From an uncultured delta proteobacterium (lineage in GTDB: Bacteria > Desulfobacterota > Syntrophia > Syntrophales > Smithellaceae), in contig CAVSRI010000002.1 of assembly GCA_963730275.1 (NCBI GenBank), positions 25,704-89,703 on the forward strand: a stretch of DNA of 64,000 bases, given 5' to 3'. Within the stretch, counting starts at the first letter, position 1. Each line of letters opens with the position of its first letter. Under the pieces are notes generated by a model, which was not told the DNA's origin, made no database searches, and saw nothing but the letters and a program-made list of their open reading frames with translations. Below, in pieces: positions 1 through 64,000 of this stretch. The translations under genes and the position numbers were made by a program.

Positions 1-369
1 GCAATTTTAGAAGAACTTAAAAAGCTTACAGGCTCAGGCCGATATGTATTTCCGGGAAGAACTTCTGAACGTCCAATGAGTGATAATGCTATTCTGGCAG
101 CTTTGCGAAATATGGGATACGCAAAAGAAGAAATGTCCGGGCATGGATTCCGGGCAATGGCACGAACTATTCTTGATGAAGTCTTGCAAGTAAGACCTGA
201 TTTTATCGAACACCAGCTTGCCCATGCTGTCAGAGACCCAAACGGACGCGCTTATAATCGAACGGCGCACCTTACTGAACGAAAGAAGATGATGCAGACG
301 TGGGCTGATTATCTGGACGGATTAAAGGCCGGTGCAAAGGTGATACCGTTCAGGACAAAAGAAGCATAG
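1..369 (+). CDS. Tyrosine integrase, P4/IntA-like, C-terminal part (5' truncated by window)
   Basis: Frame open from base 1; HGFR, EHQLAH and RAYNR catalytic motifs (H-x-x-R, H, Y) and MMQTWADYLD tail typical of P4-family integrases. Confidence 0.93.
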   Translation, partial: AILEELKKLTGSGRYVFPGRTSERPMSDNAILAALRNMGYAKEEMSGHGFRAMARTILDEVLQVRPDFIEHQLAHAVRDPNGRAYNRTAHLTERKKMMQTWADYLDGLKAGAKVIPFRTKEA

Positions 370-379
370 AGTAGAACCC

Positions 380-443
380 AGGGGGGATGGATCCAGCCTC
401 ATGAACTGGACAGAAAAGGCGCAATCTCCAGCGCTTGCCCCCT
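380..443 (+). ncRNA. Structured element just downstream of the integrase (int-alpA-like RNA motif candidate)
   Basis: AGGGGG/CCCCCT closing stem, TCCAG/CTGGA and AGGCGC/GCGCTT hairpins joined by GAAA; family assignment is from memory of similar loci. Confidence 0.4.
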
Positions 444-467
444 AATTTTTGACCATCTGTTAAAATC

Positions 468-695
468 ATGCGGCAATTCTGTTTAGATTGTATGGGTAGC
501 AACAAGGCCGCTGTTAAAGAATGCGAAATAAGAGATCGCCTGATTCATCCTTACCGTTTCGGTAAAAATCCGGCATTAAAAGGAAAAGGGAAGAGCCCGG
601 ATGAGATGTCTAAAATAAGAGCGATGAGACGGCCGTTCAGCAAAGGAAATCTTGTCTATTTTGAACGAGCGTCACGGCTTGAGACTAATGGATAG
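468..695 (+). CDS. Small island hypothetical protein (FCLDCMG...C...PYRFG), possibly degenerate
   Basis: ORF track; Cys motif resembles small proteins of phage-like islands. Confidence 0.5.
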   Translation: MRQFCLDCMGSNKAAVKECEIRDRLIHPYRFGKNPALKGKGKSPDEMSKIRAMRRPFSKGNLVYFERASRLETNG

Positions 696-737
696 GCATA
701 ATTTTAAATCCGAAATAAAATCTTAATCAAGGCTGAT

Positions 738-1088
738 ATGTTTTATTCGAAGGCATTTATTAAACTATCAGCTTCAGCAATCAGGACGCTCATGAGATGT
801 ATGCAAAAACGCAAGTGGGATAAAGTTAAACAGCGAGGGAAAAAACAAATAATTTATTCTAATGGCGGTTTTATATTCCCATATGCGGAAGCAAAATTCT
901 TAAATATCGGCATAATCCAGTTTTGGAAAAATATTCGAAATCTTATTGATCTAGGATTTATTGAAGTCATATATCAAGGTGGCTGGTTTCAAAAAACAGA
1001 AAAAGAAAAAGATTATTCTGTCTATAAGTTTTCAGATCGCTGCAGCAGAAAGATTTATCCCGGATGGAAAAAGATGGACACGCCTTAG
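738..1088 (+). CDS. Island hypothetical protein, winged-helix-like, probably C-terminally truncated
   Basis: ORF track; basic protein with IRNLIDLGFIEVIYQGG wHTH-like segment. Confidence 0.5.
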   Translation: MFYSKAFIKLSASAIRTLMRCMQKRKWDKVKQRGKKQIIYSNGGFIFPYAEAKFLNIGIIQFWKNIRNLIDLGFIEVIYQGGWFQKTEKEKDYSVYKFSDRCSRKIYPGWKKMDTP

Positions 1089-1795
1089 AGCAAATGCTTC
1101 AGAGCAGTAATTCTTTCGAGAAGGGAAAAGACACTTAATAATTGCCTGTTTGTGATTAAGGAGTGAAAAACTTCGACAGGGGGTTAATGGAAGAGTACAC
1201 GGGTTTGTTACGTGGAGACCCTACGCAGAAAAATTCTGCTTAATGTTTAAAAACATGACCCAAAAACGATTATTAGTATCTGATATCATTAAGTATTACG
1301 GTGTAAACATTATTTAAACAAGCAAGAGGGAAATAAGCCAATTTAATAATGGAAATATACATTTACACTGTTAACAATGTTTAAACGCGGGAGAGGTTGT
1401 CGGAGCTAAGATAATCGGTAAGTTTAGGGCGAGAATTTATTAGGAAGCGGCAGATAAAAAATGCTAATTGTCAGAATTAATTCGGTAAAAAATAGTATTT
1501 GTTTATGAGCATTTATTTTTGTGTGTCAAATTCCGACGAATTGAATTTTTCTTTATAACACCCGCTCAACTGCAAATACAAAGGGAGATGTTAGGTGATC
1601 TGGCCAGGTTAAGGATAACAGGTTGAAACATGCATATTTTCGAACCTGGTATTTTAGGATGACATAGTATTTGTGTCTTCCTGAAACATGCATCTTACAA
1701 AAATCTGAGTTTGTGCTACATTACAAATGATAATCATTAAGCTAGTTGCCCCATAGATCAGAGTGGATATAAAGCAACGCTAAAGGAGTTATATA

Positions 1796-2233
1796 ATGTC
1801 TGAATTACAAGAAGAAGTGGTTGTTCGGTTGATAAATCAAAAAGTTAAATTTTCGGGTATATCAAGTGCCAATCCTGACCAAGCTATCACTTTCGACTAT
1901 AAGCCGCCGATAGGTGACGGACAAGGGTACAATGGGCTTGAATTGTTGCTTATGAGTTTCATCGGCTGTAGTGCAACAGCCATTGCTTTTCTGTTGAGGA
2001 AAATGGGGAAAACGGTATCCGGATTAGAAGTGAAGGCGAAAGGCATAAGGAGAGAGCAACCACCAATAAAATTTGAGAAAATCTATCTGGAATTCAACCT
2101 GAATTCGAAAGATGTGAGAGATGTTGACATTCAAAGAGCGATCAAGCTTTCTGAGGAATCAGTCTGTCCGGTTTGGCAAATGATAAAGAATAATGTTGAG
2201 ATCATATCAGACTACAGCATCTCGCCCAACTAG
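1796..2233 (+). CDS. OsmC family protein
   Basis: ELLLMSFIGC and CPV conserved cysteines; AAGGAG RBS upstream. Confidence 0.9.
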   Translation: MSELQEEVVVRLINQKVKFSGISSANPDQAITFDYKPPIGDGQGYNGLELLLMSFIGCSATAIAFLLRKMGKTVSGLEVKAKGIRREQPPIKFEKIYLEFNLNSKDVRDVDIQRAIKLSEESVCPVWQMIKNNVEIISDYSISPN

Positions 2234-2512
2234 CCATTTCAAGAGTTGGGCTGCGCCTGCAGATGGTCGGTGCCGTTGTTTTGAAGAATCCATATTTTGA
2301 AAAATATATTCACGATTTCTTCCTGTAACAAAGCATCCAGCAGTTTTGGCGGACATGCTTCCTTTCTAACGGGAACCAATATAGCAGTTGAACAAATTTC
2401 CCATGTTTTTCTTTTGGGAAAAAATGACTTATGCTATTATAATATTCAGACCATTAGAAAAAGCAAAGTTCGTATATTAATTGTTATGCCAGATCGAGAA
2501 TGAGAGGAATGC

Positions 2513-3151
2513 ATGACTGATAACGATGGGTGTCCTCATTGCTCTTCCGTTGAGCGCACAAAGCATTTTAGGCATGGACGAAAGCTTGAATACTTTACCA
2601 TCGGCTGGAATATTGTGGAGGCGGGTGTTGCTATCGGTGCCGGGTGGTTTGCTGGTAGCATCGCATTGGTGGGCTTCGGAATCGATTCTCTTATTGAAAG
2701 TTTTTCCGGCTCCGTGCTTCTCTGGAGACTCTTTTCTCCCGCTCACGACGAAAGCCGCGAGAAGATCGCCCTCAAGCTTGTGGGTATTAGTTTTCTTATC
2801 CTTGCGGCATACGTCGCTTTTGAAGCCTCCAAGTCTCTTTTTACTCATGAGCCGCCGCAAACCAGCTTCGTTGGTATCGGCTTGTCTGTCGTCTCGCTCA
2901 TTGTCATGCCTCTTCTCGCTCGCGCAAAACGCCAGTCGGCATCAAACCTAGAAAGCCGCGCTATGAAGGCAGACTCACGACAGACTGATCTTTGTGCCTA
3001 CCTTTCGGCCATTCTTCTTGGAGGTCTTACGCTCAATGCACTTTTTGGCTGGTGGTGGGCTGACCCCGTGGCAGCACTAATCATGGTACCGATCATCGCA
3101 CGAGAGGGCTTTGAAGGCTTGTGCGGGGCGGTTTGCGAAAACTGCCATTAA
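2513..3151 (+). CDS. Cation diffusion facilitator (CDF) family transporter, TM domain only
   Basis: GSIALVGFGIDSLIE and WWWADPVAAL motifs; multiple TM segments; CPHC and CENCH termini. Confidence 0.88.
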   Translation: MTDNDGCPHCSSVERTKHFRHGRKLEYFTIGWNIVEAGVAIGAGWFAGSIALVGFGIDSLIESFSGSVLLWRLFSPAHDESREKIALKLVGISFLILAAYVAFEASKSLFTHEPPQTSFVGIGLSVVSLIVMPLLARAKRQSASNLESRAMKADSRQTDLCAYLSAILLGGLTLNALFGWWWADPVAALIMVPIIAREGFEGLCGAVCENCH

Positions 3152-3475
3152 AATTCTGCCATAACCAAGGTATGCAGTAGATCGGCCATAAAGAGGCCTC
3201 TCGCTGATGCCAGCCCTCACTCTCTTTCAATCCGTAATCCTCAGTTTTGATGAATGCCGACTGCTGAACAGTTGTAGGTGAATTCAATGTCCAGCAAAAT
3301 TTATTTTTCATTGATCACCCCTGAGTCTTACGGGATGAAACATGCTACAAGAAGAGATTGTGCTGATTTAATGCTTTCAATAAAAAAGAAATATTCTATT
3401 GATACGAGCAAAAGCTTTGATAGGTACGTATTATCGTATTAAAGATTATGCTATAATAGCAGGAAAGAAAATAAT

Positions 3476-3640
3476 ATGGCGAATCAGGCAAAAAAAACAG
3501 AACATGCAGGTGCAAAAAAAGGGTGCGGAGCATACTGGGGCCGTAAGAAAGATGCCAAGAAGGAATCAAGACGAGCGCGCCGTGAGACAGACAAGAAAGA
3601 AACAATTTTATCAAATGTTGAAGAAACAACAGAGAAGTAA
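3476..3640 (+). CDS. Small basic protein, 54 aa (MANQAKKTEHAGAKKGCGAYWGRKKDAKKESRRARRETDKKETILSNVEETTEK), not in ORF track
   Basis: Manual translation; AGGA RBS and TGCTATAAT extended -10 directly upstream. Confidence 0.65.
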   Translation: MANQAKKTEHAGAKKGCGAYWGRKKDAKKESRRARRETDKKETILSNVEETTEK

Positions 3641-3784
3641 TGCTGCGAATGTATTGGCCTTGGCCGCAATGCAAAATGGAGCAAAATCAAAAATTAGGTA
3701 ATAATAATTAAATTAGGTAATTTTATTTTGAGTGTAGAGGTGAAATTGTAGATGTTATATCCGGTATCAGTGAAAGACAAAATG

Positions 3785-3878
3785 TGGGGTATTTTTGGGG
3801 GTATGTGAAAAAATTTAATTGTAATATTTATAATGATTAAAAATATTTAATTAATTTATTCAATTCCCGCCCCAACCA
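3785..3878 (+). other. attR-like junction: integrase arm-type repeats, AT-rich spacer, degenerate tRNA/tmRNA 3' end
   Basis: TGGGGTATTTTTGGGGGTAT followed by TTCAATTCCCGCCCCAACCA. Confidence 0.6.
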
Positions 3879-4134
3879 CTTAAATGTATTTTTTTCATAT
3901 TTGCCTTTTTGGTATTTTTAACATCATATATTTTCTTAAATATACTGGTTTACAGAGTTCTTCCTGTTATTCACACACACCCGACGTCACAAAACATTCA
4001 AGATAACAAGTGATAATAAATAACTTGTTGCTCATTTTTAATTGACACACAAATCAGCTTACCGTACACTTACAGCCAGAAGAAGCGAGTTCTTATCAAA
4101 CAAGTAGTTTTACCTACCACAGGAGATCTTACAC

Positions 4135-6411
4135 TTGAATAAGAGGCGTTTTTTTTATTTATTGTTGGTCATTCTTCTGCTGATCGTCATTGTTGCCGGG
4201 TGGTTTGCCACATACTATCTCGGTAATAAAGCCCGGCAGGAAATCATTGGAAAAAGCCGGGCTTCAGCATTATCTCTATCCATCTATGTATCCTCTAAAC
4301 TCACAAGCATTGAAGAGGCCGTTAAAGCGTTAGCTGGATCTCCCTGGATCGCACCAGCACTGATGCCTAAAAGGGGTCAGGATATCGAACATGCCAATAG
4401 CGCGTTAGATAGATACAATTCCGCTTTAAAAGCTTCCGTATCCTACCTGATGGATGCCGATGGTATGACTGTGGCATCCTCCAATCGTAAAGATCCGGAC
4501 AGCTTTATAGGGAAATCCTATCATTTTCGTCCTTACTTTCAGAAAGCAGCCAAGGGCCAACCCAATCATTATTTTGCGCTAGGTATTACTTCCGGAAAGA
4601 GGGGTTTCTATGCCAGCTACCCGGTTCAGAATCATTTGGGTAAAGTACTTGGCGTGGTCACAATGAAAAAGGATCTTGACGAGATGGAGACCTTTTTCAG
4701 CAAATACCCCAGTTGTTTTCTCATCAGCCGTGACGGCATTATTTTTCTTTCCAGCACACCGTCAATGGTTCTAAAAAGTTTCTGGCCGCTGGACAAAACC
4801 GCACAGGAAAAATTAATTACTTCCCAGCAATTCGGCAATAAATTCTCTGAAGGCGTTTTTTTACAAAAAGAAATTGCCGATGGCACGGAAGTCACTTTAG
4901 AAGGGAAGGATTATTTCGTCTCTAGGAAAGTGATTGACAATGACGGATGGTCGATTGTGCTTCTGACCTCGACATATCGGGTATGGATCTACAAAGTGAT
5001 CGGTATTCTGGCAACGATTTTCGTATGCTTTTTAATTATGGTCTTTGCAGGCATTATCTATGCCACGGACCGATCCCATGAGGCCATTCGGCAAAGTGAA
5101 GAGAGCAAACGCCTGTTACTTTATGCCGCCGGAGAGGGTATATTTGGAGTCAATACCATTGGGCAGTTGACCTTCGTCAACCCTGCTGCCTTGCACCTGC
5201 TTGGTTTCGCCGCAGAGGAGATGTTAGGCCAAAAGGTGCACGCTCTCATCCATCATTCCCACCAGGACGGCTCCAACTACCCGGTGGAAGACTGCCCCAT
5301 GTATGCTGCCTACATCAAGGCTACCGAAAGCCGTGTGATCGAGGAGGTGCTCTGGCGCAAGGATGGCAGCAATTTTCCCGTGGAGTATTCCAGCATGCCG
5401 ATCATCAGGGACGGCAAAATCATGGGCGCGGTGGTTACCTTTAATGATATCACTGCACGCAAGCTATTGGAAGAGAAGATAAGGCAGTCAGAAGAGAGAT
5501 ACCGAACCATCATCGAGCAAATGGAGGACGGCTATTTTGAAGTCGGTCTTCGCGGCGATTTTACGTTCGTCAATGACACGGAGTGCAGAAATCTCGGATA
5601 TCCCCGCGAGGAATTGCTCGGCATGAGTAGCAAGCAGTACGCCAATGAAGAAAACGCTAAAGCCTTGTACAACATCTTTGCCGAAGTCTATAAAACAGGA
5701 GTACCTGTTAAAGCTTATGCCTTGGAACTTGTCAAAAAAGACGGGGCTAAAGCTTATGATGAAATATCAGTATCTCTTATAAGGGATGCAGCAGGCAAAC
5801 CCATCGGATTCCGCGGAATCTCGCGCGACATCACCGAGCGCAAACAAATGCAACTGAAAATAGAGGAAATGGCGACCCATGATTATCTGACGGGTTTACC
5901 CAACAGGGTTTTGTTAACAGACCGCTTCGCCATAGTGGCAGCGCTGGCCCGCCGCAATAAATTCAAGCTTGCTGTCATGTCGCTGGATCTGGACAAGTTC
6001 AAATCCATCAATGATACGCTCGGCCACAACGCAGGGGACCAGGTGCTTAAAGTTATCAGCAGGCGGCTTACGGAAATAATACGTGCCAGCGATACGATAG
6101 CCCGCATTGGAGGAGACGAGTTTATATTGGTGCTGCTGGAAACTAACCAGAGGGAAGACGCCACTGTCATAGCCCAAAAAATCCTGAATGCATTTATAGA
6201 GCCTCTCTCTATAGACGGTCACCAGCTACATTTATCCACCAGTATAGGCATCGCTATCTACCCTGAAGATGCAGAGGATATGGAAACCCTGATTAAAAAA
6301 TCAGATGCCGCAATGTATTACGCCAAGGGTCACGGCCGCAACCAGTTCAAGTTCTTTGGCGATGGCGATGTCCGGATTGGCGGAGATTATAAGAGCGCAA
6401 CCCCAATTTAA
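4135..6411 (+). CDS. Membrane diguanylate cyclase (Cache sensor, 2 PAS, GGDEF)
   Basis: Two TM helices flanking FRPYF Cache domain; PAS domains ending DIT; DYLTGLPNR, RASD I-site, GGDEF. Confidence 0.93.
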   Translation: MNKRRFFYLLLVILLLIVIVAGWFATYYLGNKARQEIIGKSRASALSLSIYVSSKLTSIEEAVKALAGSPWIAPALMPKRGQDIEHANSALDRYNSALKASVSYLMDADGMTVASSNRKDPDSFIGKSYHFRPYFQKAAKGQPNHYFALGITSGKRGFYASYPVQNHLGKVLGVVTMKKDLDEMETFFSKYPSCFLISRDGIIFLSSTPSMVLKSFWPLDKTAQEKLITSQQFGNKFSEGVFLQKEIADGTEVTLEGKDYFVSRKVIDNDGWSIVLLTSTYRVWIYKVIGILATIFVCFLIMVFAGIIYATDRSHEAIRQSEESKRLLLYAAGEGIFGVNTIGQLTFVNPAALHLLGFAAEEMLGQKVHALIHHSHQDGSNYPVEDCPMYAAYIKATESRVIEEVLWRKDGSNFPVEYSSMPIIRDGKIMGAVVTFNDITARKLLEEKIRQSEERYRTIIEQMEDGYFEVGLRGDFTFVNDTECRNLGYPREELLGMSSKQYANEENAKALYNIFAEVYKTGVPVKAYALELVKKDGAKAYDEISVSLIRDAAGKPIGFRGISRDITERKQMQLKIEEMATHDYLTGLPNRVLLTDRFAIVAALARRNKFKLAVMSLDLDKFKSINDTLGHNAGDQVLKVISRRLTEIIRASDTIARIGGDEFILVLLETNQREDATVIAQKILNAFIEPLSIDGHQLHLSTSIGIAIYPEDAEDMETLIKKSDAAMYYAKGHGRNQFKFFGDGDVRIGGDYKSATPI

Positions 6412-6638
6412 GTCTTGCCTCTGGAAATATCGGTATAATAACTCATTTCTGAGTTGGGAATTAGGGGTCAAATTTTTACTCTTGACATGTCATAATAAAT
6501 GGCACCGCAATTAAACATCATACCATATCTTGTGGCATTATTTTATTGACGCGCAAAGCCTTCCATATTATGATCCTACCTCATCAAAGGTAATTATTAT
6601 CAAAAAAATATCAAATTCCACAATGCTTGGAGAATGAT

Positions 6639-6956
6639 ATGAAGATCAAAGCGATACTGATCGGAATCGTTGCTTGTATCCTGCTGGTACTGTACAGTTA
6701 TTTCGTTGCCGACACGGTCGTGACGAGGATAACCGACGCGCAGATGACGAAGGTAGATGGAATGTTTATGATCGCGACGGAGTACCGGCCTTTTGTGAAT
6801 TACGATGCCGGATACCGGTTAAAGTTCAATTCCGGCACGGTTCAGAACGACGCCATCAAACTCAGAGGTAAGATGGTGAAGATCAAAAAATACGGCTGGA
6901 GAATCCCGATATTTTCTATGTACGAAAATATAGTGAAGATTGAAGAAGAGAAGTAG
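6639..6956 (+). CDS. DUF1523-like membrane-anchored protein
   Basis: N-terminal TM; KFNS and YGWRIPIFSMYENI motifs; GGAG RBS before ATG 6639. Confidence 0.7.
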   Translation: MKIKAILIGIVACILLVLYSYFVADTVVTRITDAQMTKVDGMFMIATEYRPFVNYDAGYRLKFNSGTVQNDAIKLRGKMVKIKKYGWRIPIFSMYENIVKIEEEK

Positions 6957-7023
6957 TCTTCCGGCATATGGCTCTCTCACATAATATATTTTTGGCCGCA
7001 AAATAATTAACAGGCAGAAAAAT

Positions 7024-8856
7024 ATGTGGAAAAATAAAGTTGTTTCTCCGGAAGAAATACTGGCACAAATCGAGCCGGGGATGACTATTTTCCTGGGCAC
7101 CGGCATGGCGGAACCGCGTACGCTGGTCAAGCATCTGATGGAATCAAACCAAGTTAATCTGCAGGACCTTGAACTTATCCAACTTGTCAGTCTTGGGGAC
7201 GCAGTAGCAATCGATGCGCGGTATGCACGGAAATTCCGTTTGAAAACATTTTTTTCAGGGTGGATTGCCTCTGAGGCCATCAGCGAGGGTAGGGTTGATC
7301 TTATTCCCAGCCGGTTTTCGCGGATACCCTGGTTATTCAAGACGGGAGCCATTAATATCGATGTCGCCTTCATTCAGGTTACACCTCCTGGTGAAAACGG
7401 TTATGCTTACCTTGTCGGAGTTGGTGCGGAACGGCAAGCCATGGAAACAGCAAAAATTATTGTTGGTGAAATAAATTCACATGTGCCGCGGACAATGGGC
7501 GATACACTTGTGCACATGGATGATTTTAACTTCCTTATTGAAGCGACTGAGCCGCCGCTATATATTGCCCGCTGGCCATTGGAAGAGATTTATCTGAAAG
7601 TTGCCGCTAATGTCGCCTCTGTTATTGAAGACGGTAGTTGTATCTCTTATGGTATCGGACCATTTTATGAAGCTCTGGCCAAGACACTGGCCACAAAAAA
7701 AGATCTGGGTGTGCACTCGCCTTTTTTCACCGATGCGCTAATGGATCTGGTAAAAAGCGGCGCTGTTACCAACCGGCGTAAGGGAATCTTCCGCGGCAAA
7801 TCGGCTGCTTCCTATGTTATCGGTACTAAAGAACTGATGCAGTGGCTGGATCTGAACCCATTGATTGAATTTCAGCCTCAGGATATAATAATGGATCCGA
7901 AAATAATCGGTCTCAATGATCGAATGACCGCTATTCTGCAGGCGCGGAAAGTTGATCTTACCGGCAATGTAGCTCTTCATACAGGTAAAGGAAATGTCAC
8001 TGCCGGTCCGGGGAATGTTCAAGAACTATTTATGGGATCAGCTCTGTCGAATAACGGCCGCACTATTTTTGCCTTACCCAGCCGTAACCTCAAGGCTCAA
8101 GCGAATATCCTCATATCCGTCGATAAATTTCCTTTTCAGTTTACTAATCGTGAATCCATGGATCTTGTTGTTACTGAGTATGGCGTTGCCTACCTAATGG
8201 GTAAAACCCTGCGGGAGCGCGCGCAGGCACTGATTGAAATTGCCCATCCCGATGATCGGGCTGATCTGATCAGACAAGCCAAGAAAGAAAAAATGATTTA
8301 CGCTGACCAGATATATTTTCCCGATTCGGGTCATCTTTATCCGGATAAAATCGCCTATTCGCATAAATTCAAAGACGGTCTGATCATCCGTTTTCGAGCG
8401 ATCAAGCCATCCGATGAAGACGAAATGCGCCGGTTGTTTTACCGATTTTCGGATCAAGCTGTCTATTACCGTTATTTCAGTCCGATCAAGACAATGCCCC
8501 ATGAAAAAATGCAGGAATATGTCAATGTCGATTACCGGTATCACATGTCCATCGTGGCTATTGTCGATGAATCAGGTGTAGAAAAAATTATTGCCGAAGC
8601 GCGTTATGCCCGCTCTAAAAACGAGTCTTTTGCCGATACCGCATTTATCGTAGATGAAAGCTATCAGGGCAAGGGCATCGCTTCGTATTTATTTGAACTG
8701 CTGATTCGAATTGCCAGGGAGGAGGGCGTTGCCGGATTTAGGGCTGATGTTCTGGCGAACAATAAAGCGATGTTAAAAGTTTATGAAAAATCACCATATC
8801 CTGTACACACGGTTTTATCCGAAGGAGTATATAAGTTGACTATAACTTTTAAGTAG
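7024..8856 (+). CDS. Acetyl-CoA hydrolase/transferase fused to C-terminal GNAT acetyltransferase
   Basis: IDVAFIQV, DLGVHS and VVTEYGVA CoA-transferase motifs; YQGKGIAS and NKAML GNAT motifs. Confidence 0.9.
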   Translation: MWKNKVVSPEEILAQIEPGMTIFLGTGMAEPRTLVKHLMESNQVNLQDLELIQLVSLGDAVAIDARYARKFRLKTFFSGWIASEAISEGRVDLIPSRFSRIPWLFKTGAINIDVAFIQVTPPGENGYAYLVGVGAERQAMETAKIIVGEINSHVPRTMGDTLVHMDDFNFLIEATEPPLYIARWPLEEIYLKVAANVASVIEDGSCISYGIGPFYEALAKTLATKKDLGVHSPFFTDALMDLVKSGAVTNRRKGIFRGKSAASYVIGTKELMQWLDLNPLIEFQPQDIIMDPKIIGLNDRMTAILQARKVDLTGNVALHTGKGNVTAGPGNVQELFMGSALSNNGRTIFALPSRNLKAQANILISVDKFPFQFTNRESMDLVVTEYGVAYLMGKTLRERAQALIEIAHPDDRADLIRQAKKEKMIYADQIYFPDSGHLYPDKIAYSHKFKDGLIIRFRAIKPSDEDEMRRLFYRFSDQAVYYRYFSPIKTMPHEKMQEYVNVDYRYHMSIVAIVDESGVEKIIAEARYARSKNESFADTAFIVDESYQGKGIASYLFELLIRIAREEGVAGFRADVLANNKAMLKVYEKSPYPVHTVLSEGVYKLTITFK

Positions 8857-9011
8857 GAAAGTATAGGGGGATGTTGGATCGAATCTTTTCGGCTGATCTG
8901 AAAAATATAAAAGAATAGATTACCAAATCAAGTCAGCATTGAGTAGGTATTGAGGATGGTTGCTAATGCGCGGTAATCGGGTAGTTCTTATAGTATAATT
9001 ATAGGGTTTAA

Positions 9012-9029
9012 GTTATACTTAAGTATAAC
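9012..9029. promoter_or_regulatory. Perfect 18-bp palindrome GTTATACTTAAGTATAAC, candidate operator
   Basis: Seen directly, 55 nt upstream of the ATP-grasp gene start. Confidence 0.5.
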
Positions 9030-9084
9030 GCAATGAAGTAAATTCAAAGAAGGCAAGTAGTGAACTAATTCGGAGAGATAACGG

Positions 9085-10134
9085 GTGCCTGTAAATATTG
9101 ACCCTGCAAACATTCCGGTAATATTATTGTACAACGTGAATCCGGACTGGACACAAAAGGAAAAAGACGAGGTGATAACCGTATCGTCTCAATTGGGTCA
9201 TTCATTGATAGAAGAGGGGCACCCTACTGTTTTTGTCCCCATTTTTGATGATGATATAGCGAGTCATCTTAATACTTTCAGTCCCCTGGAACATATTGTC
9301 TTTAACTGGTGTGAAAGTCTGCCTGGAACAAACCACGGCGAATGGCTCGTGGCAAAAAGAATGGAGATGCTTGGTTTTGTTTTTACCGGCGCAGACTCCA
9401 ACGCCTTGGCGCTCTCTCAAGACAAGTGTCGCGTAAAAATGATCCTTAATCAAGAAAACATACCGACGCCGATGTGGCAGATATTTAATCTGGCTGAACC
9501 TGGATCATGGGATCGTTTTCCAGCAATTGTCAAACCCGTAAACGAACACTGCTCTGAAGGCATTACGCCAGATGCCGTTGTGATGACGCCTATGGAGTTG
9601 AAAAGCAGGATATCATATATCCTGGATAAATACCGTCAACCTGTTCTGGTCGAAGACTTTGTCGATGGGCGGGAATTTCATGTCACCTTGTGGGGAAATG
9701 AACACCTTGAAATGCTGCCTCCCGCCGAAATGGACTTCTCTTTTTTCAGTAATTTAAAAGACCGGTTATGTACCTATGAATCAAAATCCATTCCCGGGTC
9801 CGATCACTATGAAAAGATAGAGACATTACTGCCGGCGCCGCTTAGTGAAAAAGAAATGCAGGCCTTGGAACAGGTGTGCAAGGCCGCCTATCGGGCTTTG
9901 GGATGCAGGGATTACGCCCGTCTTGACGTCCGGTATCAAAAAAATGTTTTTTTCATTCTGGATGTAAATCCCAACCCGGACATTAGTCACGATGCCAGCA
10001 TGGCCTGCGTCGCCGAATTTGCCGGCTTCAGTTACGGACAAATGGGAAGCCGCATCGTCCGTCTGGCCGCGAAGCGGCATCCCATCTGGGGGAAAAAACA
10101 ACCAAAAAATAAAGAAAAAAATAAATTCAAATAG
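9085..10134 (+). CDS. D-Ala-D-Ala ligase-like ATP-grasp protein
   Basis: VFNWCE, FTG, DK, PAIVKP, VLVEDFVDGREF, DYARLDVR and DVNPNP motifs. Confidence 0.88.
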   Translation: MPVNIDPANIPVILLYNVNPDWTQKEKDEVITVSSQLGHSLIEEGHPTVFVPIFDDDIASHLNTFSPLEHIVFNWCESLPGTNHGEWLVAKRMEMLGFVFTGADSNALALSQDKCRVKMILNQENIPTPMWQIFNLAEPGSWDRFPAIVKPVNEHCSEGITPDAVVMTPMELKSRISYILDKYRQPVLVEDFVDGREFHVTLWGNEHLEMLPPAEMDFSFFSNLKDRLCTYESKSIPGSDHYEKIETLLPAPLSEKEMQALEQVCKAAYRALGCRDYARLDVRYQKNVFFILDVNPNPDISHDASMACVAEFAGFSYGQMGSRIVRLAAKRHPIWGKKQPKNKEKNKFK

Positions 10135-10510
10135 AAAATCAAAAACTACCCTATTTTGGGCTCAGGTCTTGCCTGAAATTTCAGGCCATTTATTACGGCA
10201 ATAGAGATTAGTTGGCAAGGCATATACCTCGTGATATTTCTTGTCCAGTGACTAATTTTAAAATGAATAGTGTAAATGAGGACTCCTCACCGATCAATCT
10301 CCCGCAAAGAGGCGATGGATCACTATATCCGGGAAAAAGGGAAAAGTGTTTTGCCTAAAATCGCTTCACCCCTGGGAATAAAAATGTCAACGAAAAATTT
10401 GATTTCAATGAGGTAATACGAAACAGCATGTTTGCCACCGGATATATAAGTATTTACCCTTGACATGGTTTTGCGATGATGGTAATGACATCAACACTTT
10501 AGCAGAATGT

Positions 10511-10587
<77 letters not shown>

Positions 10588-10590
10588 TCT

Positions 10591-11517
10591 TCATAATAAG
10601 ATTTTCTTGATAAGGATTTTATTTTTTGCCGATTTATTTTTCAAGTGTCTTTTCTTTTTTTCTTCGTATAAATGCTTATCGGCTTTGTCCAGTAAGTCCT
10701 GTAGCGAAAATTTCAAATTAGGATGAAAATTAGCTATGCCCATGCTCAAAGAAAGATTCTTTTTCTCTTTTTTATTATAGTTATTTATATTTTCTTGAAG
10801 CCGGTAAATAGTTCTTTCCGCGCTGTAACCTCCAGTATCAGGAATTAAAACAACAAATTCATCACCTCCGATACGAGCAATAATATCGGAATCGCGAAAT
10901 GAATAACGTAATATATCGGCTACTTTTTTTAAAACCAGGTCACCTTGGAGGTGGCCAAAAGCATCGTTGATTTTTTTCATGTCATCGATGTCGGAAAAAA
11001 TTAAGTAGAAATTTTTGTGCATACGCTCGGCAAGTTTAAGGTGATGTTCGGCAAGAGTAAAAAACCCACGGCGGTTAAAGAGCCCGGTTAAGTCGTCAAT
11101 CAAAGCAAGACTGCTCACAGCATCTTGCAGCTTTTGTCTTTCAATCGCGAAGCGGATCACGCGGAATATTATCTCCGGGTTTATTTTTTGTTTGACAAGA
11201 TAGTCCTGGGCGCCTTCTTGAACGGCGCACAGAGCAATTTCTTCATCATCAATGCCGGTAAGGACGACGATGGGGATCCTCAATACTTGAGATTTTAACT
11301 TGATTAAAGTATCCAATCGTTGACTATCCGGTAATCCTAAATCCAATAGAATAATGTCTATGATCTTGTCAGCAAGAATAGAAAGTCCTTCGGCCAGCGA
11401 ACCTACAAGGGTAATCTCATAACGCTGAGAAGAAATATCTTTCAGCGTTTCAGTAAATAGCCGTGCATCACCGGGATTATCTTCGAACAAAAGTATTTTA
11501 ATGGGTTTATTAAACAT
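10591..11517 (-). CDS. Response regulator-diguanylate cyclase (REC-GGDEF)
   Basis: LLFEDN and LLDLGLPD receiver; DDLTGLFNRR, RDSD, GGDEF. Confidence 0.93.
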   Translation of the reverse strand: MFNKPIKILLFEDNPGDARLFTETLKDISSQRYEITLVGSLAEGLSILADKIIDIILLDLGLPDSQRLDTLIKLKSQVLRIPIVVLTGIDDEEIALCAVQEGAQDYLVKQKINPEIIFRVIRFAIERQKLQDAVSSLALIDDLTGLFNRRGFFTLAEHHLKLAERMHKNFYLIFSDIDDMKKINDAFGHLQGDLVLKKVADILRYSFRDSDIIARIGGDEFVVLIPDTGGYSAERTIYRLQENINNYNKKEKKNLSLSMGIANFHPNLKFSLQDLLDKADKHLYEEKKKRHLKNKSAKNKILIKKILL

Positions 11518-11526
11518 CGAAATATT

Positions 11527-11967
11527 TTATGGAAGTTTAACTGTTTTTAACCAAAAATCTTCGATTAGTTTGACTACATTAAAAAACTGTTTCAAATCAA
11601 CGGGTTTAGTTATGTAACAGTTTGCCTGTAGATTGTAAGCATTTATTATATCTTGTTGGGCTTCAGAACTGGTAAGGACTACAACGGGAATATGCTTTAA
11701 TACCGGATCTGTTTTAATTTCCGCAAGGACCTCCCGACCATCTTTACGGGGCATGTTAAGATCAAGTAAAACAAGATCAGGGCAGGAAGATTTTTTGTAA
11801 GCGCCTTCTTTGCGCAAAAAAGAAAGAGCTGCCTCGCCATCTCCGACAACGGTCAGTTTATTGCAAGTTTCTCCCTCTTTAAACGCTTCCTTAATGAGAA
11901 TTACGTCACCGGGATTATCTTCAATAAGCAGAATATCGATCATTTTTTGTTGTCTGTCATTAACCAT
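11527..11967 (-). CDS. Single-domain response regulator (Rcp1-like)
   Basis: [30 protein letters not shown] tail. Confidence 0.93.
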
Positions 11968-11979
11968 AAAGAGCTTGTC

Positions 11980-13917
11980 TTATTGCTTGCCGGGTATGGT
12001 GAAATAAAAAGTCGAGCCATGACCAGGTTTTGATTCCACCCAGATACGGCCTCCGTGTCTTTCCACAATTTTTTTACAAATGGATAAACCAATTCCCGTT
12101 CCCGGGTATTTTGATTTATTATGCAATCTTTGAAAAATGGTAAATATCTTGTCAATATATTCTTTATCAATTCCTATACCATTATCCCGCACAGAAAACA
12201 GCCAAAAGTCACTTTTATTTACTGCCCGGATAAGTATTTCCGGTTGTTTTTTACTGTGATATTTTATCGCATTACTGATTAAATTCTGAAAGAGTTGGAC
12301 CAGTTGCGTATAATCGGCAGGAATTGTCGGTAAATGATCTATATTGATTATAGCGTCGTTTTCTTTAATCGTTTTGCTTAAATTAGATAGGGCATGGCTG
12401 ATGACGATATTGAAATTGGTCGGTTCCAAAGTTTTGCCGTGGGTGCCCACGCGCGAATATTTTAACAGATCATTGATTAACCTTTGCATATGGGATGCAC
12501 CATCAACGGCATAAGATATGAATTCATCGGCATCCTTATCCAGTTTCCCTTGATACCTGTGTTGCAGTAACTGGACAAAACTAGTTATCATGCGCAGTGG
12601 CTCCTGTAGGTCGTGTGAAGCAACATAAGCAAATTGGGCCAGGTCGGTATTGGAGCGTTCCAGTTCTTGAGTCAATTTTTTCATTTGTTCGGCTGCTTGT
12701 TTGCGTTCCGTAATGTCTCTGATGATGGCTTGAAAGTATTTTTCTCCTTTTAAGATGATGGTATTGAAGGTTAATTCCGCATCAAATATACTTCCATCGC
12801 AGCGGATAAAACGCCATTCCAGAAAAAGCGTTTCACCTTTCAGAGCTTTTTGTATTTTTTCTTTGGCGATGTCCTTGGAAAGAAGGCCGTCCGGCTGGAA
12901 TTCCGGCATAAATTCCCATGTCGGATGTCCAATAAGCTGCTCGCGAGTACCGCGAAACATTTTTAATGTGGCTAAGTTACAATCAGTTATTAATTCATTA
13001 TTTATTAGAATAATGGTATCGATTGCTGATTCAAATAGTGTCCGGTATTTTGCTTCGCCTTCTTTTAGGGCTATTTCAGTGGTTTTTCTTTCAGTTATAT
13101 CACGGACAATTGCCTGGAGATATTTTTTTCCGCTTAATTTAACGATGGTAAAAGTCAACTCAGAATCAAAAATGGTTCCGTCATAACGGCAATGCTTAAT
13201 TTCAAAAGTGGAAGTCTCGCCGTGAAGAGCGGATTTAATTGCTTCTATTACCAGAGCTAAAGTTGGTTTGCCGTCCGGCTGAAATTCCGGCCAAAATTTT
13301 TGTGGATTCGCGGCAAGAAATTCTTTGCGGCTGCAACCAAACATGTCTAGTGTCTTCTGATTGCAGTCAATAAAGCGATCGCGATCTATTAAAATAATCG
13401 TGTCGCTGGCGGACTCGAATAATGTGCGAAATTTTGCTTCGCTCTCATTAAGAGCTTCTTCAGCTAATTTTCGATCGGTTATATCGATTAGGGAGGCGAT
13501 GCTTTTTTTTGTACCAGGGATGACGGTTTCGGTATTAACAATGTATTTCATTTGGTTTAACTTATTAATCATTCGGAATTCATAATGGTCAGGAGCGGCA
13601 TCGGGATCAAGACGTCGCAAAACATGATAATGCTTCATATATCCAATATCATCTTCGTGGGCAAAATCGGTCCACTTTATTTTTCCTTCAATTTTCTGTT
13701 TTCCAGCTCCATAAATGTTTTCAAATTGCTTATTGGCAAAAGAAATAGTCATATCATCCTCAATGATTATAGTAGCTGCACCGCTGTTTTCGAAAAAAGT
13801 ATGATAAATACTTTCTGCTTTACGGTATTGTTCATCGACAGAAGCATACTTACTACACTTCTTTTCGAGCTGATCAATTTTTTTAACAAGCTCAAGATAG
13901 GTTGGTTTTTTAGCCAT
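11980..13917 (-). CDS. Cytoplasmic PAS(x3) sensor histidine kinase
   Basis: FAYVASHDLQEPLR H-box; QNLISNAIKY, DNGIG and GTGIGL boxes; three PAS domains. Confidence 0.94.
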   Translation of the reverse strand: MAKKPTYLELVKKIDQLEKKCSKYASVDEQYRKAESIYHTFFENSGAATIIIEDDMTISFANKQFENIYGAGKQKIEGKIKWTDFAHEDDIGYMKHYHVLRRLDPDAAPDHYEFRMINKLNQMKYIVNTETVIPGTKKSIASLIDITDRKLAEEALNESEAKFRTLFESASDTIILIDRDRFIDCNQKTLDMFGCSRKEFLAANPQKFWPEFQPDGKPTLALVIEAIKSALHGETSTFEIKHCRYDGTIFDSELTFTIVKLSGKKYLQAIVRDITERKTTEIALKEGEAKYRTLFESAIDTIILINNELITDCNLATLKMFRGTREQLIGHPTWEFMPEFQPDGLLSKDIAKEKIQKALKGETLFLEWRFIRCDGSIFDAELTFNTIILKGEKYFQAIIRDITERKQAAEQMKKLTQELERSNTDLAQFAYVASHDLQEPLRMITSFVQLLQHRYQGKLDKDADEFISYAVDGASHMQRLINDLLKYSRVGTHGKTLEPTNFNIVISHALSNLSKTIKENDAIINIDHLPTIPADYTQLVQLFQNLISNAIKYHSKKQPEILIRAVNKSDFWLFSVRDNGIGIDKEYIDKIFTIFQRLHNKSKYPGTGIGLSICKKIVERHGGRIWVESKPGHGSTFYFTIPGKQ

Positions 13918-13927
13918 AAGATAAAAG

Positions 13928-14923
13928 TCAACTGAAAGAATATTCCTTGTCTTGAAATAATCTTAAGCAACTTTTCACAGCCGCCGGATCATAAAGAATA
14001 TCTTGTTTCCGGGTAATTTCATCTATAGCTTCCTTGGTTCCATAAGCCGGTCGGTAGGGACGATGTGAAGCTATTGCTTCCACTACATCAGCTACAGCAA
14101 GAACTTTAGCTTCCAATAAAATATCGCCATTTTTTAAACCGGACGGGTAGCCGCTGCCATTGAGCCTTTCATGATGTTGTAAAACGGTTTTGGCAATGGG
14201 CCAAGGAAAATCAATTTCCTTCAATATATCGTATCCAACCTGCGGATGAATTTTTATCAAGCTAAGCTCCAGGTTGGAAAGTAAGGAGGGCTTACTGAGA
14301 ATTTCAGCCGGGATGGAAATTTTACCGATATCATGTATCATGCCGGCTAATTGAATGCCTTCGACTTTTTCCGGGGCGAGATTCATTTCCTGGGCCATGG
14401 CCAGAGCCAGGTCGGCGGTGCGTCTCTGGTGACCAGCGGTGTAAGGATCCCTTATTTCCACAGCCATGGCCATTGCTTTCACTGTTCCGTTCAAAGCCCT
14501 GGTGAATTTTTCTAAGCTTCGTTTTAATTCTTCCTCATAATTTTTCCTCTCAATAGCGTAACGAATAACACGGGATAACATGCTTCCGGTGATAGAGCCT
14601 TTAATTAAATAGTCTTGAGCTCCCCGGCGCACAGCTTCAATGGCGACACTCTCATCATTGAGACCGGTTAAAACAATTATCGGAATGGAAGATTTTTTAG
14701 CACGTAAATATTCGATAGCGCCGAGACCTTGGTTATCCGGCAATCCTAAATCCAAAAGAACGGCATCAATATTTTGCGAAACAAGACATTTCAGACCTTT
14801 AGATAAAAGATCAACACATTGCAGATTAAAGTGATCATCGGTATCAATGAGTAATTCACGAATTAATCTAAAATCACCGGGGTTATCTTCGAGCAGAAGA
14901 ATATTGATCGCCTTATCTTTCAT
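13928..14923 (-). CDS. Response regulator-HD-GYP phosphodiesterase
   Basis: Receiver domain; DPYTAGH, HDIGK, HHERLNGSGYP. Confidence 0.94.
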   Translation of the reverse strand: MKDKAINILLLEDNPGDFRLIRELLIDTDDHFNLQCVDLLSKGLKCLVSQNIDAVLLDLGLPDNQGLGAIEYLRAKKSSIPIIVLTGLNDESVAIEAVRRGAQDYLIKGSITGSMLSRVIRYAIERKNYEEELKRSLEKFTRALNGTVKAMAMAVEIRDPYTAGHQRRTADLALAMAQEMNLAPEKVEGIQLAGMIHDIGKISIPAEILSKPSLLSNLELSLIKIHPQVGYDILKEIDFPWPIAKTVLQHHERLNGSGYPSGLKNGDILLEAKVLAVADVVEAIASHRPYRPAYGTKEAIDEITRKQDILYDPAAVKSCLRLFQDKEYSFS

Positions 14924-15188
14924 TGAGTTGAGAGGAGAATCCTTATATTTATCTTTTTTATATATCCTGAAATTAAATCAAAGTCAAAAAAATATAATTA
15001 CAAAAACCGAAAAATTATTGGTAATTACGTGCAGACGATTTTTCAAGACATTTTTCTTGCGTAAAAGAAGATAGTCAAATACATGAGCTCACAAAGAACT
15101 TAATTCAACTGGGTTTGTTTGTATTCGTTCATAATAATCCGCGTTGACATTTTTGGGTGTAATGAATATATAACTTTGTTAATCCAAA

Positions 15189-15275
15189 GCGAGAGTGGCG
15201 GAATTGGAAGACGCACTGGACTTAGGATCCAGCCCGCCTATGCGGATAGGGGTTCAAATCCCCTCTCTCGCACCA
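15189..15275 (+). tRNA. tRNA-Leu(TAG)
   Basis: Anticodon arm CTGGA-CTTAGGA-TCCAG, long variable arm, CCA end. Confidence 0.97.
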
Positions 15276-15322
15276 ATCTTCAAAGAAATTTGTAAATATT
15301 TCAAAATTAAGGAGATGTAATA

Positions 15323-16645
15323 GTGAGTCAGGTTGCAATGAATATTGAAGAACTAAGCTCTGTAAAGAAAAAGCTTTCCTTTGAAATTCCCTGGGATGAA
15401 GTTAAAAACGAACTTGACACTGTATATCGAGATATTGGGAAAAAGGCCAAAATTAAGGGTTTTCGCGCGGGAAAAATCCCCCGTAAAGTATTGGAAAATT
15501 ATTTTAAGGAACAAGCGGAAAATGAAACCATCAACAATATCGTTAATAGATTCTATTGGCAGGCGCTGGAAGAAAAGAGAATAGTTGCACTTTCCAGACC
15601 GGATATAGACCAGGAAGGATTGAAAGAAAACTCCGATTTTTCTTTTTCGGCTTCTTTCGAAACAGAGCCAGAATTTGAGCCCCAGGGATATAAGGGAATG
15701 GAATTGGAAAAAGAAATATTTAAAGTAACAGAAAATGATATGGACAAGAGAATCAATGAATTAAAGCAGATGTTTGCGACAATGGAAGAAGTTAAAGATG
15801 ACCGTCATGCTGTAAAAGGAGATTTTGTCATAATGGACTTTGCGGGGAATCTTGATGGAGAATTGCCTAAAGAGCTGAAAGCCGATAATTATTTCTTGGA
15901 AATCGGGTCACAGCGGTTTATTTCCGGTTTTGAGGAACAGCTAATCGGCATGAGAAAAGAAGAGGAAAAATCGATAAAAGTGGTCTTCCCCAAAGATTAT
16001 CACGATAAAAAATTTGCCGATAAAGAAGTAACGTTCGATGTAACAATAAAAAACATAAAAGAAAAAAAACTGCCAGAATTTGATGAAAATTTTATAAAGA
16101 ATTTTGATAAATATGACTCTTTAGAAGATTTAAAAAACGATGTACGCAAATCTTTGGAAGAAGAATCTCAGCGCTTGTCGGAAATGAATTTGCACAATAA
16201 GATTACGGAAATTCTCCGCAAAGAGAATGACTTTGAGGTTCCTCCATCGCTGATAGAGAGGCAAATTTTTTACATGATGGCCGATACGCAAAGAAGAATG
16301 ATTTCCGCGGGTATGGATGAAAAAACCGCTACGGAACTGAGCTTTAAAATGCACGATAAATTTAAAGATGAAGCCGTCAAAACTGTCAAAACTTTTTTGT
16401 TGATAAAGAAAATTGCCCAAAAAGAATCATGGGGATTAGAAGAAGGCTATATAGAGAAGCATATTCAGGAATTAGCCCTTAAATACGGAAGGGATCATGA
16501 ATTATTGAAAAAAACATATGAAAATAAGGAAAATAGGAATAATCTCGAGGTAGAATTAGTCCAAAAAAAGGTATTTGACTTTATTGAACAAAGTGCGAAT
16601 ATTAAGGTTATTGAAAAAAAAGGTCTGGACGCGGAGGTTAAATAG
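15323..16645 (+). CDS. tig: Trigger factor
   Basis: GFRAGKIP ribosome-binding motif; FKBP-type domain; upstream of clpP. Confidence 0.97.
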
Positions 16646-17277
16646 TGAATTTAATTCCCATGGTGGTGGAACAAGATGGTCGGGGCGAACGCGCTTTTGA
16701 CATCTTTTCACGTCTCTTAAAAGATCGTATAATTTTTCTGGGTACAACTATTGATGATAATATAGCAAATTTGGTTGTCGCTCAGATGCTTTATTTAGAA
16801 TCGGAAGACCCGGATAAAGAAATCTTTTTTTACTTAAATTCTCCCGGAGGTCAGGTAAGTTCGGGTATGGCTATTTATGATACGATGCAATATATTAAGT
16901 CTCCAATTTCGACGGTTTGCATGGGACAAGCAGCAAGCATGGCAGCTCTGCTTTTGGCGGCTGGGAAAAAAGGGAAACGATTTGCGCTGCCCCATTCGCG
17001 TATTTTAATCCATCAACCTTTGGGAGGCTTTCAAGGGCAGGCAACCGATATTGATATACAGGCAAAAGAAATATTAAGATTAAAAGACGAGTTAAATCGA
17101 ATTTTAGCTGATTTGACAGGAAAGTCTCTTTCCAAGATAATTAACGATACCGAACGTGATTATTTTATGAATAGTGAGCAAGCTAAAGAATATGGTTTAA
17201 TTGATGAAATTATAATTCGCAAGCCAACGTCCGCAGCCAACAAAAAAAAAGGAGAATTAAGTGATAAAGAAAAGTAA
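16645..17277 (+). CDS. clpP: Clp protease proteolytic subunit
   Basis: [27 protein letters not shown]. Confidence 0.98.
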
Positions 17278-18523
17278 AGATAATCGAATTGGCCAAGGCA
17301 TGCTTTTTTGTTCTTTTTGCGGAAAAATGCAGAGCGAGGTGCGAAAACTGGTTGCCGGTCCTACAGCATATATCTGCGACGAGTGCATTGAGCTTTGTCG
17401 TTATATTATTGAAGAAGAAGAAGATAAGACAATAGAGAAAGATTCCAAAAATGTTTTGCTGCAACCAAAAGAAATCAAGAAATATCTGGATCAATACGTA
17501 ATCGGTCAGGATAAGACCAAGAAGATACTTTCGGTTGCCGTTTATAATCATTACAAAAGATTGTTTTCCAACGTTGATTCCGACGGTATAGAGATTCAAA
17601 AAAGCAATGTGCTTCTAATCGGGCCGACAGGTTCGGGAAAAACACTCCTGGCGAAAACACTGGCGAAATTCCTCAATGTTCCTTTCACTATCGCCGATGC
17701 TACAACTTTAACTGAGGCCGGCTACGTCGGAGAAGACGTGGAAAACATTATTTTAAGTTTATTACAAAATGCCGATTATGATGTGGCCCGGGCATCCAAA
17801 GGCATTGTCTATATCGATGAAATAGACAAAATTGCGAAGAAATCCGGGAATCCTTCCATAACCAGAGACGTTTCCGGTGAAGGAGTCCAGCAGGCTTTAT
17901 TAAAAATTATGGAGGGAACAATGGCCAACATTCCACCCAAAGGCGGCCGCAAGCATCCCCAGCAGGAATTCATTCAGGTGGATACAACAAATATTTTATT
18001 TATATGCGGCGGAGCGTTTAATGATTTAGAAAACATCATCTCCAAGCGATTGGGAGTTAACGCGATGGGCTTTGGTGCCGAAATTAAGAGTAAAAAAGAA
18101 AAAAGGTCTGGTGAATTGCTGGCCGAAACGCGGGCGGAAGATTTATTAAAGTTTGGATTAATACCCGAATTCATCGGCCGTTTACCGGTTATCGCCACGT
18201 TGGATGATTTGGATGAAACGACTTTGATTCGAATTTTACTTGAACCCAAGGACGCTATTACCAAGCAGTATAAAAAATTATTCGCTTTGGAAAATGTGAC
18301 TTTGAAATTTACGGACGGGGCTCTACGCGCTGTAGCTAAGTTATCAATGGAAAGAAAATCGGGTGCGCGTGGCCTGCGCTCCATTCTGGAAAATACAATG
18401 CTGGAAGTCATGTATGATATACCTTCTCAGAATGATATTAAGGAATGCGTCATTAGTGAAGAAGTGGTTTTAAAGAAAGAAAAACCGATTTTAATTTACG
18501 AAGGAAAATCTGAATCTGCTTAA
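17261..18523 (+). CDS. clpX: Clp protease ATP-binding subunit
   Basis: CSFC/ICDEC zinc finger, [16 protein letters not shown]. Confidence 0.98.
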
Positions 18524-18541
18524 AGAATATACGGGAAAAAT

Positions 18542-20947
18542 ATGTTTGAAGAAAAAAAACTAGATGACCAGGGAAAAACGATTGTGATGCCGCTTTTGCC
18601 TCTGCGTGATGTTGTAGTCTTCCCCCATATGATCGTGCCCTTATTTGTCGGACGCGAAAAATCGATTGCTGCGCTGGAGTCGGCAATGAAGTATGAGAAA
18701 GGCATTTTCATGGTTGCTCAGAAAAATGCCAAAAAAGATGATCCGAGCCAGGAAGATATTTACAATATCGGTACCATCGGCATTATCATTCAACTTTTAC
18801 GCCTGCCGGATGGAACGGTCAAAGTGCTGGTTGAAGGAAAAACTCGCGGTGTCACAAAAGAATATTTGCCCAATAATGATTTTTTTCTGGTCAAAGTAAA
18901 TGAGATCGAAGATATTGATGATCAAAATGACGTCAAAAAGCAAGCGCTAATACGCAGCGTCAAAGAATCTTTTGAGCTTTATCTGAAACTCAGCAAAAAA
19001 ATTCACGTGGAAATGATGGGAACAATTGCCGCTATTGAAGATGCCTCCAAGCTGGCCGATGTTGTCATTACCCATATTAATGTGAAGCTGGAAGATAAAC
19101 AAAGAATTATAGAGATATTCAATATTGGCGAACGTCTGGAAGCAATTTATTCACTGATGCTTTCGGAAATAGAAATCCTACAGGTTGAGGAAAAGATAAA
19201 GCGGCGCGTTAAAAAGCAGATGGAGAAAACGCAGAAGGATTATTATCTCAATGAACAAATGCGGGCTATTCAGAAGGAAATGGGAGAAAAAGACGATTTT
19301 CGTAATGAAATAGTCGAACTGGAAAAGCGTTTAAAGCAAAAGAAGATGTCCGAAGAGGCAGCGAAAAAAGCCCGGCAGGAAATTAAAAAATTACAAATGA
19401 TGGCACCCATGTCCGCTGAGGCTACGGTTGTCAGAAATTATATTGACTGGCTGTTGGATATGCCCTGGGCGGATAAAACGGAAAATAAATATACCTTGAA
19501 AGAATCGGAAACTATTCTGGAAGAAGATCATTACGGATTAAAAAAGGTTAAGGAGCGCATTATCGAATACCTTGCCGTTCAAGCTTTGGTCAAGAAGAAT
19601 AAAGGTCCGATTTTGTGTTTGGTCGGTCCTCCCGGGGTGGGTAAAACATCTATTGCGAAATCAGTGGCCCGAGCCACAAATAGAAAGTTTGTGCGTATTT
19701 CTCTGGGAGGCGTTCGTGACGAAGCCGAGATCCGCGGCCATCGCCGCACTTATATTGGAGCTATGCCGGGAAAAATTATCCAGTCTTTAAAAAAGGCCGG
19801 TTCCAACAATCCTGTCTTCTGTCTGGATGAAGTGGATAAGCTCAGCTCCGATTTCAGAGGGGATCCGTCATCGGCTCTGCTGGAGGTTCTGGATCCCGAG
19901 CAGAATTTCGCTTTTAACGACAATTACTTGGATGTGGATTATGATTTGTCCGACATCATGTTCATTACCACGGCCAATATTTTACAGACAATTCCGGCTC
20001 CCCTGCAGGACAGAATGGAAGTGATCAGAATAGCGGGGTATACGGAACCGGAAAAATTACAGATAGCGAAAAAGTTTTTGATTGCTAAGCAAATGGAAGC
20101 GAATGGTTTATTGGCCGAAAATATTGAGTTCACTAAAGGAGCGTTGCTTCGGATTATACGCCAATACACCCGGGAAGCCGGTGTGCGAAACCTGGAGCGC
20201 GAAATTGCTTCCATCTGTCGCAAAGTAGCTAAAGAAATAGTCAGTAACGGCAACAAGAAAAAATTAGTTATTACTTCCAAGTCTATCATCAAATATTTAA
20301 GTGTACCCAAGTTTCGTCACGGGGAAACAGAAGGGAAGAATGAAATTGGTTTGACAATTGGTTTAGCCTGGACAGAGGTTGGCGGGGAACTATTGGCTAT
20401 TGAAGCTTCCATCATGGAAGGTACAGGAAAGATGGTAATGACCGGAAAGTTAGGCGACGTTATGCAGGAATCTGTTCAGGCCGCGTTGACTTATATTCGT
20501 GCTCGCGCGGAAAGATTCGGCCTGTCTAAAAATTTTTACGAGAAAATCGACATTCATGTTCATGTCCCGGAAGGAGCGATTCCTAAAGACGGTCCATCCG
20601 CGGGCATTGCGATGGCTACATCTATCGCCTCGGCGCTGATGAAGAAAAAAGTGCGCGCCGATTTAGCCATGACGGGTGAAATTACATTGAGGGGCCGCGT
20701 TTTGCCGATCGGTGGATTAAAGGAAAAGATCCTAGCCGCTCACCGGGGTAACATAAAAATGGTCATTATTCCAAAAGATAATGAAAAAGATTTAGCGGAA
20801 GTTCCGCAAAACGTGCAAAATGCCCTGGAAATAGTTTTTGTCGAGCATATAGATGAAGTCTTGGATATTGCTTTTGTCAAAGATGAAGAAAATTTTAGCG
20901 AAACAATTACGACGGAAGTACCGGTCAGTGTCCAATCTGTGAATTAA
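18542..20947 (+). CDS. lon: Lon protease
   Basis: [22 protein letters not shown]. Confidence 0.98.
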
Positions 20948-20969
20948 TAGTTTTCTATACTTTTATAAC

Positions 20970-20998
20970 TTGACAAGAAAAGTCAATGTTGCTAGAAG
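20970..20998 (+). promoter_or_regulatory. Sigma70-type promoter of tRNA-Val/tRNA-Asp
   Basis: TTGACA-17 nt-TAGAAG with TG extension, 25 nt before tRNA-Val. Confidence 0.55.
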
Positions 20999-21023
20999 CC
21001 TCACAGCGTTTTTGAGGAATTGC

Positions 21024-21099
21024 GGGCGGGTAGCTCAGCTGGGAGAGCGCCACGCTTACACCGTGGATGTCACAGGTTCGAGTCCTGTTCCGCCTACCA
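21024..21099 (+). tRNA. tRNA-Val(TAC)
   Basis: Anticodon arm CCACG-CTTACAC-CGTGG; CCA end. Confidence 0.97.
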
Positions 21100-21145
21100 T
21101 TAATGTTAATTCAAAAAACTGTAATTTAAATTATAATGATTTTTG

Positions 21146-21222
21146 GGGGTCGTAGTTAAGTTGGTTATAACGCCGGCCTGTCACGCCGGAGGGCGTGGGT
21201 TCAAGTCCCATCGGCCCCGCCA
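21146..21222 (+). tRNA. tRNA-Asp(GTC)
   Basis: Anticodon arm CCGGC-CTGTCAC-GCCGG; CCA end. Confidence 0.97.
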
Positions 21223-21230
21223 GAAAATCA

Positions 21231-21264
21231 AAGGGAGTCAGCTGTTATAGCGACTCCCTTTTTT
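21231..21264 (+). terminator. Rho-independent terminator after tRNA-Asp
   Basis: AAGGGAGTC...GACTCCCTT stem followed by T run. Confidence 0.85.
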
Positions 21265-21407
21265 CGTGAGACTCAAATTTCAAAAACAAGGTGTATTGAA
21301 ATTTGTAAGTCGAACAATCCCGCTGAAGGCGGAGGGGATGATAGCCTCATTTCTTGGAAGGAATTTGGGTAGAGCAGTTGACTTAGGCTTCATACCCGTG
21401 ATTTGTC
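21262..21407 (+). repeat. Dispersed structured non-coding repeat, copy 1
   Basis: AGACT-hairpin-TAAGTCGAACAATCCCGC..GCGGAGGGGAT...ATACCCGTG shared with copies at 54776 and 62524. Confidence 0.85.
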
Positions 21408-21502
21408 CAATTACTTGCTTTTTAGATGTTGTTCATATAAAGTTCTAAACAAATTATTAACTTCCATAAAAAATGGGATAGACACGGAGAAAAGAATCAA
21501 TC

Positions 21503-22375
21503 ATGGATTACGAAGGATTAATAATAAGGCCGCCCAGTGAAGCTTACAGCCTGCTTGTGCAGGTGACGGTCGGCTGTTCTCATAACAAATGCACATTTTG
21601 CGGGACATACCGTCAAAAAAAATTCAAGATAAAACCCATAGAGCAAATTGAGAAGGATTTACGGGAAGCCAGAAATTTCAAAAATGTGAAAAAAGTGTTT
21701 TTGTGCGATGGGGATGCCCTGATTATACCGCAGCCGCGTCTGGAAGAGATGCTCAAGCTAATTAATGACAACCTGCCGAATATTGAACGCATCGGAACAT
21801 ATGCCAATGCTAAAAGCATTTTAAAAAAATCCGTTGATGAGCTTAAAAGACTAAAAGAAATGGGTCTGAAAATAATTTATTTGGGTGTAGAAACTGGAAA
21901 TGTTGAATTACTACAAAAAATACATAAGGGTGTAACTTACGAACAAATGGTCACGGCAGCGCACCGGGTAAAAGAAGCGAGCATAGCACTCTCTGTTACG
22001 GTACTATTAGGAATAGGCGGGATAGAGAAGAGCGTTGAACACGCGCTGGATACTGCCCGTATTTTGAGCGATATCGATCCGGATTATGTGGGCGCGCTTA
22101 CTTTGATGCTCGTCCCGCATACTCCATTATACGAGGATTACATGGCTGGCCGCTTTATTTTACCGGATAAATTTGGTTATATTCGCGAGCTTTATTTGAT
22201 CATTTCCCATTCCAATTTTACAAATTGCTATTTCACATCCAATCATGCTTCTAACTATTTGCCGATAAAGGCTTATTTGCCCCGGGAGAAAGAGAAAATT
22301 TTGAAAATAATCGGTTCAGTTATAGAAGAAAAAAATGTAAGCCGGATAAGACCGGAATACTTGCGCGGTTTATAA
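21503..22375 (+). CDS. Radical SAM protein
   Basis: CSHNKCTFC (CxxxCxxC); IRPPSEA start, NHASNY. Confidence 0.92.
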   Translation: MDYEGLIIRPPSEAYSLLVQVTVGCSHNKCTFCGTYRQKKFKIKPIEQIEKDLREARNFKNVKKVFLCDGDALIIPQPRLEEMLKLINDNLPNIERIGTYANAKSILKKSVDELKRLKEMGLKIIYLGVETGNVELLQKIHKGVTYEQMVTAAHRVKEASIALSVTVLLGIGGIEKSVEHALDTARILSDIDPDYVGALTLMLVPHTPLYEDYMAGRFILPDKFGYIRELYLIISHSNFTNCYFTSNHASNYLPIKAYLPREKEKILKIIGSVIEEKNVSRIRPEYLRGL

Positions 22376-22398
22376 TTTAAGGAGAAATATTTTTAAAT

Positions 22399-23223
22399 AT
22401 GACGCGAATATTCTCTAAACTTTTTTTCTGGCGCAATTCAAAATCTATCAAAAGGGAAATTGAAGCAGTATTGTCCAAAGCGCAAAAAAGTGGCTTGGTG
22501 GATTCTTCATCCCGGGAAATAATCGAAAATATTTTAGAGTTTACGCATATTTTAGTTCGCGAGCTAATGATTCCGCGAACGGAGATCGTCGCTGTGAGCA
22601 CAGAGGCGACGACTGAGGAAATTATAAAGGAAGCAATCGAATCGCGGCATACCCGTATACCTGTTTACCGCGGAACAATCGATAACATTATTGGCATCCT
22701 GAATGTCAAAGATTTGCTTAAATTCTGGTCAAAAGAAATCACGAAAGAAGATATATTAACTCAACTAACCAAACCATATTATATTCCGGAAACAAAAAAC
22801 ACCCATCTGTTGTTTTATGAATTCAAAGAAAATAAAAAACATATAGCCATTGTCATTGATGAATACGGAGGAACATCAGGTCTGGTCACTCTGGAAGACC
22901 TGCTGGAAGAAATTGTCGGCGAAATTCGTGACGAACATGAAGTGAATACCGACACGAATGTAACTTTTCAATCAGCGGATGGTTCCCTTATAGTCGAGGG
23001 ACGAACGGAAATTGAAAAAATTGAAGAATATTTGAATATTAGTCTGGAAAAAGGAAGATATGAAACTCTCGGCGGCATGATCCTAAACGCGACCAGAAGA
23101 ATTCCTCTGATTGGCGAAACATATCAAATAAAGGGACTGGAAATTACAATCGAAAATGCCGACGAACGCAGCATCAAAAAAGTAAAAATCAGAAAACTTC
23201 AGACCGCTAGCAAAAATGAATAA
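22399..23223 (+). CDS. CBS/CorC (hemolysin family) magnesium/cobalt efflux protein
   Basis: [36 protein letters not shown]; adjacent to lnt. Confidence 0.92.
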
Positions 23224-24811
23224 CAAAAACATATCCGTGAAAAAAATCAATTTCAGTTTTTGTAAAGAATTATTGGAAAATAAAATTATTTTAGCCGTAC
23301 TGAGCGGGCTGCTTATATTTTTATCTTTTCCCAAGTATGGCTTTGGCTTAATAGCATGGGTTTCTTTTATTCCTCTTTTTTTTGCATTACGTAAGATCAC
23401 TTCACCCAGGCAGGGGTTAGTTTTGGGTTTTCTCACCGGGATTGTAGGCTATATAGGGATAATATATTGGATTACTTATGTAGTTGTAAATTATGGTTAT
23501 TTGCCTATATTTCTGGGCGTTATTTTGATGTTGCTCTTAAGTTGCTATTTAAGCATCTACACTGCGCTATTTGCAGCAGGTATCGTTTTCTTTCGGGGAA
23601 AGATTCTTTTTTTATTGGCGCCGGCTCTGTGGGTTGTCCTGGAATATTGTAAGTCCAATCTTTTAACAGGATTTCCCTGGGAGAATCTTGGCTACTCCCA
23701 GTATTTGAATTTCTATCTTATTCAATTTGCCGATGTTTCAGGCGTCTTAGGGTTGTCTTTTTTGGTCGTTATGGTTAATGCATCTTTGTTTGATGTGATG
23801 GTGAAAAGATCAAAGAAGGCGATTATAGCGGCTGCGGTGGCCTTTTTAATTTTAGGCAGCGTTTTTATTTACGGTGTTATTAGAGTGAGTCAGGTGGAAA
23901 AAGCGATGGATAATGCTAAGGGCATGGAAGTTGCGTTGATTCAGGGCAATATCGATCAATCGATAAAATGGAACGAAAATTTTCAAAAAGAAGCATTAAA
24001 TATATACGAAAATCTTTCTTTGCAAAATCCTCCGGCAGAGGGGGGATTGTTGATCTGGCCGGAAACGGCTCTTCCATTTAATTTTCTCAATGCGAATGAT
24101 TTGCAAAAACAAGTAAAAGATTTAGCAGTCCAGACGAAAAGCTGGTTTATATTCGGTGCGGTAAGTTATTTGCCGATAAGAGGGCAGGGAGATTTTTATA
24201 ATAGCGCCTACATATTGTCTCCTGATGGAGAAAACAAAGGGAGATATGATAAAGTTCACTTGGTTCCCTATGGTGAATATGTCCCTCTAAGAAATATTGT
24301 GCCGTTTATTAAAGGGCTTACTGCCGGGATTGGTGATTTTACGGCCGGAGCTGGATTCTATCCCGTGCTCCTGGATGATCGAAAAATCGGAATTTTGATC
24401 TGTTACGAAGGGATTTTGCCTGATGCCGCGAGAAGGTATAAGAAAGAATCAGCCCAGTTATTGGTGAACATTACCAATGATGCCTGGTTTGGCACAACTT
24501 CAGCGCCTTTTCAGCACTTTTCTATGTCTTTGTTTCGCGCTGTGGAAACCCGGTTATATTTAGTTCGAGCCGCCAATACAGGAGTTTCCGGAATTTTTGA
24601 TCCGCGAGGGAAAATCATTGCGCAAACAAAAATATTTCAAAGAGAAGCTTTGAAAGGAAATATAAAATTTGTAAATATACCGACTTTTTATACCCAATAC
24701 GGCGATATATTGGTAGTTATTTGTTTCGTGTTAATTATGCTTTATTTTTTAGTGAGCTGGAAAGGGAGGGTAAAAAATGACAATCGAAAACATACAAGAA
24801 ACAGTAAATGA
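23216..24811 (+). CDS. lnt: Apolipoprotein N-acyltransferase
   Basis: GFPW, IQGNI, WPETA, KVHLVPYGEY, ICYE, NDAWFG, RAANTG. Confidence 0.97.
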   Translation: MNNKNISVKKINFSFCKELLENKIILAVLSGLLIFLSFPKYGFGLIAWVSFIPLFFALRKITSPRQGLVLGFLTGIVGYIGIIYWITYVVVNYGYLPIFLGVILMLLLSCYLSIYTALFAAGIVFFRGKILFLLAPALWVVLEYCKSNLLTGFPWENLGYSQYLNFYLIQFADVSGVLGLSFLVVMVNASLFDVMVKRSKKAIIAAAVAFLILGSVFIYGVIRVSQVEKAMDNAKGMEVALIQGNIDQSIKWNENFQKEALNIYENLSLQNPPAEGGLLIWPETALPFNFLNANDLQKQVKDLAVQTKSWFIFGAVSYLPIRGQGDFYNSAYILSPDGENKGRYDKVHLVPYGEYVPLRNIVPFIKGLTAGIGDFTAGAGFYPVLLDDRKIGILICYEGILPDAARRYKKESAQLLVNITNDAWFGTTSAPFQHFSMSLFRAVETRLYLVRAANTGVSGIFDPRGKIIAQTKIFQREALKGNIKFVNIPTFYTQYGDILVVICFVLIMLYFLVSWKGRVKNDNRKHTRNSK

Positions 24812-25902
24812 TTTGAAAAAAAGAATCAAATATACCGGAGAGTGCCTTTGACGTACCGGAGCTGGAACTAAAAATAAAAGATTTGGAAATATTATCTTTA
24901 AAGAAAGAATTCTGGGATAATCAAAGTAATGCCCGAGAAATACTCCAAAAAAAGACGAGAATGACAGAATCTCTGGATAAGTGGAAAAAATTTAATGAGG
25001 AAATAAGAGATATAGAACATCTTTGGACAATCGCTCTGCAAGAAAAAGATGAACAAGTCCTGCAAGATTTGTCTCTGGAATTGGATCGTTTAAATTCCGC
25101 TGTTGGTCAAGAAGAAATAAGAATAATGCTGGCCAGTGAACAAGATCCCATGGACGCAATTGTTTCTATCCATGCCGGAGCGGGAGGAACGGAAGCACAG
25201 GATTGGACGGAAATGTTATTGCGCATGTATTTGCGCTGGGCTGAAAAGAAAGGATTCGCCGCCAAAATAATCGATAGCCAGCCTGGAGACGAGGCCGGTA
25301 TTAAAAGCGTGTCTTTCACGTTGGAAGGTAAGTACGCTTATGGTTATACGAAAGCGGAAATTGGCATTCATCGTCTAGTTAGAATTTCTCCTTTTGACGC
25401 CGGTGCCCGGCGTCATACTTCGTTTGCTTCCGTTTTTGTTTATCCGGAAGTTGACGATGATATTAAGATTGAAATCGATGAAAAAGATTTACGCATAGAT
25501 ACCTTCCGTGCCGGTGGAAAAGGTGGGCAACACGTAAATAAAACAGATTCAGCGGTAAGAATCACCCATTTACCGACGAATATAGTTGTGCAATGTCAGA
25601 ACGAACGATCCCAGCACAAAAACAAAGCGATGGCTATGAAATACCTGAAATCAAGGCTCTACGAGAGGGAATTGCAATTGAAAAATGAAAAGATCAACGA
25701 AGAAAATAAATTGAAGAAGGATATTGCCTGGGGCAGCCAAATCCGGTCTTACATCCTGCATCCGTACAAAATGGTTAAAGATCACCGGACGAATTTAGAA
25801 ATTGGCGATGCCAATAGGGTTCTCGATGGAGATATAGATGAATTTATAAAATCTTATCTCATGGCCACGACAGGCAACCCATTAAATCGTATTTTAGCAT
25901 AA
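24777..25902 (+). CDS. prfB: Peptide chain release factor 2 (programmed +1 frameshift at CTT TGA C, 24846-24852)
   Basis: 24-codon upstream ORF from ATG 24777 ends CTT-TGA-C with internal GGAGAG SD; +1 frame carries SPF and GGQ motifs. Confidence 0.97.
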
Positions 25903-26049
25903 ATGACTAAATAAGAAAATTTGTGTAAAATGTAATTAGTTTTTGAGGAAAAAACAAAAATATTTTACATTAAGAAGCAAAATAAATATGGCCGCATTTA
26001 TGCGAGCCGAAGTATTCCGCTGGATTTATGAAAAATTATTAAGGAGTTT

Positions 26050-27972
26050 TTGTCCATGGTAAAAACTATAAGTCGTTTAGTCGTTTGCGCTTTTTCATGC
26101 TGTTTAATTTTAAACTTTTCTGCGTGTATGTCTCAGATTGCAGTTGATAAAAATACCTCCGCGAAAACAATTTCACCAAATTTAAGTCAAGCATCAAATA
26201 GATCAAGTGAGCACTCCGATATAGACATTCAGGATCAGGAACAAAAAGAAAAACCGGATACGAAGTTATCATATAATACATTTTCTGATGCCGGGCAAAC
26301 GCAAAAAAACAGGCCAACGGCAGAAGATGAGCAAGATATTATGGAAAAGTCGCTGGATTTACTGGAAGTCGCCGATAATTACTGGGAAAAAGGTGATGTA
26401 GAAAATACAATAAATACATTGGATAAAGCTTATGCATTAATTCTTGATGCTGACGGAGATGTGGCTATATCTCGGCAAAAAGATGATTTGCGATTATTAA
26501 TATCTAAGCGCCTGCTGTCTGTATACTCCGCCAAGCAAACTGCTACGCATGGCAAAGCCAGCGAAATACCGTTAACAATGAATGAGGCAGTAGAAAAGGA
26601 AATTCATTGTTTTCAAACTGTGGAACGCGATTTTTTTATTGCCGCGTATCAGCGCTCCGGGATGTACCGTCCTGCCATAATTACGGAATTAAAAAAAGCG
26701 AGAATTCCGGAAGAGCTTTCTTGGCTTCCCTTTGTGGAAAGCGGTTTCAAGATTAAAGCTCTTTCCCGCGCCCGCGCACTTGGTTTGTGGCAATTTATTC
26801 CATCAACCGGTTATAAGTACGGATTAAGCCGTGATGAATGGATAGATGAACGTATGGATGTGGAAAAATCTACTCAGGCGGCAATTGCTTATCTAAAAGA
26901 ATTACACGACATGTTTGGAGATTGGCTTACCGCGTTAGCCGCATATAATTGTGGAGAGGGAAAAGTGCTCAGGGTCATATCATTGCAACACATTAACTAC
27001 TTCGATCGTTTTTGGGATCTGTACAATCTATTACCGCGAGAAACATCCCGCTATGTCCCACGATTTTTAGCAACGTTACATATACTCAAAAACCCACAGA
27101 AGTATGGATTTAACTTAGGTGATGCTGAGAAGCCAATTGCAGTGGAGACAGTCAAAGTCAATAAAATAATGAAGCTGGAAGATATTGCGTCGAGAATCGA
27201 AATGTCGGATGAAAAATTACACTTAATTAATCCGGACTTGAGATACAAAATAACCCCGGATAGAGAATATGACTTGAAGATTCCCAAGGAATCTCTAGCC
27301 AAGTTCAATTCCGTGGTTAGTGAAATACCCGAAAGTGAAAAACCGCGATTTCTTCTAGCTAGAACAGTTTTTATCAGACACCGAGTAAAGAGCGGCGAAT
27401 CGGTTAGTTCTATTGCCGGTAAATATGGAGTTTCTGTATCCAGAATAATATCTTATAACAGGTTAAATTCTCAAAAAGCATTAATTGCCGGGAAGCGTTT
27501 AACGATTCCTATAATTAAAGAAAAGCGTTACGCCAAAGGCAAATCAAAACAAAAAAATGATAAGATACAAATATCTTCAGGACAATATAAAGTTAGAAAA
27601 GGAGACACCCTCCAGATAATTGCGCAGCGTTCCGGTACTACCCAAGCGCAAATTAAAGAATTAAACAACTTAAAAAGGGATACAATACGTACAGGTCAAT
27701 CACTAAAAGTATCTCCGAATGAAAACATTGTCAATTCAGCAGAAAAAAAGGATAGTGCAACAAAGACAGCGCAGAAATCAAAGATATCAAATAAAATATT
27801 GTCGGCGGCTGATGTAGAGAAATTAGGAACAAACAAGTATATTGTTACTAAGGGTGATAATTTATACAGCATCTCCAAGAAAAATAATACCAACGTTGCT
27901 AAGCTAAAGGAATTAAATAATCTTTCCGAAGATGAAAAAATTATCCCCGGACAGATTTTAGTTGTTAAATAG
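26050..27972 (+). CDS. Lytic murein transglycosylase MltD-like with LysM repeats
   Basis: VES, GLWQFI, AAYNCG and ETSRYV SLT motifs; C-terminal LysM domains. Confidence 0.92.
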   Translation: MSMVKTISRLVVCAFSCCLILNFSACMSQIAVDKNTSAKTISPNLSQASNRSSEHSDIDIQDQEQKEKPDTKLSYNTFSDAGQTQKNRPTAEDEQDIMEKSLDLLEVADNYWEKGDVENTINTLDKAYALILDADGDVAISRQKDDLRLLISKRLLSVYSAKQTATHGKASEIPLTMNEAVEKEIHCFQTVERDFFIAAYQRSGMYRPAIITELKKARIPEELSWLPFVESGFKIKALSRARALGLWQFIPSTGYKYGLSRDEWIDERMDVEKSTQAAIAYLKELHDMFGDWLTALAAYNCGEGKVLRVISLQHINYFDRFWDLYNLLPRETSRYVPRFLATLHILKNPQKYGFNLGDAEKPIAVETVKVNKIMKLEDIASRIEMSDEKLHLINPDLRYKITPDREYDLKIPKESLAKFNSVVSEIPESEKPRFLLARTVFIRHRVKSGESVSSIAGKYGVSVSRIISYNRLNSQKALIAGKRLTIPIIKEKRYAKGKSKQKNDKIQISSGQYKVRKGDTLQIIAQRSGTTQAQIKELNNLKRDTIRTGQSLKVSPNENIVNSAEKKDSATKTAQKSKISNKILSAADVEKLGTNKYIVTKGDNLYSISKKNNTNVAKLKELNNLSEDEKIIPGQILVVK

Positions 27973-28043
27973 ATAAATCAAAGAGGACATTCAGGGGAAA
28001 AATACGGAAGCTTTGATGATCGCTTGCTCCCCAATTTATTTCC

Positions 28044-28073
28044 TTGACAAAAATTATTAAATATTGTTAATAT
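28044..28073 (+). promoter_or_regulatory. Promoter of panCD
   Basis: TTGACA-18 nt-TAATAT with TG extension. Confidence 0.55.
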
Positions 28074-28080
28074 TTATTCA

Positions 28081-28170
28081 CGCTTGGATCCGCAAGGACC
28101 GGGACGGAAGGGAAGAAGAATCAAAAAGACTATTATAAAGCCTCTCGTCTTGCGACGGGGGGCTTTTTTT
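28081..28170 (+). promoter_or_regulatory. panC leader with intrinsic terminator (attenuator; pan RNA motif candidate)
   Basis: GCCTCTCGTC-TTGC-GACGGGGGGC-T7 terminator 10 nt before the panC ATG; upstream GGGACGG could compete for the 5' arm. Confidence 0.65.
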
Positions 28171-28179
28171 AATGTAAAA

Positions 28180-29043
28180 ATGAAAACAAAAATTATCAAC
28201 TCAATAAAGGAAATGCAATCTTATTCGGAAGCCCTAAGGCTTAAAGGTAAACGATTAGCATTTGTTCCAACTATGGGCTATTTTCATGAAGGGCATCTTA
28301 ATCTTATGAGAGAAGCCAAAAAAATGGCCGATTATTTAATCGTCAGCATCTATGTCAATCCCACGCAATTTGGACCCAAAGAAGATTTATCTAGATATCC
28401 GCGTGATTTTGACCGCGACCTAAGAATGGCGGAAAGTGTCAATGTTGATGTAATTTTTTATCCCGTAGATAAAGAAATGTACCCGGAAAATTATCAGACA
28501 TATGTAAATGTGGAAGAAGTGACCAAAAATTTATGCGGTTTATCTCGTCCCGGCCATTTTCGGGGTGTCACAACGATATGCGCCAAACTCTTTAATATTG
28601 TTAAACCGCATGTCGCCGTTTTTGGGAGAAAAGATTTTCAGCAATTTATAGCTATAAAACGAATGGTTGCTGATCTAAATTTTGATCTGCAAATACTCGG
28701 ATTGCCTACTGTGCGTGAGATTGATGGGTTAGCCATGAGCTCGCGCAATGTTTATTTGAAAGAAAACGAGAAGCCCTCGGCCTTAACGTTGGTTGCTTCC
28801 CTTAAATTAGCGCAAAAACTCTATGATGGCGGAGAAAGAAATGCTTCCGTTATAATAAATAAAGCGAAAAAATTAATTATCAATGCTCCCTATACCGATA
28901 TCGATTATATGAAAATATGTGATACGAAAACACTTGCCGATATTGATGAACTTGCCGGTGAAGCGGTTATAGCATTGGCCGTAAAAGTGGGGAAAACGAG
29001 ACTTATAGATAATCACGTTTTTGGTGAAAAGTTACATTCATAA
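28180..29043 (+). CDS. panC: Pantoate-beta-alanine ligase
   Basis: VPTMG.HEGH, VNPTQF, RPGHF, DGLAMSSRN, RLIDN; start moved to ATG 28180. Confidence 0.97.
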   Translation: MKTKIINSIKEMQSYSEALRLKGKRLAFVPTMGYFHEGHLNLMREAKKMADYLIVSIYVNPTQFGPKEDLSRYPRDFDRDLRMAESVNVDVIFYPVDKEMYPENYQTYVNVEEVTKNLCGLSRPGHFRGVTTICAKLFNIVKPHVAVFGRKDFQQFIAIKRMVADLNFDLQILGLPTVREIDGLAMSSRNVYLKENEKPSALTLVASLKLAQKLYDGGERNASVIINKAKKLIINAPYTDIDYMKICDTKTLADIDELAGEAVIALAVKVGKTRLIDNHVFGEKLHS

Positions 29044-29064
29044 TTTATAGCTTTGAGGAGTAAT

Positions 29065-29427
29065 ATGACCATGCAAAGATTTATGTTAAAATCGAAAATA
29101 CATCGCGCTACGGTGACCGATGCCGACTTGCACTATGAAGGCAGTATTTCTATAGATGAAACGCTTATGGAGGAAGCGCAGATTGTACCTTATGAAAAAG
29201 TGGCAATATACAATATTTCTAACGGGGAAAGGTTTTCCACGTATACGATAAAAGCGAAGCGGAACTCCGGGACAATTTGTCTCAATGGCGCCGCTGCGCG
29301 CAAAGTATCCAAGGGAGATTTAATTATTATTGCAACTTATGTTACTGTCGATGATAAAGACGCGAAGAAATGGCATCCTAAATGTGTTCTGGTTGATGAT
29401 AAAAATAAAATAAAAAAAGTCAGTTAA
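29065..29427 (+). CDS. panD: Aspartate 1-decarboxylase
   Basis: [14 protein letters not shown] self-cleavage site, LNGAAAR; GAGGAG RBS. Confidence 0.97.
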
Positions 29428-29639
29428 ATTTAATAGTTGATTATTAAAGATTAACTAATCATTAAGAATATCAATATATTAGCGGTGTAAATATTTCTGG
29501 TATTTTCAGAGATTGTCTTCTTAATATAAAATCTATTATAAATTGAAAAAATCATTTAACTAAAATACATATATATGTTAATTGCTTCTATCGTATTTTG
29601 GCGCTGGCGAAAAAATATATATACAAGGAGCTTTTAAGC

Positions 29640-30824
29640 ATGCAAATTACATCGGAAAGTGTAAAAATAGGTCATCCGGATATAGTGTCTGATTCTATAG
29701 CTTCGAATATTATTGCCTCGATATTGGAAGAAGAGAATAAAATAGGCATGGACATAAACTGCATGCCGCACTGTGGTCTGGAAGTTTTTTTGGGAAAAGG
29801 CCTTTGTGTTGTTGGAGGTGAAGTTTCCACACGAGTTTATATTGATATTGAAAAAACGGTACGCCAAACAGTTCTTGGTATCGGTTATCGTGATTCCGAG
29901 TTGGGTCTTAACGGCAGTTCGATGGGTATACTAAACGCGATCATTCCCCAATCGCCCGATATCAATATTGGGACGAGAGCGGATTTAGGAAAACACAAGG
30001 AAATCGGAGCAGGGGATCAAGGCATTATTTACGGTTTTGCCTGTGACGAAACTCCGGAATTATTGCCGTTAACTTATGTATTGGTCAATAAAATGATGCG
30101 CGCTTTTGAAAATTGCGGCAATCCTATTTTTGCTCCGGATGGAAAAGGGCAGGTCACGGTGGATTATGACGCCGATTGGCGTCCGCAGAGAGTAACCACA
30201 GTACTTATGTCCAACGCCATAGATTACCGCCAGGTGCCGGATAAATTTCGCTCATCGATTGAAGAGCAGGCCCGGCAAATTGCTTTTGATTGTTTAAACG
30301 ATTGGATAGATAATAAGACAAAATTTATTTTTAATCCCACTGGCGAATGGAATGCGGTTAATTCCTGTTCGGCGGCAGATTCCGGTGTGACCGGCCGCAA
30401 ATTAGTTGTGCAGCTCTATGGCGGGTACCCGGGTGCTCAATTGGGCGGCGGCTCCATTGTCAATAAAACACCGGAAAAAGTCGATTGTTCAGCGGCTTTC
30501 GGTGCAAGATATGTGGCTAAAAACATTGTTGGCTCTGGGCTCGCGAAAAAATGTTCTGTACAGCTTGCTTATGCGATCGGAATTGCGCAACCTATCTCCA
30601 TCTATGTCAACACTTTCGGAACTGGCATTATGTTAGATGAAAAAATCGCCGGAGTTGTTAATCAGGTATTTGATTTAACGCCCAAAGGAATGATCGAAAA
30701 GTTTAATTTGCTGAAAGGCGATATATATAAAAAAATTCCCAAGACATTGTTTCTGGACATGAATTATCTTTGGGAAAAAACGGATAAAGTTGACGCTCTG
30801 AAAAAAGCATTGAAAAATAAATAG
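29640..30824 (+). CDS. metK: S-adenosylmethionine synthetase (divergent)
   Basis: TSESV..GHPD, QSPDI, GAGDQG, PDGK, TGRK, QLAYAIG; AAGGAG RBS before ATG 29640. Confidence 0.9.
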   Translation: MQITSESVKIGHPDIVSDSIASNIIASILEEENKIGMDINCMPHCGLEVFLGKGLCVVGGEVSTRVYIDIEKTVRQTVLGIGYRDSELGLNGSSMGILNAIIPQSPDINIGTRADLGKHKEIGAGDQGIIYGFACDETPELLPLTYVLVNKMMRAFENCGNPIFAPDGKGQVTVDYDADWRPQRVTTVLMSNAIDYRQVPDKFRSSIEEQARQIAFDCLNDWIDNKTKFIFNPTGEWNAVNSCSAADSGVTGRKLVVQLYGGYPGAQLGGGSIVNKTPEKVDCSAAFGARYVAKNIVGSGLAKKCSVQLAYAIGIAQPISIYVNTFGTGIMLDEKIAGVVNQVFDLTPKGMIEKFNLLKGDIYKKIPKTLFLDMNYLWEKTDKVDALKKALKNK

Positions 30825-30865
30825 TCGGACAAGAGTAAACGTGGCAAAAATACACTGGAGGAAAG

Positions 30866-32290
30866 ATGGCTTTTTTGGAAATTGATAGGACACTAAAATA
30901 CAAAATTGCCGATATTTCTCTGGCTTCGTTTGGCCGAAAAGAAATGCAATTGGCAAAAAATGAAATGCCCGGTCTTATGGCTGTGCGCGAAAAATACGGC
31001 CGTAAGAAACCTCTTTATGGATTGAAGATAATGGGCTCTCTGCATATGACCATTCAAACGGCTATGCTTATTGAGACATTGAAAGAATTGGGGGCCGATG
31101 TTCGCTGGGCATCCTGTAATATTTTTTCGACTCAAGATCATGCAGCGGCCGCGATAGCTAAAGCCGGTTCTGCAGCGGTTTTTGCCTGGAAAGGCGAATC
31201 TCTGGATGAATATTGGTGGTGCACCGAGCAGGCGTTAACTTGGCCTGATGGTTCCGGTCCCGATTTGATCGTTGATGATGGGGGCGATGCGACACTATTC
31301 ATTCATCAGGGAGTCAGGATTGAAAAAGCTCCTCAACTACTGAAACAAAAAATTGAAAATAAAGAATTTAAAATCATTATTTCCCGTTTGGAGAAATCTT
31401 TGAAGCGTGACCAGAAAAGATGGCAAAAGGCGACCGCTAAAATTCGCGGAGTTTCCGAAGAAACAACAACAGGCGTGCATCGCCTTTATCAAATGCATGC
31501 AGCAGGAGAACTATTGTTTCCGGCAATAAATGTTAACGATTCAGTTACTAAATCAAAATTCGATAATCTTTACGGATGTCGTGAATCGCTAGCTGACGGC
31601 CTTAAAAGGGCAACGGATGTAATGATTGCCGGCAAGATCGTTGTTGTTTGCGGTTATGGAGATGTCGGGAAGGGTTGCGCCCAATCAATGAGAGGTTTTG
31701 GCGCCCGGGTGATTATCACGGAAATCGATCCAATTTGCGCGCTGCAAGCAGCGATGGAAGGGTATGAGGTCAGGACATTGGAAGAAGTGGCGGCTAGCGG
31801 CGATATTTTTGTGACCGCCACCGGCTGTTGCGACGTCATTACCGGCAAACACATGGAAATAATGAAAGATGAAGCTATCGTCTGCAATATTGGCCATTTT
31901 GACAGCGAAATCGGCATGCAATATTTAGAGACAAGCAAATTCTGTAAAAAAGAGAATATTAAACCGCAGGTGGATAAGTGGAAACTCAAATCGGGACGCT
32001 CCATAATAATATTAGCGGAGGGCAGATTGGTTAATTTAGGATGTGCCACCGGTCATCCCAGCTTTGTCATGAGTAATAGCTTTACCAATCAATGCCTGGC
32101 GCAAATAGAACTGGCCACCAAGAAACATAAAATAGGCGTTTTCACTTTGCCGAAGATATTGGATGAAGAAGTCGCCCGGGTGCATTTAGGTAGATTGGGT
32201 GCGCGGGTGACCAAATTGACGCGAAAACAAGCAGATTATCTGGGCCTATCGATAGAGGGGCCATTTAAACCGGAATACTATAGATATTAG
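30866..32290 (+). CDS. ahcY: Adenosylhomocysteinase
   Basis: [39 protein letters not shown]. Confidence 0.98.
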
Positions 32291-32347
32291 TTTACGGGTT
32301 CATAAAAATCCAGATTATCCAATCTCCCGGATAATATTTTAGCGGTA

Positions 32348-33427
32348 CTAAGTACGTGCTTTATGAAATAATGCCAAGGCGATGGAAATAAACAAGATAT
32401 TTGCTGCCCAGGCGGCGATGATCGGAGATAGTGTTCCGGAGCGGCCCAGAGACATACTAAACGCATGAATTATCCAATAGGAGGCCCCGATAAGAATGCC
32501 CATTCCCACGCTTTGCATTACACCACCGCTTCTTTCCGAACGTAGAGAAAAAAAGACACCGATGAAAACAAGAATTATGGTTACGAGGGGAAAGGCTATT
32601 TTGCCCTGTAAATCTACGAGATATCTGGTGACGTCATATCCTTCCGCCTGTATTTTTTTGACATATTTTCTCAGTTCGAAATAGCCCATTTTTTCCGCGT
32701 CTTTTTGTATTATTTTGAAATTATCAGGTCTTTCAGGAATATTAATTATTTTTTCTTCTGCCCACTCTAAGACGGGAATATTATTGCTGTCAAAAGTAGT
32801 GATAAGCAAGTTATGAAAAATCCAATGATCATCATTCCACTCAGCGCTTTTGGCATCTATGCGCATATTTAAAGTAAAATCGGGATTTAAATAATTAATA
32901 GTTACGCCGCGCAAAGTGTTAGTGTTAACATCAAACATTTTGAAATTATAAATCGCATTTCCCGAACGGTACCAAATCTCATTTTGTTTAAAGAAACCCA
33001 GCGCCTGCTGTTTTTGGATTTCAATTTTTATGATATTTTCAGTTTTTTGTATCGATGCCGGTGTTATCAGCTCGCTGAAATAGAATAAAAAAACAGCTAA
33101 TACTGCCGCGAATATCAGGGCAGGAAGGGAAATTCTATAAAGGCTAATCCCGTTGGCTTTCAGCGCCGTTATTTCATTGTGTTTGGAAAGTGAGCCGTAA
33201 GCCATCAGCGTTGCCAAAAGAACGGCAAAGGGAAAAACAAGAGAAATAATCATGGGAATAGAGTAAAAAAAATATGATGCCATTTGGGCGACAGATGCGT
33301 TATTACTAAGAAACATACGAATTCTTTCGAAGGAATCACCAATAAGGTAAAGAGCGATAAAAGTTATGCTGATTATGATGAATAATTTACTGAATTCCCT
33401 GATAATATACCTGTCAATTATCTTCAA
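32348..33427 (-). CDS. lptG: LPS export permease LptG
   Basis: IIDRYI start, NEITALKANGIS, AAWAAN; downstream of lptF. Confidence 0.9.
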   Translation of the reverse strand: MKIIDRYIIREFSKLFIIISITFIALYLIGDSFERIRMFLSNNASVAQMASYFFYSIPMIISLVFPFAVLLATLMAYGSLSKHNEITALKANGISLYRISLPALIFAAVLAVFLFYFSELITPASIQKTENIIKIEIQKQQALGFFKQNEIWYRSGNAIYNFKMFDVNTNTLRGVTINYLNPDFTLNMRIDAKSAEWNDDHWIFHNLLITTFDSNNIPVLEWAEEKIINIPERPDNFKIIQKDAEKMGYFELRKYVKKIQAEGYDVTRYLVDLQGKIAFPLVTIILVFIGVFFSLRSERSGGVMQSVGMGILIGASYWIIHAFSMSLGRSGTLSPIIAAWAANILFISIALALFHKART

Positions 33428-33437
33428 TTTATAATCC

Positions 33438-34595
33438 TTAATTATTTAGAGTTTTACGCCAAAGTAAAATCTTTGCCATATGCCAGAGAGATATTTCTCT
33501 ATACGCAGTGTAAAAGAAATAACCGCCCAGAAAAGCGAATGTTAAATTTGGTGTCCAGGCACCTATTACAGTAGAGAGGCGGCCTGTTTCGACCAGAGCC
33601 TCGCCGCCTATACGAAGCAGATAATATAAGGAAACAGCTATAATACCAACGGCAAAACCGCGCGATTTTACCGCCCGATGACTTCTTATTCCCAACGGCA
33701 AAGCCAGAATAGCGAAAAAAAGGCAGGAAAGGGGAATAGAAAATTTTTTGTGCACTTCAATTGCCAACTCACGGATTGAAGCTTCATCAAGACCCGGTTT
33801 TTTCATCTTTTCCAGCAGTTCACCCATCGTCATTTCCGTGCTTGATTTCGAATCTTCACGCATGCCGGCAATGGCAGTTGATAAATTAAGATTGATATCA
33901 TAACTTTCGAAATCGATTTTGCGGTAATTTTTTAAATCTGAACTTACTGTATGAACGGAGCCGTTTTCCAGTCTTAATTTTACTATCATCAAATCCGGGT
34001 CGGATATAAGAAAGGCTCTTTTAGCTAAAATCGTGTTTTGTTCGCCAATAATACGGCTGTCGGAAACAATGACTCCTTCCATGTATTTGCCATCAAGGGG
34101 AATTTTATCCGCATAAAGCAAAAAACCTTTGAAATCAGCGTTGAAGACTTTTTCTTTTATGCCGATACTGGCGTTTTGGGAAGCAATTTCGAAAAGCAAA
34201 CGTTTGGTGGCAAAATTGCTATATGGCACAAGAAAATTGCTTATAAATATGGTGAAAATAAACGTAGCCAAAGAAGCAATCGCCACAGGGTAATAAATTT
34301 GCAATAAACTGATGCCCGAAGCTTTAATCGCTGTTATTTCGTTATCGGCGGATAATCGCCCCAGGGCGATGAGTATGGCAATCAAAAGTGCGATGGGTAT
34401 GGTAAACAACATAAACGAAGGTAAAAGAAAGATAATGAGCTCGGCGATGGAGAATACACTGATACCCTTATTGACCATTAAATCCATTATTTGCAGGATT
34501 TTCCCCATGAGCAGGACGAAGGTCAAGACAAATAAAATGATGATAAAAGGTAAGGCTATTTCTTTAAATATATATCTGTCAATAATTTTACGCAT
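33438..34595 (-). CDS. lptF: LPS export permease LptF
   Basis: GRLSADNEITAIKASGIS, AWTPN. Confidence 0.9.
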   Translation of the reverse strand: MRKIIDRYIFKEIALPFIIILFVLTFVLLMGKILQIMDLMVNKGISVFSIAELIIFLLPSFMLFTIPIALLIAILIALGRLSADNEITAIKASGISLLQIYYPVAIASLATFIFTIFISNFLVPYSNFATKRLLFEIASQNASIGIKEKVFNADFKGFLLYADKIPLDGKYMEGVIVSDSRIIGEQNTILAKRAFLISDPDLMIVKLRLENGSVHTVSSDLKNYRKIDFESYDINLNLSTAIAGMREDSKSSTEMTMGELLEKMKKPGLDEASIRELAIEVHKKFSIPLSCLFFAILALPLGIRSHRAVKSRGFAVGIIAVSLYYLLRIGGEALVETGRLSTVIGAWTPNLTFAFLGGYFFYTAYREISLWHMAKILLWRKTLNN

Positions 34596-34808
34596 GCATT
34601 TAAACCACTATTTTTTAAATTAACATGTATTGGTTAATTTTCTCAAGTAAAACATGGTGGCCAGGTAAAATGTCTTAATAGCCTCTTAAAAATTATGTAA
34701 AAACAGGTATTGTTGCAATGTTTTATTGACAGCTGTCGCTATTTTGCCTATATTTCCCTCGAATTTCACCGAAATGTCGATTCTAGAAAGGATACGAATT
34801 GCTTGCCC

Positions 34809-36041
34809 ATGAAAGTTGATACTATGCGCCGGATTGATTATTACCTTGGCATTCCTCTTTGCTTTTTGGGAACATTAGGCCATAAAGTTATTAAATTGCT
34901 GGGCCGGCGCGGAAGGGAACCTTTACGCAACGTACTTTTTATCGAATTATCGGAAATGGGTAGCGCCATTTTAGTTGATCCCGCGATGAGAAAACTGCAA
35001 AAAAAAACCGGCGCTAATATCTATTTCGCCATTTTTAAAAAAAATAAGCCCAGTCTGGATTTACTGGAAACAGTTCCCGAGGAAAATATTTATTCGATTC
35101 GTGAAGGGAATTTTCTGACCTTTGTGCTCGATACATTAAAATTTTTTTTCTGGACCCGCAAGAAAAAAATTGATGCTGTAATCGACCTGGAGCTTTTCTC
35201 ACGGTTTACGGCCTTGCTTACAGGTTTCAGTGGTGCTCCATACAAAATTGGTTTTCATGCATATTTTAATGAAGGGCTTTACCGCGGCGGTTTTTTGTCG
35301 CATAAGGTAGCATACAATCCTCATATTCATATTGCCAAAAATTTTATTGCTATGATCAATGCTCTTCTTGCTTCTGAAAGGGAAGTTCCCTATTCAAAAA
35401 CGTTGATTTCCGATGACGAAATTGTTTTGACCAAGGTTGAATTCTCAGCTGCGGAGAAGAAGCCAATTATAGATATTATTCGCAGTTCTTTCGGCCAATT
35501 CAATCCAGAAAAGCATAAAATTATTTTAATTAATCCTAACGCCAGCGAACTTCTTATTCAGCGGCGGTGGCCACAAGCAAATTATACGCAATTAATTAAA
35601 ATGATTTTGGAGAACTGCTCCCGGGCAATAGTTTTAATTACGGGCGACACGCGGGAAAGAGAAGAAGCCGAGCGCCTGAGAAGCGAAGTGCAGGGGGAAA
35701 GGTGTATAAATTTTGCCGGAAAAGTGACGCTTGATCAGCTTTCACTCCTCTACAGTGTATCCGAATTCATGGTGACCAACGATTCCGGCCCACCGCATTT
35801 TGCTGCGGTAACGGATATGCCTACATTTGTCATTTTTGGCCCGGAGACACCTGCGCTCTACGGATCATTGGGAAAGACCACGCCTATTTATGCCGGCTTA
35901 GCTTGTTCGCCTTGCGTGAGCGCAGCCAATCACCGTAAAACTGCCTGCAAAGATAATATTTGCCTGCAGGTGATAAAACCCGAAAGAGTATTTGCGGAGA
36001 TTAAACCTACTTTAGAGAAGATAAATGCTGAAGACAAATAA
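34809..36041 (+). CDS. Glycosyltransferase family 9 (heptosyltransferase-like)
   Basis: RRWP, TNDSGPPHFA, FGP, CSPC; ATG 34809 preferred over the TTG in the track. Confidence 0.88.
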   Translation: MKVDTMRRIDYYLGIPLCFLGTLGHKVIKLLGRRGREPLRNVLFIELSEMGSAILVDPAMRKLQKKTGANIYFAIFKKNKPSLDLLETVPEENIYSIREGNFLTFVLDTLKFFFWTRKKKIDAVIDLELFSRFTALLTGFSGAPYKIGFHAYFNEGLYRGGFLSHKVAYNPHIHIAKNFIAMINALLASEREVPYSKTLISDDEIVLTKVEFSAAEKKPIIDIIRSSFGQFNPEKHKIILINPNASELLIQRRWPQANYTQLIKMILENCSRAIVLITGDTREREEAERLRSEVQGERCINFAGKVTLDQLSLLYSVSEFMVTNDSGPPHFAAVTDMPTFVIFGPETPALYGSLGKTTPIYAGLACSPCVSAANHRKTACKDNICLQVIKPERVFAEIKPTLEKINAEDK

Positions 36042-37470
36042 ACAAATATTTCTGCTGATCGGCTTATTCACTTTAATCCGCCTTATCGTGGCGCCATTTT
36101 TTGGCTTGGGTGTTGATGAAGCTCACTATGTTTTATACGCAAAATATATCGACTGGAGTTATGTAGATCATCCGCCGCTGGTCGGCTGGGTGCATGCGCC
36201 ATTTTTTTATCTTCTGGGCACAAATGAATTTTTAGCCCGCCTGCCGGCTATTTTACTGTTTGCCGCCACTTCTTACTGCGCATATTTGTTTGTATTAAGA
36301 GTAACGAAATCAATACAGATGGCGCTTTTGGCAACTCTGGCCTTGAACTGTTCCTTTATCCTCAATGTTATGGGACTGATGTTGTTGCCAGACTCTCTTT
36401 TGTTGTTGTTTATTTTCCTGCTTATATTTACTCTCGAAAAAATAGCACATGAAAAAAAGCCTCTAGATTTTGTTTTACTGGGGATTCTGCTCGGTTTAAT
36501 GGGACTAGCCAAGTACACTTCAATTTTACTAGTGCCGCCGCTCATCATATTTTTGCTGATGAAAAGAAGATACGATATAATCTTTTCCCCCTATATGTTT
36601 TTGGCGGTACTGATTGCTTTAATCATGATAACACCGGTAATTTACTGGAATATCAACCACGACTTTATCAGTTTCCGCTATCAGGGTTCTCATATCTTTG
36701 GATCTTTAGCCACAAGTTTTAATAATTTTATTGTATCCCTGGCGGCACAGTTTGGTGCTTACAGTCCTTTTTTATTTATCATTGCTTTTTATGGTTTTTT
36801 CAAGGTCTTGCGTTCCTCCAATGATTATTTGCGCCTGTCTGTATTATTCGGTGCCACGATAATTGTTTTTTTCCTAGTTACATCGCTCTCTGAAAGAACA
36901 CTTCCACACTGGCCTGGTATTTTCTATGTGCTGTTCATCCCTATCGGCAGCTACAATCTTTATCTAGCAAAAGAAAAATGGAAGAGAAACTATCTTTATT
37001 TATCGATAGGATTAAGTTTGGTCGTGATGTTATTTGCCTATGTTGAAGTTGCGGGAAAATTTTTTACTTTTCCCGATTACAAATCGCCGTTTCGCGATAT
37101 TTACGGCTTTCCGGAGATTGCCAGGAAAGCCGATGAGCTTCTGAAAAATAATTTATCGGCGGCGTCCAAAGCAATAACGGTGACCAACTGGACGATGGGC
37201 AGTAGGACAATGTATTACAGTTTGCCTTATAGAAATGAAGTATTTGTGATTGATAATCGCCAAGATCAATTCGATATCTGGCAAAAAAAATCGCCTATTG
37301 GTTATGATCTTCTTTTTCTCAATACTTATTTTAATAATTTAAATATTGAAAAGTATGTTGGTTGTGAACGTGTTGAAAACGCCGCCAAAATGGATTTAAT
37401 CCTGCACAAGGCAAAGGTAGATACGGTGGAATTTGTCTGGTGCTACAATTACAGGGGAGCTAAGCCTTGA
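36025..37470 (+). CDS. ArnT/PMT-like GT-C membrane glycosyltransferase
   Basis: DEAHY, YVDHPPL, LAKY, PHW; polytopic. Confidence 0.88.
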   Translation: MLKTNKQIFLLIGLFTLIRLIVAPFFGLGVDEAHYVLYAKYIDWSYVDHPPLVGWVHAPFFYLLGTNEFLARLPAILLFAATSYCAYLFVLRVTKSIQMALLATLALNCSFILNVMGLMLLPDSLLLLFIFLLIFTLEKIAHEKKPLDFVLLGILLGLMGLAKYTSILLVPPLIIFLLMKRRYDIIFSPYMFLAVLIALIMITPVIYWNINHDFISFRYQGSHIFGSLATSFNNFIVSLAAQFGAYSPFLFIIAFYGFFKVLRSSNDYLRLSVLFGATIIVFFLVTSLSERTLPHWPGIFYVLFIPIGSYNLYLAKEKWKRNYLYLSIGLSLVVMLFAYVEVAGKFFTFPDYKSPFRDIYGFPEIARKADELLKNNLSAASKAITVTNWTMGSRTMYYSLPYRNEVFVIDNRQDQFDIWQKKSPIGYDLLFLNTYFNNLNIEKYVGCERVENAAKMDLILHKAKVDTVEFVWCYNYRGAKP

Positions 37471-38081
37471 TCAAAAAATGGATCGCCGCTATTTTCTTTT
37501 TCGTTTGTTTGGTGCTGGTTGCCGTTTCCTATTTCTACTGGGATATTCCGCTGGTAATGTACTGCAAGGGATTAAATAGCTCAATAGTCGATATTGCTCA
37601 AATTATCACTATCCTGGGTGAATCTAGATGGTATTATATAATACTAGTGCCAGCGTTTGTATATTTCTGTTTTCTAGCTAAAAATAAACTATGGTCAATG
37701 AGGATTCTTTTTCTTTTTATATCAATATCGGCAGCAGGCCTGATTAGTACTTTAATTAAGTGGCTTGTCGGCAGATATAGACCAAGTATGCTAGATGAAG
37801 CTCTTTATGGTTTTAATTTTTTTGGCGCAGGTTATGAATTAACCTCTTTGCCTTCCGGCCATACAGTTACAGCTTTTTCTTTAGCTGCCGCGGTAAGTAT
37901 ATTATTTCCCCGCGTGAGCATCGCGGCCTTTATTATTGCCATATCTATAGGAATGACACGAATAGTATTAACGTCGCACTATTTGAGCGACGTAATTGCC
38001 GGCGCCGGTATCGGTATATTATCCACAATGCTCGTAAAATATTTTTTTGATCGAAAGAAAATCGAATTAATTCAGAAGTGA
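37467..38081 (+). CDS. PAP2 phosphatase (LpxE-like or undecaprenyl-PP phosphatase)
   Basis: K..VGRYRP, PSGH, TRIVLTSHYLSDV. Confidence 0.88.
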   Translation: MIKKWIAAIFFFVCLVLVAVSYFYWDIPLVMYCKGLNSSIVDIAQIITILGESRWYYIILVPAFVYFCFLAKNKLWSMRILFLFISISAAGLISTLIKWLVGRYRPSMLDEALYGFNFFGAGYELTSLPSGHTVTAFSLAAAVSILFPRVSIAAFIIAISIGMTRIVLTSHYLSDVIAGAGIGILSTMLVKYFFDRKKIELIQK

Positions 38082-38100
38082 ATAGGCGTAAATTATTTCC

Positions 38101-39768
38101 ATGCAAAAAAGATATATCCTGCTTTTAGTACCCTTTATTCTTTATATCGGCTTGCTCGGCATCATGCCGCAAATGGAGCCGGACGAAGCGCGATACAGCT
38201 TGATTCCCAGCGCCATGAACCAAACCGGTAATTTCATAACTCCGCACATTAAAAATGTTGTTTATCTGGAAAAGCCGCCGTTGGTTTACTGGGTGACAGC
38301 AATGTCATTTAAAATATTCGGGGAAAATGATTTTTCGGCAAGGCTATTTGCCGGTCTCTGCGCCTGGGGTTGTGTGTTACTGGCATATTTTATGGGGAAA
38401 TATTTCCGGGATGAAAAAACGGGACTTTATGCCGCGGCGCTCTTAACGATATCCACTTTTCCATTTGCCTTAGGCCGAATTAACGTATTGGATATGCCGC
38501 TGACTTTTTTCGTCTGTCTTTCCATCTGGCTGGGTTATTTATCTTTAACCGGGGAAAAGAAAAAATACCTCTATTATTTATTTTATTTTTCCTGCGCTCT
38601 TGCTTTTTTAACGAAGGGTGTTATCGGTGTTATATTTCCCTTTACTATATTGATTTTATGGCTGATATGGGTTGGTAAGTGGCGTCAAATATGGCAGCTA
38701 TTTTCGCCAATTGGAATATTGATATTTCTGATTATCGTCTGCCCCTGGCTGATTTTGGCGCAAAAAGAAAATTCCGATTTTCTCTGGTTCTTTTTTGTGC
38801 GTGAACATTTTCTGCGTTTTACCACGAAGATGCACGGTAAGATCGAGCCTTTTTATTATTATTTGCCGGTCATTATTGCCGGAACTATTCCGTGGTCGGT
38901 TTATCTGATCAAAGCCTGGAAGGGGAAATCAATTAAGGAGTGGCTATTCAGCCAGGAAGAAAATAAATTACTGGCGGTTTGGATTTTATTCATTTTTTTG
39001 TTTTATACGTTTTCTTCTTCCAAAGTGGCCACATATATTGCTCCCATATTTTTACCGCTTGCTATTTTTTCCGGTAATATTTTTCGCAATTACGAAGAGG
39101 ATTTATCGGAAGCAAGTAATGGCATGAAAGTATTTTACCGGATTGCCGTTATATTTCAGTCCCTGATAATAATCATTGCTTTTTTGCTGCCACCTGTATT
39201 GAAAAAATACTCCGATCCGGAAAAAGGACTGGTCATCATGACTTCCGGAGATTGGTGGTTATATATTTTATTGCCTTTACTGGTAACAATTTTGATGATT
39301 TTTCTGCCGGACCTGATTGTCCGAAAGTTAAGACGCGGCTGGTTTTTAACCATTTATTTGCTGTGCGCTGTATTTCTAGCCAGCATTCTTTTACCGGTAA
39401 ATGATTTTTTAGCGCCTTATCGCAGCGCTCGAGTTGCCAGGGAAGCAATTTTAAAATTTGTACCGGCTGGCCAGGATTTATATCAATATCGGGAAAATTT
39501 TTACGGCATTGACTTTTATAATAAGATAAGAACGCCGATAGTAGAAGACTTTGGCGAGTTGGCGGAAGGAATAGCCAAGCTTCCGTCAGTGGAAAGAGAA
39601 CGTTATTTTTTATCCAGGAAAGAGTTTTTTCAATTGTGCGCGCAAAGAAAAAGTGTTTATTGTATTACTCAGCACGAAAACAAGTTAAAAGAAATTAAAG
39701 AAAAAATGCCGAAGGTTGATGTGCTCTGGGACAATGGCGCTTTTTATTTGTTACATATAAAAAAATAA
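38101..39768 (+). CDS. arnT: 4-amino-4-deoxy-L-arabinose transferase ArnT-like
   Basis: PDEARY, YLEKPPLVYW, LTKG, PFYYYLP, SK..TYI.P; heads arnBCAD. Confidence 0.85.
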   Translation: MQKRYILLLVPFILYIGLLGIMPQMEPDEARYSLIPSAMNQTGNFITPHIKNVVYLEKPPLVYWVTAMSFKIFGENDFSARLFAGLCAWGCVLLAYFMGKYFRDEKTGLYAAALLTISTFPFALGRINVLDMPLTFFVCLSIWLGYLSLTGEKKKYLYYLFYFSCALAFLTKGVIGVIFPFTILILWLIWVGKWRQIWQLFSPIGILIFLIIVCPWLILAQKENSDFLWFFFVREHFLRFTTKMHGKIEPFYYYLPVIIAGTIPWSVYLIKAWKGKSIKEWLFSQEENKLLAVWILFIFLFYTFSSSKVATYIAPIFLPLAIFSGNIFRNYEEDLSEASNGMKVFYRIAVIFQSLIIIIAFLLPPVLKKYSDPEKGLVIMTSGDWWLYILLPLLVTILMIFLPDLIVRKLRRGWFLTIYLLCAVFLASILLPVNDFLAPYRSARVAREAILKFVPAGQDLYQYRENFYGIDFYNKIRTPIVEDFGELAEGIAKLPSVERERYFLSRKEFFQLCAQRKSVYCITQHENKLKEIKEKMPKVDVLWDNGAFYLLHIKK

Positions 39769-39787
39769 GAATTAGCAGGTGCTGTAA

Positions 39788-40939
39788 ATGAAAATAAGAA
39801 AAGATTTCTTGCCGTTTAGCAGGCCTTCAATTGGCGCTACCGAAATAAATAAAGTTGTAGACTGCCTCAAATCCGGCTGGATTACGACCGGAGCGCTCTG
39901 CCAGGAATTTGAAGCCGGTTTCTGCCAGCTTACAGGGGCAAAGAAAGCGATAGCGCTCAACTCGGCCACAGCGGGTATGCACCTAACTCTGACAGTGCTC
40001 GGTATCGGTGCCGGTGATGAAGTCATAACGCCTTCGATGACTTTCGCCTCCACAATTAATATGATAGCCTTACGAGGAGCAACACCGGTATTTGTTGATG
40101 TCGACTACGGCACGCTCAATATCAATGCCGCTTTGATAGAAGAAAAAATTACCCCCAAGACAAAGGCAATAATTCCCGTTCATTTCGCCGGAGCACCAGC
40201 CGATATGGAAAAAATAAATAAGCTCGCTCAAAAGTATAATCTACTCGTGATAGAAGACGCGGCTCATGCGGTTGGTACTTATTGCAAAGGTGTGCATGTC
40301 GGAGGATGGGGCCATATTGCCATTTTTTCCTTCCATCCGATTAAAAATATTACCACCGCCGAGGGAGGAATGATAACTCTGAACGATGTCTCTCTGGAAA
40401 AGAAATTGCGCCTCATGAGATTTCATGGGATCGAGCGGGATGCCTGGAGGCGATACGGCAAGGGCGGGAATCCTTCCTATGATATAATGGAGCCCGGCTA
40501 TAAATATAATATGCCGGATCTGCTGGCGGCGCTAGGTTTGGCTCAACTGGAGCGCTGGCCGGAACTGAATGCAAAGCGTTCTCAGCAGGCGCAGCTTTAT
40601 TTAGAAGGATTAAAAGGCGCAAAAGGTATAGATTTGCCGCAATCTCCCCAATACAAGCATATCCATGCCTGGCATCTTTTTGTGATCAAGGTTTTGGCTT
40701 TAGATAGAGATGAGTTTATGAACAAGCTTGCTGAATATAATATCGGCTATGGATTGCATTTTCCTCCAGCTCACACTTTAAGCTATGTAAAGAAAAGATA
40801 TGCGGCAAGCAGCGGCATGCTGAAGGAAACGGAAAGGGCGGCAGATAAGATTATATCCTTACCTTTATTTCCGGATATGCGAGAAGATGATGTTCAATAT
40901 GTTTGCGCAGCTATAAAGGAGATAGTAAATCATGGCTAG
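39788..40939 (+). CDS. arnB: UDP-4-amino-4-deoxy-L-arabinose aminotransferase
   Basis: FLPFSRP, SGWITTG, IEDAAHAVG, FSFHPIKNITTAEGG. Confidence 0.9.
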   Translation: MKIRKDFLPFSRPSIGATEINKVVDCLKSGWITTGALCQEFEAGFCQLTGAKKAIALNSATAGMHLTLTVLGIGAGDEVITPSMTFASTINMIALRGATPVFVDVDYGTLNINAALIEEKITPKTKAIIPVHFAGAPADMEKINKLAQKYNLLVIEDAAHAVGTYCKGVHVGGWGHIAIFSFHPIKNITTAEGGMITLNDVSLEKKLRLMRFHGIERDAWRRYGKGGNPSYDIMEPGYKYNMPDLLAALGLAQLERWPELNAKRSQQAQLYLEGLKGAKGIDLPQSPQYKHIHAWHLFVIKVLALDRDEFMNKLAEYNIGYGLHFPPAHTLSYVKKRYAASSGMLKETERAADKIISLPLFPDMREDDVQYVCAAIKEIVNHG

Positions 40940-41882
40940 CACTAAAATAGCTATTGTCATCCCCGTTTACAATGAAAAAGAAAACCTCCCGACTTTAATG
41001 CAAAGGCTTACATCCGTAATGCAAAGTTGGGGAAGAAGCTACGAGATAATATTCATTGATGACGGAAGCACGGATAATTCCTTAGAAATTCTTAAAGAAT
41101 TGGCACAAAAACCAGCGGTGAAAATAGTAGAATTAACGCGAAATTACGGACAGCATGCGGCCATCTTAGCGGGATTTTCCGTATCCGACGCCGAAATCAT
41201 CATTACCATGGATGCGGATTTGCAAAATCCTCCCGAAGAAATACCTAATTTAGTGAAAGTGATGGAAGAGGGCAATTATGATGTGGTCGGCACAATCAGA
41301 AAGGGACGCAAAGATTCCTTCTGGCGAATTTTTCCCTCCAAAATTATCAACATGGTCGCGCGAAAAATTACGGGCGTCAGCCTGCGGGATTGGGGATGTA
41401 TGCTGCGGGCCTACAGGCGCAGTGTGGTCGAAAGGATGATTGGGTGCCATGAGCATTCCACATTCATTCCGGCTTTGGCGACGCTTTTCTCCAAGCGCAT
41501 AACGGAAATAGAAGTGGCTCATGAGGAGCGGTTGGGCGGAAAATCGAGTTACCCTTTACGAAAGCTGATTAATCTGCAATTTGATCTGGTGGCGGCTTTT
41601 TCTAATTTACCGATAAAGCTGATTATGTACGGCGGTATATTGATGTCGCTGCTGGGCGTTTTTTTCGGAATTTTTCTGGCTATAGCGAGGTTGGTTTACG
41701 GCGCGCGCTGGGCGGCGGAAGGAATATTTACTCTATTTGCCGTTCTGTTCGTATTTGTCGGTCTGCAATTTTTTGCTCTGGGCATTATCGGCGAATACAT
41801 TGGCAGAGTTTACCGAGAAGTGCGCAAGCGGCCGGAATATGTGATTGAAAACATTTACAGCGCGAAAGGGAATAACAGGTAA
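40932..41882 (+). CDS. arnC: Undecaprenyl-phosphate L-Ara4FN transferase
   Basis: IPVYNE, DDGS, RNYGQH, DADLQNPPEEIP, GCMLRAY, HEHSTFIP. Confidence 0.9.
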   Translation: MASTKIAIVIPVYNEKENLPTLMQRLTSVMQSWGRSYEIIFIDDGSTDNSLEILKELAQKPAVKIVELTRNYGQHAAILAGFSVSDAEIIITMDADLQNPPEEIPNLVKVMEEGNYDVVGTIRKGRKDSFWRIFPSKIINMVARKITGVSLRDWGCMLRAYRRSVVERMIGCHEHSTFIPALATLFSKRITEIEVAHEERLGGKSSYPLRKLINLQFDLVAAFSNLPIKLIMYGGILMSLLGVFFGIFLAIARLVYGARWAAEGIFTLFAVLFVFVGLQFFALGIIGEYIGRVYREVRKRPEYVIENIYSAKGNNR

Positions 41883-41883
41883 G

Positions 41884-42804
41884 TTGAAAGCAGTTGTTTT
41901 TGCGTATCACAATATGGGTATCGCCGGTTTGGAAGCGCTGGCTAAACACGGGTTTGATATTACCGCCGTATTTACCCATGAAGACGACCCCGGTGAGAAT
42001 TGTTGGTTCGGCTCGGTCAAAGATTGGGCTGTAAAAAAGAATATCACTGTATACACTGCCGAAGAAATAAATGAACCGCAATGGATTAAAAAAATTACCG
42101 GGCTCCAGCCCGATATTATATTTTCCTTTTATTATCGAAAAATGATCTGCCACGAGATTCTGGAAATCCCCAGGCTGGGCGCGTTTAATTTGCACGGCTC
42201 GCTACTGCCTGCTTATCGGGGCCGCTGTCCGGTGAACTGGGTTTTGATCAACGGGGAAAAGCGCACGGGCGTTACGCTTCATTATATGATTGATAAGCCC
42301 GATGCTGGAGACATTGTCGGTCAAAAAGCGGTAGTGATAGACTTAGCGGATACCGCTAAAACTTTGTACGATAAGCTCTGCGGGGCGGCAAAAGGGCTTC
42401 TGGATGAATTACTGCCTTTGATTAAAACTGGTCAAATACCACGACAGAAGCAGGATTTGAAGGCGGGGAGTTATTACGGCGGCAGGCGTCCCGAGGATGG
42501 CGGCATCAATTGGAATAAAGCTGCGCAAGATATTTACAACTTGATTCGCGGTGTCACCGAACCTTACCCGGGAGCTTTTGCCATTCTGGGAAATGGCGAG
42601 AAATTAATTATCTGGTGGGCCGAACCGGTAAAATCAAACATATCCAAAGTTCCCGGAGAGGTAGAAATCAGCACAAAAAATGTTCGCGTGTATGCCGGTA
42701 AAGGTGCTATAAAACTTATGGATATAGAAGTTCAGGGAAAGCGCCTGAAAGGTTCGCCAATTTCCGAATATTTCCAAAAAGGGAAGGTGACAAAGTTAAA
42801 ATGA
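41884..42804 (+). CDS. UDP-L-Ara4N formyltransferase (stand-alone ArnA N-terminal domain)
   Basis: KAVVFAYHNMG, FSFYYR, NLHGSLLPAYRG; TTG 41884 aligns with the ArnA start. Confidence 0.9.
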   Translation: MKAVVFAYHNMGIAGLEALAKHGFDITAVFTHEDDPGENCWFGSVKDWAVKKNITVYTAEEINEPQWIKKITGLQPDIIFSFYYRKMICHEILEIPRLGAFNLHGSLLPAYRGRCPVNWVLINGEKRTGVTLHYMIDKPDAGDIVGQKAVVIDLADTAKTLYDKLCGAAKGLLDELLPLIKTGQIPRQKQDLKAGSYYGGRRPEDGGINWNKAAQDIYNLIRGVTEPYPGAFAILGNGEKLIIWWAEPVKSNISKVPGEVEISTKNVRVYAGKGAIKLMDIEVQGKRLKGSPISEYFQKGKVTKLK

Positions 42805-43840
42805 AAATATTGATACTGGGCGTAAATGGATTTATCGGGCATCATCTGATTAATAAAATCCTCACCGAAAAAAAAGATTGGATAGTTTACGGCATGGATT
42901 TGGGCACAGACCGCTGGGCAAGGCTCTGAATAATTCCCGGTTTCATTTTATGGAAGGCGATATTGCCATCAATCAGGAGTGGATTGAACTGCAAATCAAA
43001 AAATGTGATGTCATCATGCCGCTTGTGGCAATTGCCACTCCGAAGCTTTATGTGGAGGATCCCATTGCCGTTTACAATCTTGATTTTGAAATGAATGTGC
43101 GATATCATCAAGAAGTGCGTTAAATATCAAAAACAGGTTGTTTTCCCCTCGACCTCGGAAGTATATGGCGCCTGCACCGATCCCGAATTCAACGAGGATG
43201 AGAGCTTTTTGGTGGTAGGCCCGATCAATAAAGAACGCTGGATTTATTCCTGCTGCAAACAACTTCTGGACCGTGTGATTTACGGCTATGGAACAAGAGG
43301 ACATTTGGAATTTACACTTTGTTTCGGCCTTTCAATTGGATCGGCCCGCGGCTTGATTCACTCTACGCGGCAAAGGAAGGCAGCTCCCGCGTCGTCACGC
43401 AGTTTATTGCGGAGTTGTTTATGAAACGCCCGATAAATCTTGTTGATGGCGGGAAACAAAAGCGCTGTTTTACGTATGTTGATGATGGAATTAGTGCGCT
43501 GATGAAAATATTAGAAAACAAAAATGATATTTGCCAAAACCAGATTATTAACATCGGCAATCCGTCCAATGAATGCTCGGTCAAGGAACTGGCCATCTTA
43601 TTAAAGAAATTATTCAAGGAACATCCTGATCATAAAAATGATAAAAGTTATTCCGAAATAATCGATGTTTCCGCTGATACCTATTACGGCAAAGGCTATC
43701 AGGATATTTACACCCGGAAGCCCAGCATCGAGAAGGCGAGAAAACTTTTGAAGTGGGAACCAAAAATTGGCTTGGAAGAATCATTGCGTCTAACCCTCAA
43801 TTCGTTTCTGGAAGAAAATAAAGACGCCGACATCAAATAA
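42801..43840 (+). CDS. UDP-glucuronate oxidase/decarboxylase (stand-alone ArnA C-terminal domain), about 3 frameshifts
   Basis: [13 protein letters not shown] from ATG 42801, then [23 protein letters not shown] and [12 protein letters not shown] in successive frames (shifts near 42915, 43100, 43320). Confidence 0.85.
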
Positions 43841-43841
43841 A

Positions 43842-44697
43842 ATGGCAATGCTTGGATTAAAAATCGATGTCGATACTTACTGGGGCATGAAAAACGGCGT
43901 GCCCTGTCTTTTGGAGACCTTAAAAGAATTTCAAATAAAGGGAACATTTTTTTTGAGCATCGGGCCGGATAATTCCGGCCGGGCTGTATTGCAGCTAATC
44001 AAGAATCCACTTTTTTTAAAAAAGATGATGCGGACAAACGCAGTCTGCTCTTTACGGCTGGAAAACAGCTCTCTACGGTACATTGCTTCCCGCGCCCATG
44101 ATCGCGCTTTCTTTTCCGCAAATTGTGAATGATATAATTGCCGCCGGCCATGAAGTCCAGTTTCATGCCTGGGATCATCGCCGCTGGCAGGATGAACTCC
44201 GATAAATCCGAAAAATGGATTAGAGAATGGTTTGCCAAGGGCATTGCCGGTTTTGAAAAATTAACCAGGAAAGAAACCTACCGCCTTCGGCGCTCCTTCC
44301 TGGTTCGTTGATAATCGAGTGCTCTCTATAATTAAAGAATATCAATTTGCATATCTAAGCTGTACGAGGGCTGCGCGCCGTTTATCCATGAAATAGCCGA
44401 TATATTAGAGATACCTTCCGATTTGCCTTGCTTTGAAGAAATTGATGCACAAAAAGGCGTATCAATTATTTCCGATCTTCTTCAAGATGGCCAAACACAT
44501 GTCCTGCCGGTTCATGCCGAAGTGGAAGGCGGCATCTTTCAAAAGCAATTCAGAAAACTTTTAGAAAAAGCGTTGAACAGGGTATGGAAGTTGTACCGCT
44601 AAAAGAAATTAAAGAGAAGGTGGATATTAAAACCTGACCTACAAGAAAATACAAAATGGAATTACTTCCCGGCCGCCATTCTCCCTGCGCGGTGTAA
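43842..44697 (+). CDS. arnD: L-Ara4FN-phosphoundecaprenol deformylase ArnD-like, several frameshifts
   Basis: LKIDVDT, FFLSIGPDNSGR, then LYGTLLPAP, HAWDH and HAEVEGG in shifted frames; ends LPGRHSPCAV*. Confidence 0.8.
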
Positions 44698-44757
44698 ATA
44701 AAGATTTAGTATTTTTCAGGTATTGCTTATTCTTTTTTAATCATGTAAATTATATAT

Positions 44758-45149
44758 ATGGAAAGAAAAGAGATGCTCAAATATTGGGTAGAATCCTCTG
44801 ATTTGGACTATGACGTTATGCAAAGCCTCTTTGCTAACGGTTATTATGCATGGTCACTTTTTTTGAGTAATCTGTTATAGAAAAATTGCTGAAAGCATAT
44901 TATGTAATAAAGGTTGATGTAAATTATCCTCGTATTCATAATCTTATTGAAATTGCCGATAAGGCGGCTCTGGTTTTATCCGAAGATCAAAAGGTAATTT
45001 TAGAAGAATTGACAACGTTTAATCTTCGGGCAAGATACCCTGATTATAAAAACAGATTTCAAAAAAAGGCAACTCGTCAATTTACGGAAAATCAAATATC
45101 TAAGGTAAATGGTTCCAGAAAATGGCTGCTCGAAAAGATAAGCAATTAG
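44758..45149 (+). CDS. HEPN domain protein (one frameshift near 44873)
   Basis: MERKEMLKYW...WSLF then IEKLLKA, IHNL and ARYPD in the next frame. Confidence 0.82.
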
Positions 45150-45466
45150 TTTATAAAAAAATAAAAGATTATTTAAAGAATTTGGAACGCAACAATATTG
45201 TTGTCTGGCGTTTATATCTTTATGGTTCATATGCTAAAGATACTTATAATTCGGAAAGCGATATTGATCTGGCAGTATTCCTTGATCGGGACGATATTGA
45301 TGGCTTTGACGAAGATGTGCAACTGAGAAAATTAAGGTGGAATATTGATCTGCGAATCGAGCCGCACACATTTGCCCGGTCGGATTTTGACGAAACCGAT
45401 CCATATATTAAAGAGATAATCGAAACGGGCGAACGAATTTTTGATAAAAGCCTATCTGCTGAATAA
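45122..45466 (+). CDS. Minimal nucleotidyltransferase (MNT)
   Basis: LYGSYAK...SDIDLAV (GSx10DxD); overlaps the HEPN gene. Confidence 0.9.
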   Translation: MAARKDKQLVYKKIKDYLKNLERNNIVVWRLYLYGSYAKDTYNSESDIDLAVFLDRDDIDGFDEDVQLRKLRWNIDLRIEPHTFARSDFDETDPYIKEIIETGERIFDKSLSAE

Positions 45467-45494
45467 TTGATTTATAGAAAATATCGGGAATTTG

Positions 45495-45783
45495 TTATGA
45501 GCTTTTCTTAAATAACCCTTCCAATTTATCTTTAGTTTTTAAATCAGTTGCGCCGGGAGTATTTGCTGTTTGTTTAAAGCTAAAAAAATCACAAAAATTG
45601 GAGCGGCTTTTCTCCAGCACTCTTTCGGCTTGAGGTTCTCGGCAGTCGTTATACGCGCCTACGTCATAGAAAGAGCAGTTCAGACAGCAATGCAGATCAG
45701 CTCCGCAGGAAGGGCATTGCGCTTGCCTGTCGATAAAAAAATCCTCGTGCGATTTCTTTTTTACATTTATAGCAAATTTTCAT
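45495..45783 (-). CDS. Cys-rich (Zn-binding) hypothetical protein, one frameshift near 45747; not in ORF track
   Basis: Manual translation: MKICYKCKKEI / EDFFIDRQAQCPSCGADLHCCLNCSFYDVGAYNDCREPQAERVLEKSRSNFCDFF...KLEGLFKKSS*. Confidence 0.75.
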
Positions 45784-45913
45784 GGAAGTAAAAATATAAG
45801 CAATGCCGAATAATTGTCAAGTAGCTTTCGTGGATATGTGAGAGTCAGATAAATTTTGAAAGACCGGGCGACATTCATTATGTGCTGTGTAACTTTTGTA
45901 TTTAACTTAAAGT

Positions 45914-46720
45914 CTATGTTTGTTCTTGATATTTATTAAGTATTTTTCGGATTTCTATGTAGCATTGTTCAAATTTACGATTCATATTAAGAAATATAAT
46001 AAACGCATTTAATTTGATATCACAAGAAATCAGAAACGCCAGCGATGCAATTCTTGAAAGAGATTCAACTCTTTTATCTTCTTCAAACGCTTTATAAAGC
46101 ATTCTTTCTGAAAACGGTCCACCGTGAACAAGCGAGGAGAGTTCCGAATATTCTGGAATAATTTTCCAAATAAAATTAGATACAATATTTTGTGGTACTT
46201 TCGACACAATATATTCCGATATTTTTCTATAATTAAATTGACTTGATTTTTTTTGTATTTCTTTTAGGGAGTGTTTTGATGCCTCTTGTTTAATTTCTTG
46301 CAATATATCAAACGGATTTTTACTAATGCTTTCTTGATCAATGAGCTTGGCAGCATATTTTAGAGAATCGATATAAGAAACATCTTCGGCTAGATCGCAA
46401 AATTTGTAATATTCCTCGCCAACAGTATCATTCTTTTCTTGTGCCCAACGCAAGAAAATATATTGAAATTTAACAGAATGCTCAATCAGTGAGCGAAACA
46501 ATATGCCTGCACTATATATGTCTTCATTTTCAGATAGTTCAAATATTGCCTCTTTCAAAAAGTTGGATCTCATAATGAACATAACTGATGCCTGCCAAAC
46601 ATTAGGAATATTATGATTAATTGAATCTTGTAAAACCAACGGCATCCATTTTTCGATTAAAGCATGAATTTCTTCGTCAAAGATTCGTAGTTCATCTATT
46701 TTCTTCGAAAGACATGCCAT
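45914..46720 (-). CDS. Hypothetical helical protein, DUF5677-like
   Basis: 268-aa ORF; LFRSLIE and YSELSSLVH motifs; visibly AT-rich. Confidence 0.65.
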   Translation of the reverse strand: MACLSKKIDELRIFDEEIHALIEKWMPLVLQDSINHNIPNVWQASVMFIMRSNFLKEAIFELSENEDIYSAGILFRSLIEHSVKFQYIFLRWAQEKNDTVGEEYYKFCDLAEDVSYIDSLKYAAKLIDQESISKNPFDILQEIKQEASKHSLKEIQKKSSQFNYRKISEYIVSKVPQNIVSNFIWKIIPEYSELSSLVHGGPFSERMLYKAFEEDKRVESLSRIASLAFLISCDIKLNAFIIFLNMNRKFEQCYIEIRKILNKYQEQT

Positions 46721-46769
46721 AGTGGAATTTATTTAAGTAAATTATAGTAGATTTTTCTATTAAAAGTCA

Positions 46770-48014
46770 TTATCTGTTTTCCACCATCCAATCTTTTCCG
46801 CCCAGTATTCGGGCGACTAGAATACTCGAAACATTATCGCCGATGGCGTTTACCATCGTTGCCGGAGCGTCAACCAGTGTTCCAATCATCGTGATAAGCG
46901 GGAAGGATTCCATCGGAAAGCCGTAAACGGAAATTATCAAAATTTCGCCGATTGTTCCGCCCCCTGGTATGCCGCTCACCACCACTCCGACCAGAAGTGC
47001 TATACCAAGCGCTGTCGCAATAGTTTCGATTCCTGAAAAACTTATATTGAATATCCCAAACAGAAAGGCAATCTTCACGACAGCAGCAAGGCAGGAGCCC
47101 TCCATATGCATGGTCGCGCCGACGGGAATAACAAATTCGCTGATTTCCTGGGGCACACCTGTTTTGTCCGCCGCTTCCAGATTGGCGGGAATTGTGGCTA
47201 TAGAACTTCCCGTAGCCAGAGCGACGAGAGACGGCGGTATGATGTTGCGCCAGAAACGCCGCAGACCTTCACTTCTGGCGGCTACAAAGACATAAAGGGT
47301 GAAGGCGATGAAGTAGTACAAAATGGCCGTCGGGTAATATAGAATCACGACTCTGGCGTATGAGCCCAGGAGTTCCGGTCCGAAGACGCCGACAAGATAG
47401 GCGAAATAAGCGCAAAGGCCAATCGGTGCATAGTACATGATGAAGAAAATTAGTTTCATCATAACCTGACTTGCCGAGGTCAGGAAATTGGCGAAATTTT
47501 TACCGCGTTCGCCGGATGCTGAAGTCGCGAGTCCCGTGAGAACAGCAAAGATGATAAGGGCCAGCATATTTTTCTTGGATAAAAGATCGGTAAAATCGCC
47601 GACTGTAAAAGCTTTCACTATTTCGTTGGAGGCTTTAATGTGTTCGAGATTTACGCTGCTGACAAAGTTAACATGGACACCGACTGCAGGAGGATAGAGC
47701 ATGACTCCGATCAGCATGACAATTGAAGCAATGAGGCCAGTGATTACGAACACAAGGATCATCGCCGATAAGATTTTTCCTAAGCGCCGGATATTAGGCA
47801 TTCCCGCAACAGCCGATGATATAGAGAAAAAGACAAGAGGAACAATGGCGGTAAAGAGAAGATTTAAAAAAATGTCACCCAAGGGTTTTAAGATCGCGGC
47901 ATCTTTTTTGAAAATAATTCCGATAATTGCGCCGATAATAATGGACACAATCAGAATAATCGAAAAACCGTATGATTTTAGGAAGGGAGGTAATTTATTT
48001 TTCATATTTTTCAC
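46770..48014 (-). CDS. Dicarboxylate/amino acid:cation symporter (DAACS)
   Basis: TGSSIATIP, PVGATMHMEG, GIPGG, TMVNAIGD. Confidence 0.93.
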   Translation of the reverse strand: MKNMKNKLPPFLKSYGFSIILIVSIIIGAIIGIIFKKDAAILKPLGDIFLNLLFTAIVPLVFFSISSAVAGMPNIRRLGKILSAMILVFVITGLIASIVMLIGVMLYPPAVGVHVNFVSSVNLEHIKASNEIVKAFTVGDFTDLLSKKNMLALIIFAVLTGLATSASGERGKNFANFLTSASQVMMKLIFFIMYYAPIGLCAYFAYLVGVFGPELLGSYARVVILYYPTAILYYFIAFTLYVFVAARSEGLRRFWRNIIPPSLVALATGSSIATIPANLEAADKTGVPQEISEFVIPVGATMHMEGSCLAAVVKIAFLFGIFNISFSGIETIATALGIALLVGVVVSGIPGGGTIGEILIISVYGFPMESFPLITMIGTLVDAPATMVNAIGDNVSSILVARILGGKDWMVENR

Positions 48015-48781
48015 TCAATCGAGAAATCAAAGTATGTGTATGGATAGGGTTCATTTTTCAGTGTGAAGTGCCACCACTCCAGATCATAATTTTTAAATCC
48101 GTGTTTTTCCATGAGCGTTTTCAGCAGAAGCCGGTTAATTTTTTGCTGCTGGCCGATGTTTTTGTTGGCCGTATGCGAAAGCTCATGAAAACAGTCAAAA
48201 CCGGTGCCCATATCGATGCTATTATCACGGAAGCGTTTGTTTGCGGGCAGATAACATGCGGATAATTTTTGTCCGGGGATATAGTCCTGTTGCTTGGATG
48301 CAGGGAAGGGGACAATGGTCAAATCAAGGGTACTGCCGCGGCTGTGACCGGATTTGCTGTCAATATAGCCGTCTTTAAATAGATTTTTCTTATCCACAGT
48401 TGGATAAAACTCTTTTTTGGTTTTGGTGTTGTCAATTTCCTTGGCCCAGCGCACAAAGTGATCTACTGCGCGCTGGGGGCGGTAACAATCATAAACTTTT
48501 AGCGTCAATGAAAAGGGTTCCAGTTCTTTTTGGACGTTAAGAAGAGCTTCCGCCGCTTCATTGGTGAGGATGCATTTGGGCGCCAGATAGCCGTCAACTC
48601 TTTCTCCCACAAAATTATGGGCTCCGCAGTAGCGAATATCAAGTTGGATTTCCGGAATTACTTCTTTTATATCGACAAAGCCTTCCGGGATTTTATCCGC
48701 GGCGGTGGAGATAGGCGTAAATTGCGGAAAACACAAAGCAGTAATTATTAATACAGCAATTACAATCTTTGTTTTCATCAA
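48011..48781 (-). CDS. D-alanyl-D-alanine dipeptidase (M15D, VanX/DdpX-like) with signal peptide
   Basis: DCYRP, SGHSRGSTLD, DMGTGFD, EWWHF. Confidence 0.93.
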   Translation of the reverse strand: MMKTKIVIAVLIITALCFPQFTPISTAADKIPEGFVDIKEVIPEIQLDIRYCGAHNFVGERVDGYLAPKCILTNEAAEALLNVQKELEPFSLTLKVYDCYRPQRAVDHFVRWAKEIDNTKTKKEFYPTVDKKNLFKDGYIDSKSGHSRGSTLDLTIVPFPASKQQDYIPGQKLSACYLPANKRFRDNSIDMGTGFDCFHELSHTANKNIGQQQKINRLLLKTLMEKHGFKNYDLEWWHFTLKNEPYPYTYFDFSIE

Positions 48782-49527
48782 GGAAACCTCCCTGTTGTTT
48801 CTTCTATTCCCATAATAATGAGCGGCTCTGCCTGCGGATCAAGCCAGTCGAGAATTTTAATGATATTTTCTTCGGAAACCGCCACACAGCCTTCCGTAGT
48901 ATCATTTTCTCCTCCCCAAACATGAAGGAAGATAGCGCTGCCCTGTCCTTTGATAACCGGATTGGTGTTATACTCGATCACGATACCATATTTATAGAGA
49001 TTATCATCACGTTTCATTTTTTCGGAGGATTTAGCTTGCGTAGCGTCTTTTTTGACCCAACGATTGTAATCGTCGGCATTAACATCATCAACCCATAGAT
49101 CGTCAGCTAATGCCTGACGGTAGGGCATTTTAGTTTTTATGGACTCATCATAGCCGAAAGTCATTTTCAGAGGAAAAATGCCGGAAGGGGTTTTACCGTC
49201 TCCTTCTCTTTTTTCTCCGAGCTGGGCAAAACCGTTTTTGCCGACTACGGCATTAAAAGGCTCGAAAACAGATTTCCATTGGTTGTTGATTTTTTCCAGG
49301 GTGTAAACTCTTTGTTCAGTAAAGAAAAATAATTTGGTATCGGTTGTTACCAGCAAAACCTGCTTTGATTTACCGATTTTGTTTTCCAAGAAAGCCCATA
49401 GAGCAGCGGAGTTAGGATTGAACGCCAAAGAACGAGATAAACAAGCCGATATGGAAAGAATCACCAGCACGAGAAAAGATAAGAGAAAAAATGTTGAAGA
49501 TTTTGCAATTTTCACAGAAGGATTCAT
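48778..49527 (-). CDS. L,D-transpeptidase family protein (possible lipoprotein)
   Basis: KREGDGKTPSG, GSAIFLHVW...TEGCVA; ISAC lipobox-like. Confidence 0.9.
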   Translation of the reverse strand: MNPSVKIAKSSTFFLLSFLVLVILSISACLSRSLAFNPNSAALWAFLENKIGKSKQVLLVTTDTKLFFFTEQRVYTLEKINNQWKSVFEPFNAVVGKNGFAQLGEKREGDGKTPSGIFPLKMTFGYDESIKTKMPYRQALADDLWVDDVNADDYNRWVKKDATQAKSSEKMKRDDNLYKYGIVIEYNTNPVIKGQGSAIFLHVWGGENDTTEGCVAVSEENIIKILDWLDPQAEPLIIMGIEETTGRFP

Positions 49528-49890
49528 TCCATTTTTTTATTGTTTTAATGGAAAAAAGGTGCAATTTCAATAAGAAATATTTGATTGCCACTTGGAGCGA
49601 CTACAAAAATATCACCAAACAGCCAATAGTTTCTCGATATTTTCGTAAAAATGTCTCCCCAAAAAGTGCTTAAAATTTCCTTGACATCCTCAGATACTAA
49701 CGGCATAAGTATTGATAACGAATATAAGAAATCCTTAATTTTATATATAAATCGATCAGCAGGTGGTCTTAAATCCGAATAAATTAAAAAACTGACTAAT
49801 AATTAGTAATCCTTGACTTTTCTTTCTTTTATGATAGTTAAAAGGCTTATGTTAAAGTGGCAATCCTTCAAATCTATATTGAAAGATAAA

Positions 49891-50805
49891 ATGTCGGGTA
49901 ACCCGTTTACTTTAATGGTTATTTCGCGCACAAACAGCGCGGTAAAAAAAATATCACTTCCCAGATTTTTAATCAGCAGTTTTTTGGTAGTTTCTTTTGC
50001 AGCTATTCTGATATCCCTTTATTTCATTTATGATTATGCGAGTATTAAGAGAGATAGAGCGGAGTTAGTGAGGCTTAGGGAGCAAAATAAAGAACAATCT
50101 CAACAGGTTCAAGATTTGGCCCTGCGGGTGGATGAATTTTCCGATCGCATGGAGGAACTCGGACAAGTTGATACAAAAATTAGAATATTAGCCAGCCATC
50201 AAATAGGACGAAACAAAAAACTGCCCTTGGGTATTGGCGGAGCAGCTGATACTGAAACAAGATTAAAAGAATTATTGGATCAAGATCAACATAGGTTGAT
50301 CTATGGGATGCGTAAAAACATTACCGCGTTAAATGAAGATGCTAATTATCGGGAAAAGAGTTTCAATGAACTATTGGCTTTCTTACACGAACAAAAATCG
50401 ATTCTTGCCGCTACACCATCTATCTGGCCGGTTAAAGGGTGGATAACTTCTGGTTTTGGCCCAAGGGAATCGCCTTTTTCCTCCGGAGTTGAATTTCATA
50501 AAGGAATAGATATAGCGACTAGATACGGAAAAGAAGTGCTGGCAACGGCGGATGGATTGGTAATTGATGCTTCTTACCATTCTCAAGACGGCAATTTGGT
50601 GAGAATAGATCATGGGCACGGATTGGTTACCGCCTATTGTCATTTATCGAAGATAACCGCAAAATACGGAATGAGAGTTAAAAGAGGAGACGTAATAGGC
50701 TATGTCGGCGATACCGGCCGCAGTACAGGTTCGCATCTTCACTATGCTGTTTTTGTTAATAGGGTGCCTGTCAATCCGCAAAGGTACTTAAAAAATAAAT
50801 TATAA
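49891..50805 (+). CDS. M23 family metallopeptidase (start uncertain, 49813-49891)
   Basis: TM and coiled coil; PSIWP, HKGID, HLS, STGSHLHY. Confidence 0.92.
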   Translation: MSGNPFTLMVISRTNSAVKKISLPRFLISSFLVVSFAAILISLYFIYDYASIKRDRAELVRLREQNKEQSQQVQDLALRVDEFSDRMEELGQVDTKIRILASHQIGRNKKLPLGIGGAADTETRLKELLDQDQHRLIYGMRKNITALNEDANYREKSFNELLAFLHEQKSILAATPSIWPVKGWITSGFGPRESPFSSGVEFHKGIDIATRYGKEVLATADGLVIDASYHSQDGNLVRIDHGHGLVTAYCHLSKITAKYGMRVKRGDVIGYVGDTGRSTGSHLHYAVFVNRVPVNPQRYLKNKL

Positions 50806-50986
50806 AAAGCGGAAGCGCAAAATGCGATTCTCGTCTTATGGCGAAAATTAAGGAACAAAATAAAAATACTCATTTTCTTTATCAAAAGTTCCTCCTCATG
50901 GCCTGATATTTTATTGTTAATAAATTCAACCTGTCGAATCAGCCGGTAAATATGCCGGTTTTTTTTTAGTAAGGTTAGGATTGTCA

Positions 50987-53506
50987 ATGATCGAAATGAT
51001 ATTGAAAAAAATTGTGGGAACAAAGAATGATCGTGAATTGAAGCGATATTCATTACTGTTGGATGAAGTAAATAATTTTGAACCGGTGATGATGTCTTTG
51101 TCTGACGAGGAATTGCAGGCGAAAACTCCTTATTTTAAGGAAAAGTTGAAAAATTATTCCAGCCTTGATGATATTCTGCCGGAAGCGTTTGCCGTGGCCA
51201 GAGAAGTATCGCGCCGCACCTTATTGATGCGTCCCTTTGATGTTCAGGTAATCGGCGGAATTGTATTGCATGAAGGAAAAATCGCGGAAATGAAAACAGG
51301 CGAAGGTAAAACACTGGCGGCAACCATGCCGCTATATCTTAATGCGCTGGAAGGAAAAGGCTGTCATGTTGTTACCGTAAATGATTATCTGGCCAAAAGA
51401 GACGCAGAATGGATGGGCCCGATTTATCAATTTTTAGGTTTAAGCGTGGGAGTCATTATCCACGGCCTGGATGATGACGAACGAAGAAAAGAATATCAGG
51501 CCGATATCACCTACGGTACCAATAACGAATTCGGGTTCGATTATCTTCGCGATAATATGAAGTTCAATCTTGAGGATTACGTTCAGCGTGAATTTAATTA
51601 TGCCATAGTCGATGAAGTGGACAGTATTCTGATCGATGAAGCCAGAACCCCTTTGATTATTTCCGGCCCATCCGAAGAATCAACGGATAAATACATTAAA
51701 ATCAATCAGATAATTCCGCGATTAAAGAAAGATAAAGATTATACTATTGATGAAAAAAGCCGTACGGTTGTTCTGACGGAAGAAGGGGTCGCCCATGTGG
51801 AGGGATTTTTGAATGTACAAAATCTTTACGAGCCGCGAAATATTGAAATTGTCCATCATGTAAATCAAGCGCTGCGTGCCCATACTCTGTTCAAAAGGGA
51901 TGTCGATTATCTCGTGAAGGATGGGCAAGTTATAATTGTTGACGAATTTACGGGGAGGGTTATGCCCGGAAGGCGTTACAGTGATGGTTTGCATCAGGCG
52001 CTGGAAGCCAAGGAAAAAGTAAAAGTGGAGAGAGAAAATCAAACACTGGCTTCAATAACCTTTCAAAATTATTTTAGAATGTACAAAAAACTGGCCGGTA
52101 TGACAGGGACCGCGGATACAGAAGCGGCGGAGTTTAAGAAAATATATAATTTGGATGTTGTCGTCGTACCGACTAATATGCCGATGATTCGTAAAGATAA
52201 TAATGATCTTATTTACAAAACTGAAAAAGAAAAGATTAAGGCCGTTATCGAAGAAGTCAGGGCTCTGAATAAGGCGAAAAGGCCGGTGTTGATTGGAACT
52301 ATTTCCATCGAAAAATCGGAACTGTTAAGTAAATATCTTACCCGTGCCGGCATTAAGCACCATGTTTTGAATGCTAAAAATCATGAAAAAGAAGCGGAAA
52401 TAGTAGCCCAGGCCGGACAGCCGGGCATGGTTACCATATCTACCAATATGGCCGGTCGCGGGACGGATATTCGTTTAGGCGAAAAGGTTGCCGACATAGG
52501 CGGCCTGCATATTTTAGGCACAGAACGCCACGAAAGCCGCCGTATCGACAATCAATTAAGGGGCCGTTCGGGACGCCAGGGCGATGACGGTTCTTCCCGC
52601 TTTTATCTTTCTTTGCAGGATGATTTACTGCGTATATTCGGGGCCGATAGAATATCGTCGATTATGGACAGGATCGGTATTGAGGAAGATCAGCCGATTG
52701 AACATAAGTATATTTCCCGTGCTATTGAAAATGCCCAAAAGCGTGTCGAAGGACAAAATTTTGATATCCGCAAGCATCTTTTGGATTACGATGATGTGAT
52801 GAACAGACAGCGAAAAGTTATCTATGAACAACGGAAAAAAGTGTTGCGCGGCGATAACTTATGGGCAGATATTGAGGAAATGGTCGAAGAAATCGTTGAT
52901 GATCTTTTATTCGAATACCTGGATGAAAAAAGTCATACCGATGACCTTAATTTTAAAGGACTTGATGACGCTATATTTAAGCAATTCAATTTAAAACTTG
53001 ATCTGGATAATTCCAACCAAAAAGCTTCCGCTCAGCCTATCCGGGGAGTTATAATCGAAAATGTCCTGAATCTTTTGCACGAAAAAGAAAAAAATTTCGG
53101 CAAAGAACTAATGGATTACTTGATGAAAGTAATCATGCTTCAAGCAATCGATGCTCACTGGAAAGAACATTTGCTGGCCATGGATCATTTAAGGGAAGGA
53201 ATCGGCTTGCGCGGTTACGGACAAAAGGATCCCGTCAGAGAATATCAGCGCGAAGGTTACGAAATGTTCATGGAAATGATCTCCTATATTAAAATGGACA
53301 CATTGGAAAAACTCTGTTTGGTTAGAATACAGAGAGAGGATGAAGTGGAAAATATCAGGAAAAAACAAAAGGAGGATTACGTTTTAAGCCGCGGAGAAGA
53401 TACGCCTGCTAAGCAGACAATCAAACATGAAAGCGGCAAAGTCGGACGGAATGAACCTTGTCCCTGTGGAAGCGGTAAAAAATATAAAAAATGCTGCGGC
53501 GCCTAA
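50987..53506 (+). CDS. secA: Preprotein translocase SecA
   Basis: [39 protein letters not shown]. Confidence 0.98.
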
Positions 53507-53531
53507 GTTATTCAATAAAGGAGTAGGCTAC

Positions 53532-54731
53532 ATGCAAAAAAACAAAAATAGAGTCAGCGTTCCCGGTTTTTTAGCTAGTGGAATTTCAGCGGGCATTAAA
53601 GATGCTAATCAGAAAGACCTCGCTTTAATTTATTCAACCGTACCGGCAAGGGTAGCAGCCGTATTTACCAAGAATTCTTTTAAAGCTGCACCGCTGTTAA
53701 TTGACGCCGAGCGTGTTAAAAAAGGAACTGCCCAGGCTATAATTACCAATAGCGGATGTGCCAACGCGGCAACGGGTAAAGAAGGTTATAAAGATGCTTT
53801 AACTGTGTCGGCCGCATTGGCCGGTCAATTGAAGATTAAGGAAGAATTTATCTTAATGGGTTCGACAGGAGTTATCGGGAAAAGGCTTCCCATCAAAAAG
53901 ATAACCGGCGGCATGGTCAAACTGGTTAAGGGATTGAACGAGTTTGGCATTGAAGATGCCGAAACGGCGATGATGACCACCGATAAATATCCGAAAATAG
54001 CCATAAGGAAAGGAATTGTCGGAGCAAAAGACATTATCATTTGCGGTATAGCCAAGGGAGCCGGTATGATCGAGCCCAATATGGCCACCTTGCTGACTTA
54101 TGTAATGACCAACGCTTTAATTGATTCTAAAGCCTTGAATACGGTTTTTCATCAGGCTATCGATAACACGTTCAATTCGATTAGCGTTGACGGCTGTATG
54201 AGTACCAATGATATGGCTATTATTTTGGCTAATGGTTTAGCCGGCAACAATCCCCTGGAAAGAGCTCAGGCCAGGCTGCAGCGTTTTCGCGATATGCTTT
54301 CCGATGTTTTGATGGAACTTTGTCAGGCGGTTGTCCAGGACGGCGAAGGGGCAACTAAATTTATATCGATAAATGTTGAAGGAGCAAAATCTAGGTCTGA
54401 TGCTCGCCGTGCGGCTTACGCCGTGGCCAACTCCAATTTAGTCAAAACGGCTTTTTTTGGAGAAGATCCCAATTGGGGGAGGCTAATAGCTGCCCTTGGC
54501 TCGTCCGGAATACCTCTGGAAAAGGAAAGAGTAAGTATGTCCATAGGAGATGTATTGGTATTTGCACAAGATTCACCAACAAATTTAAATTTAAATAAAT
54601 TGAAAGAAATCTTTCAAAAAGACCGAATTGACGTGCGCATTGGGTTAGGGGGTGGAGATAAATCATATTGTGTTTACACATCTGATCTTTCCTATGATTA
54701 CGTGAAAATAAACGCCGATTATTCGACTTAA
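53532..54731 (+). CDS. argJ: Bifunctional ornithine acetyltransferase/N-acetylglutamate synthase
   Basis: NSGCANA, STGVIG, MTTD, KGAGMIEPNMAT, DGEGATK; AAGGAG before ATG 53532. Confidence 0.97.
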   Translation: MQKNKNRVSVPGFLASGISAGIKDANQKDLALIYSTVPARVAAVFTKNSFKAAPLLIDAERVKKGTAQAIITNSGCANAATGKEGYKDALTVSAALAGQLKIKEEFILMGSTGVIGKRLPIKKITGGMVKLVKGLNEFGIEDAETAMMTTDKYPKIAIRKGIVGAKDIIICGIAKGAGMIEPNMATLLTYVMTNALIDSKALNTVFHQAIDNTFNSISVDGCMSTNDMAIILANGLAGNNPLERAQARLQRFRDMLSDVLMELCQAVVQDGEGATKFISINVEGAKSRSDARRAAYAVANSNLVKTAFFGEDPNWGRLIAALGSSGIPLEKERVSMSIGDVLVFAQDSPTNLNLNKLKEIFQKDRIDVRIGLGGGDKSYCVYTSDLSYDYVKINADYST

Positions 54732-54775
54732 GTAGAGCTATGAAAATGTAATAATTTATATACCCTAAAAGGGTT

Positions 54776-54929
54776 ATTAGTGAAACTCCAGTTCCGACTT
54801 ATAACCTAAAGGTCACAAGTCGGAATTGGTAAGTTGAACAATCCCGCGAAGCGGAGGGGATAATACACCGCAGCTTGTTGTGGAATCGGTTTCCACAGCT
54901 TGCTTTGGGGTTCATACCCGTGATTAGCG
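54776..54929 (+). repeat. Dispersed structured non-coding repeat, copy 2
   Basis: AAACT-hairpin-TAAGTTGAACAATCCCGCGAAGCGGAGGGGAT...ATACCCGTG flanked by ATTAGTG/ATTAGCG. Confidence 0.85.
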
Positions 54930-54970
54930 CTTGAATATTTAAATTATTTATGTTAATTGCCGCGAGCTAA

Positions 54971-55050
54971 ATTTCACACATCCTTGGATTGCCGGTATGT
55001 TGCTTTTTTTAAAAGTATACCGTGCAAGTTGAAAAGGATGGAGGAAAAAA
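54971..55050 (+). promoter_or_regulatory. rpsB 5' leader (t44 / S2 autoregulatory RNA)
   Basis: CACACATCC...GGATGGAGG closing stem with internal CGGTAT/ATACCG stem directly upstream of rpsB. Confidence 0.8.
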
Positions 55051-55068
55051 CAAAATAAGGAGAAACAT

Positions 55069-55902
55069 ATGTCTGCAATTTCAATGAAACTTTTACTGGA
55101 AGCGGGTGTCCATTTCGGGCACCAGACCAACAAGTGGAACCCCAAAATGAAGCCGTATATTTTTGGGGCGAGAAACAATATTTATATTATTGATCTGCAA
55201 CAAACCGTAGGTATGTTTCAAACTGCTTACAACTTCATCGTCGATATTGTTGGTCAAGGGAAAGAAGTACTTTTTGTAGGAACTAAAAAGCAATCACAGG
55301 AAGCTGTTAAGGAAGAAGCTATGCGTTGCGGCATGCCTTATGTGAATCAGCGCTGGCTTGGGGGTATGTTGACAAATTTCTTTACGATAAAAAAGAGCAT
55401 TGACCGTCTAAATACTTTAACCGGCATGTTTACCAACGATTCTATCAAGGCCTTCCCCAAAAAGGAAATAACTATGCTGCAGAAAGAAAAGGATAAGCTG
55501 GAAAATGTTTTAGGGGGAATTAGAAATCTGAAATCGCACCCTGCGGCTGTTTTTGTTGTCGATCCTAATCGCGAACACATAACAATTAAAGAAGCGAAAA
55601 AATTAAAAATTCCTATAGTGGCAATAGTAGATACGAATTGCGATCCTGATGATATTGACTATGTCATTCCCGGCAATGATGATGCTATCAGGGCGATAAA
55701 ACTGTTTGCCTCTAAATTTGCCGATGCGGTTTTAGAAGGAAAGAAGCAGTTTGAAGAAAAGCTATCGGCCGAATCAAATAAGCAATCGGGAGCGCTCGCA
55801 GAAGAGAAAAAACCGGAATCCGATATTCCGGAAAGCGTAGAAATGGAAGAAAAAACCGAGGATACGGAAGTATATAGCGGCAAGTCATATATAAATAATT
55901 AG
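55069..55902 (+). CDS. rpsB: 30S ribosomal protein S2
   Basis: [29 protein letters not shown]. Confidence 0.98.
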
Positions 55903-55941
55903 ACACGTTCTTGTTGTAAATATTTAAGGAGGGGCAGAAAA

Positions 55942-56547
55942 TTGGAAATATCGTCAGCAATGGTTAAAAAGTTGAGAGAGAAAACAGGCACCGGCATGAT
56001 GGATTGCAAAGAGGCATTAACGGCAGCCGGTGGTGATTTTGAAAAAGCTATTGATATCTTAAGGAAAAAGGGATTGTCGGCGGCAACAAAAAGATCTTCG
56101 AAAGCGGCCAAAGATGGTGCCGTAGCATCATATATTCATATGGGCGGCAGGATCGGTGTTTTGGTGGAGATAAATTGTGAAACAGATTTTGTGGCTAAAA
56201 CCGATGACTTCCAGACAATGGCCAAGGATATTGCTATGCACATAGCCGCGTCAAATCCGCTTTATGTCCGGCCGGATCAAATTCCTCCGGAAGCTTTAAA
56301 TAGGGAAAAGGAAATATACCGTAGTCAATTGCGCGAGGAAAAAAAACCGGAAAAAATATGGGATAAAATAATCGAGGGAAAATTAAAGAAATTTTATGAA
56401 GATGTGTGTTTAACAGAGCAGAAATTCATAAAAAACACGGATATTAATGTAGAGACGCTTGTTAATAATATGATTGCCAAAACAGGCGAGAATATTATTA
56501 TTCGGAGATTCGCCAGATTTCAGCTGGGAGAGGAAATCAAAAAATAA
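55942..56547 (+). CDS. tsf: Elongation factor Ts (short form)
   Basis: LREKTG.GMMDCK, NCETDFV; TTG start with AAGGAGG. Confidence 0.97.
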   Translation: MEISSAMVKKLREKTGTGMMDCKEALTAAGGDFEKAIDILRKKGLSAATKRSSKAAKDGAVASYIHMGGRIGVLVEINCETDFVAKTDDFQTMAKDIAMHIAASNPLYVRPDQIPPEALNREKEIYRSQLREEKKPEKIWDKIIEGKLKKFYEDVCLTEQKFIKNTDINVETLVNNMIAKTGENIIIRRFARFQLGEEIKK

Positions 56548-57276
<729 letters not shown>

Positions 57277-57277
57277 T

Positions 57278-57835
57278 ATGAAAGAAAAAATTTTTCAGAA
57301 ATTTAAAGAAGAAATGGAAAAGATTATTACAAGTTTAGATAAGTCTTTCGGGAGGGTAAGAACAGGAAGAGCATCGGTTTCGCTGCTGGATGGGATTAAA
57401 GTTGATTACTACGGTGTTCCTACTCCCATTGCTCAGGTAGCCACACTTTCCGTGCCGGAAAGCCGTTTAATTGTTATAGCGCCCTGGGATGTATCTATAA
57501 TCGGGGCAATCGAGAAAGCGATTCAAAAATCGGATTTAGGTTTAATGCCGGCCAATGACGGCAAAATAATACGTCTCTCAATTCCTCAATTGACTGAAGA
57601 AAGGCGTAAAGAACTGGTTAAAGTAGTAAAAAAGATGGCTGAGGAAGGTAAAATAAAATTACGTAACGCGCGCAGAGACGCCAATGAAGAATTGAAAGAC
57701 CTCAAAAAAAATAATAAAATGGCCGAAGACGAACTTTTTGGTGCGCAGGAAGAAGTTCAGAAATTAACTGATCGTTATATCGAAAAAACGGATAAAATCC
57801 TCATGGCTAAAGAAAAAGAAATTATGGAACTATAA
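57278..57835 (+). CDS. frr: Ribosome recycling factor
   Basis: [22 protein letters not shown]. Confidence 0.98.
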
Positions 57836-57853
57836 AGTTTACTTTATAGAATG

Positions 57854-57889
57854 AATGAATGGGGAGTCGAAAGCTCCCCATTCATTTTT
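57854..57889 (+). terminator. Rho-independent terminator after frr
   Basis: AATGAATGGGGAG/CTCCCCATTCATT stem followed by T run. Confidence 0.85.
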
Positions 57890-58028
57890 CTGTATCCTTT
57901 GTCTCCGGTATAATCCTTATTTAATTCAGGAAAAATAAAAAGTATTTCTGATTTTTTTAAAATAGATCTTTGATTGAAAAGAACTTATCCGTCTGTTAAA
58001 ATGCAGACTTTCCGGGAGAAGAATATTC

Positions 58029-58760
58029 ATGAAAATTGATGGGAATAATCTGCCGCAGCATATAGCCATAATTATGGATGGAAACGGGCGCTGGGCAAAA
58101 CAACATACAATCGGCAGAATCAAAGGACATAAGAAAGGAGCCGAAGCGGTCAGGAAAACGGTACGTACTTGCCGTGAAATAGGTATAAAATATCTGACCT
58201 TGTTTGCCTTTTCCGTAGAAAATTGGGGACGTCCGGAAGAAGAGGTAAAAGCGTTAATGTCCTTACTGGAGGAATATTTAACCAAAGAAACGAAAGAATT
58301 GCAAAAAAATGGAATAAGGCTTACGACTATCGGCGAAATAAATCGTTTGCATCCGAAATTGAGGAGAAAACTTCTGCAGGCAAAAGCTCAAACAGCAAAA
58401 AATAACGAGATGATTTTAAATTTTGCCTTGAGTTACGGAGGTCAGGACGAAATTATCTCCGCCGTAAAAAAAATAATTCAAGATAGTAAAAAAGGTAAAC
58501 TTGATATAAATGAAATCAATAAGGAAACTTTTCCACGCTATTTATATACCGGCGGGATGCCCGATCCCGATTTGTTGATTCGTACCAGCGGCGAATATCG
58601 TATCAGTAATTTTTTACTCTGGCAAATAGCCTATACCGAGCTTTATTTTACCAATGTTCTTTGGCCTGATTTTACAAAAGACGATCTTTTCAGAGCAATC
58701 GCCAGTTATCAAAAACGGGAAAGGCGTTTTGGCCTGACAACGGAGCAATTGCAGGAATAA
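58029..58760 (+). CDS. uppS: Undecaprenyl diphosphate synthase
   Basis: IIMDGNGRWA, FSVENW, IRTSGE.RISNF. Confidence 0.97.
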   Translation: MKIDGNNLPQHIAIIMDGNGRWAKQHTIGRIKGHKKGAEAVRKTVRTCREIGIKYLTLFAFSVENWGRPEEEVKALMSLLEEYLTKETKELQKNGIRLTTIGEINRLHPKLRRKLLQAKAQTAKNNEMILNFALSYGGQDEIISAVKKIIQDSKKGKLDINEINKETFPRYLYTGGMPDPDLLIRTSGEYRISNFLLWQIAYTELYFTNVLWPDFTKDDLFRAIASYQKRERRFGLTTEQLQE

Positions 58761-58784
58761 AATAATTTTAAAAACGGGAAATAT

Positions 58785-59582
58785 ATGCAAAAAAGATGGT
58801 TGACCGGTGTTATTTTAGCGGCTGTAATACTTGTAATTATTTTAGTCGGTTCTACGGAAGCGCTGGCTGCCGTTATTACTATCTTCATCTTCGGTGGCGT
58901 CTGGGAATACAATAATATCCTTTTTGGTAAAGGGTTTTTCAAGGAAAAAATTGAAGGCTTGATTTTTGCCGTTTTAATACCGGCGACTGTTTTATACGGC
59001 AGTAACCAACTATTAATTGCCGTTATAACATTTTGTGTTTTATCAGTATTTATTTTATTTCTCTGGCAAGCTAAAGAATCAAACATTGATATTTCATCAG
59101 TGGCAAAAGTTATTTTCGGGATGATGTACATACCTTTTTTGATATCTCATTTCATTTTGCTGAGAATGCTGGGAAACGGAGTATTTTGGGTATTGTTTGT
59201 TTTAGTTCTTGCCTTTGCGGGAGATACGGCAGCTTTGTATATTGGGAAATATTTCGGCAAAAATAAATTAATTGCAGCAGTAAGTCCCGGTAAAACAGTG
59301 GAAGGAACAATTGCTCTTGTTTGCGGAAGCGTTGTTGCTTGTTTGATTTTCAGTTATTTTTGCCTGCCGGAAATATCCTTGATTCATATTTTCATTCTTG
59401 CTTTTGTGGGAAGTATTATCGGTCAGTTGGGAGATCTCTTTGAATCGGCGATTAAAAGAAATTATGGGCGCAAAGATGCAAGTTCGCTTCTGCCCGGCCA
59501 TGGCGGTCTTTTGGATCGAATGGATTGTCTGATTTTCATTGTGCCTTTCGTTTACTATTACCGGATATTTGTGATTGGTTAA
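58785..59582 (+). CDS. cdsA: Phosphatidate cytidylyltransferase
   Basis: SPGKTVEG, GDLFES.IKR, PGHGGLLDRMD. Confidence 0.95.
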   Translation: MQKRWLTGVILAAVILVIILVGSTEALAAVITIFIFGGVWEYNNILFGKGFFKEKIEGLIFAVLIPATVLYGSNQLLIAVITFCVLSVFILFLWQAKESNIDISSVAKVIFGMMYIPFLISHFILLRMLGNGVFWVLFVLVLAFAGDTAALYIGKYFGKNKLIAAVSPGKTVEGTIALVCGSVVACLIFSYFCLPEISLIHIFILAFVGSIIGQLGDLFESAIKRNYGRKDASSLLPGHGGLLDRMDCLIFIVPFVYYYRIFVIG

Positions 59583-60745
59583 TGAAGAAAATAGCGATTT
59601 TAGGCTCGACAGGGTCGATTGGATGTAATGCGCTGGATATTGTAAAAAAAAATCCGGAACGCTTTCAAGTTGTCGCGCTGGCCGCGGGGCAAAATATAGC
59701 TCTACTCAGGGAACAAATAATAAAATTTCGGCCAAGAATCGCCGCTGTAGGCACTAGAGAAAACGCTCAAAAATTACAGGAAGCCATAAAAGCCAAGAAC
59801 AAGATCAAAATTCTTTACGGCGAAAACGGTTTAAAAGAAATTGCTTCTTTTCCCTCGGCCAATATTGTAATTTCCTCCATATCGGGAGCTGCTGGTTTAA
59901 TGCCGACTTTGGCCGCAATTGAAGCGGGTAAGGATGTAGCTTTAGCCAACAAAGAGACAATGGTAACAGCCGGAGAGATTGTAACAAAAAAAGCAAAAAA
60001 GAAAGGCGTAAATATTATTCCCGTTGATAGCGAACACAGCGCGATATTTCAGTGTTTGGAGGGAAAAAAATTCAAAAAATTACGGCGGATAATTTTGACT
60101 GCTTCCGGCGGACCTTTTTTAAATTTTACTAAGAATGAATTAAAAAAAGTTAAGCCCCGTCAGGCATTGCAACATCCCAAGTGGAAAATGGGCAGGAAAG
60201 TAACTATCGATTCGGCGTCGTTGATGAATAAAGGGTTGGAAGTAATCGAAGCAAAATGGCTGTTTAATCTGGACATCGGTAATATTGATGTGCTAATTCA
60301 TCCGCAGAGTATAGTGCATTCCCTGGTTGAGTTTATTGACGGTGTCGTTTTAGCGCAAATGGGCATCCCCGATATGAGAATACCTATTGCTTACGCTTTA
60401 ACTTATCCGGAAAGAATCAGCAATGATTTACCGTCTCTTGATCTTGCGGAAGCTCGAAATTTGGAATTTTCTCAGCCGGATACAAATAAATTTCCGTGTC
60501 TGGGGCTGGCTTACAGGGCCGGTATTTGTGGCGGTACTGCTCCGGCTGTTTTAAACGCCGCCAATGAAATCGCCGTAGAGGCTTATTTGGACGAAAAAAT
60601 CAAATTTACTGATTTATCCGAAGTAATCGAAAAAGTTCTTGATGCGCATGATGCGTCGGTTGATCCGTCTTTAGAAGAAATACTTCAAGCCGATCAGTGG
60701 GCGAGAAGGCAGACGAAACAAAACATAGAAAGGATGATATCTTGA
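59582..60745 (+). CDS. dxr: 1-deoxy-D-xylulose 5-phosphate reductoisomerase
   Basis: LGSTGSIG, LANKE, PVDSEH, TASGG, NKGLE. Confidence 0.98.
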   Translation: MKKIAILGSTGSIGCNALDIVKKNPERFQVVALAAGQNIALLREQIIKFRPRIAAVGTRENAQKLQEAIKAKNKIKILYGENGLKEIASFPSANIVISSISGAAGLMPTLAAIEAGKDVALANKETMVTAGEIVTKKAKKKGVNIIPVDSEHSAIFQCLEGKKFKKLRRIILTASGGPFLNFTKNELKKVKPRQALQHPKWKMGRKVTIDSASLMNKGLEVIEAKWLFNLDIGNIDVLIHPQSIVHSLVEFIDGVVLAQMGIPDMRIPIAYALTYPERISNDLPSLDLAEARNLEFSQPDTNKFPCLGLAYRAGICGGTAPAVLNAANEIAVEAYLDEKIKFTDLSEVIEKVLDAHDASVDPSLEEILQADQWARRQTKQNIERMIS

Positions 60746-61839
60746 TAGGAATATCCATTGTCTCCGTTATAATTTTATTGGGCGTGTTGATTTTTTTTCA
60801 TGAATTCGGCCATTTTCTGGCGGCGCGTTTTGCCGGTGTAGGCGTGGTTAAATTTTCTCTGGGATTCGGCCCCAAAATAGTCGGCAAAAAAATAGGAAAA
60901 ACTCAATATGTTCTTTCTCTGATTCCTTTAGGCGGCTACGTTAAGCTTTTGGGCGAAGATGGAAGCGAAAAATTGTCGGCCGAAGATGAAAAAATGTCGT
61001 TTACAAAAAAGTCGGTCTGGAAAAGAATAATGATTATTTTTGCGGGGCCTTTTTTCAATTTCTTATTAGCAGTGCTGATTTATGCCTTCATCTATACGTA
61101 CGGTGTTCCGACTCTAAACAATGTGGTGGGTGAAGTACAGAAAAAATCAGCCGCTTCGGAAGCGGGAATGAAAAAAGACGATAAAATTATTTCTATTAAT
61201 GGAGCGAAGATAACATATTGGGAGGAGATAAAACCGATAATAGCGGAGAGCAAAGGTCAAGCACAGGAATTTGTAGTCGAAAGAAAAACACAAACAAAAA
61301 AAATATTTATTAAGCCGAGATTGACGAAAACAAAAAATATCTTTGGCGAAGAGATATCCGCTTATCTTGTCGGGATTACTCCCTCGGACAATGTCGTAAT
61401 AGAAAGAAGAAATCTTGGGGAAGCGTCGATTATTGCCTTGAAGAAGACCTGGCAATTCAGTGAACTTACAATTATTGTCTTTGTCAAAATGATTAAAGGC
61501 GAAGTTTCACCGAAAAATTTAGGCGGGCCGATATTCATTGCTCAAGCCGCCGGTGCAGTCGCTAGGGAAGGAATTGTTCCCTTTCTTTTTTTAATGGCGC
61601 TGCTTTCCGTAAATTTAGCCATAATTAACCTATTCCCGATACCTATTCTTGACGGCGGCCATATAATGTTCAATGTAATTGAACTTGTCCGGCGTAAACC
61701 GGTGAGCATGAAATGGCAGGGAATTTTTCAACAAGTTGGGTTCGTGCTTTTGATGATGCTGATGATATTTGTCGTCATGGTCGATGTTGAACGATTGAAT
61801 CTAAAATTTGTTAATGACATTATGAAATACTTCAAATGA
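60742..61839 (+). CDS. rseP: Intramembrane metalloprotease RseP
   Basis: HEFGH, GGYVK, PDZ domain, NLFPIPILDGG. Confidence 0.95.
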   Translation: MIGISIVSVIILLGVLIFFHEFGHFLAARFAGVGVVKFSLGFGPKIVGKKIGKTQYVLSLIPLGGYVKLLGEDGSEKLSAEDEKMSFTKKSVWKRIMIIFAGPFFNFLLAVLIYAFIYTYGVPTLNNVVGEVQKKSAASEAGMKKDDKIISINGAKITYWEEIKPIIAESKGQAQEFVVERKTQTKKIFIKPRLTKTKNIFGEEISAYLVGITPSDNVVIERRNLGEASIIALKKTWQFSELTIIVFVKMIKGEVSPKNLGGPIFIAQAAGAVAREGIVPFLFLMALLSVNLAIINLFPIPILDGGHIMFNVIELVRRKPVSMKWQGIFQQVGFVLLMMLMIFVVMVDVERLNLKFVNDIMKYFK

Positions 61840-61842
61840 GCA

Positions 61843-62548
61843 ATGTTAACCTTAGCTTTTGATACTTCTTCTAAAACTGCCGCCGTTGCTTTATTAAGAG
61901 ATAGTGATATATTGTACGACAATATTATAATTAATACAGGCTTAAAGCACTCGGAAGTGCTAATGCCGGCAATTGATCATGCTTTAAGGGCGATATCGGT
62001 CAAAATTAAAGATGTTGATTTATTTGCCTGCACAATAGGTCCGGGTTCATTCACCGGCCTGCGCATCGGTGTCAGCACTCTTAAGGGGCTGATACTGGCG
62101 ACAGGGAAACCTGCTGCCGGAATTTCTTCCTCTGGCGGCACTGGCGTTAAACGCCGGCAAAACTTCAAAATTAATATGTTCTGTAATGGATGCCGGACGG
62201 GGGCAGGTGTACACAGCTTTTTACCGGTATGATAAAAATGAATATTTAGAGCAGATTGGTATGGAAAAAGCCGTGCAGCCGGAAAATGTATTATCCGGTA
62301 TCGACGAAGAAATAGAGTTAGTCGGTGACGGAGCTGTTAACTATGCTGATGTCATAGTCAAAAATAAAAAAATTGTAATTAATTCCAAACTGCCAAAATA
62401 TATCCATGCTTCATCTGTTGGTATTTTAGGTATGAAGAAATTTCACCGGAAAGATTTGCTCAATGCCGAAACATTAACTCCTGTCTATTTGCGTTCGGCC
62501 GATGCTCTTCCGAAAAAAGGACTATTCGAGAAACTCCAATTTCCATAA
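61843..62548 (+). CDS. tsaB: t6A biosynthesis protein TsaB (one frameshift near 62130)
   Basis: LAFDTS, HSE, GPGSFTGLRIG, then DAGRGQVY and PVYLR in the next frame. Confidence 0.9.
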
Positions 62549-62620
62549 CGAAGTGCAGGGAAATTGGTAAGTTGAACAATCCCGCAAAGCGGAGGGTATT
62601 TATAATACCCGTGATTCGAG
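62524..62620 (+). repeat. Dispersed structured non-coding repeat, copy 3 (shortest)
   Basis: AAACT-hairpin-TAAGTTGAACAATCCCGCAAAGCGGAGGGTAT...ATACCCGTG flanked by perfect ATTCGAG direct repeats. Confidence 0.85.
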
Positions 62621-62638
62621 GTTAGTTTATAACAATTC

Positions 62639-63665
62639 ATGAATAAACCTCTATTATACGAAAAATGTTTATCGACGGAAGAATCGCGGCTGAAGGCTTT
62701 ACAAAAAATCCTAAACTGGATTCAAGTGCCTTTTAAAAAAAATGATTCTATCGGCATCAAATTACACTGGGGGGAAATCGGCAATAAAAATTTCTTACCG
62801 CCGATATATGCAAAAACAATTGTTCAATGGTTGAAAAAAAATAATTTTGATCCCTTTGTTTTTGACAATACCGTTCTTTACTCCGGCGGAAGACGTGATG
62901 GAAGAAATCATTAAAAACCGCAGAAACGCATAACTATAGTCCGGATTATTTAGGTTGCCCCGTAAAAATAGGCGACGGCCTTGATGGTAAAAGCGTTATT
63001 GATTTACCCGCAGATTATAAAAATTTTGAGAAAGTTCAGGTGGGCAAAAGTAGTTCATCAGGCCGACGGCTTTATTATTTTCTCTCATTTCAAGGGTCAT
63101 ATGGAAACCGGATTTGGCGGGGCAATAAAAAATATTTCCATGGGTTTTGCCTCCCGCGCGCAGAAACAACGTATGCATGCCGACGCCAAACCAATGCCTC
63201 ATCGAGGCTAAATGTATTCAGTGCGGAGAATGTGTCGAAGTCTGTCCAACCGGAGCAGCAAAAATGGAAGGAGATGTATACCCTTCTTACGATCTGACGA
63301 AGTGTATCGGCTGCGCGCAGTGCATTGCCATGTGTCCGGAAACGGCGCTCCAGATAATTTGGGAAACCGATATTAAAATATTTCAGGAAAAGCTGGTGGA
63401 GACGGCTGCTGCGGTCTGGAGAATAATTCAAAATAAAACTGTTATTATCAATGCATTGCTTAATATTGTAGCCGAATGCGATTGTTTGCCGGGAAATCAT
63501 CGCTCCATTGCTGAGGATAAAGGTTTTATCGGAGCTTATCATCCGGTTACGGCCGATGCCGAATCAATTAAATTGATAGGCGCTGATTGTATTGATCGAA
63601 CGCACCGCAATATTCCCTGGGGAAGACAATTTGAATATGCCCGCCAAATCGGTTTTGGCGGCTGA
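62639..63665 (+). CDS. DUF362 family protein with 2x[4Fe-4S] ferredoxin domain, about 3 frameshifts
   Basis: IKLHWGEIGN, LYSGGR, SHFKGH...GGAIKN, CIQCGEC...CP, CIGCAQC...CP and CDC in successive frames. Confidence 0.85.
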
Positions 63666-64000
63666 TGCGTATGCATTTAGTACGAATTATTCTATTGCTG
63701 CCCGTATTTTTTCTTGGCCTTCTTGGATCAGCCCTGAGTGTTGATGAAGTTCGGCAATGGCCTTCCTACGATCTTCAAAGTAAAACAAAAGCCCCCATAT
63801 CAACAATAAAAATCATCAACATTTTTCCGCATGATCCTGACGCATTTACACAAGGCCTTGTCTATCACCAAGGATATTTATATGAATCTACGGGTCGCTA
63901 TGGGAAATCGTCTTTGAGAAAGGTGGATATTAAAACAGGAAAAATTATCAAGATAATTAAACTGGCGCCTGAATATTTTGGCGAAGGAATAACTATTTTC
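63665..64000 (+). CDS. Glutaminyl-peptide cyclotransferase (3' truncated by window)
   Basis: Manual translation: signal-like N-terminus, FPHDPDAFTQGL, LYESTGRYG, YFGEGITI. Confidence 0.9.
   Translation, partial: MRMHLVRIILLLPVFFLGLLGSALSVDEVRQWPSYDLQSKTKAPISTIKIINIFPHDPDAFTQGLVYHQGYLYESTGRYGKSSLRKVDIKTGKIIKIIKLAPEYFGEGITIF

Follow-up and report, generated by a model that had tools for sequence, protein, structure and literature searches.

The question raised by this locus is whether a short structured sequence, repeated between the genes of a syntrophic bacterium, is a mobile element, and by which kind of mechanism such a sequence could move. In the window, the whole 64,000-nt stretch of DNA analyzed here, the 18-nt linker TAAGTYGAACAATCCCGC is found at exactly three places (21306, 54830 and 62568), all on the + strand; the chance expectation is 0.08, and three copies were reached by none of 100 shuffles. 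Reading the three copies confirmed the common frame given in the preliminary description, with three hairpin-1 sequences that differ from each other and are still self-complementary. Copy 1 (21264..21402, + strand) sits in the T-tract of an intrinsic terminator located 3' of two tRNA genes (21024-21219). Copy 2 (54778..54925, + strand) is a long form, having an 18-nt insert (ATAACCTAAAGGTCAC..) within the apical loop of its first module, hereafter module A, and two extra hairpins with AGCTTG loops within its second, module B. The third copy (62526..62616, + strand, each boundary being placed to within 1-2 nt) is a minimal form of about 90 nt that reads TCGAGAAAC ... CCCGTGAT(T), with the 83-nt core as previously claimed. 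It is the top match of our covariance model R1 (101.7 bits) in the 1.74-Mb source genome of the window (G000).

The third copy lies at the end of a tsaB-like gene, whose N-terminal ORF contains the TsaD/TsaB domain. As had been proposed, the reading frame enters the element and takes its last codons from it, ending in ...GLFEKLQFP*, and the orthologue in G013, a relative about 91% identical to G000 of which 1.57 of 2.42 Mb were compared, ends in ...GLFES*. The orthologous site is empty in G013 and G009 (GGACTATTCGAA|TCATG), and in these element-free loci the tsaB stop overlaps the next ATG. On the left, the element is flanked by CTAT (62522..62525, + strand), a T-rich, target-like tetranucleotide within the last conserved tsaB codons (CTA TTC GAG). 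The right flank CGAGGTTAGTTTATAACAAT (62617..62636, + strand) contains what was originally the end of tsaB, now displaced (TTC GAG GTT AGT TTA TAA when the T at 62615-16 is counted), plus a short spacer ahead of the next gene, which starts with the ATG at 62639. Part of this spacer (GGTTTATAACAATTCATG) is common to G000 and G005 and missing from G013 and G009; the spacer of G005 at this locus is otherwise different, having GGTTTATAACAAT in common with G000. Within tsaB, the insertion point separates CTAT from TCGAG. The element head, TCGTG, has probably changed to TCGAG in this copy, which preserves the Glu codon of ...GLFE.

This copy is bordered by perfect 7-bp repeats (ATTCGAG, 62524-62530 and 62614-62620), which had been read as the signature of insertion. 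The repeats themselves are real, but they are not a trait of the family. The corresponding heptamers are identical at 4 of 7 positions in copy 1 (TTTCGTG / ATTTGTC) and at 6 of 7 in copy 2 (ATTAGTG / ATTAGCG). When the heptamer before AAAC was compared with the one after ..GTG in 64 complete canonical elements, their identity followed that of a control in which the elements were randomly re-paired: an identity of at least 6/7 was observed in 3 of the 64 elements, against 2.2% of the shuffles, and those three comprise two copies of the window and one case where the second heptamer already belongs to the start of the following tandem unit. The 5' ATTNGTG is missing from the empty sites, therefore it belongs partly to the target (..AT) and partly to the element (TNGTG), and no target-site duplication is found at clean filled/empty junctions. 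The ends of the element (TNGTGAAAC.. and ..CCCGTGAT(T)) are not complementary, in agreement with the earlier statement that terminal inverted repeats are absent. A classic miniature element that duplicates its target, with ATTNGNG as the duplication, would explain the perfect pair at 62524-62620 and the 6/7 pair at copy 2, but the behavior of the 64 elements, the empty sites without the heptamer and the lack of terminal inverted repeats make it hardly credible. The perfect repeat of the third copy is a coincidence with the displaced TCGAG downstream.

Mobility can be followed better by comparing close relatives. Considering as clean those indels with up to 12 nt on one side and 40 to 800 nt on the other, 35 were found between G000 and G013, and 18 of them carry the family, the filled genome being G000 in 12 cases and G013 in 6; among the others, 3 motif matches are coding sequence and 14 correspond to other sequences. 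From the 78 loci of G000, 27 have both flanks collinear in the compared sequence of G013, while for 46 the flanks were not found. Empty sites do exist, as the mobility hypothesis had predicted: G013 has an empty site at 15 of the 27 placeable loci, a member of the family at eight and other sequence at four, counts that are silent on gain versus loss. Three units were seen within one long G000/G013 alignment.

The cleanest junction is that of copy 1. Its empty site, CCC-T7/8-GTCC with an intact T-run, is present in G010, G011, G002, G005 and G013, and in G000 and G009 the T-run is split by TCGTGAGAC...CCCGTGAT, the inner segments differing between these two genomes. Copy 2 is absent from G009, only its last 20 nt or so remain in G010 and G011 (GGTTCATACNCGTGATT), and its site contains 49 nt of other sequence in G013. 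At one polarized site the element is present in G013, G011, G009 and G002 and left a 5' remnant in G005, yet G000 is exactly empty, which shows precise loss. This presence/absence polymorphism between close relatives supports the non-autonomous mobility suggested in the preliminary description.

The target preference that had been suspected is also observed, in the form of a T-rich motif, usually TTTAT, 5' of an element that ends in GTGAT(T). TnAT is found directly 5' of 39 of the 64 complete canonical copies. In G045, a Prolixibacteraceae genome assembled as a single 3.12-Mb contig, a sister subfamily has five 176-nt copies that are nearly identical, each of them preceded by TTTAT. It is a preference with exceptions, such as the T-run of copy 1, TTACT and TTGT: at the junctions the left flank can be TTAT, TTTT, TTACT or TTGT, and some empty sites are TTTTT. 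In three filled/empty pairs the first base of the right flank is C when empty and T when filled, and one filled copy, in G009, retains the C. In our reading, the T arose afterwards and completed the AATC/GATT helix of module B. Hairpins located 5' of the elements are stronger than those at random TTTAT sites (MFE of -10 or lower in 38% versus 9%), a difference confounded by undetected upstream modules.

In the third copy, module A (62526..62577, + strand) is composed of basal helices, tandem G.A/A.G pairs and a hairpin. The tandem pairs join 62530-31 with 62574-75; outside them there is a 2-bp helix, and after them a 3-bp helix (AAC/GTT), beyond which lies a 1x3 internal loop (T / TAA). The hairpin has 9 bp (62536-62544 with 62559-62567) and a 14-nt apical loop, ATAACGAAGTGCAG. 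The family frame of this module is (G/A)T-GA-AAC, one unpaired base, a variable hairpin of 9-10 bp, the 14-nt loop, TAA and GTT-GA-A(C/T). Module B, in its minimal form (62578..62616, + strand), was given to the model as a structure of our own and retained by it. Its closing helix AATC/GATT pairs 62578-81 with 62613-16 and encloses the hairpin CCGC-AAA-GCGG (62582-92), an A, the hairpin GGGTAT-TTATA-ATACCC (62594-62610) and GT; the family frame is AATC, CCGC-loop-GCGG, A, GGGTAT...ATACCC with variable content, GT and GATT. Some known structures were compared by eye, through their consensus sequences, and set aside. The CUGANGA box of hammerheads was not seen; relative to a kink-turn, the 3-nt bulge lies 3 bp away from the G.A pairs; and a group II (class C) intron remnant would share the terminator-adjacent sites and the GUG... 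start, but domain V/VI features are not visible.

Covariation was evaluated on 94 model matches (90 of them distinct) from many genomes, and it supports the proposed structure, with 12 covarying pairs versus 5.0 +/- 1.3 in shuffled alignments and none of 500 shuffles as high. Paired cells reach 92.7% in the 94 matches, and 24-47% in slid controls. Changes on both sides are seen in 8 of the 9 variable-hairpin pairs and in 3 of the 5 basal pairs, and the tandem pairs are nearly invariant (G.A in 93 and A.G in 92 of the 94 rows). Since the set was picked by its invariant core, no variation was possible in helix 5 or on the 5' side of helix 4, and the counts for helix 4 (73% paired) are unreliable because the model shortened the long copies. 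In reliably aligned helices there are 41 G.U against 17 A.C, and in hairpin 6, with 96% of the cells paired, 13 against 2. The MFE fold reproduces module A, and folding z-scores vary from -1.8 to -5.8, with a folding strength about equal on both strands. A structured single strand had been suggested before, and the covariation, the excess of G.U and the absence of mixed-strand arrays favor it, with the top strand as the putative active one.

These features are also what would be expected from a structured ncRNA family, stand-alone or cis-acting, spread by duplication or retro-insertion. The covariation, the invariant G.A pairs, the conserved loops, the one-strand excess of G.U and the z-scores are all compatible with an RNA. 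On the other hand, the opposite strand folds equally well, one copy overlaps a coding end, and the precise gain and loss at T-rich sites, together with the replichore bias of G045 described below, point to DNA. The gathering-score Rfam scan of the window returned four tRNAs only, and a permissive scan of the 62524-62620 copy gave best E-values of 1.4-7, far below the threshold. The orientation relative to the flanking ORFs in G000, although based on crude ORF calling, is mixed: 30 loci are in the same orientation as both neighbors and 21 are opposite to both, 16 and 9 are mixed, and 2 are not assessable. The idea of an unrecognized ncRNA class, offered as an alternative in the preliminary description, thus gained no support, and we regard it as very unlikely.

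The family is large. Allowing up to 3 mismatches, the linker is found at 43 places in the 1.74 Mb of G000, five of them judged spurious by eye. The covariance model, for which we used 11 minimal copies and a structure of our own, gives 110 matches in G000 at E <= 0.01; of these we kept 100, leaving out a partial match and nine matches with E > 0.001. These 100 units form the 78 loci mentioned above, two or three units being present at 20 of them, and none of these 20 multi-unit loci has mixed strands. From 41 related genomes, including G000, the linker is found in 16. It is present in 15 of 24 other sampled genomes of the same family (Smithellaceae) and in 7 of the 14 congeneric relatives, and in none of the 16 genomes from other families of the order. 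One Smithellaceae genome contains 114 model matches.

In an exact scan for the core pattern with one genome per species, at least 121 stretches were recovered, and the matches listed belong to MAGs of Smithella, Smithellaceae and Syntrophaceae and also to Bacteroidota (Bacteroidales, Salinivirgaceae, Lentimicrobiaceae and Prolixibacteraceae); five such Bacteroidota genomes have from 1 to 21 model matches each. Plasmid and phage records gave no blastn match in distant mode, and the core pattern has no exact counterpart in viral contigs. We found no description of such repeats in the literature on Smithella and Syntrophus repeats, nor by a term search in a 2026 paper on comparative genomics of Smithellaceae (PMC13685792). 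The family is apparently undescribed so far, although of a familiar kind, that of transposase-less IS200-like elements.

The preliminary description could name no family to which the repeat belongs, an opinion we do not share: anatomy and behavior fit single-strand elements of the IS200/IS605 type. According to PMC7290912, these have no inverted repeats, produce no duplication and insert 3' of a tetra- or pentanucleotide. One link to IS200 comes from G045. Its five 176-nt copies have module A at the start and ..GTTCATT at the end, and over their final 36 nt they match, at 97% identity, the sequence directly 3' of the stop of a 148-aa Y1 transposase in the same genome. Relatives of this transposase, from many phyla, have a right end formed by the hairpin CCCCGNNGCTTGCNGCGGGG plus (TA)GTT(C/T)ATT, and their left end has a hairpin like it. 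With up to 1 mismatch, the hairpin follows the tnpA stop in 22 of the 102 Y1 loci scanned, and a like one is present inside module B in 16 of the 64 canonical copies; one or two loops of the AGCTTGC type are found in 43 of the 64. Module B can be aligned to the IS200 left ends of three loci (L373, L379 and L382), and another IS200 of G045, with two copies 99.5% identical, begins directly 3' of TTTAT. The long forms have the appearance of a minimal scaffold into which IS200 ends were nested, or to which they were fused, and the 62526-62616 copy is the scaffold without such ends.

Orientation relative to replication was examined in three genomes. In G045, all 6 copies below 1.06 Mb are on the + strand and 14 of the 15 above 1.27 Mb are on the - strand, and the GC skew is positive to about 1.12 Mb and negative past 1.28 Mb. 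For 20 of the 21 copies (p = 2e-5) the structured strand is therefore the G-rich one, which is the lagging-strand template; just 3 of the 12 copies examined have the same orientation as both neighboring ORFs. The seven over-threshold Y1 genes of this genome show the same replication bias as the elements. This matches the published behavior of IS200/IS605, since PMC5027513 describes their coupling to the lagging-strand template as well as their precise excision. The bias is weak in G013 (32 versus 20, p = 0.13, with 8 copies in weak-skew regions) and absent in G046 (34 versus 32, with 18 in weak-skew regions).

We suggest that the family probably consists of non-autonomous elements of the IS200/IS605 type, reduced to their ends as in PATEs or REPs, and moving as a folded single strand of DNA. 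A Y1 (HUH) transposase acting in trans would cut the top strand at two points, directly 3' of the target motif and of GTGAT, and the single-stranded circle so excised would be inserted 3' of a different T-rich motif that lies exposed in the template of the lagging strand. The left end would be represented by module A and its invariant tandem G.A, and the AATC/GATT helix that closes module B could be the guide-to-cleavage-site pairing of the right end. Arrays and nesting may arise because the element ends (..ATT) and the loops (..TAAT) resemble the target.

A cognate transposase for the family was not found. No Y1 match was obtained in G000, G002, G009, G010 and G011, all with many copies, and G009 and G011 are 95-98% complete; among related genomes the presence of Y1_Tnp does not track that of the element. 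Long copies carrying an ORF between the same ends, envisaged in the preliminary description, were found neither in G000 nor in the compared sequence of G013. Neither module A nor the canonical right end was found beside tnpA in 83 Y1 loci (full model, filters off), with the sole exception of two units about 330 nt from a weak 234-aa Y1-like ORF in G020. Two other candidates were rejected. An orphan guide-RNA scaffold as the identity of the 3' module was dropped with TnpB present in just 2 of 41 genomes, and an IS605 of G013 (C1:7256-8700) has unrelated ends and lies in a foreign stretch with about 65% GC.

Another enzyme could then be considered. Folded single strands are used by integron integrases, at attC sites, and by XerCD, at phage hairpins. 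Mobilization by a non-Y1 enzyme, either a tyrosine recombinase that works on folded single strands or an unknown protein that recognizes the tandem-G.A hairpin, would agree with the high turnover where a Y1 transposase was not found, with a module A that has no counterpart among the IS200 ends examined, and with the head-to-tail arrays of units. The 3' box of module A, GTTGAAC, fits the attC core GTTRRRY, but GTGAAAC, the 5' box, departs from RYYYAAC, and the copies are dispersed over 78 loci instead of forming cassette arrays with ORFs. Module B and the right end of the sister subfamily resemble IS200 ends. We judge this explanation unlikely. In a variant that is likewise unlikely, module A would be a new kind of transposon end read by a non-Y1 enzyme, and the IS200-like hairpins of module B would be secondary passengers; such an enzyme would explain the fast turnover in Smithella-type genomes that have no recognizable IS200 transposase and the crossing into Bacteroidota.

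A third possibility, and quite an unlikely one, is that these are domesticated repeats of the REP/BIME kind with a host function, such as mRNA stabilization, termination or protein binding, shuffled by a single-copy RAYT-like Y1. The copies are intergenic and, in several examples, just 3' of terminator-like hairpins with T-tracts; they form clustered same-strand arrays, and their linkers are strongly conserved across genera and phyla. Longer ORFs with a Y1 domain (160-440 aa, E between about 1e-9 and 1e-18) are widespread in the order, including the one near two units in G020. However, these ORFs are equally common in the element-free genomes G006, G018 and G023 and missing from the copy-rich G000, G002 and G009-G011. 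Inverted doublets are seen at none of the 20 multi-unit loci, the units have 50-150 nt and several hairpins rather than being single palindromes of 20-40 nt, and the 15 of 27 loci that are empty in a close relative argue against a locus-specific function.

Returning to the transposase-less IS200-like family, its about 110 units in 1.74 Mb are a visible share of the intergenic DNA in this group of syntrophic bacteria. More than half of the comparable sites differ between genomes about 91% identical, so the family is a main source of small-scale variation there. It also causes trouble for assembly and annotation, e.g. by rewriting gene ends such as that of tsaB. The family offers a natural test case for the persistence of transposase-less single-strand elements and for their crossing between phyla, and if its mobilizer is not a Y1 transposase, a new insertion chemistry would be indicated.

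Among known systems, classic MITEs, derived from IS with a DDE transposase, have terminal inverted repeats and target duplications of fixed length, and both are absent here. The attC sites of integrons are matched, by their consensus, in one box and not in the other, and the 78 dispersed loci have no cassette ORFs. BOX elements of pneumococci are non-coding, dispersed repeats built from short modules in varying numbers and able to form stable structures, and their mobilizing enzyme and insertion chemistry are unclear or different from those of our family; the likeness is in the construction from a kit of modules. REP, BIME and REPIN sequences are thought to move via a Y1 enzyme on single strands. 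Like the family, they are abundant intergenic hairpin repeats, often clustered and near gene ends, and they are frequently organized as inverted pairs and flank a single-copy RAYT gene. A REP is a single imperfect palindrome of 20-40 nt with a GTAG or CGTC tag, as described in PMC3733652. In contrast, the units of our family have two to five hairpins in their 50-150 nt and no such tag, keep one orientation within each locus, and were not seen flanking a RAYT gene.

The closest relatives in kind are the palindrome-associated transposable elements, or PATEs, which consist only of IS200/IS605 ends. They share with the family the absence of inverted ends and of target duplication, the insertion 3' of a T-rich motif, hairpins near both ends on one strand and precise loss; an orientation tied to the replichore is seen in one genome, G045. 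The differences are that the parent with the same two ends was not found and most hosts have no Y1 transposase, that the family units stack and nest into arrays, and that none of the IS200 ends examined has anything corresponding to module A, whose tandem-G.A hairpin bears a conserved apical loop of 14 nt. Module B, for its part, is like the left and right ends of one IS200 clade (loci L321-L400, from Bacteroidota, Desulfobacterota and others). This clade carries tnpA, starts with (T)CTAATCTC.. without module A, and has as its right end the hairpin CCCCGNAGCTTGCTGCGGGG followed by (TA)GTTCATT, whereas the canonical element ends in CCCGTGAT(T). The same type of hairpin with a GTTCAT tail is found inside module B of the long copies, and the sister subfamily of G045 is 97% identical to the right end of the clade over its final 36 nt.

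In the genome under study, G000, the terminator T-tract that holds copy 1 of the hairpin element family (window 21264-21402) is filled, as it is in the more distant genome G009 (L401), while the same site is empty in the closer relatives G010, G011, G002 and G013, and also in G005. The occupants in G000 and G009 have different inner segments. The pattern points either to a hot spot that was struck twice or to several precise losses. Two element copies (G000:C3:62148 and C31:121609) have a common left flank, ..CCTCCTCCTTGCCGCCGCGTTAT; this sequence forms the terminus of a different repeat of about 125 nt with many occurrences in the relatives. The end of this repeat family is a target for the hairpin elements.

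In many element copies, module A, the 5' hairpin module, has the short motif ATAACCTAAAGGTCAC (window 54800-54817 in copy 2) at a fixed position of its apical loop. This motif was counted 57 times genome-wide in G000, allowing up to 2 mismatches, and looks like a tiny insert or a separate module.

G000 appears to be rich in several kinds of miniature elements. Among other, unrelated short insertions polymorphic between G000 and G013 (G000:C17:22712, C17:75971-76141, C18:14865-15043, C2:127588 and C20:26146-26222), we have found a family of about 130-170 nt containing ..ACGTATATA(T/A)AATACGCCTCGTC.., and another with the form GGAGCC..CCGGAAGCTCCCTAAAATA ... CGCGGGAT, which often encloses module-A units.

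Beside the studied copy, the tsaB-like gene of G000 (window 61843-62548) consists of two overlapping ORFs of 129 and 120 aa in different frames, with the break near ...AAGISS, and its G013 counterpart is a single intact frame of 230 aa. The split gene is either the product of a frameshift, real or due to an assembly error, or a pseudogene.

One element, at G000:C2:156480-157098, is interrupted by about 0.5 kb containing an opposite-strand ORF of 161 aa. In G013, the first 10 kb or so of contig C1 (L029:1-10000) have about 65% GC, against 44% elsewhere, and bear IS605-type tnpA and tnpB; this stretch either has a foreign origin or results from a chimeric join in the assembly. In G020, the genome richest in copies (71 matches to the 18-nt linker), an ORF of 234 aa that carries a weak Y1-transposase domain is found about 330 nt away from two element units on contig C57 (L127:896-1167). 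This proximity could be due to chance, or it could be a lead to a RAYT-like partner.
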